Assembly (NCBI GenBank): GCA_041650895.1
Contig: JBAZKF010000002.1
Location: 152,425 to 170,272, forward strand
Length of the DNA: 17,848 nucleotides
Direction of reading: 5' to 3'
Source: Patescibacteria group bacterium
GTDB lineage: Bacteria; Patescibacteriota; Patescibacteriia; 2-01-FULL-39-33
The notes under the pieces were generated by a model. It had not been told where the DNA came from. It did not search any database and saw only the letters and a program-made list of their open reading frames with translations. How positions within the stretch are numbered: position 1 is the first letter of the stretch; every line of letters starts with the position of its first letter. Of the stretch, positions 1 through 17,848 are shown one piece after another. The translations under genes and the position numbers were made by a program.

Positions 1-2
1 TG

Positions 3-755
3 CTGGATCAGGGCAAGAAGTTTTTGGATTTGCTGAAAAAATTCGAAGTTGAGGAATTTCGGTTAATTGAGGATGATCCGATGCCGGAAGGCCAATATGA
101 CGTTTGTTTGGTTGAAGGCAATCCGGTGACCAAGGAGAATATCAAACTGCTTAAGGCCATGCGCGAACGTTCCAAATTTTTAATCGTTTTGGGTAACTGC
201 GCGGCGCTGGGCGGCGTTTGGGAAATTAAGAATTATCAGGATAAGAAAAAAACCATCAGGTATGTCTATCAGAACTCCGCCAAAGTGGAGAATCCTGATA
301 TCAAAGAAGTGGATAATTTTGTTGAAGTGGATTTGACTATTCCCGGCTGTCCCGTAACCGGTAGCGAGATGTTGGAGATGATTTATCAGCTTTTGTCCGG
401 CAAAATGCCGCGTCTTCCGCAAAGCCCGGTGTGTTGGGAATGCCAGACTAAGGGCTATGAATGCTTGTTGCAAAAAGGTATGATTTGTCTGGGGCCGATT
501 ACTTTGGGCGGCTGTCAGGCGGTTTGCCTGAAAAGCAAACAGCCGTGCTGGGGCTGTCGTGGGCTGTTTGAGGGCGCGCAAGTCAAGAATCATTTTAATT
601 ATTTGACGGCCAATTTCCCTCGTCAACAAGCTTATCGCGTGATGGAAGTTTTTGGCGTTCGCGACTCAATCTTAAAGTCATTGGTTAAAGGAAACAAAAC
701 AACTAAAGGATTAAGGAATAAAAAGGGAGGAATAAAGATAAATAAGAAAAAATAA
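3..755 (+). CDS. [NiFe]-hydrogenase small (electron-transfer) subunit, cytosolic group-3 type (delta-like); 5'-partial at window edge
   Basis: The frame is open from nt 3, so the N-terminal proximal-cluster CxxC region must lie upstream of the window (first in-frame ATG at 24). Small-subunit motifs are present: LVEGNP...LGNCAALGG, GCPVTGSEM, and a C-terminal Cys cluster CWEC...C...C...GGCQAVC...CWGC typical of the extra [4Fe-4S] clusters. It sits directly upstream of the large-subunit gene. The C-terminal tail is unusually Lys-rich (KGNKTTKGLRNKKGGIKINKKK). Confidence 0.75.
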   Translation: MDQGKKFLDLLKKFEVEEFRLIEDDPMPEGQYDVCLVEGNPVTKENIKLLKAMRERSKFLIVLGNCAALGGVWEIKNYQDKKKTIRYVYQNSAKVENPDIKEVDNFVEVDLTIPGCPVTGSEMLEMIYQLLSGKMPRLPQSPVCWECQTKGYECLLQKGMICLGPITLGGCQAVCLKSKQPCWGCRGLFEGAQVKNHFNYLTANFPRQQAYRVMEVFGVRDSILKSLVKGNKTTKGLRNKKGGIKINKKK

Positions 756-757
756 TT

Positions 758-1012
758 ATGTCAATAGAAACCAGAACCGGGACGGAGGAAGAATTAACAG
801 CTCGCAATAGAATGCAGAGAATGTTATTCGGTCAGTATTTGGCGGAGGGCAAGGTAAGCGAAACCGACCCCGAGACCATGAAAAAGATTTTTACGCAAGT
901 GAGTGATATCTTAGACGGTGATAATCCGGCTTACGACAGTATTCGCATCGCTTTCAAGTCCGGAGATTATGACGCTACGGTTTCCATGTTAAAGACTGTT
1001 GTTGAATTGTAA
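758..1012 (+). CDS. hypothetical small acidic protein (84 aa) encoded between hydrogenase small and large subunit genes
   Basis: ORF from the six-frame track. Its ATG lies 2 nt after the small-subunit stop, and it ends 12 nt before the large-subunit ATG, an operon-like tight packing. No Cys and no recognisable domain. Coding status rests on position and length only. Confidence 0.45.
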   Translation: MSIETRTGTEEELTARNRMQRMLFGQYLAEGKVSETDPETMKKIFTQVSDILDGDNPAYDSIRIAFKSGDYDATVSMLKTVVEL

Positions 1013-1024
1013 ATATTTTAGTTT

Positions 1025-2323
1025 ATGCAAATAAAAGTCAATCACATCGGCAAAATGGAGGGGCACTCCGATTTTGTGGCCGAAATCATTAAGGGCAAAG
1101 TGTCTTCGGCTAAGGTAATGACTACCGAAGGCGCGCGTTTGATCGAGGGCATTTTGGTCGGCCGGAATTTTGATGAAGCGCCGATTATTACCGCCCGCAT
1201 CTGCGGTATCTGTCCGGTGGTGCATAAGATTTCTTCGGTCAAGTCATTGGAGAATGCCTTAAATATCAAGCCGAGCGAGCAGACAATCAAATTGAGAAAA
1301 GCCATGCTGTGCGCTCAACTGATCCACAGCCACGCTTTGCATTTGTTTTTTTTGTCTTTGCCGGACTTTTTTGACATCACTAATGATTTACAGTTCATCG
1401 GCCAATATAAAAAAGAAACCGAGAGCGCTATTCGAGTGCGCGATTGGGCGCTGAAGACAATTGAAGTCATCGGTGGCAGAGCGGTGCATCCTATCGCCTG
1501 CGAAGTCGGCGGATTCAAGGTTTTGCCGGAAAAGTCCGAGTTGGCTGAGTTGGCCGGCCGTTATCAGTCAGTCCTAAAAGACGCCTTGGTTCTGGTTAAT
1601 ATGGCGCTGAAAATCAATTTGCCCAGATTCAGCCGTCCCACAACTTTTGTGGCCTTAACTCAGGGTGATGAATATGCCTATTATGGTGGCGACTTGAAGG
1701 TGTTATATCCCGGTGGCAAGACTAAGACGATCAAAGCCAAGGATTTTACTAAGAATATTAAGGAGATTGAGGAACCGTATCGCGCCGCTAAGTCGGCCAA
1801 GCTGGACGGCAAACCGTTTATGGTTGGCGCTTTGGCGCGGATAAACATTAATCATGACAAATTAAATCCTTTGGCAGCTGGAATATTCAAGAGTTTAAAG
1901 TGGCGCTTGCCCCAGTACAACACTTTTAATAATATTATTTGCCAGGCAGTAGAGATAGTCCATTTTACGGAAGAATTAGACCGCTTGCTGGAGGAGCTGT
2001 CGACAGAGTTAAAGCCGGAAGCAAGCCGAGGTCAAGAGCTTAGTCTTATTGCCCGCGCCAATCCGTTGAGTCGAGTCACTGCCGGCGTTGACGCTTGCGA
2101 GGCGCCGCGTGGGACGCTGTATCATTCTTACAAATTAGATAAAAACGGATTGATTACCGATTGCCAGATCATTACTCCGACCGTGTCTTTCTTGAAAAAT
2201 TTGGAGGCGGACATCAAGCAATATTTGCCGGGAATAAAAGATATGCCGGAGAAAAAGCGCGCCATTAGGATTCGCGCCCTGATTCGCGCCTATGATCCGT
2301 GCATTGCCTGCGCCACTCATTAA
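1025..2323 (+). CDS. [NiFe]-hydrogenase large (catalytic) subunit
   Basis: N-terminal L1 motif RICGICPVVH (RxCGxCxxxH) and C-terminal L2 motif DPCIACATH (DPCxxCxxH) are both present. At 432 aa the length fits cytosolic group-3 enzymes. The protein stops immediately after the L2 histidine. Confidence 0.9.
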   Translation: MQIKVNHIGKMEGHSDFVAEIIKGKVSSAKVMTTEGARLIEGILVGRNFDEAPIITARICGICPVVHKISSVKSLENALNIKPSEQTIKLRKAMLCAQLIHSHALHLFFLSLPDFFDITNDLQFIGQYKKETESAIRVRDWALKTIEVIGGRAVHPIACEVGGFKVLPEKSELAELAGRYQSVLKDALVLVNMALKINLPRFSRPTTFVALTQGDEYAYYGGDLKVLYPGGKTKTIKAKDFTKNIKEIEEPYRAAKSAKLDGKPFMVGALARININHDKLNPLAAGIFKSLKWRLPQYNTFNNIICQAVEIVHFTEELDRLLEELSTELKPEASRGQELSLIARANPLSRVTAGVDACEAPRGTLYHSYKLDKNGLITDCQIITPTVSFLKNLEADIKQYLPGIKDMPEKKRAIRIRALIRAYDPCIACATH

Positions 2324-2364
2324 TTTTGCAGATTGAATCATAATTAACAAAAACTAAAACAGAT

Positions 2365-2619
2365 ATGCATGATTTTCATTTGGCTGACACGATCTATAAA
2401 GCGATTATCCAGGAAGCCGAAAAAAACAATTTAAAAAAAATCACCAAAGCGGTGATTGAGCTGGGGAGTATTGTGGAACATGGCGAGGAGGTTTTGCCGG
2501 CTAATTTGGATTTTAACATAAAGATGTTAGCAGAGGGAGGGAAAGCGGACGGCTTAAATATTGAAATTGGTAGGTCGTCGGGTAATGAGTGGGTACTTAA
2601 GGAGATCGAAGGGGAGTAA
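2365..2619 (+). CDS. hypA: HypA-like hydrogenase Ni-insertion metallochaperone, truncated variant without the Zn-finger domain
   Basis: Starts with MHD, compared with the canonical HypA N-terminal Ni-binding MHE. The helix-rich N-domain ...KITKAVIELGSI... resembles HypA. The C-terminus GNEWVLKEIEGE aligns to the E. coli HypA C-terminus GDSLIVKSIEVE. It is only 84 aa and has no cysteines, so the CxxC...CxxC Zn module is absent. Confidence 0.5.
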   Translation: MHDFHLADTIYKAIIQEAEKNNLKKITKAVIELGSIVEHGEEVLPANLDFNIKMLAEGGKADGLNIEIGRSSGNEWVLKEIEGE

Positions 2620-2654
2620 TTTTGTTAAATAAAAAACCGCCGTGTATATGTAAA

Positions 2655-2692
2655 TTTTCAACACTTCACACAGCTGTGTGAAGTGTTGAAAA
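2655..2692. repeat. 38-bp perfect palindrome TTTTCAACACTTCACACAG|CTGTGTGAAGTGTTGAAAA (19-bp arms, no spacer), likely an operator or strong hairpin between the hydrogenase module and pgk
   Basis: Read directly: the left arm 2655-2673 is the exact reverse complement of 2674-2692. It contains TTCACA/TGTGAA half-sites. Its right arm overlaps the putative pgk -35. Confidence 0.9.
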
Positions 2693-2714
2693 CAGCTAAA
2701 ATTACAAATATAAA
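2686..2714 (+). promoter_or_regulatory. putative sigma70-type promoter for pgk (TTGAAA-17-TATAAA), near-leaderless
   Basis: TTGAAA at 2686-2691, a 17-nt spacer, TATAAA at 2709-2714. The pgk ATG at 2726 is about 5 nt from the predicted start site, and no SD is present. Confidence 0.45.
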
Positions 2715-2725
2715 TAGTTTCAGTT

Positions 2726-3904
2726 ATGAAGATAAAATCAATCCGACAAGCAAATAGTCTCAAAGGAAAAAAGGTGCTCATGCGCGCTGATTTTAATGTG
2801 CCTATAACTAAAAATGGCAAAGTTGGACAAAGCGAGGATTTCCGTATTGTCCGAACTGCGCCGACTATCCAGTATTTAATTAAAAAAGGCGCCAAGATAA
2901 TCATTATGGCGCACCTGGGCCGACCGGAAGGAAAAGTTAACCTTAAATATAGTCTGAAGCCGGTGGCCAAAAGATTGTCGCAAATAATCAAGCAGCCGGT
3001 CAAATTGTCGCCGGAAATAATCGGCGTTAAGACTGATAAATTAATCAGTCAGATGAAAAACGGCGAAGTACTATTGTTAGAAAATATCAGGTTTGATAAG
3101 CGCGAGGAACAAGCGAATAATAATTTTGCCCGGGAGCTGGCGAGTTTGGGCGATCTTTATGTTAATGACGGTTTTGCCGTTTCTCATCGTGACCAGGTAT
3201 CGGTTTCTGTTATTCAAGATTTTCTGCCGTCTTATGCGGGATTATTGTTGGAAGATGAAATAAAGTATTTGGGCGGTGTTTTGAAAAATCCTAAGAAGCC
3301 GCTAGTGGTGATTATTGGTGGCGCCAAGATTTCCACTAAGATCAGGGTAATCAAGAATTTTGCCAAGGTGGCGAAGCGGATTTTACTGGGTGGCGCGTTG
3401 GCCAATACGGTGCTGAAAGTTATGGGCGTGTCGGTGGGTAAATCGCCGATTGAGCCGGAAATGTTCGGCGAGGTTAAGAAATTCAAATTGACTGATAATA
3501 ATATTGTAGTGCCGGTTGACGGCGTGATGGCCAATAATTTTAACGCCAAGAAGGGGAGGATGGATGCCTTAGCCGATATTAAGCCGGAAGAATTGATTCT
3601 GGATATCGGACCGGATACTGTAAAACTATATGAAAATATCTTAAAATCGGCTAAAATGGTTATGTGGAATGGGCCGATGGGTTTAATAGAAAACCCGGTC
3701 TTTGCCCGGGGCACTAGGAGCTTGATCAGGATTTTGGCTGGTTCCAAGGCCCAAACCATTGTCGGGGGTGGAGAAACGGTGCAAATGATTCGTAAAATGA
3801 AATTAGAAAATAAATTCAGTTTTATTTCGACCGGCGGGGGAGCGATGTTGGAGTTTTTGGAAGGCAAGAAATTGCCGGGACTTAAAAAATTAGTCAGCAG
3901 ATAA
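2726..3904 (+). CDS. pgk: phosphoglycerate kinase
   Basis: 392 aa with the typical PGK N-terminus (KKVLMRADFNVP, AHLGRP) and a full-length match to the PGK fold. Glycolytic context. Confidence 0.95.
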   Translation: MKIKSIRQANSLKGKKVLMRADFNVPITKNGKVGQSEDFRIVRTAPTIQYLIKKGAKIIIMAHLGRPEGKVNLKYSLKPVAKRLSQIIKQPVKLSPEIIGVKTDKLISQMKNGEVLLLENIRFDKREEQANNNFARELASLGDLYVNDGFAVSHRDQVSVSVIQDFLPSYAGLLLEDEIKYLGGVLKNPKKPLVVIIGGAKISTKIRVIKNFAKVAKRILLGGALANTVLKVMGVSVGKSPIEPEMFGEVKKFKLTDNNIVVPVDGVMANNFNAKKGRMDALADIKPEELILDIGPDTVKLYENILKSAKMVMWNGPMGLIENPVFARGTRSLIRILAGSKAQTIVGGGETVQMIRKMKLENKFSFISTGGGAMLEFLEGKKLPGLKKLVSR

Positions 3905-3925
3905 TAATTAATAATAACAAAAAAT

Positions 3926-4723
3926 ATGGAAGAACAAAAAACATGTTGTACAACTAATGGCATGCACAAATGCCATTGTGCCAAACATATCGTTTTAGCG
4001 ATTTTGGCTGTCGTTTTAATCGTTTATGTCGGCGTCCTAACGCGCAATGCCTGGCGCACTTATGATTATATCGGCAAGTCGCCGGATATGATTAATCAGA
4101 TTACTGTTACCGGCACAGCCAAGGTCAGCGTTACACCCGATATCGCCGTGCTTTATCTGGGCGTTATCAACGAGGGCGCGACGGTCAATCTGGCGCAAAA
4201 AGGCGTGACCGACAAAATGAATGCGATTATTGATTCGCTCAAGAAAGAGTTTAAAATTGACGCCAAAGATATCAAGACGGAAAATTATAGCGTTAATCCC
4301 AAGTATGATTGGACTGACGGCAGGCAACGGATAATCGGTTATTCCGCCAACCAAAGCGTTACTGTTAAAGTCAGGGATTTTGATAAGACCGGGGATATTC
4401 TGGCCAAGGCCACCGAACTCGGCGCTAACACAGTGTCCGGGCCGACTTTTTCTATTGATGATCCGGAAAAAGCCAAAGCCGAAGCGCGAGAAAAGGCCAT
4501 CGCCCAAGCCAAAGAAAAAGCAAGAATATTGGCTGATCAGGTCGGCATTAAATTGGGCCGGATTATTAATTTTTATGAAGGCGGAACAGAATTGCCGAAT
4601 GCAATCTATAGCCGTAGCGACCTGGCTGTCGGCGCCGGCGAGATGAAAGCGGCAGCTCCGACGATTGAACCGGGTAGTCAGGATGTTCAATTGACAGTCA
4701 GTATCAGCTATGAAATAAATTAG
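3926..4723 (+). CDS. SIMPL-domain (DUF541 / BP26-like) membrane-anchored protein with Cys/His-rich N-terminus
   Basis: N-terminal CCTTNGMHKCHCAKH, then one TM helix (IVLAILAVVLIVYVGVL), then the SIMPL-domain pattern (VTGTAKVSVTPD...YSANQSVTVKV...TVSISYEI). Confidence 0.7.
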   Translation: MEEQKTCCTTNGMHKCHCAKHIVLAILAVVLIVYVGVLTRNAWRTYDYIGKSPDMINQITVTGTAKVSVTPDIAVLYLGVINEGATVNLAQKGVTDKMNAIIDSLKKEFKIDAKDIKTENYSVNPKYDWTDGRQRIIGYSANQSVTVKVRDFDKTGDILAKATELGANTVSGPTFSIDDPEKAKAEAREKAIAQAKEKARILADQVGIKLGRIINFYEGGTELPNAIYSRSDLAVGAGEMKAAAPTIEPGSQDVQLTVSISYEIN

Positions 4724-4730
4724 TAATCTT

Positions 4731-5990
4731 ATGACAAAAATAAAGTCCGTTAAGGCGCGAGAAATTTTGGATTCGCGTGGCAATCCAACGGTAGAGGTTG
4801 AGGTGTGCTTGGATAATGGCAAAAAAGCTTGGGCTGGAGTGCCCTCCGGAGCCTCTACGGGCTCGCGTGAAGCCTTGGAACTTCGGGATGGCGATAAACG
4901 GCGATATGGTGGCCAAGGCGTACTTAAGGCCGTAAAAAATATCAACACGGTTATTGCGCCGAAGTTAATAGGATTGGATCCGGCCAAGCAGAAAGAAATT
5001 GACGAACTGATGCTTAAGTTGGACGGTACGGAAAATAAATCCAAGTTAGGCGCTAATGCTATTTTAGGAGTTTCTATGGCAGTGGCGCGTGTTGCGGCTT
5101 TTAGTCAGAACAAATCGCTTTACGTTTATCTTCACAAAAAATATTGGAACAGCAGTAGAATGTCTTTCCCGGTGCCAATGATGAATATTATGAATGGCGG
5201 CGCGCACGCCGGCTGGTCAATTGATATTCAGGAGTTCATGGTGATGCCGCAACAAAAGAATATTAAGGAAGCGATTCGTTGTGGTGCAGAGATTTTCCAT
5301 GTTCTTAAGAAACTTTTGGCTAAAGCCGGTTACCCAGTAACGGTTGGCGATGAAGGCGGTTATGCTCCCAAGCTGACCGGCAATGAAAAGGCCATGGGAT
5401 TGATTGTTTCTGCTATTAGGGGGAGTGGTTATAAACCGGGCCAAGACGTCAGGATAGCTATTGATTCGGCCGCCTCGGAGTTTTTTGATGATAAAGACAA
5501 ACATTATGACATGAAAGCCGATAAGAAAACCAGAACTTCAAAAGAGATGATCAAAATGTACGGCGAATGGATTAAGAAATATCCGATTGAGTCATTGGAA
5601 GACGGTTTGGCTGAAGGGGATTGGCAGGGTTGGGCGGATTTGACTCAGGCCTTGGGCAGGAGGGTTGCTTTGGTTGGCGATGATTTGTTTGTGACTAATT
5701 CCAAAATTCTTCAGGAAGGCATTAATAAGAAAGTGGCCAATGCCATTTTAATCAAATTAAATCAAATTGGCACCCTGACAGAAACAGTAGAGGCGATGAA
5801 ACTGGCGCAAAAAAATAATTATAAGCTGGCGGTCAGTCATAGGAGCGGTGAAACTCCTGATGATTTTATCGCCGATTTGGCCGTAGCTTCTGGCGCCGAG
5901 TACATTAAAACCGGATCGCTTAGCCGGGGTGAAAGAGTCGCTAAGTATAACCGTTTGATGGAAATCTGGGATGAGATGGGTAAAAAATAA
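4731..5990 (+). CDS. eno: enolase (phosphopyruvate hydratase)
   Basis: MTKIKSVKAREILDSRGNPTVEVEV..., SHRSGETEDxFIADLAV-type motif (SHRSGETPDDFIADLAV), 419 aa. Confidence 0.95.
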   Translation: MTKIKSVKAREILDSRGNPTVEVEVCLDNGKKAWAGVPSGASTGSREALELRDGDKRRYGGQGVLKAVKNINTVIAPKLIGLDPAKQKEIDELMLKLDGTENKSKLGANAILGVSMAVARVAAFSQNKSLYVYLHKKYWNSSRMSFPVPMMNIMNGGAHAGWSIDIQEFMVMPQQKNIKEAIRCGAEIFHVLKKLLAKAGYPVTVGDEGGYAPKLTGNEKAMGLIVSAIRGSGYKPGQDVRIAIDSAASEFFDDKDKHYDMKADKKTRTSKEMIKMYGEWIKKYPIESLEDGLAEGDWQGWADLTQALGRRVALVGDDLFVTNSKILQEGINKKVANAILIKLNQIGTLTETVEAMKLAQKNNYKLAVSHRSGETPDDFIADLAVASGAEYIKTGSLSRGERVAKYNRLMEIWDEMGKK

Positions 5991-6006
5991 TTATAGAATA
6001 GGCAAA

Positions 6007-6037
6007 GCACCCGGATTATTCGGGTGTTTTGTGTTTT
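6007..6037 (+). terminator. Rho-independent terminator downstream of eno
   Basis: GC stem CACCCG/CGGGTG around a short loop, followed by TTTTGTGTTTT. Confidence 0.6.
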
Positions 6038-6188
6038 AAAAGGAAATGTGTTATAATAATTTAAGAATTTATTGTTTTTAACTGTTTACTTTTAAGTAAT
6101 TTTCAGCAATTTTACTTGAAAGTTTTTACGTTATAATCTTTGTTATTTAGTGTTTTAAAATTGAAAGTTCTGGCTTTTAGGCCACTTT

Positions 6189-7766
6189 ATGCCTGTAAAA
6201 TCTAAAAAATCACAAAAAACAGAAATCGCTAAAAAAGTTCTTTTGCTCATATTAGACGGTTGGGGAATCGGCAAAGAAGACGGTTCCAATCCGATTTTTT
6301 TAGCTAAACCGAAGTTTATCAATTCTTTGTATAAGAAGTATCCCTGGACGGAATTATGCGCGTCCGGACTTTGCGTCGGTTTGCCGCCAGACCAGGTGGG
6401 AAACTCTGAAGCCGGCCACATGAACTTGGGAGCCGGACGCATTGCCGATCAGGACGTGATTAAGATTTCCAAACACATCGGTACTGGCGAATTTTTCAAG
6501 AACCCCGCTTTTTTGGCGGCTATTAATCACGCCAAAAAGAATAAAACCGCTTTGCATTTGATGGGTATGCTGTCTAACGGCCAGAGTCCCCACAGCGATC
6601 CTGATCATCTTTTGGCTTTACTGACCTTAGTGCGCAAGCATGAGTTAAAAAAAGTTTATTTGCATTTATTTACCGATGGTCGCGATTCACCGCCTATGTC
6701 GGCCTTGAAATCCATCATGGCTTTGGAGCGTTCGCTTAAACCCAATGAGATCATCTCTACGGTTATCGGTCGGTTTTACGCCATGGATCGCAAGAAAGTC
6801 TGGACCAGGACTATCGCGGCTTACAACGCCATGACCGACGGCCGGGATGCGCATTATGCTGACAGTCCTCAGGCCGGCATCGACCGCGCTTACAATGCTA
6901 ATATATCCGATGAATTCATCGAGCCTATTGTCATTAGGCAAAAAGGAAAAATGACGCCGCGTATCAGCGATAATGACGCCATTATTTTCTTTAATTTGCG
7001 CAGCGATCGCGCCAGGCAAATGGCCAAGCCGTTTGTCCAGCATCAATTTGAAGAAAAGAATCCAGGGTTTGTTAAGCGTAAACGAGTATTGCGTAATGTT
7101 TCCTTTGTGGCTATGACTGATTTCGGACCGGATTTGGATAGTATTCTGACCGCTTATCCTTCGGAAGATTTAAAAAACACCTTGCCTATAGTGTTGAAGA
7201 ACAAGAAGCAGATTTATATCGCCGAGAGCGAGAAATACGCTCATGTGACTTTCTTTTTTAATGGTGGTTATGCTGATCCGGTGGGCGGTGAAGAAAGAAT
7301 TAATATTCCTTCGCCTCATGTGGATAGATACGACAAGACGCCGGCTATGTCCACCAAAGGAATAACCAGCAGAATTATTGCTTCATTAAGAAAATACGAT
7401 TTTATCTGCGCCAACATCGCTTGTCCTGATATGATCGGCCACACCGGCAATATGGAAGCGGCGCAAGAAACAGTTAAGGCTGTTGATAAATACGTCAAGC
7501 AAATCGTGGCGGCCGCGCTTAAGAATGATGCCGTGTTGCTCATCACTGCCGATCATGGCAATATAGAATACAAACTCAATTTGGAAACAGGGGAGAGGTT
7601 GACCGAACATACCACTAACCCAGTGCCATTTATTGTTGTAGGTGGCAGTTTCGGCAAGTCGCTAAAATTAAAGCGCGATGGCGTTTTGGGTGATGTCGCC
7701 CCTACTGTTATTAAACTGTTCGGTTTAAATAAACCCAAGGGAATGAGTAAGAATAGCTTGATTTAA
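6189..7766 (+). CDS. gpmI: 2,3-bisphosphoglycerate-independent phosphoglycerate mutase (iPGM), paralog 1 (more diverged)
   Basis: LILDGWG, GNSEAGHMNLGAG (active-site Ser retained), DGRD, GRFYAMDR, FNLRSDRAR, EKYAHVTFFFNGG, DMIGHTGN and ITADHGN motifs. The GGVHSH region is altered to GQSPHS. Confidence 0.9.
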   Translation: MPVKSKKSQKTEIAKKVLLLILDGWGIGKEDGSNPIFLAKPKFINSLYKKYPWTELCASGLCVGLPPDQVGNSEAGHMNLGAGRIADQDVIKISKHIGTGEFFKNPAFLAAINHAKKNKTALHLMGMLSNGQSPHSDPDHLLALLTLVRKHELKKVYLHLFTDGRDSPPMSALKSIMALERSLKPNEIISTVIGRFYAMDRKKVWTRTIAAYNAMTDGRDAHYADSPQAGIDRAYNANISDEFIEPIVIRQKGKMTPRISDNDAIIFFNLRSDRARQMAKPFVQHQFEEKNPGFVKRKRVLRNVSFVAMTDFGPDLDSILTAYPSEDLKNTLPIVLKNKKQIYIAESEKYAHVTFFFNGGYADPVGGEERINIPSPHVDRYDKTPAMSTKGITSRIIASLRKYDFICANIACPDMIGHTGNMEAAQETVKAVDKYVKQIVAAALKNDAVLLITADHGNIEYKLNLETGERLTEHTTNPVPFIVVGGSFGKSLKLKRDGVLGDVAPTVIKLFGLNKPKGMSKNSLI

Positions 7767-7769
7767 ATT

Positions 7770-9362
7770 ATGACTGATAGCAAAAACAAACGACTTAAAC
7801 CGGTAATACTGATGATTTTGGATGGTTGGGGAGCGGCCCCGCCTTCAAGATCCAATGCCATTACTCTGGCCAAAACGCCGGGGGTGACAGGATTAATAAA
7901 AACTTATCCGGCTTTGACTTTACAGGCCTCGGGCGAAGCCGTGGGCTTGTCTTGGGGGGAAATTGGCAACTCTGAAGTCGGGCATCTTAATTTGGGCTCG
8001 GGCAAGCTGGTTTACCAGAATTTGCCGCGCATTAATAAATCCATTTCTGACGGCGCCTTTTTTGAGAATGAAAAGTTTATCAATGCCATAAAACACGCTA
8101 AGAAAAACAAAGGCAAAGTTCATTTGCTGGGGTTGATTTCTTCGGGCGGCGTGCACAGCCATATTGATCATTTATTCGCTTTGTTGGAGCTGTGTCAGAA
8201 AGAAAAATTCCGCGAGGTATATATTCATGGCGTTTTGGACGGCCGTGACATGCCCTATAATTCCGGCATTGATTTTGTGGAAAAAATAAAAAACAAATCC
8301 GAGGAATTGGGTGTCGGCCGCATTGCCACTCTGTCCGGCCGGTTTTATGCTATGGATCGCGACAATCATTGGGAGCGCATCGTTCTGGCTTATAACGCCA
8401 TGGTCAAAGGTGAAGCCACGGAAAGATTCAGTGATCCGAGCGAGGCGGTCAGCGCTTCTTACGATAAAAAGATCTATGATGAGGAATTTGTGCCGGTAGT
8501 GATCGAAGATGGCGGCCGGCCTGTGGCCACCATCGCCCCCGGCGATGCCGTGATATTTTTTAATTTTCGCGCGGATCGCGCTCGAGAGATTTCCAAAGCG
8601 TTCGTTTTGCCCGGTTTTGAAAAGTTTGAACGGCAATATTTGAAAGATTTATATTTCGTGGCTATGACCGAATACGAGAAGGATGTCCCGATGGAAGTCG
8701 CTTTTCCTCCTGAAACCATTAAAGATCCGTTGGCTAAGGTTATAGCCGATGCCGGCCTAACTCAATTGCATATCGCGGAGACGGAGAAATACGCCCACGT
8801 CACTTTTTTCTTTAATGGCGGTACCGAGCAGGAATTTACCGGTGAAGACAGGGTGTTGGTGCCGTCGCCACGCGTGTCTTCTTATGCGGAGAAGCCGGAA
8901 ATGTCAGCCAAGGAAGTGACGCAGAAAACCATCGACGCTATTATGGCTGATAAGTATGATTTTATTGTGTTGAATTTTGCCAATTGTGATATGGTCGGCC
9001 ATACTGGAGACTTAAAAGCCACAATCAAAGCCGTGGAAGCAGTGGACAGTTGCGTCAAAAAAATCACAGAAGTGGTTTTGGCCAAAGGCGGAGCGGCCTT
9101 AATTACCGCTGATCATGGCAATGCCGAGGAGTTGCTCAATTTACAATCAGGCGAAATAGACAAGGAACACAGCACTTATCCGGTACCGCTTATTATCGTC
9201 GGCAAGGAATGGGAGGGTAAGAACGCCGGTTTTCCGGAAGTGCCTGGCGGTGATCTATCTTTGGTTCAGCCGGCTGGCATACTGTCCGATGTGGCACCGA
9301 CGATTATCAAGATTATGGGGCTCGAACAGCCGGCGGAAATGACCGGTAAACCGTTGATTTAA
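7770..9362 (+). CDS. gpmI: 2,3-bisphosphoglycerate-independent phosphoglycerate mutase (iPGM), paralog 2 (canonical)
   Basis: ILDGWG, GNSEVGHLNLGSG, SSGGVHSHIDHL, DGRD, GRFYAMDRD, FNFRADRARE, EKYAHVTFFFNGG, DMVGHTGD and ITADHGN. Starts 3 nt after paralog 1. Confidence 0.9.
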   Translation: MTDSKNKRLKPVILMILDGWGAAPPSRSNAITLAKTPGVTGLIKTYPALTLQASGEAVGLSWGEIGNSEVGHLNLGSGKLVYQNLPRINKSISDGAFFENEKFINAIKHAKKNKGKVHLLGLISSGGVHSHIDHLFALLELCQKEKFREVYIHGVLDGRDMPYNSGIDFVEKIKNKSEELGVGRIATLSGRFYAMDRDNHWERIVLAYNAMVKGEATERFSDPSEAVSASYDKKIYDEEFVPVVIEDGGRPVATIAPGDAVIFFNFRADRAREISKAFVLPGFEKFERQYLKDLYFVAMTEYEKDVPMEVAFPPETIKDPLAKVIADAGLTQLHIAETEKYAHVTFFFNGGTEQEFTGEDRVLVPSPRVSSYAEKPEMSAKEVTQKTIDAIMADKYDFIVLNFANCDMVGHTGDLKATIKAVEAVDSCVKKITEVVLAKGGAALITADHGNAEELLNLQSGEIDKEHSTYPVPLIIVGKEWEGKNAGFPEVPGGDLSLVQPAGILSDVAPTIIKIMGLEQPAEMTGKPLI

Positions 9363-9388
9363 TTTATAATTTAAAATTATTCAATACT

Positions 9389-11041
9389 ATGTTAAAAATT
9401 TTCAAGAAAAAACGCTTTTGGGTAATTCTAGTAATTATCCTGGCAGTGGTCGGATTTGGAATCTATAAATTATTAACGCCTAAATCGGCAGTGGAATATA
9501 CCACCGAAGCGGTTAAGCGCGGCCAACTGACTCAAACGGTGACGGCTACCGGCCAAGTTGAGTCGGCGCATGAGATAACTTTGAATTTTAAGACGCCGGG
9601 TAAAATAACTTACATAGGAGTCAAAGAAGGCGATGATGTTAAGGCCGGGCAGGATTTGGCGCGAATTGATTCCGGTTCCATTGCCGCTTTAATCAAGCAG
9701 TATCAGGCTAACCTGGCCTCAGCTCAAGCTAACCTGGAAAAGGTTAAAGCCGGCGCTTCCGCTGAAGATATTAATCTGACTCAGGAACAGCTGATTAAAG
9801 CGCAAAATGACTATAACAATCTGGTTCGTGAATCGGAAACGCAGGTTGAAATATTGAAGGATAAGACAGTTAATAATCTTAATAACGCTATTTTTACTTC
9901 ACAAACAGCATTAAATACTGTTTTTGGCGATTTGATTAGTACCGAAACCACTGTTTATATGTTGGTGATGGATGCTAGTCTGCAGAGCCAAGTTAAAAGC
10001 GATTATAGCGTTTTAAAGAATGGACTTTCGGTTCTGCGCGATGAAGTGATAGCGGCGCAGAAGTCCGATGATCAACAATTTATTATCAGGGCCAGCGATG
10101 ATGTAAAGAACTTTCTTAGCCAGCTTAACAGTTACTTGGATTCCAGTTTTAATTTAGCGGATAAAATTATCATTAATACTACCTACACCCAAACCAAAAA
10201 AGATACGATTAAGTCAGATATTTCTACGCAACAAACCTCCAACAATACTTCGCTTACGGCTGTGCAAACCGCCCGTGCCAATATTATCAATACGGCCGAT
10301 TCTTATCAGTCGCAGATTTTGGCGGCGGCTAACGCCGTTTCCATTGCGCAAGCGTCTTTGGATTTAAAGAAGGCCGGACCGCGCAGCTTTGAGCTGGCTT
10401 CGGCCGAGGCCGCGGTGGCCCAAGCCCAAGCGTCACTGGACAAGACCAGGGCTGATGCCGATGATTATGTTATCCGCGCGCCGATTGACGGCAAAATCAC
10501 CAAAGTTAATTATTCCATGGGTGAGACTACGGCGGCAGGCGGGGTGGCGATCGCTATGTTGTCTAATGAACGCTATGAGATTAAGGTTGATATTCCGGAA
10601 TCGGATATTATTAAATTGGCTGTGGGGGAGAAAGTGGCGATTGATCTGGACGCTTTTGGTAGCGATCATCCATTCTCTGGCGCCGTAACTTTTATTGACC
10701 CGGCGCAAACAATTATTAAGGATGTGACTTATTACAAAACTACCGTTACCTTCAACCAGGATTCTTGGAGTGATCAGATTAAGCCTGGTATGACCGCCAA
10801 TATTACCATTATTGCGGCGGAAAAAGACGGCGCTTTATATATTCCGCAACGCGCGGTCAAGATCAGAGAAACGACTTTAGGCGAAGTACCGAAGAAATAC
10901 GTGGAAATCCTGGTTAATAGCCAACCGCAGGAGCGTGATGTGGAAATCGGTTTGCGCGGCGACAATGGCTTGGTAGAAATCATTTCCGGCCTGGCTGAAG
11001 GCGAACAAGTGGTGACTTATAAAAAAGATTCCACTAAATAG
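9389..11041 (+). CDS. HlyD-family periplasmic adaptor (MacA/YknX-like efflux membrane-fusion protein) with extended coiled-coil
   Basis: N-terminal TM anchor, the biotinyl/lipoyl-like motif (VKEGDDVKAGQDLARIDS), a long Ala/Gln-rich coiled-coil region, and beta-barrel C-terminal motifs. At 550 aa it is longer than typical MacA. It is followed by MacB-type ATPase and permease genes. Confidence 0.8.
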   Translation: MLKIFKKKRFWVILVIILAVVGFGIYKLLTPKSAVEYTTEAVKRGQLTQTVTATGQVESAHEITLNFKTPGKITYIGVKEGDDVKAGQDLARIDSGSIAALIKQYQANLASAQANLEKVKAGASAEDINLTQEQLIKAQNDYNNLVRESETQVEILKDKTVNNLNNAIFTSQTALNTVFGDLISTETTVYMLVMDASLQSQVKSDYSVLKNGLSVLRDEVIAAQKSDDQQFIIRASDDVKNFLSQLNSYLDSSFNLADKIIINTTYTQTKKDTIKSDISTQQTSNNTSLTAVQTARANIINTADSYQSQILAAANAVSIAQASLDLKKAGPRSFELASAEAAVAQAQASLDKTRADADDYVIRAPIDGKITKVNYSMGETTAAGGVAIAMLSNERYEIKVDIPESDIIKLAVGEKVAIDLDAFGSDHPFSGAVTFIDPAQTIIKDVTYYKTTVTFNQDSWSDQIKPGMTANITIIAAEKDGALYIPQRAVKIRETTLGEVPKKYVEILVNSQPQERDVEIGLRGDNGLVEIISGLAEGEQVVTYKKDSTK

Positions 11042-11075
11042 CGCGGACGGCGGCTATTGAAGATAAATATAAAAT

Positions 11076-11798
11076 ATGACTGAGAAATTAATAGAAGTTA
11101 AGGATTTAAAAAAAGACTACGTTAATGACGAGGTGGTAACGTCAGTGCTTCATGGCGTAAGTTTCGATATTCATCAGGGGGAATTCGTGGCCATCATGGG
11201 GCCGTCCGGTTCGGGTAAATCCACCTTGATGCATATCTTGGGATTTTTGGATAATCTGACTTCCGGCCGTTTTATTTTTAAAGGGCGTGATGTCAGTAAT
11301 TTGGAGGAAGATGAGCTGGCGCGCATTAGAAATGAGGAAGTCGGGTTTGTCTTTCAAGCCTTTCATTTGTTGCCCAAGACTTCGGTGTACAATAATGTCA
11401 GATTGCCCTTGCTTTACGGTACAGCTAAGAATATTGATGAATTGGTCAAATCGGCGATTCGGGCCGTCGGCTTAGAACACCGTACTAATAATTTTTCCAA
11501 TCAGCTCTCCGGCGGAGAAAAACAAAGAGTGGCTATTGCCCGCGCCCTGGTCAATAATCCGTCAATTATTTTTGCCGATGAGCCGACCGGCAACTTGGAT
11601 AGTAAATCGGGCAATGCTATTATGGAGATTCTGGAAGATTTAAACGACGCCGGCCATACGATTATCCTGGTTACCCACGAAACCGATACGGCCAAACATG
11701 CTAAGCGCATCATCAAAATAGTGGATGGCCTGATTGCCGAAGATTACAATGTCGCTGATCGCCGCAGCGCCAAGAATGGCGGACAGCTGATGAAATAA
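11076..11798 (+). CDS. ABC transporter ATP-binding protein (MacB/LolD/YknY-type)
   Basis: Walker A GPSGSGKST, ABC signature LSGGEKQRVAIARAL, Walker B IIFADEPTGNLD, H-loop THE. Confidence 0.9.
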   Translation: MTEKLIEVKDLKKDYVNDEVVTSVLHGVSFDIHQGEFVAIMGPSGSGKSTLMHILGFLDNLTSGRFIFKGRDVSNLEEDELARIRNEEVGFVFQAFHLLPKTSVYNNVRLPLLYGTAKNIDELVKSAIRAVGLEHRTNNFSNQLSGGEKQRVAIARALVNNPSIIFADEPTGNLDSKSGNAIMEILEDLNDAGHTIILVTHETDTAKHAKRIIKIVDGLIAEDYNVADRRSAKNGGQLMK

Positions 11799-11799
11799 C

Positions 11800-13035
11800 A
11801 TGCGATTTACCGAAACTGTAAAATTATCATTTTCTGTTTTGCGCACCAATCGGACGCGCAGTTTTTTGACTTCGCTGGGGATTATTATCGGCATTGCCGC
11901 TGTCATCGTGATTATTTCTGCCGGTGCCGGTGCGCAATCGCTCATCGTTAATCAATTCAATGCTATTGGCACCAATTTGATTGGCATTCTGCCCGGTGCC
12001 AGCGACGAGAACGGCCCGCCTGCTTCGGCTTTTGGCATTATTCTACAGACGCTTAAATATGAAGACGCTCAGGCTATTGTGCAAATAGTATCGCATGTTA
12101 CTGCTGTCTCCTCTTATAATACCGGCGTAGCTACGGCGTCTTACCAGAGTTCCAAAACAGATATCACTTATTACGGTGTTATGCCTGACTATCTACTGGT
12201 TGAGGAAACGGAAGTGGAGAAGGGGAGATTTTTCGGCGATGACGAGGATCGGGGAAGCTCCAAAGTTGCCGTGTTGGGCTGGCAGGTGGCGCAGGATCTG
12301 TTCGACGGTCAGGAAGCTGTCGGCCGCAAGATGAAAATCGGCAAAGAATCTTTTGAAGTGATCGGGGTGATGCGTAAACGCGGCGTCTCCGGTTTTCAAA
12401 ATAACGATAGTATTATTCTGATTCCGGCACAGACCGCGCAAAAGATAATGCTGGGCGTACGCCATGTTAATTTTATTCGCGCCAAAGTGGATCAGCAAGA
12501 GAATTTGTCGCAAGTAGTGGAGGATATTCGCTTTTTGTTGCGTGATCGCCATAACTTATTAGAATCAAAGGTTGACGATTTCAATATCCGCAACACGGCC
12601 GACGCTATTAAGACGCTGACTTCCATTACTGACGTGCTGAAGTTTTTTTTGGCCGCAATCGCCAGTATTTCTTTGTTAGTCGGCGGTGTGGGCGTAATGA
12701 ACATTATGTTGGCCTCGGTTAATGAGCGTGTCCGCGAAATCGGCTTGCGCAAAGCTGTCGGCGCCAAGTCCAATGATATTATGGTTCAGTTTTTGGCCGA
12801 GTCGGTTACTGTTACTTTAGCCGGAGGCGTTATTGGCATTATTATCGGTTCGTTGATTTCCGCCTTAGTCGCCGTAGTTGCCAAATATTTGGGTTATGAT
12901 TGGGATTTAGTAGTTTCTCCGCTGTCAATATTCATGGGTTTTGGCGTAGCTTTTATTGTCGGTTTAATTTTTGGCATTTACCCGGCTCAGCGTGCGGCCA
13001 AACTCAACTCCATTGAGGCGCTAAGATGGGAGTAA
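11800..13035 (+). CDS. ABC transporter permease, FtsX/MacB family (YknZ-like)
   Basis: N-terminal TM helix, a large extracytoplasmic domain, then three C-terminal TM helices with the FtsX-like core. Its start is 1 nt after the ATPase stop. Confidence 0.85.
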   Translation: MRFTETVKLSFSVLRTNRTRSFLTSLGIIIGIAAVIVIISAGAGAQSLIVNQFNAIGTNLIGILPGASDENGPPASAFGIILQTLKYEDAQAIVQIVSHVTAVSSYNTGVATASYQSSKTDITYYGVMPDYLLVEETEVEKGRFFGDDEDRGSSKVAVLGWQVAQDLFDGQEAVGRKMKIGKESFEVIGVMRKRGVSGFQNNDSIILIPAQTAQKIMLGVRHVNFIRAKVDQQENLSQVVEDIRFLLRDRHNLLESKVDDFNIRNTADAIKTLTSITDVLKFFLAAIASISLLVGGVGVMNIMLASVNERVREIGLRKAVGAKSNDIMVQFLAESVTVTLAGGVIGIIIGSLISALVAVVAKYLGYDWDLVVSPLSIFMGFGVAFIVGLIFGIYPAQRAAKLNSIEALRWE

Positions 13036-13077
13036 TAAGTTTTATTATTAGTCATTAATTATTAATTATTAGTTAAC

Positions 13078-13108
13078 AAATCGCTTATTTTGGGGCGATT
13101 TTTTTATT
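13078..13108 (+). terminator. Rho-independent terminator after the efflux operon
   Basis: Stem AAATCGC / GCGATTT with a 10-nt loop, followed by a run of 8 or more T. Confidence 0.5.
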
Positions 13109-13168
13109 TTATTTTGTCTAATTTTAGTCATTTATTTATAATTAAATCAAAAATAGGGGATAAAACAC

Positions 13169-13197
13169 TTGACAAAATATTTAAGGTGTGATATAAT
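13169..13197 (+). promoter_or_regulatory. near-consensus sigma70 promoter with extended -10 (TTGACA-17-TGaTATAAT)
   Basis: TTGACA at 13169-13174, a 17-nt spacer, TGATATAAT at 13189-13197. Predicted start site about 13204. It drives the GC-rich island. Confidence 0.65.
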
Positions 13198-13203
13198 AGT
13201 TTA

Positions 13204-13870
13204 TTCAAGATAGTGGTTGTGGATAACTGAACAAAATTCAATTATTGACAATATTATCTTGTGGCAGCTTAAAAGCTGTTTTAAGAGAACCTTCGGGTTC
13301 TTTGTCAGGGCGTCAGGCGGCTTATGTCGTGTGTCGCCCTTGACAAAGGTTCCGAATAATGGAACTCTGAATGTTAATTAAAAAAATATTCGCGGCAGCT
13401 TGTCGCCGCGTCGATATGATTAAGGCGTATGCTTGTCCGCCTAAATCCGATCCAAGGTCTAAAGCCGAGGATCTTAGGAGGAGATTAAGCTGAAGAGGGG
13501 GCCTGGCTTGAAATTATATATTCGCCAATCGCCTTAATTCACTTCTTCAAGTCTTGATTATATCGATGCGGTAGCAATGTCTGGCCGTCTAAGCAGGCGG
13601 GCAAACGCGCGCTGCAAGTACTTTCGAAGGAAGATTTTCCCCACCGCGTCGGGCTTTTATCCCGCCGGATCGGTAGACCTCCTCCTTTCCCCGGGGAGGC
13701 GTTATGTAGCGATACATGCGCCTCCCCCACACGCCTCAGACAGTATGGTTCGAGAGCATATAATCAAATCCTCACAAAGGAAGCTTGGTTTTACGCTTAC
13801 GGCCGGGGTACTGTTTGAGGCGTGTGTTGCAAAAAAGCATTTTTCATTTTACGTTACGAGTAATCTCGTG
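13204..13870 (+). ncRNA. candidate large structured non-coding RNA / structured 5' leader (class unknown), GC-rich
   Basis: No ORF with a plausible translation start. Many GC-rich helices are readable directly: GAACC-UUCG-GGUUC (UUCG tetraloop); CTTTGTCAGGGCG...CGCCCTTGACAAAG long-range helix; CGCGGC...GCCGCG; GGGGAGGCG-[AUGUA-GCGA-UACAU]-CGCCUCCCC (nested GNRA hairpin); CACACGCCTCA...TGAGGCGTGTG (an 11-bp helix enclosing about 65 nt). By eye the GC content is roughly 55-60%, against about 40-45% in the flanking genes. Confidence 0.4.
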
Positions 13871-13880
13871 AAGGAGGCCT

Positions 13881-14078
13881 ATGATAGTACAATGTTGCGT
13901 TTGTCGTAGGGTGCGTTTGTCTGGCGTGTCTGGCGTCTCTTGGGCGGAGCAAGCCATACCACCCGGTGAGGATGTTTCCCATGGCTACTGCCCGGAATGC
14001 GCCGCAAAAGCGTATGAGGGCATGGAGAGGGAATTGACCAACCGGCACCAAAGGAGCCCGACTGATGGCAAAGGGTAA
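13881..14078 (+). CDS. small 4-Cys zinc-ribbon protein (65 aa), paralog 1
   Basis: AAGGAGG sits 3-4 nt upstream of the ATG. Pattern CxxC-x12-W-x15-YCPEC-x4-AY. Low-complexity repeats occur in the N-terminal part, which lowers confidence. Confidence 0.45.
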   Translation: MIVQCCVCRRVRLSGVSGVSWAEQAIPPGEDVSHGYCPECAAKAYEGMERELTNRHQRSPTDGKG

Positions 14079-14253
14079 GTGCCCGGCTTGTTTTAAAATC
14101 GAAGTGGCGCCGGGGCAGTGGAAAAACACCGCCTTACCGGTCAAAGAAGAAACATTGCCCAAATACTGTCCGAGATGTAGCGAGCATAACGCTTATGTCC
14201 GGGAGAGCATTCGGGTATCCAAGGAGTTGGCGGGCGGCGCGTCGGGAAAATAG
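14065..14253 (+). CDS. small 4-Cys zinc-ribbon protein (62 aa), paralog 2, translationally coupled to paralog 1
   Basis: AAGGAG sits 8 nt upstream of the ATG. The start overlaps the end of paralog 1 (ATGGCAAAGGGTAA). Pattern CPAC-x9-W-x15-YCPRC-x4-AY has the same W-to-YCPxC spacing as paralog 1. Confidence 0.5.
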   Translation: MAKGKCPACFKIEVAPGQWKNTALPVKEETLPKYCPRCSEHNAYVRESIRVSKELAGGASGK

Positions 14254-14265
14254 AACATTCTGTTA

Positions 14266-14303
14266 GGAGGAAGCCGCGCGGCTTCCTCCTTTAAAATTGA
14301 TTT
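14266..14303 (+). terminator. strong GC-rich Rho-independent terminator ending the GC-rich island
   Basis: AGGAGGAAGCCGC|GCGGCTTCCTCCT is a perfect 13-nt inverted repeat (14266-14291), followed by TTTAAAATTGATTTTGATTT. Confidence 0.65.
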
Positions 14304-14412
14304 TGATTTATCCACAGCCAAGCTCTTGACACTGTATTGTTTTTATAAAAATTTAATATATAATTTTATATTAAGGGATGACATTAAGCATCAGGCATTT
14401 TCAATCGCACTT

Positions 14413-14450
14413 TCCTAAAAATTTTTTTAGGATCACACTCAAGTGTGATT
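14413..14450. repeat. two adjacent hairpins: AT-palindrome TCCTAAAAA-TT-TTTTTAGGA and ATCACAC-TCAA-GTGTGAT
   Basis: Read directly from the sequence. A GC terminator follows. Confidence 0.6.
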
Positions 14451-14476
14451 TCGAAAATTCCCGTTGCGTCTTCTCC

Positions 14477-14510
14477 GAGTCCCGCCCATGTGGCGGGACT
14501 TTTAATTGGC
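14477..14510 (+). terminator. Rho-independent terminator (GAGTCCCGCC-loop-GGCGGGACTT + TTTT)
   Basis: 8-10 bp GC stem 14477-14500 followed by TTTTAATTGG. Together with the two upstream hairpins this may define a short structured transcript. Confidence 0.55.
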
Positions 14511-14535
14511 TGATTTTGTTAATTGGTGTTATAAT
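14506..14535 (+). promoter_or_regulatory. putative promoter with extended -10 (TGTTATAAT) for the small membrane protein gene
   Basis: TGTTATAAT at 14527-14535, weak -35 TTGGCT at 14506-14511, ATG at 14557. Confidence 0.4.
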
Positions 14536-14556
14536 TTAATCAGGTAATCAAATCAT

Positions 14557-14934
14557 ATGTCACTCAAACAACTAATTATCATCGTCAGTATCGCCACTCT
14601 ACTTTGCTGGGCCAGTTGGTTGCTAGTTATCTTTGAAGTGGATCCGACAACCGCCGGCTTTTACGGCCTACTGATTTTTTATGCCAGCATGTTTTTGTCT
14701 TTGCTTGGTTTGTTTTTCCTGATCAGTTTCGGCTTTCGCAAATTATTCAATAAGCTGGAAATGGAATACAAGCTGGTGGGCATGTCTTTCCGCCAATCAT
14801 TTTTCTTCTCCTTGGCCGTCGTGGGATTCTTTTTCCTGCAGAGCAAGGATTTATTGACTTGGTGGAACAGCATTTTGCTGGTTTTGGCTCTGGTGATTTT
14901 GGAATTTTTCTTTTTGAGTTATCGGAAGAAATAG
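14557..14934 (+). CDS. small integral membrane protein (125 aa, about 4 TM helices), unknown function
   Basis: Four hydrophobic segments. Bracketed by its own promoter and a strong terminator. No recognisable motif. I checked for CrcB-like sequence and found none. Confidence 0.55.
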   Translation: MSLKQLIIIVSIATLLCWASWLLVIFEVDPTTAGFYGLLIFYASMFLSLLGLFFLISFGFRKLFNKLEMEYKLVGMSFRQSFFFSLAVVGFFFLQSKDLLTWWNSILLVLALVILEFFFLSYRKK

Positions 14935-14944
14935 TATAGCGTTA

Positions 14945-14975
14945 GCCGTCCCGTTGGTCGGGGCGGTTTTTTTAT
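14945..14975 (+). terminator. Rho-independent terminator (GCCGTCCCG-TTGGT-CGGGGCGG + TTTTTTT)
   Basis: 8-bp GC stem, 5-nt loop, 7-T run immediately downstream of the stop at 14934. Confidence 0.7.
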
Positions 14976-15025
14976 TATTTTTTTCTCCTTTAGGAAGAAG
15001 AAGATTAAGAGGGGCTTATTTTCAT

Positions 15026-15094
15026 GATACTTTTCTCTAGAGAAAAGTATCACCAAAGAGTCGCGAGCGAATAAAATCATGGCTAGATTTTTTA
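15026..15094. repeat. repeated intergenic element, copy 1: 26-bp perfect palindrome GATACTTTTCTC-TA-GAGAAAAGTATC + AGTCGCGA + hairpin AAAATC-ATGGCTA-GATTTT
   Basis: Palindrome at 15026-15051 (centre TCTAGA). AGTCGCGA at 15059-15066. Hairpin at 15073-15091. The element aligns over about 60 nt with 16542-16606. Confidence 0.7.
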
Positions 15095-15118
15095 CTCCGC
15101 AATATTTTTAATAGCCAT

Positions 15119-15148
15119 TTGACTAAAACTTGTTAAATTGGTTATAAT
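15119..15148 (+). promoter_or_regulatory. sigma70-type promoter for pheS (TTGACT-17/18-TATAAT), near-leaderless transcript
   Basis: TTGACT at 15119-15124, TATAAT at 15143-15148, ATG at 15158, no SD. Confidence 0.6.
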
Positions 15149-15157
15149 ATATTCAAT

Positions 15158-16216
15158 ATGAAAGAAAAACTCAGCCAATTAAAGGCGCAATTCACCGAGG
15201 AATCGGCAAAGGTCAAATCAGCTTCCGAGCTGGAAGAATTGGAGAATAGATTTTTGAGCCGTAAAAGTGGATTGCTGACCGGCATCATGAAGGGGATCAA
15301 AGATGTGGCTAAAGAAGAGGTGGCGGAAATCGGCGCCTTGGCTAATGAAACCAAAGATTATATTGTTGAGGGACTGGAAACACTTAAGGGAAACTTGGGC
15401 GGTATCGGTTCCTCTAATTTCGATTTTACCGTACCCGGCCGCAAGCCGGCTGTCGGCCATTTGCATTTAGCCACCATTGCCATTCGCGAGATTGAAAGTA
15501 TCCTAGAGCCGTTAGGCTTCGTCAGGACGCGCCATCCGGATGTAGAATGGGATTATTATGCTTTTGAAACTTTGAACATGCCCGGCGATCATCCGGCTCG
15601 CGATGACTGGGAAACCTTTTTTATTGATGATTCTCCGATCAAGATGAATTTGCCGGCTAATTCAAAGAAATTAGTCAAAGAGGGGAGACGATTACTAACT
15701 CCTCATACTTCTAGCATTCAGGTACGGGAAATGGAGAGGGGCGTTCTGCCGATTCGGATGATGAATATTTCCAAATGCTATCGTCGGCAGATTGATGTTT
15801 CTCATGTGCCGATGTTCCATCAATTTGAGGGGCTAGTGATTGACAAGGGGATTAATATTACTCACTTGAAGGGCACGATTGATTATTTTGTTAAGAAATT
15901 TTTCGGCGAGGATCGCACAATTCGTTTGCGGCCGCATCATTTTCAATTCACTGAGCCGAGTTTTGAAGTGGATATTTCCTGCGGACTCTGCCATGGCGCA
16001 GGTTGCAAGATGTGTAAAGAGGGTTGGTTGGAGCTGGCTGGCGCCGGCATGGTTCATCCAAATGTGCTTAAAGCCGGCGGCATTGATCCGGAGAAGTATT
16101 CGGGTTTTGCTTTCGGCTGGGGTGTCGAGCGATGCTATTCCATGAAGTCGGACCTGAATATTGATGATTTAAGGTTGATGTATAAGAATGATTTGAGGTT
16201 TAATGAGCAGTTTTAG
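15158..16216 (+). CDS. pheS: phenylalanine--tRNA ligase alpha subunit
   Basis: Class II aaRS motifs: PHHFQFTEPSFEVD, the Cys cluster ISCGLCHGAGCKMCKEGW (as in Bacillus PheS), GWLELAGAGMVHPNVL, SGFAFGWGVERCYSM, DLRLMYKNDLRF. No pheT follows within the window. Confidence 0.95.
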   Translation: MKEKLSQLKAQFTEESAKVKSASELEELENRFLSRKSGLLTGIMKGIKDVAKEEVAEIGALANETKDYIVEGLETLKGNLGGIGSSNFDFTVPGRKPAVGHLHLATIAIREIESILEPLGFVRTRHPDVEWDYYAFETLNMPGDHPARDDWETFFIDDSPIKMNLPANSKKLVKEGRRLLTPHTSSIQVREMERGVLPIRMMNISKCYRRQIDVSHVPMFHQFEGLVIDKGINITHLKGTIDYFVKKFFGEDRTIRLRPHHFQFTEPSFEVDISCGLCHGAGCKMCKEGWLELAGAGMVHPNVLKAGGIDPEKYSGFAFGWGVERCYSMKSDLNIDDLRLMYKNDLRFNEQF

Positions 16217-16230
16217 AGATTATATATTAT

Positions 16231-16533
16231 ATGACAGAATATAAGTTAGAAGCAGAATCTGCAAGATTTGATTTAAAAGGTAATCCCGTCGATCTCTCTA
16301 CTATTAGAGGTGAGGTGACAATTAACTTCTTTTTCGTTGTATATAATATTTTTTTTACATTATTAATTGCTATTATTGGTGTTATACCGATACATTTGCT
16401 GTGTTGGCAATTGAAAATATTATTATTTATTATTGTGTTAATTGGGTTATTTTTTTGTTTTCGTATAGTATATTTTAGGAAATTTTTAACAAAAATAAGA
16501 TCTACTATATTTAGTTTTAAAGAGAGGTTGTAA
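16231..16533 (+). CDS. hypothetical small membrane protein (100 aa), AT-rich
   Basis: Two to three hydrophobic helices. Strongly AT-rich codon usage, unlike the upstream genes. Confidence 0.4.
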   Translation: MTEYKLEAESARFDLKGNPVDLSTIRGEVTINFFFVVYNIFFTLLIAIIGVIPIHLLCWQLKILLFIIVLIGLFFCFRIVYFRKFLTKIRSTIFSFKERL

Positions 16534-16541
16534 TCATTTTA

Positions 16542-16606
16542 GTATTACTTTTCTAGAAAAGTAATACAAAAGTCGCGACCGGAAAAAATCATGGCTGGAT
16601 TTTACG
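16542..16606. repeat. repeated intergenic element, copy 2: 26-bp perfect palindrome GTATTACTTTTCTAGAAAAGTAATAC + AGTCGCGA + hairpin AAAATC-ATGGCTG-GATTTT
   Basis: Palindrome at 16542-16567, AGTCGCGA at 16571-16578, hairpin at 16585-16603. A further TTTTCTAG lies at 16647-16654 inside the inverted repeat TTGCAG...CTGCAA. Confidence 0.7.
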
Positions 16607-16706
16607 CTCCACTCCTGAAAATTTCCTGACGCTTCGCTTGCAGAAATTTTCTAGTCGTTCCTGCAAAAAATCGCACAATATTTTTTAATGGTCGCAATAG
16701 CAATGT

Positions 16707-17219
16707 ATGCCAAATATAAAACCTAAATCACAAATAGAAGTTGATCAGAATATCTTAGATTTTTTAAATGGAATGCACATTGATAAGCCCGAAGATTTGG
16801 TAACCTTAAAGAATAAGATAATTAAATCCCTTGAATTCCGATCATATAATAATAAAACAAAAAAGCATGCTGATAGTATCCAATGGAAAAGAACTGCTTC
16901 TGAGATCTTGTCAGATGGTTATGTTTATAAAGGAAAGGCGTGCTCTGATTTGGCGGTAGTTTTCCTTGCTCTATGTAAGGCAACCGGGATTAATGGCCGC
17001 TTGGTTAAATTAAAATCAATAGATAACGAACATACTCACTCGATTGTTGAGGTTAAATTAAAGAGGGCTTGGTATAGAATTGATCCATCAAGTAGAGATT
17101 CCTTGCCATTTAAAGGTGAGTTATCAAGTAAATCAATTTGGAATAAAAAGTTTAAAGTTTGGCGGAAAGGAAAAGATGTCTGGGATTTAGGCCTTAAAGA
17201 TATAAAATCAGAATTATGA
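16707..17219 (+). CDS. transglutaminase-like cysteine-protease superfamily protein
   Basis: Candidate catalytic triad in the canonical order and spacing: GKACSDLAVVFLALCKATGI (Cys), HTHSIVEV (His), WYRIDPS (Asp). Confidence 0.65.
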   Translation: MPNIKPKSQIEVDQNILDFLNGMHIDKPEDLVTLKNKIIKSLEFRSYNNKTKKHADSIQWKRTASEILSDGYVYKGKACSDLAVVFLALCKATGINGRLVKLKSIDNEHTHSIVEVKLKRAWYRIDPSSRDSLPFKGELSSKSIWNKKFKVWRKGKDVWDLGLKDIKSEL

Positions 17220-17641
17220 TAAATAAAATTTGGAAAAAAATTTATAATATTTTCACAAATGTACCAGTCTATCTAAAATTGGCAATTATTCCGATTTTAT
17301 TTTACTTAATTTTATTTGTATCTTTTGTCCTATTGTCTCTTATAGGATTTATAGCACAAAGGTTTGAAATTTTTGGAGCTTTTCTTAGTATTATAGCGCT
17401 TCCCATAATTATAATTATGTTTGTTTTCGAATTCTTTACTCTACTTACTGTTAGTATTTTATCACTATTTATTCCGAACAATATTATAAAAGAAATGACT
17501 ACTCCAGCTATTTTTGGCGGTGATATTTCGAATAACTTTGGTGTTTTTGCGTCATTAGTATTTTGGGTTATTATTGGATTTTTTGTCGGCTTAATAATAT
17601 TTTTTAAAAAGCGTTATTTTAATAATAATAAAATTAATTAA
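17216..17641 (+). CDS. hypothetical integral membrane protein (141 aa), AT-rich
   Basis: Start overlaps the previous stop (ATGA). Three to four TM helices. Very AT-rich. Confidence 0.5.
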   Translation: MINKIWKKIYNIFTNVPVYLKLAIIPILFYLILFVSFVLLSLIGFIAQRFEIFGAFLSIIALPIIIIMFVFEFFTLLTVSILSLFIPNNIIKEMTTPAIFGGDISNNFGVFASLVFWVIIGFFVGLIIFFKKRYFNNNKIN

Positions 17642-17706
17642 CTATTATATTATTAATGATTTATGAACCTAAATATCTCTTACAACTGGCTAAAGTCGCT
17701 CGCCCG

Positions 17707-17834
17707 TTGTCATTCCGACCGGAGCGAAGCGTAGTGGAGGAATCCCTTTTGACAGTAAAAACCCATTAAAATAGTTTATTTAGAGTTAAAAGCGATCCCT
17801 CCACTCGGCCTTGAGGCCTCGGTCGGGATGACAA
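17707..17834. repeat. GC-rich 130-nt imperfect inverted repeat / long hairpin with internal GGCC-TTGA-GGCC mini-hairpin and about 45-nt AT-rich apical region
   Basis: TTGTCATTCCGACCG (17707-17721) pairs with CGGTCGGGATGACAA (17820-17834). AGTGGAGGAATCCC (17733-17746) pairs with GCGATCCCTCCACT (17792-17805). The interior contains TTGACA-17-TAGTTT. Confidence 0.6.
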
Positions 17835-17848
17835 AATGGTTTAATGAC

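Follow-up and report, generated by a model that had tools for sequence, protein, structure and literature searches.

In standard accounts, assembly of a [NiFe]-hydrogenase passes its last checkpoint when the large subunit is processed at the C-terminus, and only the sensors (2b/2d), CooH (4c), Ech (4e) and 4g are given as exceptions. Reviews list these groups as naturally extension-less (PMC12134894; PMC7294309), and group 3b is not on their lists. Naturally tail-less hydrogenases otherwise run on the standard Hyp machinery (PMC7294309; PMC12134894). According to the searchable text of two studies, hydrogenases of CPR bacteria belong to group 3b (PMC7304191; PMC10811913, Valentin-Alvarado et al. 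2024).

The group 3b enzymes of Thermococcales (HyhL, 5yxy; SHI alpha, 9e1j and 9nez) are the best structure and sequence match to the CPR hydrogenase described here. The two share the L1 and L2 cysteine motifs and an alpha-beta-gamma-delta gene set with a sulfite-reductase-like beta subunit and an FAD/NAD gamma subunit. They are nevertheless distant, since the CPR large subunit is only ~30-31% identical to the probable Thermococcales representatives in our alignment A1. They also differ at the C-terminus. In Thermococcales the precursor extends four residues past the last His (428 vs 424 aa), a tail that a HybD-type protease removes, whereas the CPR enzyme has none. Because the reference 3b tail is only 4 aa long, the step from a tailed to a tail-less enzyme is small.

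The large subunit and its operon

The window, that is, the whole stretch of DNA analysed, is 17,848 nucleotides long. tRNA and Rfam scans of the whole window gave zero matches. The features that bear on the large subunit are the following.

1-755, + strand: hydrogenase small (delta) subunit, 3' part, open at the left edge of the window (Pfam Oxidored_q6, E 1e-18)
758-1012, + strand: 84-aa ORF in the gap between the delta and alpha genes, of no known family
1025-2323, + strand: [NiFe]-hydrogenase large (alpha) subunit of group-3b type, without C-terminal extension (432 aa, Pfam NiFeSe_Hases)
1196-1225, + strand: N-terminal metal-ligand motif RICGICPVVH, aa 58-67, with Cys60 and Cys63 (read from the sequence)
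2294-2320, + strand: C-terminal metal-ligand motif DPCIACATH, aa 424-432, with Cys426, Cys429 and the final His432 (read from the sequence)
2321-2323, + strand: TAA stop, immediately 3' of the His432 codon (read from the sequence)
2365-2619, + strand: 84-aa HypA-like protein, Ni-domain only, with an N-terminal MHD (Pfam HypA, E 5e-6)

The large subunit matches PF00374 with an E-value of 1.2e-39 and a score of 137 bits (cutoff 25.8), and the public database holds a 100%-identical protein under the name 'MAG: Ni/Fe hydrogenase subunit alpha [Patescibacteria group bacterium]'. Both CxxC ligand pairs expected of [NiFe] large subunits, RxCGxCxxxH and DPCxxCxx(H/R), are present. R58, I59, C60, C63 and H67 of the N-terminal motif and D424, P425, C426, C429 and H432 of the C-terminal motif are invariant in alignment A1, and all four Ni/Fe cysteine ligands are intact. 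In the PDB comparison His432 pairs with the C-terminal residue of 9e1j_B, the mature P. furiosus chain, and, where a chain is the 428-aa precursor, with its residue 424. By these alignments His432 is shown to correspond to the residue that tailed relatives retain as their C-terminus once cleaved, and the predicted translation product to the processed form.

To which subgroup does the enzyme belong? In the PDB, the enzymes that come closest are HyhL of T. kodakarensis (5yxy) and SHI alpha of P. furiosus, both matched over the full length with E-values of ~1e-62. Other subgroups match less strongly, Mvh (3c) at 1e-44 and the NAD-reducing 3d enzymes and Frh (3a) at ~1e-34 or weaker. Sulfhydrogenase families are the top NCBIfam match for all four subunits alike: sulfhyd_HydA and ShyA for alpha, HydB/ShyB/AsrA for beta, ShyC/HydG/AsrB for gamma and ShyD/HydD for delta. 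All four score far below the NCBIfam equivalog cutoffs (223 vs 880 bits in the comparison with the Thermococcales enzymes), and the enzyme is therefore a distant relative of the sulfhydrogenase families, not a member. As judged from these matches, the large subunit is a group-3b-type (sulfhydrogenase-like) alpha subunit of a CPR clade.

The operon extends beyond the left edge of the window, which itself holds only delta and alpha, and was read from related loci. Here L001 is the window sequence on a Logan contig, L087 and L088 represent a ~90% relative (large subunit P0002, 90%; DUF6390 protein P0291, 91%), and L082-L085 and L089 come from relatives down to 55% identity. The first part of the operon comprises beta (Fer4_22), gamma (NAD_binding_1 / DHODB_Fe-S_bind), a small methyltransferase-like protein and a 47-52-aa membrane peptide. 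HypC, DUF6390, the small subunit, the 84-aa ORF, the large subunit and the 84-aa HypA-like protein follow, and PGK, SIMPL, enolase and two iPGM genes lie 3' of the operon. Beta, gamma and delta genes are all present in L001, L083, L084, L087 and L089. At full length the small subunit has 273 aa (L001:2691-3512), with ShyD and HydD as its best NCBIfam matches. The 84-aa ORF that separates delta from alpha has zero Pfam or NCBIfam matches, and an HMM built from it finds copies only in L001, L084 and L085, at the identical position. An 84-aa gene without a family fills the same slot in L087 and L088, and the ORF is missing from L082, L083 and L089. Downstream, 41 nt separate the large subunit stop at 2323 from the start of the HypA-like gene at 2365.

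Distribution of the tail and of its endopeptidase

Is the missing tail a property of this genome or of a wider group? Among the best 120 database matches to the large subunit, two are fragments, and the remaining 118 full-length homologues (50-100% identity) all end at the same His. A broader view was obtained from the 150 nearest representatives of a library clustered at 50% identity. Forty-three of these are tail-less, 83 are tailed and 24 are fragments or lack the motif, so that tail-less proteins make up 43 of the 126 motif-bearing representatives. The tails of the 83 tailed representatives are short, mostly 4-14 aa and of the FLEVKFV type. A sample of 80 GTDB loci, taken among those listed and picked by a single peptide pattern, gave a lower figure (16 tail-less among the 79 readable through to the stop). 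The tail-less share among related enzymes is thus about a fifth to a third.

An unbootstrapped neighbor-joining tree places most tail-less sequences in one large grouping, with a few scattered among tailed ones. The grouping contains a subclade of the query type, with the motif DPCI[SA]CATH, and a second subclade with the motif DPCITCSVH that includes fusions of the small and large subunits. Tail state agrees with that of the nearest neighbour in 96 of 103 sequences. The tail-less GTDB loci include MAGs labelled Komeili-, Moranii- and Saccharibacteria and Patescibacteria, and, beyond CPR, Archaeoglobales, Actinobacteria, Thermodesulfovibrionales, Aerophobetes, Nitrospira and Dehalococcoidales. 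By source name, MAGs of Thermoleophilia, Korarchaeota and Archaeoglobi also supply tail-less representatives to the cluster survey. Tail-lessness is the normal state of the whole clade and recurs elsewhere in 3b, which rules out a trait peculiar to this genome. We propose that the tail was lost several times within 3b-type enzymes, an event made plausible by the fact that the 3b tail is only 4-14 residues long.

At these loci, loss of the tail is matched by absence of a gene for the enzyme that would remove it. Tailed loci usually carry, directly downstream of the large subunit, a ~150-200-aa gene with the motif GxGNxxxxDDGxG. Such genes, four of which were verified as Pfam HycI (PF01750) with E-values of 1e-15 to 1e-27, were used as seeds for an HMM that was iterated once and applied with a match threshold of E < 1e-10. 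In flanks of up to 10 kb, as far as the contigs extended, a HycI-family gene was found at 41 of 63 tailed loci and at 0 of 16 tail-less loci (Fisher p = 1e-6). Restricting the comparison to loci with 1 kb or more of flank downstream gave 38 of 55 and 0 of 12, respectively. In the window, L001 and L082-L085, the HMM has zero matches even at E <= 10. Some tailed relatives carry the HycI domain as a fusion (P0208, P0254). With no peptide bond after the His, a HycI/HybD-type endopeptidase would have no substrate, and the gene content of these loci makes a protease-independent maturation well supported. An endopeptidase gene may lie elsewhere in the genome, but its product would find no tail to cut.

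The initial annotation, made from the sequence of this stretch alone, had described an extension-less large subunit that stops at DPCIACATH, had placed it in a cytosolic group-3 enzyme and had suggested maturation without a protease. The first point is confirmed by the TAA that directly follows the His codon. The second agrees with the PDB matches, the NCBIfam matches and the four-subunit gene set, which narrow it to the group-3b type, and the third is supported by the distribution of HycI-family genes. The annotation had also presented tail loss as an unusual feature of this organism, and this part does not stand, for close homologues routinely stop at the same His and the state is normal for the clade.

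Accessory genes and alternative readings of the missing tail

If no protease acts on the large subunit, what remains of the maturation machinery? The gene directly downstream encodes a protein related to the nickel chaperone domain of HypA. It matches the Pfam HypA profile at positions 1-67 of 112 with 26.9 bits, against a gathering cutoff of 28.9, and NCBIfam HypA families at positions 1-64 only. Its best PDB match is T. kodakarensis HypA (3a43), a weak one over residues 1-86 with an E-value of 0.013. The protein begins MHDFHLAD, and the MHD is kept in most CPR copies. Neither the window copy nor any of the 82-91-aa CPR copies has a single cysteine, so there is no Zn site. Given the sub-cutoff Pfam score and the absent cysteines, we call the protein HypA-like and Ni-domain only. 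A cysteine-free copy of 82-91 aa is encoded 3' of the large subunit gene, adjoining it or within ~0.6 kb, in L001-L008, L010 and L082-L085. These are all the Patescibacteria-type tail-less loci of the query-like clade, and every one has a copy.

The association is nonetheless not exclusive. Short cysteine-free HypA-like genes also adjoin tailed, protease-equipped hydrogenases (L017, L039, L069 and L078), and the tailed enzymes with such copies come from Hadarchaeota, WOR-1 and Omnitrophota. Conversely, at L009, an Archaeoglobales locus without the tail, HypA is of the normal kind and contains two CxxC motifs. These five loci rule out a strict coupling of tail-lessness to a Zn-less HypA, and the two traits are not mechanistically tied.

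The rest of the Hyp set varies among loci. The operon HypC, upstream of the small subunit, is canonical (MCLTVP..., with Cys2). Canonical HypC-HypD-HypE adjoin the hydrogenase in tail-less loci L004, L006 and L021, and HypF is also present in L004 and L006. The latter two lack a Patescibacteria label and were treated as CPR because their large subunits resemble Moraniibacteriota ones. HypB was found in none of the CPR loci examined, and within 10 kb HypD, HypE, HypF and HypB were all missing in the window's own lineage. The HypC, HypD and HypE genes of L004, L006 and L021 indicate that the Hyp pathway as a whole is not generally stripped down, and with HypF in two of these loci they rule out CPR bacteria devoid of any Hyp pathway.

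We consider it probable that the protein is the catalytic alpha subunit of a cytosolic alpha-beta-gamma-delta 3b-type hydrogenase from a member of the Patescibacteria, probably of the Buchananbacteria, and that the large subunits of this clade are translated in pre-processed form and matured without a protease. HypC from the upstream operon gene would deliver Fe(CN)2CO, and the minimal HypA-like protein, with its MH(D/E) nickel motif and without a Zn domain, would deliver nickel. The active site would then close as the C-terminal His folds in, with no proteolytic control step, just as in the sensors 2b/2d, CooH 4c and Ech 4e. Can any [NiFe]-hydrogenase dispense with its tail? An engineered tail-less R. 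eutropha MBH was active (PMC7294309). The same paper cites engineered tail-less versions of two other enzymes, the group 3d SH of R. eutropha and Hyd-2 of E. coli, both of which lacked nickel. The nickel-free SH and Hyd-2 indicate that tail-independence is not automatic in group 3, and the CPR clade must presumably carry compensating features.

The Zn-less HypA that the initial annotation had noted is real: its gene, the next one after the large subunit, encodes 84 aa with zero cysteines and recurs in the CPR loci. Its joint reading with tail loss falls with the separability of the two traits at L017, L039, L069 and L078. The streamlined pathway proposed for this organism is sustained only in part, in view of the canonical HypC-D-E of L004, L006 and L021.

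The region between gamma and the small subunit offers a separate observation. In CPR operons this slot is filled either by HypC plus DUF6390 (L001, L084 and L087) or by a single HypC-radical-SAM fusion (L083 and L089). DUF6390 carries a HypC-like domain of its own, and the fusion passes the NCBIfam HydE equivalog cutoff (267 vs 254.6 bits). The fusion is a common architecture, with E <= 1e-20 matches to at least 1430 proteins in the database. Both the HypC and the radical-SAM Pfam domains are found in 119 of the 120 matches listed, the exception being a 395-aa, N-terminally shortened copy, and many matches lie on contigs equal in size to hydrogenase contigs. Outside CPR, 3b loci of Scalindua, Nitrospirae and Omnitrophota contain the fusion followed by a bona fide HydG (460-523 bits vs a cutoff of 312). 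These loci have no [FeFe] HydA or HydF motif nearby and no HypD/E/F within 10 kb.

On an alternative reading, these lineages would mature their [NiFe] enzymes by a non-canonical route, of which the missing tail is one sign. Its parts would be the Zn-less HypA-like protein, the lack of HypB and of an endopeptidase, and either the HypC-HydE-like fusion or HypC plus DUF6390. The fusion, joined by HydG in other phyla, or else the HypC/DUF6390 pair would replace part or all of HypD/E/F in making or delivering the Fe-CO/CN unit. In favour of such a route are the two alternative fillings of the CPR slot, the HydE-level score and wide occurrence of the fusion, its pairing with HydG where no [FeFe] HydA or HydF motif is near, and a mutual exclusion within 10 kb, such that fusion or DUF6390 loci are without HypD/E/F and HypD/E loci are without fusion and DUF6390. 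The comparison covers 10-kb neighbourhoods, however, and HypD/E/F/B may lie elsewhere in the genomes. Neither DUF6390 nor the fusion is confined to hydrogenase loci: L086 has DUF6390 with no hydrogenase within 10 kb, which weakens the case for DUF6390 as an obligate hydrogenase partner, and L090 and L091 have the fusion with none in the same range. A radical-SAM-assisted [NiFe] route is for this reason only a hypothesis. Moreover, HydG was not seen near CPR fusions, and the non-CPR fusion/HydG loci have tailed large subunits and endopeptidases, so the fusion/HydG module is not linked to tail loss. We therefore regard this explanation of the missing tail as unlikely. The broader proposal, that many group-3b [NiFe]-hydrogenases, including those of CPR, use an undescribed Fe-CO/CN route with a short HypA-like protein for nickel and, in CPR, no checkpoint, is likewise a speculative one. 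The literature searched contained nothing specific on tail-less 3b enzymes, CPR maturation proteases, DUF6390 or HypC-HydE fusions, and the unusual accessory gene set around these operons is a more interesting lead than tail loss itself.

Might the protein instead be a catalytically dead or sensor-type homologue (HupUV/HoxBC sensors, Ehr-type), in which case tail-lessness would be expected? H2 sensors are typically tail-less, and CPR bacteria also encode Ehr-like proteins without the cysteines, according to the searchable text of PMC7304191. In the present protein, however, all four ligand cysteines are kept without variation, as are motifs L1 and L2, and the nearest structures and families are 3b, not group 2. 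The operon encodes a diaphorase (beta plus gamma), HypC and the HypA-like protein, contains no kinase or regulator, and is syntenic with glycolysis genes. This combination leaves a sensor or dead enzyme highly improbable.

An assembly, frameshift or gene-calling artefact, or a tail added by stop-codon read-through, has a negligible chance of accounting for the missing residues: the source sequence is MAG-derived and seven in-frame sense codons (FCRLNHN) lie between the TAA and the next stop, but the 118 homologues are independent and come from many assemblies, the large subunit genes of related CPR loci terminate in stop codons of three kinds (TAA, TAG or TGA), and the in-frame sequence after the stop is unconserved between relatives, with a second stop one codon on in the ~90% relative, so that no hidden read-through tail is indicated. 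UGA recoding occurs in some CPR lineages; since the stop is TAA, not TGA, it is no concern here.

Comparison with other tail-less hydrogenases

Large subunits that are translated in pre-processed form and matured without a protease, as we propose for this clade, have clear counterparts. In HoxC/HupV (2b, 2d), CooH (4c), EchE (4e) and 4g, the product likewise stops at the last residue, His or Arg, of DPCxxCxx(H/R), and no dedicated endopeptidase takes part. These enzymes differ from the CPR hydrogenase in belonging to other phylogenetic groups and in having other subunit partners. Group 3b thereby joins a known category of naturally extension-less [NiFe] large subunits, an incremental addition. 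With a whole cytosolic 3b clade, and offshoots in other phyla, lacking both the tail and a locus-level protease, the exception to the processing checkpoint reaches group 3. Annotation of hydrogenases in CPR and DPANN MAGs should consequently not demand a maturation protease. Naturally 'pre-processed' 3b enzymes with a small accessory set may also lend themselves more simply to heterologous expression.

Two clades of CPR hydrogenases have been described (Jaffe et al. 2020, PMC7304191). From the searchable text of that paper, the clade 'hyd1' fits the present enzyme in its ~270-aa small subunit, its beta and gamma subunits and its HypC-like family, and the tail-less sister clade, whose small subunits are short or fused, resembles 'hyd2'. 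The same searchable text makes no mention of the C-terminus, a protease, a HypA-like gene, DUF6390 or a HypC-radical-SAM fusion, and the C-terminus goes unmentioned in that of PMC10811913.

The accessory protein encoded beside the large subunit gene is comparable to HypA (PF01155; 3a43) in its MH(E/D) nickel motif and in the region of the Ni-domain fold. HypA has 113-139 aa, as against 84 aa in the HypA-like protein, from which the CxxC...CxxC zinc domain that serves the interaction with HypB is absent. T. kodakarensis, whose HyhL is among the closest structural matches to the large subunit, has a HypA with the Zn domain, and the CPR HypA-like protein is without it.

A HypC-HydE-like fusion in group-3b operons

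Encoded within group-3b [NiFe] operons is a protein in which a HypC domain (MCYAIPGK...) is joined to a HydE-like radical-SAM/BATS enzyme. A literature search gave no paper on such an architecture. The fusion has at least 1430 matching proteins in the database (E <= 1e-20), and both the HypC and the radical-SAM domains are present in 119 of the 120 matches listed. The HydE-like part passes the TIGR03956 cutoff in two database loci, L083 and L012. In non-CPR loci, a bona fide HydG gene (460-523 bits) comes after the fusion. Within 10 kb of the fusion in 3b loci, we found no [FeFe] HydA or HydF motif and no HypD, HypE or HypF.

Loci encoding the HypC-HydE-like fusion
L083:7936-9201, fusion, CPR relative
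L089:10001-11281, fusion, CPR relative
L012:15586-16881, fusion; 16878-18254, HydG
L048:12395-13873, fusion; 14033-15487, HydG
L078:12127-13425, fusion; 14202-15704, HydG
L039, L069 and L080, fusion, further loci

Small and accessory genes of the hydrogenase operons

HypA-like proteins of 77-91 aa that lack the CxxC zinc motif extend beyond both CPR and tail-less enzymes, and tailed, protease-equipped 3b hydrogenases are also adjoined by such genes. These proteins contain 0-2 cysteines outside CPR and none in CPR. The fusion gene lies directly downstream of the short HypA-like gene in L039 and L069; in L078 the short gene is located ~80 nt upstream of the fusion.

Short HypA-like genes
Window 2365-2619
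L017:12244-12501
L039:19527-19787
L069:3673-3954
L078:11752-12012

In the window, an 84-aa ORF (758-1012) separates the small and large subunit genes. A family search with it returned no match, and its HMM detected copies only in L001 (the same sequence as the window) and the CPR relatives L084 and L085. An unassigned 84-aa gene occupies this slot in L087 and L088. The ORF is missing from L082, L083 and L089, relatives in which the small subunit gene overlaps or abuts the large one.

The interval separating the gamma subunit gene from HypC holds two conserved genes. One encodes a 170-186-aa SAM-methyltransferase-like protein, whose best NCBIfam match is an archaeal protein-lysine N-methyltransferase (E 4e-15); the other encodes a LiaF-like membrane peptide of 47-52 aa. 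L083 has an additional methyltransferase-like ORF (11420-11860) between the large subunit and HypA-like genes. Inside the operon of the 55% relative L084 lies a CbiM-type Ni/Co transporter gene (4950-5648). We detected no HypB at any CPR locus.

Methyltransferase-like gene and LiaF-like peptide region
L001:992-1552 and 1578-1721
L083:7275-7790
L089:9317-9980

Downstream of the hydrogenase operon

The region 13036-15157 of the window (~2 kb) contains only short ORFs (13577-13909 and 14557-14934) without family matches; tRNA and Rfam scans of it gave no tRNA and no Rfam match. After the operon, window 2726-9362 contains genes for PGK, a SIMPL/DUF541 protein and enolase, together with a tandem pair of iPGM paralogues. 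This hydrogenase-glycolysis synteny is retained in the CPR relatives L082-L085 and L087-L089, at large-subunit identities down to 55%.

Tandem iPGM paralogues
Window 6189-7766
Window 7770-9362

Fused large-subunit architectures

Among the nearest cluster representatives of the large subunit, P0208 and P0254 are tailed and carry a HycI endopeptidase domain beyond the tail, and the tailed P0132 runs on past its tail into an FmdE domain. In P0129, P0146 and P0246, a short small-subunit domain and the large subunit form a single polypeptide; these fusions belong to the tail-less sister clade, where they are seen in some members.

What the first reader, a model, noticed from the sequence alone, without database searches (positions are those of the whole stretch)
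2365..2619. HypA-like hydrogenase maturation protein missing its entire zinc-finger domain
The ORF has the HypA N-terminal Ni-binding start (MHD, against MHE) and a C-terminus matching HypA (GNEWVLKEIEGE, compared with E. coli GDSLIVKSIEVE). The roughly 30-residue CxxC...CxxC Zn module that normally sits between them is cleanly absent, and there are zero Cys. In canonical HypA the Zn domain mediates HypB/UreE interaction and Ni hand-off. A Zn-less HypA adjacent to the structural genes implies a simplified or different Ni-delivery route. No hypB, hypCDEF or endopeptidase genes are in this window.
Basis: partly seen in the sequence, partly recalled or inferred. Interest (0 to 1): 0.55.

Follow-up and report, generated by a model that had tools for sequence, protein, structure and literature searches.

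The report
Zinc-less HypA nickel chaperone, Patescibacteria
The 84-residue gene after a nickel-iron hydrogenase gene is a real, conserved, cut-down form of the nickel chaperone HypA: it has lost its whole zinc-finger domain and gained a histidine-bearing loop, in bacteria whose hydrogenase operons also lack the usual maturation genes nearby.

Summary
ORF 2365-2619 (+) encodes 84 aa with no Cys, starting MHD. Sequence profiles and a confident AlphaFold model show it to be the Ni-binding domain of HypA, with the CxxC...CxxC zinc module cleanly deleted. It is not an artefact. More than 160 homologues, all 84-85 aa and Cys-free, occur in Patescibacteria under purifying selection. In 44 of 48 loci they lie directly downstream of a group 3b [NiFe] hydrogenase large subunit.

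Compared with canonical HypA, this clade has MHD instead of MHE. It also has a 4-5 residue insert, E38-H39-G40-E41-E42, in the loop that supplies the Ni ligand Asp40 in H. pylori HypA. In divergent members this loop becomes His-rich.

hypC lies 0.8 kb upstream of the window. A second Zn-less HypA class (MHE, 80 aa) in non-Patescibacteria sits next to HypB, HypF or HycI, so losing the Zn domain does not by itself imply a new route. Genome-wide absence of hypB could not be tested.

The context is striking. No HypB/D/E/F/HycI occurs within ±10 kb in 48 loci, and every large subunit lacks a C-terminal extension. The operons carry HypC plus DUF6390 (which has a HypC-like domain), or a HypC-HydE fusion, sometimes followed by a bona fide HydG.

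The parts
2365..2619 (+). hypA* : 84-aa Ni-domain-only HypA homologue with no Zn domain and no Cys
2365..2373 (+). Codons for Met1-His2-Asp3, the N-terminal Ni motif (MHD instead of canonical MHE). Invariant in the close family (A1); MHD defined the 59 class-a clusters.
   Evidence: Ni ligands of HpHypA are M1, H2, E3, D40 (PMC5557546)
2476..2490 (+). Codons for Glu38-His39-Gly40-Glu41-Glu42, a clade-specific loop insert between strand 2 and helix 2. His39 is kept in 56 of 60 class-a sequences (59 cluster representatives plus the window protein); the loop becomes His-rich in divergent members.
1025..2323 (+). Group 3b [NiFe] hydrogenase large subunit (432 aa). It has the RICGICPVVH and DPCIACATH motifs and ends at the His, so there is no C-terminal extension to cleave. 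It is the presumed client of hypA*.
1..755 (+). Group 3b small (delta) subunit, cut by the window edge. Its true start is 67 nt upstream of the window.
758..1012 (+). Conserved 84-aa ORF between the small and large subunit genes, found in 7 loci. No Pfam family; function unknown.
2655..2692 (+). Perfect 17-bp hairpin between hypA* and pgk, a possible operon end. It is not a canonical intrinsic terminator because it has no 3' T-run.
   Evidence: z = -5.1

Best explanation
hypA* encodes a single-domain nickel metallochaperone derived from HypA. It serves the group 3b [NiFe] hydrogenase whose large subunit is encoded directly upstream.

Shown: it has the HypA Ni-domain fold. It keeps the N-terminal Met1-His2-(Asp3) motif. 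It lacks the Zn domain altogether. It is conserved under purifying selection and almost always follows the large-subunit gene.

Inferred: Ni(II) is bound by the N-terminal amine, His2 and Asp3, together with the inserted loop, most probably His39 flanked by Glu38, Glu41 and Glu42. The loop would make the site complete and of high affinity on its own, doing the job of the extra His that HypB-AT binding recruits from the Zn-domain region in T. kodakarensis HypA (recalled knowledge). The loaded protein would then dock by its Ni domain on the immature large subunit, as in the TkHypA-HyhL complex (also group 3b), and hand over Ni after Fe(CN)2CO insertion. Because the large subunit has no C-terminal extension, no proteolytic checkpoint follows. 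Whether a HypB-type NTPase encoded elsewhere takes part is open.
For: Homology and fold.

Conservation: 163 close homologues, all Cys-free. About 60 clusters at 50% identity of the MHD type. dN/dS 0.08-0.20.

Genomic link: hypA* lies directly downstream of the large subunit in 44 of 48 loci; 2 loci are truncated by contig ends and 2 have a different context.

Ni site:
- M1 and H2 are invariant.
- MHD always goes with the loop insert, while MHE forms (canonical and class b) lack it.
- The insert lies in the loop that holds the HpHypA Ni ligand Asp40 (PMC5557546; alignments).
- His39 is present in 56/60 and Glu/Asp38 in 51/60.
- 14/60 have 2-6 His in this loop, for example HDGHEEH and SHAGHDHHSLH.

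No competing partner nearby: no HypB/D/E/F/HycI in 692 kb of 48 loci, with working positive controls for HypB, HypF and HycI.

Large subunits: all 44 end at DPCxxCAxH.
Against: No metal-binding data exist. The window protein scores just under Pfam's HypA threshold. The exact register of the loop relative to Asp40 differs between HMMER and MAFFT by about 5 residues, and I could not inspect model coordinates to measure the His39 to N-terminus distance. His5 is invariant only in the close family (27/60 overall). HypB may be encoded elsewhere in these genomes; this was not testable. Class-b Zn-less HypAs coexist with HypB, so HypB-independence is not implied by loss of the Zn domain. Two loci carry hypA* away from any hydrogenase gene.
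Confidence: 0.6

Rival explanations
1. It is an ordinary HypAB route with a trimmed HypA. A HypB-type GTPase/ATPase (and HypD/E/F) is encoded elsewhere in the genome, and HypA* receives Ni from it as canonical HypA does. The Zn domain is simply dispensable.
For: Zn-less class-b HypA is encoded right next to a cobW/HypB gene and a group 3b hydrogenase in L051, and next to HypF or HycI in L049 and L050. Only ±10 kb around each locus could be examined.
Against: No HypB/D/E/F in 692 kb of Patescibacteria neighbourhoods, although the other maturation genes (HypC, DUF6390, HydE/HydG) are clustered in the operon. The clade-specific His loop and the E3D change suggest a remodelled Ni site. The literature places HypB-contact residues in the C-terminal, Zn-binding region (PMC13202556).
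Confidence: 0.25
2. It is a metal-free assembly chaperone. The HypA Ni-domain fold is retained only to hold the N-terminal tail of the immature large subunit and keep the active site open. Ni enters spontaneously or from another donor.
For: From recalled knowledge of the TkHypA-HyhL structures (5YXY/5YY0, which were among the fold hits), HypA contacts the large subunit through its Ni domain. The review confirms that this complex shows how the large subunit's N- and C-terminal peptides keep the active site open. High Ni rescues hypA/hypB defects in E. coli (PMC12134894).
Against: Met1-His2 are strictly invariant, His39 is nearly so, and the adjoining loop is recurrently His-enriched. This pattern is expected for a metal site, not for a pure docking surface.
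Confidence: 0.1
3. It is a decaying gene remnant, or a frameshift or assembly artefact of a full-length hypA.
For: The score is just below the Pfam threshold and the C-terminal half of the HMM is missing.
Against: The same 84-85 aa Cys-free protein appears in more than 160 independent assemblies. dN/dS is well below 1. The AlphaFold model is confident and compact. The last strand is retained in frame. No Cys-containing frame exists around the ORF.
Confidence: 0.02

Closest known systems
Canonical HypA/HybF (E. coli HypA and HybF, H. pylori HypA 2KDX/6G81, T. kodakarensis HypA 3A43)
   Same: Same Ni-domain fold (TM 0.68-0.82). N-terminal Met-His-acidic motif. The last beta-strand ends ...IEGE like ...IEVE. 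Encoded with [NiFe] hydrogenase genes.
   Different: The whole Zn domain (two CxxC motifs) is absent and there is no Cys. Asp3 replaces Glu3. A 4-5 residue insert with invariant E-H-G-E-E sits in the strand 2-helix 2 loop. 84 aa versus 113-139 aa. No adjacent hypB.
TkHypA-HyhL complex (5YXY/5YY0), a group 3b large subunit with its HypA
   Same: The client enzyme class is the same: group 3b, sulfhydrogenase-like. The structures are among the best fold matches.
   Different: TkHypA has the Zn domain and works with HypB-AT. [quoted passage not shown] The Patescibacteria large subunits end at the His of DPCxxCxxH.
Zn-less 'class b' short HypA (MHE, 80-84 aa) in Dehalococcoidales, Micrarchaeota and other MAGs. 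Auto-annotated as HypA and uncharacterised.
   Same: The same clean loss of the Zn module and the same retained last strand.
   Different: It keeps MHE, lacks the E-H-G-E-E insert, and is encoded next to HypB, HypF or HycI. Its large subunits carry C-terminal extensions.
His-rich Ni storage/delivery segments of HypB, SlyD and Hpn (recalled knowledge; a His-rich HypB domain is mentioned in PMC12134894)
   Same: Divergent HypA* members carry 3-6 His in the inserted loop, reminiscent of His-rich Ni-binding stretches.
   Different: Here the stretch is an internal loop of the HypA Ni domain next to the N-terminal site, not a tail on a GTPase or a PPIase.

Membership tests
HypA/HybF (Pfam PF01155, NCBIfam TIGR00100) | N-terminal Met1-His2-Glu3 nickel motif | tested here: met
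   M1 and H2 are invariant. Residue 3 is Asp instead of Glu, a conservative change kept in all 59 class-a clusters. His2 and the N-terminal amine are the required ligands (PMC5557546).
HypA/HybF (Pfam PF01155, NCBIfam TIGR00100) | alpha/beta Ni-binding domain fold | tested here: met
   AF2 pLDDT 91.6. The top 14 PDB hits are all HypA, with TM up to 0.82.
HypA/HybF (Pfam PF01155, NCBIfam TIGR00100) | Zn-binding domain with two CxxC motifs | tested here: not met
   Zero Cys in the window protein and in all 120 listed homologues. The HMM and MAFFT alignments show the block is deleted.
HypA/HybF (Pfam PF01155, NCBIfam TIGR00100) | Score at or above the curated HMM threshold | tested here: not met
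   Pfam 26.9 bits against 28.9. TIGR00100 23.3 against 88.1. Two relatives, L038 and L046, reach 37-42 bits on Pfam.
HypA/HybF (Pfam PF01155, NCBIfam TIGR00100) | Encoded with [NiFe] hydrogenase or urease genes | tested here: met
   Directly downstream of the group 3b large subunit in 44 of 48 loci.
HypA/HybF (Pfam PF01155, NCBIfam TIGR00100) | Works with a HypB-type NTPase partner | tested here: inconclusive
   No HypB within ±10 kb in 48 loci (692 kb) by tblastn, with a working positive control. Whole genomes could not be searched.
HypA/HybF (Pfam PF01155, NCBIfam TIGR00100) | Binds Ni(II) and delivers it to the large subunit | not testable with these tools
   Needs biochemistry.
Group 3b [NiFe] hydrogenase (client enzyme) | Large subunit with N-terminal RxCGxC and C-terminal DPCxxCxxH motifs, plus delta, beta and gamma subunits | tested here: met
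   The best NCBIfam matches are sulfhydrogenase HydA/ShyA and HydD/ShyD, but far below the equivalog cut-offs.
Group 3b [NiFe] hydrogenase (client enzyme) | C-terminal extension removed by an endopeptidase | tested here: not met
   All 44 large subunits stop at the His. No HycI within ±10 kb.

The most novel reading that the evidence does not exclude
Patescibacteria may mature their group 3b [NiFe] hydrogenase by a minimal hybrid pathway that dispenses with HypB, HypD, HypE, HypF and the endopeptidase. In this reading the Fe(CN)2(CO) unit is made by [FeFe]-type radical-SAM maturases: HydG, with an intact CxxCx22C motif, and a HypC-HydE fusion. Alternatively or additionally it is assembled on DUF6390, a single-chain protein with a Cys/His-bearing helical domain fused to a HypC-like domain. 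Ni is then inserted by the Zn-less, His-loop HypA* acting alone.
Probability: 0.3. Interest if true: 0.9.

Novelty: new variant of a known kind. Interest (0 to 1): 0.62.

Why it matters
Current reviews and primary papers describe HypA as a two-site protein with an N-terminal Ni site and a structural or regulatory Zn(Cys)4 domain (PMC12134894, PMC13202556, PMC5557546). A large natural family that has dropped the Zn domain shows the Ni domain can be a self-standing unit. It offers a minimal 84-residue system for studying Ni selection and hand-off. The co-varying MHD motif and His loop points to an alternative way of completing the Ni site.

The surrounding operons would challenge the view that HypA-F are universally required for [NiFe] cofactor assembly, if genome-wide absence of HypB/D/E/F is confirmed. 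They lack an extension on the large subunit and lack nearby HypB/D/E/F. They carry HypC-HydE fusions, HydG and a HypC-like DUF6390. This would link the [NiFe] and [FeFe] maturation systems. It also bears on whether the widely cited 3b hydrogenases of CPR bacteria are functional.

Tried and rejected
- Frameshift or sequencing error: rejected.
- Literature searches for Zn-less HypA, hyp genes in CPR/Patescibacteria, HypC-HydE fusions and DUF6390 found nothing relevant. PMC12727194 and the Cell 2024 hybrid-hydrogenase paper do not cover this.
- The PNAS structures papers (PMC6142260, PMC4485131) are not held. Statements about TkHypA His98 and the HyhL interface therefore rest on my recollection.
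- The 314-kb source contig could not be obtained; only L001, a 5.4-kb twin contig, was returned.
- Foldseek against afdb50 was unavailable.
- Conserved neighbours between the large subunit and hypA* turned out to be 23S-rRNA-IVP, GIY-YIG and methyltransferase-like genes, not Ni factors.
- The Rfam and tRNA scans of the window were empty.

Full report
**What is there.** ORF 2365-2619 on the + strand runs ATG to TAA and encodes 84 residues with no cysteine. The protein begins MHDFHLAD and ends GNEWVLKEIEGE.
- It follows, by 41 nt, the stop of a 432-aa [NiFe] hydrogenase large subunit (1025-2323). That gene is preceded by a conserved 84-aa ORF (758-1012) and by the small subunit, which is cut by the window edge.
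- The best family matches of the two subunits are the alpha and delta subunits of group 3b sulfhydrogenases.
- A twin contig, L001, is identical to the window over 2684 nt and extends it 2757 nt to the left. It adds the gamma subunit, a methyltransferase-like protein, a 47-aa membrane peptide, HypC (71 aa) and DUF6390 (252 aa).
- So hypC is not absent. It lies 0.8-1.0 kb upstream of the window.

**Is it HypA without the zinc domain? Yes.**
- Pfam HypA aligns residues 1-71 to profile positions 1-67 of 112 (E 5.4e-6, 26.9 bits, 2 bits under the gathering score). NCBIfam HypA models match only their first 64-73 positions.
- A profile built from 26 family members finds T. kodakarensis HypA (3A43) at E 1.4e-6.
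- The AlphaFold2 model is confident (pLDDT 91.6, pTM 0.79; helix 5-20, strand 26-33, helix 45-56, strands 65-70 and 76-83).
- Its 14 best PDB matches are all HypA structures. The best, 3a43_B, has TM 0.82 normalised to the query, and the alignment jumps across the Zn domain.
- I aligned the family with H. pylori and T. kodakarensis HypA, whose sequences I checked against the PDB, and with E. coli HypA. The last 11 residues fall on the last strand of HypA, and the block carrying both CxxC motifs is missing.

**Not an artefact.**
- 163 homologues were found. The 120 listed are 67-100% identical, 113 are 84-85 aa long, and none has a cysteine.
- An exhaustive profile search of 1.84 billion representatives gave 120 clusters at E ≤ 1e-3. 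About 90 of them are short forms and only a handful are canonical Cys-containing HypAs, which appear at E 1e-6 to 1e-3.
- Where synonymous sites are not saturated, dN/dS is 0.08-0.20.
- The 43 loci found in species-representative genomes are all Patescibacteria-type MAGs: Buchananbacteria, Uhrbacteria and 'Patescibacteria group'. Many third-party MAGs are labelled 'uncultured Gammaproteobacteria' yet have the same synteny.

**Anatomy of the family.** The short forms fall into two classes.

Class a is the window's type (59 clusters at 50% identity).
- It starts MHD and has a 4-5 residue insert in the loop between strand 2 and helix 2. In the close family this insert is the invariant E38-H39-G40-E41-E42.
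- Across 60 class-a sequences (59 cluster representatives plus the window protein), His39 is kept in 56, Glu/Asp38 in 51, Asn47 in 57 and Leu48 in 56. His5 is kept in only 27.
- Fourteen sequences have two to six His in this loop, for example LAHDGHEEHVED and ESHAGHDHHSLHE.

Class b (23 clusters) starts with the canonical MHE, is about 80 aa long, and lacks both the insert and the Zn module.

In H. pylori HypA the Ni ligands are Met1, His2, Glu3 and Asp40 (PMC5557546). Asp40 lies in the same loop, and aligns either inside the insert (HMMER register) or 5 residues after it (MAFFT register). The strict coupling of Asp3 with a His-bearing loop is what one expects if both contribute to one metal site. 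This is an inference. I could not read model coordinates, and there are no binding data.

**Context.** Gene order is highly conserved:

beta - gamma - [methyltransferase-like] - (HypC + [EamA] + DUF6390, or a HypC-radical-SAM fusion) - small subunit - [small ORFs] - large subunit - [inserts] - hypA* - pgk - SIMPL - eno - two iPGM genes.

- hypA* lies directly downstream of the large subunit in 44 of 48 loci. Two loci are cut by contig ends, and two (L038, L046) have it among cell-wall and housekeeping genes.
- tblastn with E. coli HypB, HypD, HypE, HypF and HycI against all 692 kb found nothing. Only HypC and HypA were hit.
- The same queries readily found HypF, HycI and HypB in the control loci L049-L051.
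- All 44 large subunits end exactly at the His of DPCxxCAxH, so there is no extension for an endopeptidase to remove.

In a Dehalococcoidales MAG the 80-aa HypA is next to HypF and the hydrogenase has HycI. In another contig it follows HycI of an Mvh-type enzyme. In L051 it is immediately followed by a cobW/HypB gene and a group 3b hydrogenase. The large subunits there carry 10-36 residue extensions. Hence the loss of the Zn domain is recurrent and compatible with the classical machinery. It is the combination seen in Patescibacteria that suggests a changed route: the MHD motif and His loop, no nearby HypB/D/E/F or protease, and no extension on the large subunit.

**Side discoveries that bear on the mechanism.**
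- In 17 loci HypC is fused to a radical-SAM/BATS enzyme that passes NCBI's HydE equivalog threshold (267-281 bits, cut-off 254.6).
- In four of these loci (L007, L015, L023, L042) the next gene is a bona fide HydG (574-613 bits, cut-off 312). It has the C-terminal CxxCx22C motif.
- About 20 loci, including the window's genome, instead have standalone HypC (N-terminal MC...) plus DUF6390. L042 has HypC-HydE, HydG and DUF6390 together.
- DUF6390 has 2015 homologues. Its invariant residues are C25, H129, H130, H133, C156, H223 and C228.
- The invariant Cys156 sits just before the first strand, at the place of the essential Cys2 of HypC.
- I found no paper on any of this.

**Most likely mechanism.** HypA* is a Ni-domain-only metallochaperone for the adjacent large subunit.
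- Shown: the fold, the motif, the conservation and the linkage.
- Inferred: Ni is bound by the Met1 amine, His2 and Asp3 and completed by the inserted loop (His39 with flanking carboxylates). This would give a constitutively complete site where T. kodakarensis HypA needs HypB-AT to recruit an extra His (recalled knowledge; paper not held). HypA* would dock through the Ni domain as in the TkHypA-HyhL complex. There would be no proteolytic proofreading.
- Confidence is 0.6 for the general role and lower (about 0.4) for the loop-ligand detail.
- Rivals: the same protein fed by a distant HypB (0.25), a metal-free holding chaperone (0.1), or a remnant or artefact (0.02).

**Comparison and novelty.** It works like HypA and descends from it. 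However, it fails a defining feature (the Zn domain) and the curated HMM thresholds. I therefore file it as a new variant of a known kind, not as a plain member. Databases auto-label such proteins 'HypA', and JGI even labels them 'Zn finger protein HypA/HybF'. Recent literature still describes HypA as invariably two-site.

**Verdict.** The finding is real and moderately surprising on its own. Its main value is as the visible tip of an apparently unconventional [NiFe] maturation gene set in Patescibacteria. That set needs whole-genome and biochemical tests.

Noticed in passing
L003:6072-7337, L015:4654-5913, L042:3569-4852 (17 related loci): HypC is fused to a radical-SAM/BATS enzyme that passes the HydE equivalog threshold (TIGR03956, 267-281 bits, cut-off 254.6). 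The fusion sits inside a [NiFe] group 3b hydrogenase operon.
   Followed up: partly
L007:4708-6081, L015:5918-7285, L023:6551-7792, L042:4857-6227: A bona fide HydG (TIGR03955, 574-613 bits, cut-off 312; CxxCx22C motif present) lies directly after the HypC-HydE fusion in a [NiFe] operon. No HydF, [FeFe] hydrogenase or HypD/E/F was seen within ±10 kb.
   Followed up: partly
[not shown]
   Followed up: partly
window 1025-2323 and 43 related large subunits: Every large subunit ends at the His of DPCxxCAxH. There is no C-terminal extension, so no endopeptidase step.
   Followed up: yes
window 758-1012: A conserved 84-aa acidic ORF lies between the small and large subunit genes, in 7 loci. It has no Pfam or NCBIfam family; other loci have different small ORFs at this position.
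   Followed up: partly
L049, L050, L051: A second, wider class of Zn-less HypA (MHE, 80-84 aa, no loop insert) occurs in Dehalococcoidales, Micrarchaeota and other MAGs. It is encoded next to HypF, HycI or HypB, with large subunits that carry extensions.
   Followed up: partly
window 2655-2692: A perfect 17-bp hairpin lies between hypA* and pgk (fold z = -5.1). It has no downstream T-run, so it is not a canonical intrinsic terminator.
   Followed up: partly
window 2726-9362: Lower-glycolysis genes (pgk, eno and two tandem iPGM paralogues at 6189-7766 and 7770-9362), with a SIMPL-domain gene, are fused in conserved synteny to the hydrogenase operon in about 27-36 loci.
   Followed up: no
L001:992-1552; L003:5411-5926 and 9439-9996: Membrane-anchored class-I methyltransferase-like proteins (about 170-185 aa) recur inside the operon, between gamma and HypC and/or between the large subunit and hypA*. 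An EamA-family transporter sits between HypC and DUF6390 in 13 loci.
   Followed up: partly
L014:9597-9950, L024:994-1371, L015:9591-9896: Small selfish-looking genes (23S rRNA intervening-sequence protein family, GIY-YIG) are inserted between the large subunit and hypA* in several genomes.
   Followed up: partly
window 13050-14560: A 1.5-kb stretch has no long ORF and contains a GC-rich island (0.51-0.56 against 0.43 overall) at about 13500-14250. Two overlapping small Cys-rich ORFs lie at 13881-14078 and 14065-14253. There is no Rfam or tRNA hit.
   Followed up: partly
L007, L009, L014, L017 and others: Many third-party MAGs carrying this Patescibacteria-type locus are titled 'uncultured Gammaproteobacteria bacterium'. 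This is probably a placeholder or a mislabel.
   Followed up: no

Follow-up and report, generated by a model that had tools for sequence, protein, structure and literature searches.

A perfect palindrome upstream of pgk in a Patescibacteria bacterium: a plausible REP-like hairpin at a deletion scar

The hypA-pgk spacer and its palindrome

The window, by which we mean the whole 17,848-nt stretch of DNA analyzed, opens with genes for the two subunits of a NiFe hydrogenase and a HypA-like ORF that closes the hydrogenase block (Table 1). An ORF of 84–89 a.a is conserved at the hypA-like position in relatives. A spacer of 106 nt separates this ORF from pgk and contains the palindrome, which begins 35 nt beyond the HypA-like stop codon. 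On the 3′ side of pgk, all on the plus strand, lie a SIMPL-domain gene, eno, two tandem iPGM genes, an HlyD/ABC/FtsX transporter, and later pheS. The tandem cofactor-independent phosphoglycerate mutase paralogues (525 and 530 a.a; nt. 6189–9362) are also found in two of the relatives compared below (L002 and L006). These Pfam-identified neighbors place the palindrome between the hydrogenase and the glycolytic gene sets, as a previous sequence-only reading of this DNA had it. NCBI assigns the Pgk to a Patescibacteria MAG and several of the next-closest proteins to Candidatus Buchananbacteria. A further contig (L001), a 2.1-kb duplicate of the locus, begins inside the palindrome.

Table 1. Features of the hypA-pgk region (window coordinates) and sites of the related hairpins.
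Feature	Position	Strand	Remarks
NiFe hydrogenase small subunit	24–755	+	Pfam
NiFe hydrogenase large subunit	1025–2323	+	Pfam
HypA-like ORF, 84 a.a, last of hydrogenase block	2365–2619	+	26.9 bits (Pfam cut-off 28.9)
Terminator relic AAAAAACCGCCG	2631–2642		A-tract and left arm of the relatives' GC-rich post-hypA terminator; loop and right arm gone
Spacer TGTATATGTAAA	2643–2654		Resembles, by inspection, TATATAAAG (L038) and GTATAAGG (L004) just past the terminator
Perfect spacer-less 19+19 palindrome	2655–2692		As RNA, 16–17-bp stem with AGCU loop
Family core ACTTCACAC-AGCT-GTGTGAAGT	2663–2684		Flanks TCAAC/GTTGA; matches other Patescibacteria hairpins
TTCACA	2665–2670		Inside palindrome
CAGCTG	2671–2676		Palindrome center
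TGTGAA	2677–2682		Inside palindrome
TTGAAA	2686–2691	+	−35-like hexamer; outer end of right arm
TAAAAT	2697–2702	+	Homologous to relatives' pgk −10/leader box G[C/G]TAAAAT
TATAAA	2709–2714	+	−10-like; ends 11 nt before pgk ATG; leader would be 4–5 nt
pgk	2726–3904	+	PF00162, 447 bits; ATG 33 nt past palindrome
Related hairpin, L009	12 nt past ligA stop		U-rich tail, then separate canonical terminator and next gene's promoter
Related hairpin, L024/L034	22–25 nt past glnA stop		U7; textbook terminator
Related hairpin, L011/L033	Fills gap from mreB stop to glycosyltransferase start		U6 nearby
Related hairpin, L022/L041	~17 nt before gyrB ATG, between divergent genes		No U-tract

The palindrome, TTTTCAACACTTCACACAG joined directly to CTGTGTGAAGTGTTGAAAA, has arms of 19+19 nt that are 100% complementary with a spacer of 0, and its symmetry stops at both ends (A at 2654, C at 2693). 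With the base composition of the window, ~8e-8 palindromes with 19-nt arms are expected per 17.8 kb, and arms in 300 windows simulated with a Markov-1 model reached at most 11 nt, which bears out the original claim of a perfect 38-bp palindrome far beyond chance. Even when three mismatches are tolerated, the window holds a single occurrence of the 24-nt core of the palindrome. The hairpin alone has a folding energy of −24.1 kcal/mol, and its 116-nt context an MFE of −28.6 kcal/mol (z = −4.7). The half-site words TTCACA and TGTGAA, and the TTGAAA in the right arm, were found where they had been reported.

This TTGAAA is 17 nt from a TATAAA (2686-N17-2709), a pair that the promoter scan left unlisted because the −10 lacks a T at position 6; as a candidate pgk −35, the hexamer is geometrically sound. 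The pheS promoter in the window has comparable geometry, with 9 nt between the −10 and the ATG; very short leaders are thus normal here. Shine-Dalgarno sequences are absent at pgk and the host genes of the window, the exception being two small ORFs at nt. 13881–14253.

Those two ORFs (nt. 13881–14078 and 14065–14253) encode small CxxC...CxxC proteins, each with an AGGAGG-type ribosome-binding site, unlike the host genes. Upstream of them are a perfect sigma70-type promoter (TTGACA-17-TATAAT, nt. 13169–13197) and a highly structured region (nt. 13200–13560; MFE −136.5 kcal/mol, z = −7.9) for which Rfam, tRNA, and tmRNA searches gave no match, and a loop-less palindromic terminator (nt. 14265–14290) closes the stretch. 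Together, nt. 13169–14290 may form an ncRNA and small-protein cassette of unknown kind, or foreign DNA. A small hairpin at nt. 14432–14449 (ATCACAC-TCAA-GTGTGAT) has a TCACAC..GTGTGA core in common with the palindrome, which is within chance expectation.

Two copies of a ~95-nt repeat (nt. 15005–15100 and 16525–16610; 81% identical over 43 ungapped nt) flank pheS and ORF 16231–16533. Both start with loop-less palindromes (nt. 15025–15052 and 16538–16571) with the core TACTTTTCT..AGAAAAGTA, followed by AGTCGCGAnCG...AAAATCATGGCTnGATTTT. Kinship of these with the palindrome at 2655–2692 was rejected, as nothing aligns beyond an A-Y-ACTT word. The last 1.6 kb of the window (nt. 16201–17848), with a transglutaminase-like gene and unknown ORFs, has a GC content of 29–31% versus a window mean of 43%.

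Rfam searches of the window at E ≤ 1 returned nothing but two chance eukaryotic matches, one of them an miRNA on the palindrome (24 bits versus a gathering score of 100), and no Rfam match was obtained at the sister hairpins described below. The window holds no tRNA or tmRNA. A phage or plasmid origin was discarded, given that the 58-nt region was unmatched in phage and plasmid collections and the core unmatched in viral contigs.

The sequence-only reading had proposed redox- or energy-dependent repression of the glycolytic genes by a Rex- or CRP-type regulator. The Rex consensus is TTGTGAA-N4-TTCACAA and that of CRP is TGTGA-N6-TCACA, while FNR recognizes a TTGAT-N4-ATCAA dyad; CRP and FNR sites are centered near −41.5 or −61.5. 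The order in the window, TTCACA-CAGCTG-TGTGAA, is everted relative to both Rex and CRP, an opposite arrangement that the earlier reading had itself pointed out. A Rex-type site (TTGTGAAN6TTCACAA, up to three mismatches) is absent from the whole window, and the palindrome center (2673.5) falls at about −36 relative to one possible transcription start and −47 relative to the other, outside the CRP/FNR positions. Operators and sites of other kinds (CodY, NrdR, LexA, parS, dif, and DnaA boxes) were also considered, and none fits in spacing or sequence.

The hypA-pgk junction in relatives

We compared the pgk neighborhoods of nine relatives (L002, L004, L006, L035, L036, L037, L038, L039, and L040). 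Six of them (L002, L004, L006, L035, L037, and L038; Pgk 77–87% identical) keep the order hydrogenase, hypA-like, pgk, have one to three small minus-strand genes between hypA-like and pgk, and have an A-tract with a GC-rich hairpin (a terminator) directly 3′ of hypA-like. The pgk promoter TTGTCAA-N16-19-TAnAAT is conserved in these six, L038 excepted. A TTGTCAA-type promoter is also present in L036 (Pgk 83%), the contig of which starts 86 nt upstream of pgk. In L039 and L040 (Pgk 76–77%), hypA-like abuts pgk with gaps of 4 and 17 nt, and the hydrogenase and pgk gene sets evidently form one operon.

The junction is a variable islet, with a different set of one to three minus-strand ORFs (51–252 a.a, no Pfam matches on record) in each relative; its coordinates are 5465–6000 in L002, 5054–6000 in L004, 4749–6000 in L006, 1930–3000 in L035, 2241–3000 in L037, and 1358–2500 in L038. 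In L036, a perfect DnaA-box word (TTATCCACA, nt. 34–42) lies within the pgk promoter spacer. L036 was also considered as a quasi-palindrome precursor (CCACAGGTGTGAA) and set aside, as its alignment is marginal (12 of 500 shuffles did as well) and palindromes of score ≥6 are absent there.

All relatives compared (Pgk 76–87% identical) are without a palindrome upstream of pgk, whatever its size, and no copy of the hairpin family described below was found within the 4–13 kb examined per relative. The closer sequences found are of the same strain only (Pgk 99–100% identical).

Traces of the relatives' arrangement survive on both sides of the palindrome. To the left, the counterparts of the relic at nt. 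2631–2642 are the terminators aaaaccgccgcggcaaaaccgaggcgg in L038 and aaagccgccgcgacaggtgccgcgacggcg in L004, with A6-CCGCCG as the part surviving at the junction. The homologous 12-nt spacer in L038 is preceded by the stop codon of a minus-strand gene, and the left edge of the deletion would be the right end of the spacer at 2643–2654. To the right, the G[C/G]TAAAAT...ATATAAA −10/leader region is kept in the window, where its alignment to L035 scores 35, a value reached by 0 of 3000 shuffles. Missing from the window relative to the relatives are the right arm of the terminator, the minus-strand genes, and the TTGTCAA box. Given relics on both sides and the missing islet, the palindrome lies exactly at a lineage-specific deletion junction.

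A family of matching hairpins

The core ACTTCACAC-N4-GTGTGAAGT (9-N4-9) was searched in one genome per GTDB species, a collection that the source genome lies outside of. The scan gave 26 loci against ~9 expected by chance (an expectation estimated from collection size), most of which are unrelated hairpins or other repeat families. Four come from Patescibacteria, namely L009 and L022 in one MAG and L011 and L024 in ADurb.Bin326. A stricter scan of metagenome contigs (the source of L034, and likewise without the source contig of the window) matched orthologues of the ADurb.Bin326 copies only. At the 16 flanking positions outside the search pattern, L022, L009, L024, and L034 are identical to the window at 10–12 and L011 at 7, while matches from outside Patescibacteria (~13 other lineages) reach at most 6; the shared flanks read TCAAY/RTTGA. 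The family consensus is TCAAYACTTCACAC-N4-GTGTGAAGTRTTGA, with a total symmetric length of 28–38 bp. By a count from the alignment, the window palindrome and the L022 hairpin are identical at 30 of 38 positions, and the eight differences comprise two compensatory pairs and four central positions. The copies are dispersed, one each 3′ of ligA and glnA, one 5′ of gyrB, and one in the gap between mreB and a glycosyltransferase gene.

L009 and L022, which share one genome, are 86% identical over 77 nt covering the hairpin and an AT-rich tail, with the loop inverted relative to the tail. Their MAG (CAZYUN01) is labelled uncultured Gammaproteobacteria. Its GyrB is 82–83% identical to the best further matches, several of which are named Patescibacteria or Buchananbacteria by NCBI, and the label is probably wrong.

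A flank CTAAAWTTA, 3–6 nt past the hairpin in the window, L024/L034, L022, and L009, was discounted as a shared element. The window copy of this flank belongs to the resident −10 region of pgk, which has homologues in relatives without the hairpin, and the word is probably a common AT-rich promoter-like sequence. An uptake-signal-like word was likewise rejected, the 7–9-mer arm occurring only inside hairpins in ~150 kb of Patescibacteria loci, bar one stray 7-mer. A 22-nt hairpin ACTTCACAC-GGGA-GTGTGAAGT, or its complement, is multi-copy in a groundwater Verrucomicrobia MAG (JACQHZ01; L008, L013, L014, L018, L021, L031, and L032), often at contig ends, and is also found with different, GC-rich flanks in rumen Bacteroidales MAGs (L010, L019, and L030). 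These GGGA-loop hairpins have no Rfam match and, by flank sequence, are unrelated to the Patescibacteria family.

The family match also bears on whether the palindrome could have arisen on the spot, with 19 nt of the ancestral pgk promoter inverted and duplicated by template switching or fold-back during the deletion. The best local alignment to the L035 pgk promoter does start at the palindrome center (2674) and pairs CTGTGTGAAGTGTTG-AAAA with CTTTGTCAAGAGTGGTAAAA, the L035 −35 box and spacer, and loop-less perfect palindromes are unusually common among the hairpins of these genomes. Against this, the right arm alone is not significant versus any relative's promoter (p = 0.1–0.96), and extending the alignment into the arm adds only ~5 score units (counted from the alignment); local duplication also leaves inexplicable the identity with the L022 hairpin, at an unrelated locus. 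The idea that the right arm is ancestral promoter and the left its inverted copy was thus dropped, the family match overriding it, and we consider such an origin highly improbable.

On the transcribed strand, 6–7 of the 8 nt following the L009, L024, and L034 hairpins are U, and L011 has a U6 run; no U-tract follows the window, L022, or L042 copies. The copies located after stop codons with U-rich tails (three sites) look like terminators.

Several comparisons concern pairing rather than sequence. Between the orthologous loci L024 and L034 (90% identical), the outer stem of the hairpin has changed at two base pairs, each time in a compensatory manner. The gyrB leaders of L022 and L042 (GyrB 83% identical) are collinear and have in common a −10 box, a 20-nt AT-rich box, and a TGTGGAAAA box; the conserved TGTGGAAAA box lies at ~2994–3002 in L022 and ~1335–1343 in L042. 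At the collinear position, L042 has the hairpin TGTCAACACATCAACC-g-GGTTGATGTGTTGAAA, which keeps the outer stem TCAACAC/GTGTTGA and has a different, fully paired inner stem, in which ATCAAC replaces the TTCACAC word. This swap of the inner stem with pairing intact suggests that pairing, and not the TTCACAC word, is maintained. Across the six same-core copies, covariation was weak, at 0.161 versus 0.116 in shuffles (30 of 500 shuffles as high), with five pairs changing on both sides, a test limited by the family core being invariant by search design; it is at most suggestive of selection on pairing in the family.

All family members are symmetric through the center, with loops of 0–2 nt, a central symmetry that is superfluous for an RNA hairpin and fits a DNA-level dyad equally. 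About one-third of hairpins with stems ≥11 bp in the surveyed Patescibacteria loci (window, L002–L042) are loop-less perfect palindromes, including obvious terminators; examples are window 14265–14290, L004 2798–2827, L034 2810–2835, and L037 2246–2267. This excess seems far above what self-complementary loops would yield by chance and looks like a property of the genomes rather than a family trait, and a mutational bias that perfects palindromes may underlie it.

The symmetry leads to the question of a dyad DNA site for a dimeric regulator (Rex/CRP-like or lineage-specific) or another protein, controlling pgk and other genes with the same motif. In its favor are the perfect or near-perfect symmetry through the center in all members, the 9+9 core identical across three lineages, the location of three copies 17–33 nt upstream of start codons (pgk, and gyrB in L022 and L042), and the overlap with a plausible −35. 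On the other hand, the half-sites are everted versus Rex and CRP in a window with no Rex-type site, arms of 14–19 nt are long for an operator, and four of the six same-core copies lie just past stop codons with U-rich tails. The compensatory changes between L024 and L034, the retention of pairing in L042 despite the change from TTCACAC to ATCAAC, and the absence of the palindrome from the pgk promoter in 8 of 8 relatives also speak against it. We therefore regard a protein-binding dyad of this kind as distinctly improbable. The Rex/CRP-type redox or energy repression first envisaged found no support, given the everted half-sites, the lack of a Rex-type site, the absence at orthologous pgk genes, and copies mostly 3′ of genes, and the palindrome is most likely not a Rex/CRP-type operator.

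Proposed history and comparison with known systems

On balance, we favor the palindrome being a copy of a small, REP-like family of dispersed hairpins, left at the junction of a lineage-specific deletion. What we observed directly are the palindrome itself, its likeness to the other hairpins, the lack of it in relatives, and the relics; how it spread, in which order events occurred, and what it may do at the RNA level we infer as follows. The ancestor would have had a hypA-pgk module with a GC-rich terminator, at least one minus-strand gene, and a TTGTCAA-type pgk promoter. Read on the minus strand, the window has the hairpin, 12 nt, the GC-hairpin relic, and T6, an order like that of L009 (stop codon, family hairpin, canonical terminator). 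Together with the stop codon that precedes the spacer in L038, this suggests that the hairpin once lay 3′ of a minus-strand gene, probably its original position and the usual place for the family. The deletion would then have removed the gene or genes together with the −35 box and one half of the former terminator, fusing the hairpin to the surviving pgk −10/leader. An equally possible route would be recombination between two copies flanking the islet.

Transcripts of the hydrogenase operon would fold a 17-bp stem-loop of about −24 kcal/mol which, having no U-tract, would do no more than pause transcription or terminate it weakly; the stem could also shield the RNA ends on either side from exonucleases. 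Expression of pgk would occur by read-through, as where hypA and pgk abut, and perhaps also from TTGAAA(2686)-N17-TATAAA(2709), with the −35 donated by the hairpin end.

Several observations count against a family reading. No more than five independent sites are known, spread over three lineages, each scanned genome having two copies with the exact core, and the identity of the core is partly guaranteed by the search pattern. Real repeat families are usually far more abundant than two copies per genome. The loci examined showed neither a transposase nor a target-site duplication, nor a pair of sites with one filled and one empty, and we infer the mobility of the family from its sequences.

Alternatively, the hairpin may have no present function and be a leftover of a minus-strand gene, whose 3′ hairpin was orphaned by the deletion and is still perfect only because that event was recent. 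Its position exactly at the deletion junction, with relics of the old terminator and promoter on either side, the missing U-tract on both strands, and the fact that relatives function with hypA and pgk fused or far apart would all agree with this, as would the finding of closer sequences in the same strain only. However, a 17-bp stem of −24 kcal/mol within a spacer that is transcribed would probably affect RNA polymerase or RNases, compensatory change maintains pairing in the sister copies, and, with the TTGTCAA −35 deleted, the hairpin end is the only good replacement. A purely vestigial hairpin thus seems rather unlikely to us.

More speculatively, Buchananbacteria-like Patescibacteria could carry an undescribed class of portable, perfect-palindrome hairpins, or a template-switching process that perfects hairpins, a broader proposal that we put forward only tentatively and think doubtful. 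Such hairpins would spread between sites and genomes with neither a REP tag nor a visible transposase, and would be co-opted as 3′-UTR or terminator hairpins, leader hairpins (gyrB), or −35 donors (pgk). A hairpin template-switching process would explain why about one-third of the long hairpins are loop-less. Our literature search on such repeats in Patescibacteria found nothing specific.

Should the dispersed-hairpin reading hold, the palindrome would be uninformative on redox control of glycolysis in this organism. It would instead show a reduced CPR genome reshuffling an operon boundary, where a small-gene islet is lost and a portable hairpin replaces the −35 of a promoter. Though modest, the addition of a dispersed palindromic repeat to what is known of Patescibacteria would be useful, as such repeats mark recombination hot spots, break assemblies (as in L001), and mimic operators in motif searches.

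The closest known counterparts are the REP/BIME elements of Proteobacteria, described as intergenic palindromic repeats of 20–40 bp, typically located between stop codon and terminator or between co-directional genes, whose RNA stem-loops can stabilize or terminate transcripts (PMC3733652, PMC2817692). REPs are further defined by a GTAG or CGTC tetranucleotide at one end (PMC3733652). Likeness lies in an extragenic palindrome at five independent, unrelated intergenic sites in three lineages, and in the classic layout shown by L009, where the stop codon is followed by the hairpin and then by a separate canonical terminator. The present family differs in lacking a GTAG/CGTC tag beside the palindrome (the flanks are (A/T)TTCAAY, and only L011 reads CGTCAAT). 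Counting exact cores only, each of two scanned GTDB genomes has two copies versus >100 for typical REPs, and no RAYT (Y1 transposase) was seen in the window or the 8-kb loci. Its perfect stems, loops of 0–2 nt, and reduced-genome Patescibacterium host are further differences.

With intrinsic terminators, the family shares a stable stem-loop shortly after a stop codon, to which L009, L024, and L034 add 6–7 U in 8 nt. In contrast, the nucleotides that come after the window copy are CAGCUAAAAUUA (plus strand) and UUUACAUAUACA (minus strand), with no U-tract; the first 8 nt on the plus strand hold one T, the minus strand reads TTTACATA, and the terminator scan did not list the palindrome. The T and A runs of the palindrome are part of the stem, and their order is opposite to that of a bidirectional terminator. 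The canonical terminators of the window, each a GC-rich stem with a T-run behind it, are located 3′ of eno, the FtsX gene, and ORF 14557–14934 and look different, so we conclude from sequence that the window copy is not a canonical intrinsic terminator. The suggestion that it terminates or insulates the hydrogenase operon fares better for the sister copies, those with U-tracts looking like terminators, than for this one, which has none; with hypA directly joined to pgk in two relatives (L039 and L040), insulation is not a conserved need.

The TTCACA and TGTGAA dyad near the promoter of a glycolytic gene adjoining a hydrogenase operon resembles Rex, CRP, or FNR sites, but the half-site order is inverted, orthologous promoters lack the dyad, sister copies are found in 3′ UTRs, and the family sequence is not conserved where the structure is. 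As in hybrid promoters formed at IS ends, the outer end of the palindrome places TTGAAA 17 nt from a resident TATAAA where the native TTGTCAA −35 was lost, although here there is no transposase and no IS. A general role of the hairpin end as a portable −35 was rejected, as by inspection only 2 of ~12 end/flank combinations have a good −10 partner, about the chance rate. Compared with MITEs, the whole element is an inverted repeat, and no consistent target-site duplication is visible in the flanks.

Follow-up and report, generated by a model that had tools for sequence, protein, structure and literature searches.

The window (the whole 17,848-nt stretch of DNA that was analysed) contains a compact unit in which a consensus promoter is followed by a long structured segment, two small zinc-ribbon ORFs and a terminator hairpin; the coordinates are collected in Table 1. 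Downstream lie a separate gene for a rod-like small RNA (the 'down' sRNA), whose own promoter has its -35 element at 14326, then p125, a 4-TM protein gene with no match in Pfam or NCBIfam, and pheS. The promoter of the unit matches the sigma-70 hexamers at 12 of 12 positions and adds an extended -10, with TATAAT at 13192-13197. It was the sole perfect TTGACA-17-TGnTATAAT site of the region in a consensus promoter scan; simple arithmetic gives ∼0.002 perfect promoters as the chance expectation for 17.8 kb. Across the 14 aligned homologues the -35 hexamer never varies and the extended -10 hardly does, and TTGACAA(A/G) occurs at the equivalent position in most of the 22 loci described below, confirming the textbook promoter that an earlier sequence-only reading of this DNA had recognized. 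Transcription would start near 13204. A promoter-like site at 13737-13764, within domain d3, is attributed to chance, its TATAAT being replaced in L012 and L024 (homologous loci carry L numbers). At the far end of the unit, the 13-bp perfect hairpin proposed in the same reading is present as a 13+13 palindrome, and locus L007 carries an equivalent hairpin, although the U-tract that follows in the window is interrupted (TTTAAAATTGATTTT), which is why a consensus terminator scan missed it. The description of the unit as a GC-rich island holds in part. Its GC content of 0.51-0.53 stands out against the AT-rich spacers (0.31-0.39), but only modestly against adjoining coding windows (0.44-0.52); a higher GC content would be expected of a helix-rich RNA.

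Table 1. Features of the structured RNA unit and its borders, in window coordinates
Feature	Position	Strand	Description
Sigma-70 promoter	13169..13197	+	-35 TTGACA 13169-13174, 17-nt spacer, extended -10 TG-n-TATAAT 13189-13197
RNA domain d1	13204..13366	+	Supported by nhmmer matches, alignments and covariation
DnaA-box-like site 1	13215..13226	-	GGTTGTGGATAA; core 13218-13226, which reverse-complements to the consensus TTATCCACA
RNA domain d2	13402..13575	+	Three-way junction; most widely conserved part
Variable linker	13576..13727	+	GC-rich; 73-86% identity
RNA domain d3	13728..13826	+	Long bulged hairpin with 17-bp outer stem, then U-rich tail
Small conserved hairpin	13856..13869	+	ACGAG-UAAU-CUCGU; kept in L007 and L008
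Shine-Dalgarno of ORF1	13871-13877	+	AAGGAGG; kept in L007 and L008
ORF1	13881..14078	+	65 aa, 4-Cys zinc-ribbon, MxVQCCxCxKxR...W...[DE][IV]SHGYCPxC
ORF2	14065..14253	+	62 aa, second 4-Cys zinc-ribbon; Shine-Dalgarno AAGGAG 14051-14056
Intrinsic terminator	14265..14302	+	Perfect 13+13 palindrome AGGAGGAAGCCGC/GCGGCTTCCTCCT at 14265-14290, then interrupted T-tract
DnaA-box-like site 2	14308..14316	+	TTATCCACA; inverted relative to site 1

The + strand of 13204-13880 folds to -291.4 kcal/mol, compared with -201.6 +/- 6.6 kcal/mol for shuffled sequences (z = -13.7), and the - strand folds 50 kcal/mol less stably. From the promoter to the end of d3, the RNA would be roughly 630 nt long. It contains three conserved domains, d1, d2 and d3, and the hypervariable linkers between these modules accommodate 300-nt expansions or unrelated small ORFs. 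Domain d1 is made up of a variable 5' hairpin (13206-13261), a small hairpin (13264-13279), hairpin H2 (13286-13301) with the UUCG tetraloop already noticed from the letters of the sequence (13292-13295), a long hairpin H3 (13301-13348) with an invariant GGCG/CGCC core, and hairpin H4 (13348-13366), which is the insertion site of roughly 300 nt in L008 and L010. Compensatory changes are found in 18 of the 26 base pairs of H2 and H3, where 91.4% of positions are paired, compared with 47-52% in controls with slid partners; none of 500 shuffles reached the observed value.

Domain d2 is closed by P1, a helix of roughly 25 bp between 13402-13426 and 13551-13575. Helix P2 (13432-13490) contains the near-invariant GGCGUAUGCUUGUC, which pairs with AGGAGG, and P3 (13491-13549) carries a conserved A/U-rich loop. 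Independent minimum free energy (MFE) folds of 15 homologues gave the same architecture. The strongly supported helices are P1, which is 25-30 bp long and 94% paired across 14 sequences with seven compensatory pairs, and P3, which is 85% paired with compensatory changes in six of eight pairs. Over d2 as a whole, 16 of 44 pairs show compensatory changes and 81% are paired, compared with 35-46% for slid partners, and 0 of 500 shuffles reached the observed value. A covariance model of d2 (R2), built from a trimmed alignment, matches 22 loci and scores 158 bits on the + strand of the window; it has no match at E ≤ 1 on the - strand of the window, and its - strand scores in other loci are 16-33 bits. 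A local extension of the GGCG...CGCC hairpin in place of P1 can be drawn for some d2 sequences, but P1 covaries better. We also considered AGGAGG of d2 as the ribosome-binding site of a hidden ORF and rejected this idea, as the motif is paired in P2 and is followed by no conserved start codon.

The linker between d2 and d3 contains a 9-bp hairpin (GGGGAGGCG...CGCCUCCCC, about 13693-13727) and is kept only in the closest relatives; unrelated small ORFs take its place in L010 and L024, and it is absent from L012. In d3, whose stem is formed by 13728-13745 and 13809-13826, 14 of 33 pairs show compensatory changes and 95.3% are paired, compared with 32-42% for slid partners, again with 0 of 500 shuffles reaching this value. 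The d3 covariance model (R1) matches in 11 genomes with a strand-specific score, and in L011 the domain serves as the terminator of an RNA that lacks the zinc-ribbon ORFs. Because the homologues are related, the shuffle controls overstate significance; the slid-partner controls are fairer and are likewise clear. In total, about 48 pairs distributed over all three domains have changed in a compensatory manner, in alignments of up to 18 genomes, and the two or more long-range helices anticipated from the sequence correspond to P1 of d2 and the d3 stem.

Two ORFs of 54 and 110 aa (13217-13381 and 13577-13909) can be drawn mechanically inside the RNA, which raises the question of whether the region could be the remains of a protein-coding gene or a spacer that is GC-rich by chance. 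This explanation is effectively refuted. Neither ORF shows codon-position bias, the indels that separate both from L007 and L008 are not multiples of three, as expected from the earlier view that the structured part holds no credible ORF, and the 110-aa ORF has no Pfam match. The abundant covariation, together with nucleotide conservation above that of real genes, also argues against decay or chance.

We found no known RNA family at this locus. Rfam 15, including OLE, GOLLD, ROOL, HEARO, raiA, RNase P, SRP, 6S, group I and II introns, riboswitches and T-box, gave zero matches in the window at the gathering threshold. At permissive E-values, 13000-14500 matched only snoRNA and miRNA noise (≤ 24 bits against thresholds of 50-195), and about 16 homologous loci, L010, L008 and 13 further ones among them, gave nothing at any threshold. 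ARAGORN detected no tRNA or tmRNA in the window. The proposal that a self-contained unit encodes a large structured ncRNA of no known class therefore withstands the comparison with known large RNAs, in the window and in the homologous loci, and is strengthened by the covariation. The order of a 5' structured block, a variable ORF-bearing linker and a conserved 3' hairpin bears a superficial likeness to a group II intron. A group II intron was rejected as a candidate: there are no Intron_gpII or D1-D4 matches and no reverse transcriptase, and the RNA starts at its own promoter. A literature search for large ncRNAs in Patescibacteria or Buchananbacteria returned no description.

Homologues of the RNA occupy the same chromosomal place in 21 other Ca. 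Buchananbacteria-like genomes. The resulting 22 distinct loci were collected from species-representative genomes, scanned with PheS as the anchor, and from metagenomes, scanned for a pattern; in 22 of 22 the RNA points the same way and precedes the 'down' sRNA, p125 and pheS. The synteny holds in relatives with PheS identity down to 64%, and the unit diverges in step. In comparison with L007 and L008, d2 is identical at 90% and d3 at 91-92% of nucleotide positions, the genes for the ABC ATPase, MacB, p125 and PheS at 81-86%, and conservation is lowest in the mini-ORFs (64-76%). These sequence comparisons indicate that purifying selection acts more strongly on the d1-d3 structure and on many of its nucleotides than on the housekeeping genes nearby. 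The length of the promoter-to-d3 region varies from < 500 nt in L011 to about 1,750 nt in L010. About six genomes (L010, L011, L014, L019, L084/L093 and L097) have no zinc-ribbon ORF; they keep the promoter, d1 and d2, and two of them also keep d3. A terminator is visible after the RNA in L010, L011 and L019. A conserved GCUUGUC motif was considered as a site of pairing with the adjacent small RNA and rejected, as only 6-7 bp would form in the window and the pairing is not conserved.

Downstream of the RNA, two tandem 4-Cys mini-ORFs are present as had been described. They overlap by 14 nt, each is preceded by a Shine-Dalgarno sequence, each has its four cysteines in a CxxC...CPxC arrangement, and the two products are weakly similar to one another (29% over 38 aa, pairwise E = 3e-5). 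Substitutions are in excess at third codon positions in both ORFs; for ORF2 the codon-position differences from L008 are 6/8/23. Neither is present as a called-gene record in an exact look-up, as the gene caller of the source contig skipped them. In the ORF1 alignment, the cysteines, the tryptophan and SHGYCPEC are invariant. No Pfam zinc-ribbon family, and no Pfam or NCBIfam entry of any kind, matched ORF1, and its AF2 model (pLDDT 77.5), with four β-strands and a helix, had no match in the PDB with E < 1. A profile search at E ≤ 1e-3 recovered at least 2,197 cluster representatives, of which 165 reach E ≤ 1e-10; they are mostly of 50-90 aa, with some members located C-terminal to PAS domains. 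By its four cysteines in two knuckles and its profile similarity, ORF1 belongs to this family of small predicted zinc-ribbon proteins. Two relatives from elsewhere adjoin groES/groEL (L005, assigned from sequence, and L110, assigned with Pfam), and another sits among small general-stress proteins and a two-component system.

A ribonucleoprotein of the RNA with both zinc-ribbon proteins is possible, and the presence of an ORF1 homologue after the RNA in 14 of the 22 genomes is consistent with it. However, the RNA exists without any zinc-ribbon ORF in the genomes listed above, ORF2 is found in only five (the window, L007, L008, L012 and L091), and the large ORF1 family does without the RNA elsewhere: in the five outside loci that we checked, neither d2 nor d3 is present. 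The zinc-ribbon ORFs are thus optional, presumably co-transcribed cargo and are not the reason that the RNA exists.

The unit is bordered by two DnaA-box-like sites, a pair also denoted GGYTGTGGATAA. Site 1 is a perfect 9-mer at about +14 to +22 of the transcript and begins 48-49 nt past the start of the -35 element in 10 genomes. The strand of the 5' hairpin that pairs with site 1 is not conserved, and the constraint therefore acts on the box itself. The start of site 2 precedes the -35 of the next small-RNA gene by 18 nt. They are the only perfect TTATCCACA boxes in the window, compared with about 0.14 expected by simple arithmetic; a few one-mismatch sites occur elsewhere in the window. The homologous loci, 275 kb in total, contain 27 perfect 9-mers where 2.1 would be expected, an enrichment of about 13-fold, and only three of them lie away from the same two promoter-relative positions and their immediate vicinity. 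On the strength of the consensus, we assume that the protein binding these sites is DnaA. Both sites form the cores of an imperfect inverted repeat, I1, of 27 nt (13205-13231 and 14303-14329, 21 of 27 positions complementary), in which conservation between genomes is limited to the 9-12-nt box and TCAAGA; the latter is also the -35 of the next promoter.

These elements allow two further explanations. The locus could be a DnaA-binding site (a datA/DARS-like titration or reactivation site, or an origin-proximal element) with RNA structure as a secondary feature. The excess of boxes at fixed promoter spacing across 22 loci fits this idea, as do the AT-rich spacers on both sides of the unit. Against it, the compensatory changes show that the pairing of the RNA, rather than the sequence of the DNA, is selected, the boxes number no more than two and stand 1.1 kb apart, and the distant homologues L018, L020 and L023 have the RNA with no perfect box. 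In addition, cumulative GC skew climbs monotonically through the window, with no change of sign, and every called gene of the 21-kb locus is on the + strand; it is therefore probably not an origin. We consider a DNA-level function of this kind very unlikely. Still less probable is a mobile or invertible segment with 27-nt terminal inverted repeats, that is, a horizontally acquired RNA-protein cassette, even though I1 encloses precisely the RNA with its ORFs and terminator and the internal cargo differs among genomes. The promoter lies outside the inverted repeat, the arms do not covary between genomes beyond the box and TCAAGA, and no transposase, invertase or recombinase gene is found within 10 kb on either side. 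The 1.15-kb unit has no blastn match in phage, plasmid and viral collections, and the RNA pattern is absent from viral contigs. With one copy at one syntenic site and in one orientation in 22 genomes, diverging in step with the chromosome, the earlier suggestion of a horizontally acquired module is not upheld.

The best interpretation of these results, and one that we regard as rather better than evenly supported, is that the region is the gene for an undescribed, lineage-restricted large structured ncRNA of Ca. Buchananbacteria-type Patescibacteria, and not a leader, a mobile segment or a recent acquisition. The main competitor, which is unlikely in our judgement, holds that the RNA is the cis-acting, very long 5' leader of a zinc-ribbon mRNA and controls translation or termination before ORF1, either as an autoregulatory protein-binding element like those of ribosomal-protein operons or as a ligand- or temperature-sensing element. 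Linkage of ORF1 homologues to the RNA persists over deep divergence, ORF1 starts only 19-43 nt past the 3' strand of d2 P1 in L020, L021 and L022, the conserved AGGAGG of d2 is sequestered in P2, and d3 has an attenuator-like U-rich tail. It speaks against a stand-alone gene that d3 is missing from the six more distant genomes L015, L018 and L020-L023, three of which (L020-L022) have the leader-like arrangement with ORF1 close behind d2, and that the ORF1 family occurs without the RNA in other phyla; the 5' and 3' ends of the RNA, its stability and read-through of d3 are inferred. Against a leader, the RNA persists in the ORF-less genomes, three of which show a terminator after the RNA, and it is much better conserved than the ORFs that it would regulate. 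L010 and L024 have unrelated small ORFs between d2 and d3, members of the same protein family are found elsewhere with no such leader, and a P1 of 25-30 bp is far too stable for a switching helix. The RNA displays neither the constant 5'-UTR location nor the short switching helix of riboswitches and leaders, and no conserved anti-terminator or anti-Shine-Dalgarno alternative was found.

In the preferred reading as an ncRNA gene, the constitutive-looking consensus promoter starts a transcript that functions as the folded RNA itself. If d3 and its U-rich tail act as a leaky terminator, the single promoter would give both a stable RNA of ∼630 nt and, by read-through, a longer mRNA that encodes the mini-ORFs and ends at the 14265-14290 hairpin. 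The RNA may then act in trans as a structured scaffold or ribonucleoprotein component, by analogy with OLE, raiA, ROOL and GOLLD, and the co-transcribed zinc-ribbon protein or proteins would be its most obvious candidate partner. Transcription may be gated by a protein, most simply DnaA, at the invariant TTATCCACA-type site at +14 to +22; the second, inverted site lies at the adjacent small-RNA promoter. A fuller version, which we put forward only tentatively and think improbable as a whole, is that a CPR (Candidate Phyla Radiation) lineage-specific class of RNA works as a stand-alone machine or scaffold, perhaps as a homo-oligomer or a ribonucleoprotein, and that its synthesis and that of the small RNA are coupled to DnaA by the inverted operators. 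The partner could possibly be the zinc-ribbon proteins or the neighbouring 4-TM protein.

Bacterial structured RNAs of > 500 nt with no assigned function are rare, and OLE, GOLLD, ROOL, raiA and HEARO each opened new biology. We know of no large structured ncRNA described for the CPR, whose tiny genomes seldom keep 1 kb of non-coding DNA without reason. Here, an RNA with a textbook promoter is conserved better than aminoacyl-tRNA synthetase and transporter genes. The comparative set of 22 genomes, with three covariance-supported domains and with minimal and expanded natural variants, makes it directly usable for structure determination and biochemistry, and the DnaA-type sites and optional zinc-ribbon cargo provide two testable handles on function. 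Coupling to DnaA, if true, would mean that bacteria which have very few transcription factors use an RNA for a function linked to the cell cycle.

Among the closest known systems, OLE RNA (RF01071) offers several parallels. OLE is encoded beside OapA, a small 4-TM membrane protein, and p125 holds the corresponding place here. Both RNAs are about 600 nt long, confined to one lineage, built of invariant nucleotides and covarying helices, and have no obvious catalytic or regulatory role. However, the present RNA does not match the OLE model, and its embedded ORFs and DnaA-type boxes are not features of OLE. p125 has its own promoter and terminator, is separated from the large RNA by the small-RNA gene, and occurs without the RNA in L016, L074, L025 and L079. 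ROOL, GOLLD and raiA resemble the RNA in their large, multi-domain covarying folds, peripheral helices of variable length and narrow range, but their covariance models do not match, and the present RNA keeps a strictly syntenic place on the chromosome, shares its transcript with protein-coding cargo and has no association with phages or tRNA clusters. ROOL, GOLLD and OLE form RNA homo-oligomers (PMC12286853). By analogy, homo-oligomerization is a possible mode of action for the present RNA.

The combination of a functional structured RNA with encoded small proteins is also found in dual-function RNAs. Staphylococcus aureus RNAIII/hld, SgrS/SgrT and Bacillus subtilis SR1/SR1P regulate by base pairing, are 200-500 nt long and each contain one short ORF, whereas here there are about 630 structured nucleotides with three-way junctions and 25-bp helices, and ORFs that are dispensable across species and vary in identity. 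Protein-binding leaders, such as those of ribosomal-protein genes, share the placement of structured RNA directly upstream of a gene for a small zinc-ribbon protein of nucleic-acid-binding type and the sequestered Shine-Dalgarno-like sequence, but they span 50-150 nt rather than 400-1,700 nt, and the present RNA persists without the ORF and is better conserved than it. Finally, the position of site 1 resembles that of DnaA boxes in the E.coli dnaA and mioC promoters and in B. subtilis clusters, in that a perfect 9-mer lies just past the start, at a roadblock position, with another perfect 9-mer just upstream of a -35. The present arrangement differs from these in that the putative sites are predicted from sequence, form an inverted pair 1.1 kb apart, and belong to promoters whose products are ncRNAs.

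The window is part of a Patescibacteria (CPR) contig of 315 kb assembled from a metagenome. All genes of the window lie on the + strand: glycolytic genes come first, then a tandem pair of iPGM paralogues, and an exporter (HlyD-ABC-MacB) precedes the RNA region, which is followed by the gene for a 125-aa protein and by pheS. The RNA region is an independent, strongly promoted transcription unit. Its promoter matches TTGACA-17-TATAAT perfectly and has a TG ahead of the -10 element. The 677 nt that follow fold at -291 kcal/mol, whereas shuffles reach -202 +/- 6.6 kcal/mol (z = -13.7), and folding of the complementary strand is 50 kcal/mol weaker. Two overlapping 4-Cys ORFs, each with a Shine-Dalgarno sequence, come next, and a perfect 13 + 13 palindrome closes the unit. 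A sequence-only reading of this DNA had described a GC-rich, self-contained unit composed of exactly these parts, including the consensus promoter, the highly structured RNA and the 13-bp perfect hairpin. Each part stands, but the GC contrast was somewhat overstated: at 0.51-0.53, the GC content of the unit lies just above that of the highest coding windows, although far above that of the AT-rich spacers on both flanks.

Features of the RNA region and its surroundings, with nucleotide identity (window as reference) to the close relatives L007 and L008
Feature	Positions	Strand	Description	Identity, L007 / L008 (%)
iPGM gene 1	6189-7766	+	iPGM_N + Metalloenzyme	
iPGM gene 2	7770-9362	+	iPGM_N + Metalloenzyme	
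Upstream motif	13110-13125		ATTTTGTCTAA, arm of inverted repeat	
Weaker promoter match	13114-13142		TTGTCT-17-TATAAT	
-35 region	13164-13179		TTGACAAAAT, arm of inverted repeat	
Promoter	13169-13197	+		
d1	13204-13366	+	variable 5' hairpin; UUCG hairpin; 26-bp hairpin	
DnaA box 1	13218-13226		inverted; core of repeat arm 13205-13231	
d2	13402-13575	+	universal core; three-way junction, closing helix 25-30 bp	90 / 90
d3	13728-13826	+	long bulged hairpin, then U-rich tail	92 / 91
ORF1	13881-14078	+	4-Cys zinc ribbon, 65 aa	73 / 68
ORF2	14065-14253	+	4-Cys zinc ribbon, 62 aa	64 / 76
Terminator palindrome	14265-14290	+		
DnaA box 2	14308-14316		core of repeat arm 14303-14329	
'down' small-RNA gene	14326-14512		own TTGACA + TATAAT; directly 3' of RNA unit	
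p125 gene	14557-14934		125 aa; predicted four-helix membrane protein	
p125 terminator	14944-14968			
Low-GC segment	16200-17848		after pheS	
ABC ATPase, MacB, p125, PheS genes				81-86

One NCBI MAG contains an identical copy of ORF1. A Ca. Buchananbacteria MAG, whose locus is collinear with the window, encodes a homologue with 64% identity. To collect homologues of the RNA itself, species-representative genomes were scanned with PheS as anchor and metagenomes with a degenerate pattern built on the most conserved RNA stretch; processing by nhmmer and two covariance models left 22 distinct loci. In every one of these the RNA has the same orientation and lies upstream of a small-RNA gene ('down'), the 125-aa gene (p125) and pheS, and the other flank is variable, with either a MacB exporter or a ~1,000-aa gene. 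The RNA is still detectable where PheS identity has fallen to ~64%. Some Buchananbacteria (L016, L017, L025, L074 and L079) lack it, as do, at the pheS locus, all other Patescibacteria sampled. The large RNA is inherited vertically within one lineage, with some losses. Its constant syntenic position and detectability at this divergence lead us to reject a recent horizontal acquisition, and with it the horizontally acquired module that had been suggested from the sequence.

Searching the window with Rfam 15 gave zero matches at gathering thresholds and only noise (<= 24 bits) at permissive E-values, and 16 homologous loci, spanning compact and expanded versions, likewise matched no family. The earlier description of the RNA as unclassified, and as not a tmRNA, agrees with these results and with ARAGORN, which found neither tRNA nor tmRNA. 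The unit had no match in phage, plasmid and viral collections, and literature searches found no description of such an RNA. We are highly confident that it represents a genuine new structured ncRNA family. Large, structured bacterial RNAs confined to one lineage form a small class; this family is a new member of it, and the first that we can find for CPR bacteria.

Covariation in the homologous loci, the comparison to which the sequence-only reading had pointed, is present in all three domains. In d1, the stem of the UUCG hairpin covaries and the 26-bp hairpin has an invariant GGCG/CGCC core; together they contain compensatory changes in 18 of 26 pairs, with 91.4% of cells paired compared with 47-52% when the partners are slid, and 0 of 500 shuffles attain what is observed. 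The architecture of d2 was recovered in independent MFE folds of all 15 homologues folded. In its helix P1, 94% of cells are paired and seven pairs are compensatory; in P3, 85% are paired, with compensatory changes in six of eight pairs. The near-invariant GGCGUAUGCUUGUC makes the d2 junction and the 5' strand of P2; because a conserved, Shine-Dalgarno-like AGGAGG pairs with it, that element is sequestered, and it is followed by no ORF. The d3 hairpin, present in the 11 closer genomes, has 14 of 33 pairs compensatory and 95.3% paired, compared with 32-42% in slid controls. In L011, a homologue whose RNA has no ORF, the tail after d3 is a run of U7 and d3 serves as terminator.

The RNA product is selected for both structure and sequence. 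Candidate ORFs internal to the RNA were rejected as genes because codon periodicity is absent and indels are not multiples of three. ORF1 and ORF2 have an excess of third-position changes and are therefore real, but fast-evolving, genes.

The gene is also modular, with dispensable cargo. Linkers between modules are hypervariable, so that the promoter-d3 span ranges from <500 nt (L011) to ~1,750 nt (L010). The linker is wholly missing in L012; between d2 and d3, L024 has one small ORF and L010 three unrelated ones. One d1 hairpin is extended at its tip by a structured insertion of ~300 nt in L008 (5768-6045) and L010 (4660-4960); the two insertions are homologous and match no Rfam family. Distant genomes (L015, L018 and L020-L023; for example, L021:6420-6620) have an extra domain between d1 and d2, closed by UAGAGGAGGG/CCAUCCUCUA. 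A hairpin within it, CAGGUCACAAAUAUU...GGGCCG, is similar to P3 of d2, and this similarity suggests that an internal duplication took place.

ORF1 homologues lie 3' of the RNA in 14 of 22 genomes, and a second zinc-ribbon ORF occupies the ORF2 position in five. In three of the 14 (L012, 5846-6295; the corresponding places in L091 and L108), ORF1 carries a fused C-terminal domain of ~100 aa without family assignment (motif PELxxSGFxLKFENGMxIG...LLLAAPP), which in L010 (5193-5516) is a free-standing small ORF between d2 and d3. The window's two ORFs had been called paralogous; they are weakly similar (29% over 38 aa), consistent with old paralogues. The ORF1 family is large and uncharacterised (2,197 cluster representatives at E <= 1e-3), with no model in Pfam or NCBIfam. 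Its members are mostly stand-alone proteins of 50-90 aa, and some lie C-terminal to PAS domains. The fold modelled for ORF1 by AF2 (pLDDT 77.5) comprises one helix and four strands and has no neighbour in the PDB. In other phyla, members adjoin groES/groEL or lie among small stress proteins, and neither d2 nor d3 was found nearby at the five such loci covered. On an unrelated GC-rich contig (L110:4331-6321), the gene is convergent with groES-groEL, as identified by Pfam. On another GC-rich contig (L005:513-1484, - strand), it is convergent with what we take from the sequence to be groEL. In L006, its neighbours are CsbD, entericidin and DUF3309 small stress proteins, and a two-component system is adjacent. 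These neighbourhoods hint that the protein family has a stress-related role. Because about six genomes have the RNA without any zinc-ribbon ORF and the family occurs elsewhere without d2 or d3, the ORFs are optional passengers or clade-specific partners, and therefore not what the RNA is conserved for.

Only two DnaA-box 9-mers in the window are perfect. Each is the core of one arm of an imperfect inverted repeat (27 nt, 21/27) that brackets the RNA unit. Across the 22 homologous loci (275 kb) there are 27 perfect boxes compared with 2.1 expected, and 24 of them are at or next to the two window-equivalent positions. Box 1 begins 48-49 nt past the start of the -35 element, at ~+14 to +22 of the transcript, and box 2 begins 17-18 nt ahead of the -35 element of 'down'; relative to the promoters, the inverted pair keeps these places in 10 or more related genomes. 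The 5'-hairpin strand that pairs with box 1 is not conserved, so the invariance is on the box itself. The boxes are best read as putative operators, with DnaA the simplest candidate binder. We disfavour a replication origin, there being neither a GC-skew switch nor a change in gene orientation, and transposon ends, given the single copy, site and orientation and no recombinase nearby. The -35 region is itself invariant and forms an inverted repeat with a conserved motif ~46 bp upstream that doubles as a weaker promoter match; this repeat could serve as a tandem promoter or as a further regulator site.

The main rival to an RNA conserved in its own right is that it is a giant cis-leader of the zinc-ribbon mRNA. 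In its favour, ORF1 closely follows d2 in three distant genomes (L020-L022), but genomes that have the RNA and no zinc-ribbon ORF, the great length of P1 and a conservation ranking that is inverted, with the RNA above the ORF, argue against it. We favour, with moderate confidence, a fuller account of this independent, selected and modular gene, in which the RNA would act in trans as a stable folded molecule (a scaffold, RNP or oligomer), d3 would be a leaky terminator yielding a short RNA and a read-through mRNA, and a DnaA-type operator would gate transcription. The RNA is real and interesting, and its embedded ORF cargo and inverted DnaA-type sites are unusual extras.

The 'down' RNA is a rod-like hairpin of ~125 nt with closing stem AGGGAAGG/CCUUCUCU and covarying inner stems, followed by a terminator, GUCCCGCCC-AUGU-GGCGGGAC, and a U-run. 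At least 14 genomes conserve this RNA, among them L016 and L074, which both lack the large RNA. Rfam gave only weak Trp-leader and sRNA noise; 'down' could be a new sRNA or a 6S-like RNA that has diverged. The p125 protein belongs to no family in Pfam or NCBIfam; its almost leaderless gene has its own TGnTATAAT promoter and terminator and is kept beside pheS even where the large RNA is missing. In layout, the arrangement is reminiscent of OLE RNA with OapA, the membrane protein that partners it.

Elsewhere in the window, the tandem paralogous genes for cofactor-independent phosphoglycerate mutase are unusual in a reduced genome. After pheS, GC content falls sharply to 0.25-0.35 across three small ORFs, one encoding a transglutaminase-core protein, and this segment between pheS and pheT is possibly an insert, either foreign or evolving fast.

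Follow-up and report, generated by a model that had tools for sequence, protein, structure and literature searches.

The only strong Shine-Dalgarno (SD) sites in a 17,848-nucleotide stretch of genome from a Patescibacteria group bacterium (contig JBAZKF010000002.1; hereafter, the window) precede two mini-ORFs that encode zinc-ribbon proteins, as a preliminary description of this DNA had proposed. Our best explanation, to which we assign a probability of roughly 0.55 as a whole, is that the two GGAG motifs are genuine SD sites, kept by selection and presumably read by the organism's own anti-SD. They would serve genes in a structured, probably translation-gating leader and would not be a relic of horizontal transfer.

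SD strength was scored over the 20 nt before each start (-22 to -3) against a generic 16S rRNA tail (CACCUCCUUU), which may not be that of the host. SD1 (GAAGGAGG; 13870..13877, + strand) reached a duplex energy of -12.1 kcal/mol; it lies 3 nt before the ORF1 AUG and is kept in four lineages. SD2 (AAAGGAG; 14050..14056, + strand) reached -8.1 kcal/mol; it lies 8 nt before the ORF2 AUG, at the 3' end of ORF1, where conservation is poor, and folding predictions leave it unpaired. Against the same generic tail, the remaining 17 of the 19 ORFs in the window scored from +2.1 to -4.8 kcal/mol, leaving ORF1 and ORF2 as the only SD-led genes. The absence of an SD from the larger genes was thus borne out, for 17 other ORFs and not the 15 originally counted, and so was the AT-rich sequence before their starts (55 to 95% A+T in the upstream 20 nt). 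Among all 20-nt segments of the + strand, 5.5% reach -8 kcal/mol and 0.4% reach -12 kcal/mol; among all ATGs, 22 of 319 reach -8 kcal/mol. With an SD at 2/2 mini-ORFs, 0/17 larger ORFs, and this low background, the pattern is not due to chance.

The unit that contains the mini-ORFs was found in four Buchananbacteria-like lineages (the window, L002, L006, and L047). Ten flanking genes compared between lineages had dS values of 0.8 to 1.8 and third-position identities of 52 to 70%, i.e., synonymous sites are saturated. Across the four lineages, SD1 scored from -9.3 to -12.6 kcal/mol and SD2 from -6.6 to -12.2 kcal/mol. The spacing had been called proper; this is right for SD2, which stands 7 to 8 nt from its AUG in all four lineages, while SD1 stands at the short limit of the ~4- to 12-nt range in the window (3 nt) and at 4, 8, and 7 nt in the relatives. 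Both motifs stay within 3 to 9 nt of the start codons in every lineage despite diverged flanks. In L047, GGAGG is retained while the 30 nt around the SD have diverged, and the SD2 core (GGAG or GGGGA) is retained in all four lineages although the ORF1 tail encoded there differs.

In each of the four lineages, the unit comprises a promoter, an ORF-free leader of 677 to 951 nt, SD-ORF1, an overlapping SD-ORF2, and a hairpin. We read this as one conserved transcription unit in which ORF2 would be translationally coupled to ORF1. An intrinsic terminator (13078..13101, + strand; a 9-bp stem followed by a T-run) ends the upstream HlyD-ABC-MacB operon and parts it from the island transcript. The predicted island promoter (13169..13197, + strand) matches the consensus at 12/12 positions (TTGACA, a 17-nt spacer, and TATAAT with an extended TG), is the best in the window, and would start transcription at ~13204. 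The promoter block at 13161-13199 is 100% identical to that of L002. The core (13168-13200), which takes in the -35 and -10 hexamers and ends shortly after the latter, does not vary among the four lineages, and a promoter like this one also stands before the leader of L054, a more distantly related Buchananbacteria locus. Another promoter-like site (13737-13764, a 10/12 match) lies inside an invariant leader helix. The transcript presumably ends at a GC-rich hairpin (AGGAGGAAGCC/GGCUUCCUCCU, followed by UUUAAAAUU; 14266..14291, + strand) that is kept in L002 and L006; the terminator scan did not flag this hairpin, and its U-tract is weak. The leader RNA and the ORFs are not separated by any evident terminator or processing site. 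At about +15 of the transcript there is a perfect DnaA-box 9-mer (TTATCCACA; 13218..13226, - strand), which doubles as the 5' arm of the first hairpin; the 9-mer is the same in the four lineages, whereas the strand that it pairs with is variable. A replication origin at the island was considered and rejected: the window has only two perfect DnaA boxes, gene orientation is not divergent (all genes on both sides lie on the + strand), and the cumulative GC skew, which climbs through most of the window, does not switch sign where the island lies.

The product of ORF1 (13881..14078, + strand) is a zinc-ribbon protein of 65 aa with the pattern MIVQCCVC...W...VSHGYCPEC and, after it, a C-terminal helix. 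ORF2 (14065..14253, + strand) encodes a 62-aa CxxC...W...YCPxC protein and overlaps the ORF1 stop by 14 nt (8 to 23 nt in the relatives). Both are real genes, since all of their indels are multiples of 3, their dN/dS ratios are 0.29 (ORF1) and 0.54 (ORF2), and the Cys/His ligand residues (CxxC/HGYCPxC) are invariant. A profile search assigned ORF1 to a family of 2197 cluster representatives at E<=1e-3, with an E value of 7.6e-30 for ORF1 itself and of 1e-20 to 1e-11 for the next best among the matches listed. Family members are ~60 aa long, with an N-terminal M-x-x-Q-C-C-x-C, a central W, S-H-G-Y-C-P-x-C, and a C-terminal helix; ORF1 fits this layout and has all of the invariant columns (C5, C6, C8, W21, S33, H34, Y36, C37, P38, and C40). 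The AlphaFold2 model of ORF1 (pLDDT 81) consists of four short strands and a helix at residues 38-57. A few members of the family (MIVQCCVCKKVR..W..VSHGYCPxCA) are labelled YlaI-like by JGI, and the module also occurs at the C terminus of PAS proteins, e.g., P0148; neither Pfam nor NCBIfam has a model for this family. ORF2 shares the CxxC...W...YCPxC layout without the SHG motif, and its alignment to the family profile with hhalign (probability 78%, E = 1.9e-5, 36 columns) suggests that it probably is a diverged tandem paralog of ORF1.

Neither ORF matched Pfam or NCBIfam, ribosomal proteins included, which argues against bS21 or another platform ribosomal protein as the SD-led product. A PDB sequence search was uninformative, and Foldseek revealed no significant structural neighbour of the ORF1 model; a likeness to ribosomal proteins was dismissed, as the only Foldseek PDB chain in question (5afi_6, E = 8.5, probability 0.03) is noise. 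ORF2 relatives were seen only within the island, and ORF2 occurs only with the leader RNA. ORF1-family members in other phyla have neither the long leader nor an ORF2 partner, and the homologs in L050, L051, and L017 likewise lack the leader RNA. In a Pfam census of 113 neighbours of ORF1 homologs, ABC-2 transporters stood beside 9 to 13 loci, together with some PAS/two-component genes, which did not reveal a function. The Buchananbacteria homologs lie near CorA or FeoA, which is only a hint of a metal link.

The 5' leader (13204..13880, + strand) is ORF-free and highly structured; it is 677 nt long in the window, 691 nt in L002, 951 nt in L006, and 705 nt in L047. Its minimum free energy (MFE) is -291.4 kcal/mol (z = -13.7). 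The opposite strand folds at -241 kcal/mol, making the + strand ~50 kcal/mol more stable, and this modelling indicates that the leader is a structured RNA on the + strand. Leader identity between lineages is 85 to 91% (85% versus L002), with indels that are not multiples of 3. The leader is thus more conserved at the nucleotide level than the following ORFs are at the amino acid level (68% for ORF1 and 49% for ORF2).

Several helices recur in the predicted fold. A 5' hairpin domain (UUUGUCAGGGCG...CGCCCUUGACAAAG; 13284..13366, + strand) also is found in the otherwise different leader of L054 (nhmmer E = 7e-8 for the promoter plus this domain), and its helix is kept in five sequences with compensatory changes. 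It is followed by a long irregular hairpin of ~195 nt (13391..13585, + strand), which at 91% identity is better conserved than any other part of the leader; 5 of its 68 predicted pairs have compensatory changes. The hairpin GGGGAGGCG/CGCCUCCCC (13693..13727, + strand) puts GGAGG and CCUCC to structural use. The next one, of ~100 nt (13728..13826, + strand), has an invariant 18-bp base (CACACGCCUCAGACAGUA / UACUGUUUGAGGCGUGUG), keeps all of its pairs in four sequences, and includes G-U pairs that are workable only on the + strand. This structure is based on thermodynamics and ~10 compensatory pairs in four close lineages plus one partial homolog; covariation statistics are thin, because a metagenome scan with CCTCAGACAGTATGGTTCGRG returned only three contigs and added a single new lineage (L047). 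Rfam 15 gave no match at the gathering threshold in the window or seven related loci (riboswitches, OLE, ROOL, GOLLD, raiA, HEARO, RNase P, tmRNA, and 6S included), and the best subthreshold hits in the window (E values of 0.2 to 0.4) were to unrelated snoRNA and sRNA models. ARAGORN was negative, and no rRNA was present in the window or the related loci fetched. Both the leader and its promoter are CPR specific, and the leader lacks a counterpart beyond these CPR genomes.

Part of the leader may mask SD1. A CU-rich tract, CCUCCUCC, which continues as UUUCC, had been pointed out at 13679-13686 as a possible sequestering element; the tract is present, and its true place is 13678..13685 (+ strand). 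In the MFE fold, the AGGAGG of SD1 (13872-13877) forms a helix with the CCUCCU of 13678-13683, and base pairing is also possible between the adjoining AUCGGUAG (13669-13676) and the region of the start codon. In the RNAalifold structure, SD1 and the AUG both belong to a long-range helix. In all four lineages, the CU tract directly precedes the GGGGAGGCG hairpin. The ensemble probability of SD1/CU-tract pairing is ~0.58 in the window, ~1.0 in L006, and ~0.9 in L047. In L050, a fifth Buchananbacteria homolog, a UCCUUU-type mask lies in an 80-nt 5'UTR (P of ~1.0). The suggested sequestering fold was therefore recovered in all of these but not in L002, where the ensemble does not favour the helix. 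The helix exhibits no covariation: no pair is changed on both sides, and both strands are nearly invariant. Cognate SD/anti-SD duplexes were energetically no better than noncognate ones (across species) or shuffled CU-rich segments. Since GGAGG will pair with any CU-rich segment, this comparison could not tell them apart, and the masking helix stays plausible but unproven. Taken with the modelled folds, we consider that SD1 and the ORF1 start codon probably are masked by the CU-rich tract at 13669-13685. Translation singled out for regulation, with a CCUCC tract sequestering the SD, is the best supported of the options offered at the outset, with the pairing predicted in three of the four lineages and L002 as the exception.

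To our knowledge, hardly any experiments have addressed how translation starts in CPR/Patescibacteria. The start regions (-30 to +30) of the mini-ORFs have MFEs of -18.6 and -13.9 kcal/mol, versus a mean of -3.4 +/- 2.1 kcal/mol for the 16 other ORFs scored (the ORF at the 5' edge, which has no upstream sequence, was left out). Many first cistrons show the order TATAAT, 9 nt, ATG; judged from such promoter-like hexamers only, the first cistrons of the lineage would be mostly leaderless and, for this reason, need no SD. Leaderless mRNA translation is common in Actinobacteria, Deinococcus, and archaea. It fits the SD-free neighbouring first cistrons, whose -10 hexamers lie ~9 nt from the ATG, but not the mini-ORFs. 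The internal cistrons have A/U-rich, unstructured start regions.

SDs are scarce beyond the window as well. The assembly L056, which is identical to the window where they overlap and runs 10 kb past its 3' end, has one SD-led gene among 13 further genes. The SDs of the mini-ORFs therefore are not unique in the genome. The few other genes with a leader likewise carry an SD, at canonical spacing. A gene for a 179-aa protein has a 50-nt 5'UTR and the sequence AAAGGAG, 8 nt, ATG, which is kept in its L002 ortholog, and the HSP20, FeoA, and CDP-alcohol phosphatidyltransferase (Pfam CDP-OH_P_transf) genes are SD led in other Buchananbacteria. In related genomes, the SDs of HSP20, FeoA, and the 179-aa gene are of the textbook type and stand in A/U-rich, unstructured contexts. 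Genes of CPR operons with an ORF1-family member are SD led in 14/16 cases, compared with 10/113 other genes (Fisher p = 1e-10, with genes that are not phylogenetically independent).

These observations suggest how the unit may work. Default initiation in this Buchananbacteria-like CPR lineage would need no SD, relying on leaderless or A/U-rich, unstructured starts. Being placed 0.7 kb into an RNA that is GC richer and tightly folded, the mini-ORFs would be barred from both SD-free modes and would depend on SD/anti-SD pairing to bring in the 30S subunit, a route that the few other leadered genes of these genomes may share. If SD1 and the ORF1 start are masked by 13669-13685, the leader would be a translational gate; candidate signals are temperature, stress, a metal, or the zinc-ribbon proteins themselves. 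ORF2 would be translated by coupling to ORF1 and through its own exposed SD.

Other explanations have to be weighed against this one. The leader might be mainly an autonomous large noncoding RNA, with the zinc-ribbon proteins as its RNP partners or as autoregulators that bind it and the SDs serving cistrons that ride along; we take this seriously but rate it well below our preferred reading. It would account for a leader more conserved than its ORFs, for the extreme fold and invariant helices of a ~0.7- to 0.95-kb RNA, for the recurrence of the 5' domain before another ORF1 homolog in L054, and for the restriction of ORF2 to loci that have the RNA. However, nothing points to RNA binding by the proteins, and the ORF1 model has no significant structural neighbour; the RNA is missing from ORF1 homologs of other phyla and from those in L050, L051, and L017; and the RNA runs on into the ORFs with no evident terminator or processing site. 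An autonomous RNA is compatible with SD-dependent translation of the mini-ORFs. It is improbable that the SDs are instead a passive legacy, with no present function, of an island acquired from an SD-using donor, as had been suggested. In favour of transfer, ORF1 homologs among GTDB species representatives are mostly from Hydrogenedentota, Nitrospirota, and Desulfobacterota, with only three CPR species; L017 (Parcubacteria) has SD-led ORF1 homologs in an unrelated context; and the ORFs are slightly GC richer than their neighbours. The "GC-rich island" of the preliminary description does exceed the window mean, but modestly so (47% for the leader and 53 to 56% for the ORFs versus 43%), and the GC3 of ORF1 and ORF2 (0.58 to 0.62) is at the top of the normal range (0.18 to 0.59) and not foreign, so that composition does not argue for transfer. 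Furthermore, the SDs are held in four lineages past saturation of neutral sites and in further Buchananbacteria operons, the SD2 core stays while the overlapping ORF1 tail changes its amino acids, native leadered genes carry SDs too, and the leader and promoter are found only in CPR.

We give slightly less weight still to the view that GGAGG is purely an element of RNA structure and that the ribosome cannot read SDs, its anti-SD having been lost, as in a Parcubacteria subgroup, or occluded, as in Bacteroidia. A structural role for GGAGG, raised from the start, is plain for the copies at 13477, 13695, and 14266, which lie in local hairpins opposite CCUCC partners; CCUCC is ~15-fold enriched in the island (4 copies/1.1 kb versus 4/16.7 kb), and SD1 itself is predicted to be paired. 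Part of the Parcubacteria reportedly has lost the anti-SD: in about half of their 16S sequences, no CCUCCU motif is detectable (Tsurumaki et al. 2022, PMC9297842). A structural role does not extend to SD2, which has no predicted partner, or to the SD-led family members with short leaders. Against it also stand the constant placement of both motifs near start codons amid diverged flanks and the textbook SDs in unstructured contexts before HSP20, FeoA, and the 179-aa gene. In addition, we take Buchananbacteria to belong to the ABY1/"Parcubacteria 1" branch and not to the uL1-lacking branch without an anti-SD, and we count this against a purely structural GGAGG. Least credible by far is that the mini-ORFs are not genes and their SD-like motifs arose by chance in a purine-rich stretch. 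One gene caller did miss both (in the ENA assembly L056, no gene is called between MacB and a 125-aa gene), and ORF2 has no relatives outside the island, but the frame-keeping indels, dN/dS ratios below 1, conserved ligands, and size of the ORF1 family tell against it, and NCBI annotates both ORFs.

SD-dependent initiation of selected genes, as we propose it here, has a precedent in rpsU (bS21) of Flavobacterium johnsoniae and other Bacteroidia, where initiation likewise is SD independent by default on A/U-rich starts and very few genes have strong, conserved SDs (PMC7797042, PMC9976891, PMC13000453). There, bS21 occludes the anti-SD together with bS18 and bS6, and it is ribosomes without bS21 that read the SD (PMC7797042, PMC9976891, PMC13000453). 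The SD-led gene in Bacteroidia encodes bS21, whereas here zinc-ribbon mini-proteins are encoded and many neighbours appear to be leaderless. In Parcubacteria, bS21 often is absent (PMC9297842). RNA thermometers (ROSE and fourU) and translational riboswitches also set an upstream pyrimidine tract against the SD and AUG, as is predicted here, and the short 5'UTR of L050 resembles a classic single-hairpin SD mask. Unlike those elements, the leader is 677 to 951 nt long and its masking strands lie ~195 nt apart, enclosing two large hairpins that are conserved; it matches none of the known aptamer or thermometer families in Rfam. A further parallel is OLE RNA with oapA (PMC12054373), likewise a large, folded, lineage-restricted RNA directly before small protein genes in the same transcription unit; the leader RNA (~0.6 to 0.9 kb in this comparison) also is more conserved than its small protein genes. 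It has no Rfam 15 sequence or structure match to OLE, ROOL, GOLLD, raiA, or HEARO, the partner proteins are unrelated, and only four or five lineages are known.

The locus draws attention to a strongly conserved, ~0.7-kb structured RNA without an Rfam family and to a widespread family of zinc-ribbon mini-proteins without a known function. Tentatively, the 0.7- to 0.95-kb RNA may represent an undescribed class of large structured RNA restricted to Buchananbacteria-like CPR, a sensor or scaffold that would gate how its own two zinc-ribbon mini-proteins are translated from their SDs and might also bind them. SD initiation, in genomes otherwise leaderless and SD free, would be reserved for a small conditional regulon (the ORF1-family operons, HSP20, FeoA, and the 179-aa gene). 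Such a regulon, if true, would be the CPR counterpart of the specialised SD reading of Bacteroidia. The locus offers a compact, testable case of SD-dependent and SD-independent initiation in one small genome, that of a groundwater CPR bacterium, in which the SD-led genes lie behind a conserved leader with predicted SD masking. If the leader is an RNP scaffold, a CPR member would join the short list of large bacterial noncoding RNAs; if it is a gate, the unit would be a portable reporter of what these uncultured organisms sense.

For every start codon, the preceding 20 nt (-22 to -3) were scored for pairing with a generic 16S tail, which may differ from the host's own. The zinc-ribbon mini-ORFs ORF1 (13881-14078) and ORF2 (14065-14253) were preceded by GAAGGAGG (-12.1 kcal/mol) and AAAGGAG (-8.1 kcal/mol), respectively. 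The remaining 17 ORFs of the window scored -4.8 kcal/mol or weaker, and their upstream 20 nt were 55 to 95% A+T. Among all 20-nt windows, -8 kcal/mol was reached by only 5.5% and -12 kcal/mol by 0.4%. The MFE of the start region (-30 to +30) was -18.6 and -13.9 kcal/mol for the mini-ORFs, against a mean of -3.4 +/- 2.1 kcal/mol for 16 other ORFs (the 5'-edge ORF, which has no upstream sequence, was left out). Start regions in the window thus fall into two classes, those of the mini-ORFs and those of the other ORFs. The preliminary description had restricted strong Shine-Dalgarno (SD) sites to the mini-ORFs, and this held with small corrections. The CU tract that it noted in the leader is present but lies at 13678-13685 rather than 13679-13686; the spacing that it called proper is merely 3 nt between the ORF1 site (SD1) and the AUG; and the GC excess of the island is modest.

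The window belongs to a metagenome-assembled Patescibacteria (CPR) genome (NCBI labels ORF1, WC473_05615, 'Patescibacteria group bacterium'), and among syntenic genomes the closest is one of Candidatus Buchananbacteria (L002). The + strand carries all substantial ORFs, whose products include NiFe-hydrogenase subunits, PGK, enolase, two iPGM paralogs, an HlyD-ABC-MacB exporter and PheS. The tandem cofactor-independent phosphoglycerate mutase (iPGM) genes (6189-7766 and 7770-9362) are kept as a pair in L002. A markedly AT-rich tail (16200-17848; 25 to 33% GC) carries a 100-aa ORF, a transglutaminase-like gene and a 141-aa ORF; this segment is variable among relatives, since Mrr and GIY-YIG genes take its place in L002.

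SD use was followed across the lineage. An ENA assembly of the source genome (L056), identical to the window in the overlap, extends it 10 kb downstream, where 1 of 13 genes is SD-led. This gene (14046-14636, about 4 kb past the 3' end of the window) encodes a 179-aa protein that matched nothing in Pfam or NCBIfam; the gene's own promoter gives a 50-nt 5'UTR, AAAGGAG lies 8 nt from the ATG, and the SD is kept in the L002 ortholog (17871-18410). It is the only SD-led gene besides ORF1 and ORF2 among about 37 source-genome genes. In other Buchananbacteria loci, textbook SDs precede HSP20 (L050 79-504), FeoA (L054 10512-10754) and a CDP-alcohol phosphatidyltransferase (Pfam CDP-OH_P_transf; L050 13098-13772 and L051 13208-13852), while their neighbors and the majority of other genes have none, which hints at a small SD-dependent gene set. 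At many first cistrons (window, L002, L050, L051 and L054) TATAAT lies 9 nt from the ATG, as at PheS (15119-15160; TATAAT 15143-15148, ATG 15158), a spacing that suggests leaderless mRNAs as the usual form in the lineage. In pooled CPR loci, with -7 kcal/mol or better counted as SD-led (background, 7.8%), 14 of 16 genes in ORF1-family operons qualified versus 10 of 113 other genes, a rate close to background (Fisher p = 1e-10, for genes that are not phylogenetically independent). These pooled and locus counts indicate that SDs are rare but used in the lineage, in association with mRNAs that are leadered or structured. Such use is indirect evidence that the ribosome of the lineage keeps a functional anti-SD, which matters because Tsurumaki et al. 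(2022, PMC9297842) detected the CCUCCU motif in just 48% of 16S sequences from Parcubacteria.

The island begins downstream of the terminator closing the MacB operon (13078-13101). Its promoter (13169-13197; TTGACA, 17 nt, TATAAT) matches at 12/12 positions, has an extended TG and is the best in the window. The 677-nt leader (~13204-13880) contains no credible ORF; ORF1 and ORF2 overlap by 14 nt, and a GC-rich hairpin (14266-14291) lies 3' of ORF2. Between the window and L002, ten flanking genes had dS of 0.8 to 1.8 and third-position identity of 52 to 70%; neutral sites are therefore saturated. Identity was 100% in the promoter block (13161-13199), 85% over the whole leader, 91% in its hairpin at 13391-13585 and 89% at 13731-13870, versus nucleotide identities of 74% for ORF1 and 61% for ORF2. 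By this measure the leader is the most conserved part of the locus.

An ORF1-family genome scan and a leader 21-mer metagenome scan found the island in two further lineages: L006, identical to L048 and with a leader insertion of about 300 nt, and L047, the most divergent one, on a JGI contig of 1.1 kb where the upstream context differs. The insertion (L006 4200-4500; identical in L048) separates the 5' hairpin domain from the long hairpin and is without counterpart in the window, L002 or L047. Common to all four lineages are both SDs, the large hairpins, an ORF1/ORF2 overlap of 8 to 23 nt, a DnaA-box-like GGTTGTGGATAAC around +10 to +22, and the same promoter core, which begins at the -35 hexamer and reaches slightly beyond the -10 hexamer. 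The leader has a folding energy of -291.4 kcal/mol on the + strand (z = -13.7); the complementary strand is 50 kcal/mol less stable, in line with an RNA that uses G-U pairs. In the RNAalifold consensus about 10 pairs carry compensatory changes, and few pairs are broken. Rfam gave no match in the window at gathering or permissive thresholds, and ARAGORN found none. In the more distant Buchananbacteria locus L054, the promoter and 5' hairpin domain (13284-13366) recur (nhmmer E = 7e-8), the helix being retained through compensatory changes; there the domain heads a different 1.2-kb leader, and the small ORFs at its end, one of them an ORF1 homolog, are again SD-led.

Between the island and a 125-aa membrane-protein gene lies a conserved unit of about 140 nt without ORFs (14359-14505; 91% identity to L002, 93% to L006). 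It is preceded by TATAAT (14359-14364), folds as a single long hairpin, ends in a clean intrinsic terminator (14479-14503) and has no Rfam match; it is a candidate small RNA gene. Perfect DnaA-box 9-mers (TTATCCACA) occur only twice in the window (about 0.14 expected by chance): at 13218-13226 (-), about +15 of the island transcript, and at 14308-14316 (+), upstream of the candidate small RNA promoter. Both are invariant in whichever lineages have them and form an imperfect inverted repeat, GG(T/C)TGTGGATAA, flanking the island. A replication origin was rejected, there being no skew switch and the genes being co-oriented; the boxes might mediate DnaA-dependent promoter control.

Between the window and L002, indels in ORF1 and ORF2 are all multiples of three, whereas those in the leader are not, and dN/dS is 0.29 for ORF1 and 0.54 for ORF2. 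On this sequence evidence both are genes. ORF1 homologs share 49 to 64% identity, and a profile search recovered 2197 cluster representatives (E<=1e-3), almost all of them free-standing proteins of about 60 aa (M-I-V-Q-C-C-V-C...W...V-S-H-G-Y-C-P-x-C); a few are C-terminal modules of PAS proteins. ORF2 is restricted to the island and is probably a diverged tandem paralog of ORF1, because hhalign matched it to the ORF1 family profile (probability 78%, E = 1.9e-5), whose CxxC...W...YCPxC layout it shares. ORF1 matched no model in Pfam or NCBIfam. The AlphaFold2 model of ORF1 (pLDDT 81) is a small beta-hairpin zinc ribbon with a C-terminal helix and has no significant neighbor in the PDB. In a Parcubacteria genome (ARS52; L017 4426-5186) that lacks the leader, an ORF1 homolog lies directly 3' of a gene for a receiver-like protein that terminates with a comparable CxxC...W...CCPVC module; each of the two genes has an SD (-11.8 and -10.0 kcal/mol).

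An SD-using donor had been proposed as the source of the SDs. Among GTDB species representatives the ORF1 family is found mostly in Hydrogenedentota, Nitrospirota and Desulfobacterota and in only three CPR species; a deeper protein search added three Buchananbacteria with homologs adjoining CorA or FeoA metal-transport genes. An ancient transfer of ORF1 into CPR is plausible on this distribution, but it does not explain the SDs, because they persist through saturated divergence, GC3 is in the host range, and the promoter and leader are CPR-specific. Sequestration of the SDs by the CCUCC tract had also been proposed. In the window MFE structure, CCUCCU (13678-13683) pairs with AGGAGG (13872-13877). 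Full-leader partition functions put the probability of pairing between SD1 and the homologous CU tract at about 0.58 for the window, 1.0 for L006 and 0.9 for L047; in L002 a local alternative beats this pairing. In a three-sequence consensus AUCG-UAG (13669-13676) pairs with the start-codon region, and a small-scale version of the SD1 arrangement is seen in the Buchananbacteria homolog L050, whose 5'UTR is only 80 nt: AGGAGCA pairs with UGUUCCU 50 nt upstream (P ~1.0). The SD1/CU-tract helix shows no covariation across lineages, since both strands are almost invariant, and a duplex test (cross-species and shuffled) did not discriminate; masking of SD1 therefore stands as a prediction with good grounds rather than as something demonstrated. 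For SD2 no pairing is predicted. Its core, GGAG or GGGGA, is kept while the overlapping ORF1 tail changes amino acid sequence, which suggests that selection acts on the nucleotide motif itself. The candidate anti-SD segment (13669-13689; GGAUCGGUAGACCUCCUCCUUUC) loosely resembles the 3' terminus of bacterial 16S rRNA (GGAUCACCUCCUUUC), a likeness that may be no more than a consequence of its complementarity to the SD and AUG.

The best-supported reading is that the SDs are genuine, selected sites on a conserved small-protein operon, with special or regulated translation of the two ORFs, as had been suggested. The long folded leader would rule out the lineage's default SD-independent initiation and would probably gate ORF1 translation by masking SD1 and its AUG, and ORF2 translation would follow by coupling. 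Among the closest precedents, Bacteroidia rpsU is likewise a rare SD-led gene, there among SD-blind ribosomes (PMC7797042, PMC9976891, PMC13000453), but the SD-led genes here do not encode ribosomal proteins. SD-masking thermometers and riboswitch platforms are the closest precedents for the predicted masking, and OLE, a large noncoding RNA cotranscribed with partner genes (PMC12054373), is one for the leader. The unit is not a member of any of these systems, as its SD-led genes do not encode ribosomal proteins and it matches no RNA family. The conserved, unannotated leader RNA is the part most deserving of follow-up.

What the first reader, a model, noticed from the sequence alone, without database searches (positions are those of the whole stretch)
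15026..15094. Repeated roughly 70-nt intergenic element (26-bp perfect palindrome + AGTCGCGA + AAAATC-ATGGCTR-GATTTT hairpin) upstream of pheS and again upstream of the transglutaminase-like gene
Two copies at 15026-15094 and 16542-16606 share an ACTTTTCT(C)TAGA(G)AAAAGT palindromic core of 26 bp, a downstream AGTCGCGA box, and an identical small hairpin. Similarity continues for about 60 nt. Each lies 120-150 bp upstream of a start codon, just upstream of the predicted promoter. A third TTTTCTAG half-core sits at 16647. This looks like the operator of a dimeric regulator with an auxiliary element, or a miniature repeat family. The hairpin also encodes a conserved micro-ORF start in both copies: MARFFTPQYF, Phe-rich, upstream of pheS, and MAGFYAPLLKIS.
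Basis: seen in the sequence. Interest (0 to 1): 0.6.

Follow-up and report, generated by a model that had tools for sequence, protein, structure and literature searches.

The report
Dispersed folded intergenic repeat, not operator
The two roughly 70-nt "operators" are the conserved end of a 190-220 bp non-coding repeat that is scattered through the genomes of one group of tiny Patescibacteria (relatives of Buchananbacteria) and folds into a long hairpin on one strand, so it is a new small interspersed repeat family and not a pheS regulator.

Summary
Both copies exist, and such palindromes are far beyond chance. The unit, however, is larger than described: about 190-220 nt. Copy 2 (16526-16726) is full length. 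Copy 1 (15010-15118) is an internally deleted copy that abuts the -35 box of the pheS promoter.

I found 19 copies at unrelated intergenic sites in at least 7 related Patescibacteria assemblies. They lie next to adk, pyk, lgt, rpsB/tsf, rpsO, a HIT gene and others. Three copies in one genome are 98-100% identical with unrelated flanks. Close relatives have empty, filled or decayed sites.

Eleven full copies share a 54-pair structure, and 26 of its pairs show compensatory changes. It is a roughly 150-nt bulged rod plus a 12-bp hairpin. G·U pairs (22 against 4) place the folded strand opposite to pheS.

No Rfam family, plasmid or viral sequence matches. No reading frame is conserved.

Two orthologous pairs are about 96% identical while synonymous sites in the flanking genes are 58-63% identical. 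Some copies are therefore under selection.

Best reading: a BOX/REPIN-like interspersed repeat that acts as a single-stranded fold. The operator reading and the Phe-rich leader-peptide reading are not supported.

The parts
16526..16726 (-). Copy 2: full-length element. The folded strand is the minus strand. The core is 16526-16701, followed by a poorly conserved A/T-rich tail to about 16726.
   Evidence: Covariance model R1 scores 163.2 bits, E 2e-44, over the full model. The right limit comes from the comparison with L035.
16542..16567 (.). P1 of copy 2: a 26-bp perfect palindrome, forming an 11-bp stem with a CUAG loop. It starts 8 nt after the stop codon of ORF100.
   Evidence: Helix 5 of the consensus has 8 of 12 pairs with changes on both sides.
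16575..16580 (-). GCGACC, one strand of the 6-bp helix that closes the rod.
   Evidence: It pairs with GGTCGC at 16690-16695. Variants covary: GCGAGC/GCTCGC in L008 and L024, GCGGCC/GGCCGC in L026b and L121, and a G·U pair in L025 on the minus-sense strand only.
16690..16695 (-). GGTCGC, the partner strand of the closing helix.
   Evidence: pairs 7-12 with 144-149.
16626..16641 (-). Conserved apical loop: CTGACGCTTCGCTTGC on the plus strand, GCAAGCGAAGCGUCAG on the minus strand. It holds the GCGNAGC mini-hairpin motif.
   Evidence: GCG-N-AGC is kept with N = A, C, G or T among copies.
16647..16654 (.). It is really part of an internal stretch of copy 2, next to helix 3.
   Evidence: The same position reads TTTTCTAG or TTTTTTAG in the sister copies L023 and L030.
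15010..15118 (-). Copy 1: an internally deleted copy. It keeps P1, the linker and both rod arms but lacks the central part. Its last base abuts the -35 box of the pheS promoter.
   Evidence: R1 scores 60.2 bits, E 5e-15. Its first 81 nt are 97.5% identical to copy L008 of another genome. The site is empty in L023, L034 and L035 and holds only a 24-nt remnant in L033.
15025..15052 (.). P1 of copy 1: a 28-bp perfect palindrome.
15059..15084 (.). AGTCGCGAGCGAATAAAATCATGGCT, the conserved linker and 3' rod arm (minus sense) of copy 1.
15119..15148 (+). Native pheS promoter, TTGACT-18-TATAAT, giving a leaderless mRNA. It is adjacent to the element but not part of it.
   Evidence: It is conserved in four relatives that lack the element.

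Best explanation
The finding is the conserved P1-proximal third of a 190-220 bp non-coding small interspersed repeat. The repeat is specific to a clade of Patescibacteria related to Buchananbacteria.

Anatomy, read on the strand complementary to pheS:
- a roughly 150-nt bulged rod closed by GCGACC/GGUCGC;
- two conserved, roughly 32-nt inverted arms and a variable centre;
- an apical GCGNAGC loop;
- a GACUYUUUGG linker;
- a 11-13 bp perfect hairpin (P1).

How it most likely works (inferred). The element has been copied to new extragenic sites through a single-stranded intermediate whose fold is the recognised feature. This resembles REPIN, BOX or MITE-type repeats. The enzyme would be encoded elsewhere in the genome. 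New sites are usually at the 3' ends of genes and beside REP-like hairpins.

The two copies in the window:
- Copy 1 is a decaying insertion between a terminator and the pheS promoter.
- Copy 2 is an intact copy in the hypervariable pheS-pheT spacer.

Some intact copies are kept by selection. A host-level role is therefore likely, but it is not identified.

Shown: the family, its structure, the strand bias, insertion polymorphism, decay and conservation.
Inferred: the single-stranded copying mechanism and any role in the host.
For: Dispersal.
- There are 19 copies: 8 in one MAG, 2 in the window genome, and the rest in at least 5 other assemblies.
- The flanking genes are unrelated housekeeping genes, and no transposase is nearby.

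Recent copying.
- L004, L005 and L006 lie on three contigs of one genome and are 98-100% identical.
- Their flanks are only 26-34% identical.

Presence and absence.
- The site upstream of HIT is filled in L010 and L025 and empty in L017.
- The site upstream of pheS is filled in the window, holds a remnant in L033, and is empty in L023, L034 and L035.
- The lgt 3' end is filled in L026 and empty in L120, L121 and L122. In L026, Lgt is lengthened from 260-263 aa to 278 aa by reading into the element.

Decay that keeps the ends.
- Copy 1, L018 and L017 keep both ends but lack or have replaced the centre.
- Another hairpin is inserted inside L026b.

Structure.
- 95.4% of cells are paired, against 84.4% in shuffles.
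- 26 of 54 pairs change on both sides; 0 of 500 shuffles reach this, and slid controls give 4-12.

Strand.
- G·U pairs number 22 on the minus-sense strand and 4 on the plus-sense strand.
- All 11 copies fold better on the minus-sense strand.
- In L026b, a CC to UU change gives two U·G pairs on the minus-sense strand only.

Not coding: every frame has stop codons in every copy.

Precedent: REPINs show frequent compensatory changes and hairpins in ssDNA or mRNA (PMC3116915). In BOX elements the terminal modules pair around a variable centre (PMC3049150).
Against: - No terminal inverted repeats or target-site duplication could be defined.
- No candidate mobilising enzyme was seen in about 260 kb of loci.
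- The copy number is low, about 8 per genome.
- Orthologous copies are far more conserved than neutral sites, which a purely selfish repeat does not predict. Window copy 2 and L023 match at 126 of 132 core bases, while pheS third codon positions are 58% identical. L026b and L121 match at 179 of 186 bases, while rpsO third positions are 63% identical.
- The folded strand is mostly opposite to the neighbouring genes. In the window it is the C-rich strand. This is not the strand that IS608-type fork-dependent transposition would use.
Confidence: 0.5

Rival explanations
1. It is a multi-copy family of structured non-coding RNA genes of about 190 nt. They would be transcribed from the minus strand (antisense to pheS) and act as RNA, for example as a protein-bound scaffold or an antisense regulator. 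New copies would arise by duplication.
For: - The strand-specific G·U pattern and 26 covarying pairs.
- Conservation at the level of second codon positions in two orthologous pairs, loops included.
- In L026b and L121 the RNA sense runs in the same direction as the neighbouring genes.
Against: - No conserved promoter lies upstream of the RNA 5' end. That 'tail' is only 52-73% identical in orthologues, and inspecting the upstream sequences of the aligned copies showed no shared -35/-10.
- No U-tract terminator follows P1.
- In copy 2 and L023 the promoter would have to lie inside the next gene.
- Internally deleted copies that keep both ends, truncated copies and nested insertions look like a mobile repeat.
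- No Rfam family matches.
Confidence: 0.25
2. It is a site that functions as folded single-stranded DNA. It could be a chromosomal analogue of a single-strand origin (an RNA-polymerase priming site), or an attC-like recombination site that moves short gene cassettes.
For: - The architecture resembles ssoA: a strand-specific imperfect hairpin of about 160 nt with a conserved motif in the terminal loop (PMC8860593, PMC5703833).
- The apical loop reads nAGCGT in all 11 copies and TAGCGT in 3. The ssoA motif CS-6 is TAGCGT (PMC4598088).
- GCGNAGC is a known stable DNA mini-hairpin motif (my own knowledge).
- The element sits directly 3' of small variable ORFs in the pheS-pheT spacer. It folds on the strand opposite to those ORFs, as attC sites do.
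Against: - R1 against pT181 palA scores only 7.1 bits, E 0.13.
- The RSB motif is matched only loosely.
- blastn against 72,556 plasmids finds nothing.
- No Rep or relaxase gene lies nearby.
- The attC core (RYYYAAC/GTTRRRY) is absent.
- There are no same-orientation arrays, and L031 holds two inverted copies.
- Most neighbours are housekeeping genes.
Confidence: 0.08
3. It is a cis-acting element in the plus-sense mRNA. It could be a 3'-UTR or intercistronic stabiliser or attenuator, possibly with a translated 11-12 codon micro-ORF.
For: - In most contexts the element lies between a stop codon and the terminator, or between genes of one operon. It would then be co-transcribed in plus sense.
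- AAAATCATGG resembles native start contexts such as AAATCATATG.
- 10 of 12 full copies keep an ATG...TGA frame.
Against: - On the plus-sense strand the G·U pairs become C·A mismatches: 45 mismatches against 27.
- The micro-ORF residues are not conserved. Both substitutions between copy 2 and L023 are non-synonymous.
- The frame is broken or shortened in L010, L024, L026b and L121.
- Copy 1 lies after a terminator and before a promoter.
Confidence: 0.07
4. It is the operator of a dimeric transcription factor plus an auxiliary box, controlling pheS and the transglutaminase-like gene.
For: - Perfect palindromes with a conserved YTTTTCT/AGAAAAR core.
- Copy 1 lies just upstream of the pheS promoter.
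Against: - The outer arms covary, and the centre length varies from 0 to 4 nt.
- Copies lie at the 3' ends of unrelated genes and between convergent genes.
- Relatives keep the pheS promoter without the element.
- The conserved unit is about 200 nt with long-range pairing.
Confidence: 0.03

Closest known systems
BOX elements of Streptococcus pneumoniae (boxA-boxB-boxC small interspersed repeats; PMC3049150)
   Same: - Intergenic, multi-copy and about 100-300 nt.
- The two terminal modules pair to form a long stem, while the central module varies in presence and length.
- They contain chance ORFs.
- They can sit inside operons.
   Different: - No sequence similarity, and a different phylum.
- This element has an extra perfect hairpin (P1) outside the rod.
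- It has about 8 copies per genome rather than more than 100.
- It shows a strand bias in G·U pairs and strong conservation of orthologous copies.
REPINs, mobilised by RAYT transposases (PMC3116915)
   Same: - Two inverted conserved segments around a less conserved spacer form a hairpin in ssDNA or RNA.
- Compensatory changes are common.
- They are extragenic.
- Singlet or decayed remnants exist.
- Inverted doublets occur, as in L031.
   Different: - No RAYT gene was seen, though this could not be searched genome-wide.
- The arms are about 32 nt and A/T-rich, not GC-rich REPs with a GTAG-type head.
- The element is about twice as long and far less abundant.
ssoA-type single-strand origins of rolling-circle plasmids (PMC5703833, PMC8860593, PMC4598088)
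   Same: - A strand- and orientation-specific imperfect hairpin of about 160 nt.
- A conserved hexamer, (T)AGCGT, in the terminal loop.
- Conserved sequence at the base of the stem.
   Different: - Chromosomal and multi-copy, with no Rep, relaxase or double-strand origin nearby.
- RSB is not conserved.
- There is no significant model or blastn match.
Classical MITEs such as ERIC and Correia elements
   Same: Short, A/T-rich, highly base-paired and dispersed in intergenic regions, with internal-deletion derivatives.
   Different: - No terminal inverted repeats at the true ends.
- No target-site duplication was found at the one site with good empty-site comparisons.

Membership tests
Operator of a dimeric transcription factor | The same half-site sequence is kept at all sites. 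| tested here: not met
   The outer arms covary (GATAC, GGTACC, GCCCC, GTTAC, CAATAC). Only a T-rich/A-rich core is shared, and the centre varies from 0 to 4 nt.
Operator of a dimeric transcription factor | Sites lie at promoters of a functionally coherent gene set. | tested here: not met
   The neighbours are adk, pyk, lgt, rpsB/tsf, rpsO, HIT, dacA-like, ELP3-like and pheS. Five contexts lie between convergent genes.
pheST-type attenuator (Phe-rich leader peptide) | A Phe-rich leader ORF with alternative terminator and antiterminator, specific to and conserved upstream of pheS. | tested here: not met
   The same ORF occurs next to unrelated genes. The four pheS relatives compared at this site (L023, L033, L034, L035) lack the intact element and keep a leaderless promoter. 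No terminator follows.
Rfam RNA families (release 15) | A match to a curated covariance model. | tested here: not met
   There were no gathering-score hits in the window. The only sub-threshold hit on the element's rod region itself was icd-II at 18 bits (gathering score 99), and the rest were hairpin noise.
Small interspersed repeat / MITE | Multiple dispersed copies with unrelated flanks, including near-identical ones. | tested here: met
   There are 19 copies. L004, L005 and L006 are 98-100% identical with flanks 26-34% identical.
Small interspersed repeat / MITE | Insertion polymorphism between related genomes. | tested here: met
Small interspersed repeat / MITE | Terminal inverted repeats and a target-site duplication. 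| tested here: inconclusive
   The inverted arms are internal, because P1 lies outside them. No direct repeat flanks the lgt insertion. The ends are known only to within a few nucleotides.
Small interspersed repeat / MITE | A cognate transposase in the same genome. | not testable with these tools
   Whole genomes could not be scanned. None was found in the loci held.
REPIN-RAYT | Two inverted conserved repeats forming a hairpin, with compensatory changes. | tested here: met
   Arms of about 32 nt. Helix 1 has 29 pairs, 9 of them changed on both sides.
REPIN-RAYT | A single-copy RAYT gene flanked by the repeat. | not testable with these tools
   Not seen in about 260 kb of loci.
IS200/IS605-derived PATE | Similar subterminal hairpins at both ends. 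| tested here: not met
   Only one P1-type hairpin per element.
ssoA single-strand origin | A strand-specific imperfect hairpin of about 160 nt with CS-6 (TAGCGT) in the terminal loop. | tested here: inconclusive
   The architecture fits. The loop reads nAGCGT in 11 of 11 copies and exactly TAGCGT in 3 (PMC4598088).
ssoA single-strand origin | RSB (TTATGCCGAGAAAATTT) at the stem base, and residence on a rolling-circle replicon. | tested here: not met
   Only ATGC..GAAAA..ATTG is shared with pT181 palA. R1 scores 7.1 bits, E 0.13. There are no plasmid hits. The setting is chromosomal.
Integron attC | R''/R' cores RYYYAAC/GTTRRRY, and same-orientation arrays of cassettes. | tested here: not met
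   The closing helix is GCGACC/GGTCGC. The copies are dispersed or inverted.
Protein-coding gene | An open frame conserved across copies. | tested here: not met
   Every one of the six frames has at least 1 stop codon in every copy.

The most novel reading that the evidence does not exclude
Intact copies are individually kept by selection as strand-specific structured nucleic acids. In that case the family is either a previously undescribed multi-copy ncRNA of about 190 nt in Patescibacteria, or a chromosomal folded-ssDNA site (sso- or attC-like). It would not be a merely selfish repeat.
Probability: 0.3. Interest if true: 0.7.

Novelty: new member of a known kind. Interest (0 to 1): 0.45.

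Why it matters
Patescibacteria (the Candidate Phyla Radiation) have tiny, streamlined genomes, so a proliferating structured repeat of about 200 nt is unexpected baggage there. This family gives a concrete, testable case, with a strand-specific fold and orthologous copies as conserved as second codon positions of ribosomal-protein genes. It may be a mobile element that the host has put to use, or an unrecognised RNA or ssDNA device.

In practice, the result stops the element from being mis-annotated as a pheS operator or leader peptide. It also explains spurious C-terminal extensions of neighbouring genes, such as Lgt at 278 aa instead of about 261 aa.

Tried and rejected
- **Rfam.** Searches at gathering and permissive thresholds gave nothing.
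- **Viral contigs.** Three pattern scans plus model screening of 83 loci gave only chance hits. L032 lies inside a helicase gene, and L049 is an unrelated hairpin.
- **Plasmids.** blastn found nothing.
- **Micro-ORF or leader peptide.** Rejected from codon-level comparison.
- **Minus-strand small protein.** A 50-aa frame is open in L023 but stopped in the window and elsewhere.
- **Promoter for a minus-strand RNA.** Inspecting the upstream sequences of the aligned copies showed no conserved -35/-10.
- **P1 as a terminator.** No U-tract on either strand.
- **TIR or TSD.** Not resolvable.
- **Orientation rules.**
  - In co-directional gene pairs the plus sense equals the gene sense in 6 of 7 cases. 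These are not independent, and L026b is an exception.
  - The GC-skew orientation fits in 6 of 7 cases, but the skews are mostly weak, and L031 is a clear exception.
  - Neither pattern is significant.
- **Integron-cassette idea.** No attC core and no arrays.
- **ssoA homology.** Only the architecture and a loop hexamer agree.
- **DNA-parameter folding of copy 2.** It does not separate the strands: -28.7 against -28.0 kcal/mol.

Full report
**1. Observation**

The window is Patescibacteria-like, at 43% GC. It is identical to part of a 314,752-bp contig from an ENA metagenome assembly, and NCBI names the identical PheS protein as coming from a Patescibacteria group MAG.

The two sites are as described.
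- Perfect palindromes lie at 15025-15052 (28 bp) and 16542-16567 (26 bp).
- Each is followed by AGTCGCGA-N6-AAAATCATGGCT, at 15059-15084 and 16571-16596.
- The composite pattern has 2 matches against 0.01 expected.
- Perfect palindromes with arms of at least 10 nt number 4 against 0.05 in shuffles.

**2. The real unit is larger and belongs to a family**

A scan of one genome per species with GTCGCGA-N6-AAAATCATGGC found 16 stretches.
- 7 copies are in one Candidatus Buchananbacteria MAG.
- 2 copies are in a related Patescibacteria MAG.
- The other 7 hits are in unrelated phyla, at about the rate expected by chance.

A JGI metagenome scan added copies from five further samples.

Alignment shows that similarity continues for 190-220 nt.
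- Copy 2 of the window is full length.
- Copy 1 has lost its central part but keeps both ends.

A covariance model built from 11 full copies gave these results.
- It re-finds copy 2 at 163 bits and copy 1 at 60 bits.
- It finds extra copies: L026:782-999, a divergent copy in L031 that sits inverted next to another, and L121:3066-3263.
- It finds none in 21-kb loci around pheS in three relatives whose PheS is 92%, 83% and 84% identical.

In all there are 19 copies plus one 24-nt remnant.

**3. Structure and strand**

The 11 full copies share a consensus of 54 pairs. It consists of:
- a rod of about 150 nt closed by GCGACC/GGUCGC;
- two A/U helices separated by conserved internal loops;
- a variable centre that may carry a GC hairpin;
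- an apical hairpin whose loop reads GCAAGCG-N-AGCGUCAG;
- a single-stranded GACUYUUUGG linker;
- the 11-13 bp hairpin P1.

Support for the structure:
- 26 pairs change on both sides.
- 95.4% of cells pair, against 84.4% in shuffles.
- 0 of 500 shuffles reach the observed values, and slid controls give 39-51% paired.
- The closing helix exists in three compensated versions: GCGACC/GGTCGC, GCGAGC/GCTCGC and GCGGCC/GGCCGC.

Evidence for the folded strand:
- The same helices hold 22 G·U pairs when read on the strand opposite to pheS, and 4 when read on the pheS strand.
- Every copy folds more stably on that opposite strand.
- Single substitutions in L025, L012, L017, L026b and L121 give wobble pairs on that strand only.
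- With DNA energy parameters, copy 2 alone does not separate the strands.

Its bases belong to the long-range helices.

**4. What it is not**

- No Rfam family matches.
- There are no plasmid or viral relatives.
- No reading frame is open across copies.
- The ATGGCN micro-ORF recurs next to unrelated genes, varies at first and second codon positions, and is frameshifted or shortened in four copies.
- pheS in four relatives keeps the same leaderless TTGACT-18-TATAAT promoter without the element.
- The neighbours are unrelated housekeeping genes.
- Many copies lie between convergent genes or overlap a stop codon.

Together these points exclude an operator with a regulon and a pheS attenuator.

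**5. Signs of a proliferating repeat**

- Three copies on different contigs of one genome are 98-100% identical, and their flanks are unrelated.
- Sites are polymorphic among relatives.
  - Upstream of HIT the site is filled in L010 and L025 and empty in L017.
  - Upstream of pheS, the window holds the deleted copy. L033 holds only the first 24 nt, followed by a different hairpin repeat. L023, L034 and L035 are empty.
  - The lgt 3' end is filled in L026, where Lgt reads into the element and becomes 278 aa instead of 260-263 aa. It is empty in three relatives.
- Decayed copies keep the ends and lose or replace the centre: copy 1, L018 between rpsB and tsf, and L017.
- A 20-nt GC hairpin is inserted in the loop of L026b.
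- REP-like hairpins (GTCATTCCCGCGnAGGCGGGAATCCAGG) abut the P1 end of at least 7 copies.
- The pheS-pheT spacer that holds copy 2 is itself hypervariable.

**6. Signs of selection**

| Orthologous pair | Element core identity | Flanking gene identity | Third codon positions |
|---|---|---|---|
| Window copy 2 vs L023 | 126/132 (95.5%), no indels | pheS 79.5% | 58% |
| L026b vs L121 | 179/186 (96.2%) | rpsO 81.8% | 63% |

- In the first pair the flanking small ORFs are not detectably homologous.
- The second pair shares the rare GCGGCC helix. The left flank and the tail are only 41% and 73% identical.
- L015 and L014 are 95% identical.
- L010 and L025 sit at the same intergenic site and are only 80% identical. 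They belong to different subfamilies and may be independent insertions.
- Copy 1's retained 81 nt are 97.5% identical to L008 of another genome, but only 75% identical to copy 2 of its own genome.

A purely selfish, fixed insertion should drift at the neutral rate. At least some copies are therefore constrained in sequence as well as in structure.

**7. Mechanism**

I commit, at about 0.5, to a BOX/REPIN-like small interspersed repeat. Its recognised and selected form would be the fold of one strand, and it would be copied by an enzyme encoded elsewhere. REPINs and BOX elements show the same mix of inverted conserved arms, a variable centre, compensatory changes and remnants (PMC3116915, PMC3049150).

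The main rival, at 0.25, is a multi-copy minus-strand ncRNA. It explains the strand bias and the conservation. It lacks a conserved promoter and a terminator, and it fits poorly with deletions that spare both ends.

A folded-ssDNA site is kept at 0.08.
- In favour: ssoA origins are strand-specific hairpins of about 160 nt with TAGCGT in the loop (PMC4598088, PMC8860593, PMC5703833). This element has nAGCGT and GCGNAGC in its apical loop.
- Against: the model scores pT181 palA at only 7.1 bits (E 0.13), RSB is not conserved, and the setting is chromosomal.
- An attC-like reading fails on the core sequence and on the lack of arrays.

A plus-sense mRNA element is kept at 0.07 and an operator at 0.03. 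Both are disfavoured for the reasons in sections 3 and 4.

**8. Limits**

- Most copies were found with a pattern that fixes 18-21 bases, so apparent invariance there is partly due to how they were found.
- The divergent L031 copy shows that the family is wider than the pattern.
- Element ends are known only to within a few nucleotides.
- Whole genomes could not be searched for a partner enzyme.
- The orientation and GC-skew trends are not significant.

**9. Verdict**

The operator and leader-peptide readings are not supported. The element is a new family of a known kind. It is of moderate interest because of its host clade, its one-strand fold and the unexplained purifying selection.

Noticed in passing
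window 17665-17848, continuing in L001 12507-13133: The first 36 nt of pheT (ATGAACCTAAATATCTCTTACAACTGGCTAAAGTCG) occur twice, with 3 mismatches between the two. They bracket an insert of about 590 nt made of a hairpin repeat and a 97-aa GIY-YIG nuclease ORF. The complete 785-aa pheT starts after the second copy. This looks like a free-standing homing-endonuclease insertion with duplication of the target.
   Followed up: partly
window 17706-17835 (inverted arms 17733-17759 / 17779-17805): A hairpin repeat of about 130 nt, TGTCATTCCGACC...GGTCGGGATGACA. A half copy follows the GIY-YIG ORF. A related copy interrupts the element remnant upstream of pheS in L033.
   Followed up: partly
window 16217-17664; L033, L034, L035, L023: The pheS-pheT spacer is a hotspot of variable content. 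L034 has nothing there. L033 has Mrr, GIY-YIG and an ORF. L035 has REP-like hairpins, a transglutaminase-like gene and an ORF. The window and L023 have small AT-rich ORFs plus the element.
   Followed up: partly
L010 660-790; L026 600-780; L033 9600-9900; L035 5200-5280: A second, shorter repeat family (GTCATTCCCGCGnAGGCGGGAATCCAGG, REP-like) occurs in runs. It sits immediately next to the P1 end of at least 7 element copies.
   Followed up: partly
window 13205-13231 and 14303-14329: A 27-nt inverted repeat whose arms each hold a perfect DnaA-box sequence, TTATCCACA (2 found, 0.12 expected). It brackets 1.07 kb of unusually GC-rich DNA (up to 53%) with no Pfam or Rfam match. Two small CxxC ORFs lie at 13881-14253. 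It is unexplained.
   Followed up: partly
window 2655-2692: A 38-bp perfect palindrome, TTTTCAACACTTCACACAG/CTGTGTGAAGTGTTGAAAA, between a short hypA-like ORF and pgk. It is unrelated in sequence to the element.
   Followed up: no
window 14265-14290: A 26-bp GC-rich perfect palindrome, AGGAGGAAGCCGCGCGGCTTCCTCCT, directly after the second CxxC ORF. It is probably a terminator-like hairpin.
   Followed up: no
window 6189-7766 and 7770-9362: Two tandem paralogous genes for cofactor-independent phosphoglycerate mutase. The arrangement is also present in relatives.
   Followed up: no
window 15119-15160: The pheS promoter TTGACT-18-TATAAT ends 9 nt before the ATG, and there is no Shine-Dalgarno sequence. 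The mRNA is therefore leaderless. The layout is conserved in four relatives. Several other genes start in an AAATCAT-ATG context.
   Followed up: partly
L026 1793-2629 (lgt): The annotated Lgt protein of the Buchananbacteria MAG is 278 aa because the reading frame runs into the repeat. Relatives without the insertion have 260-263 aa.
   Followed up: yes
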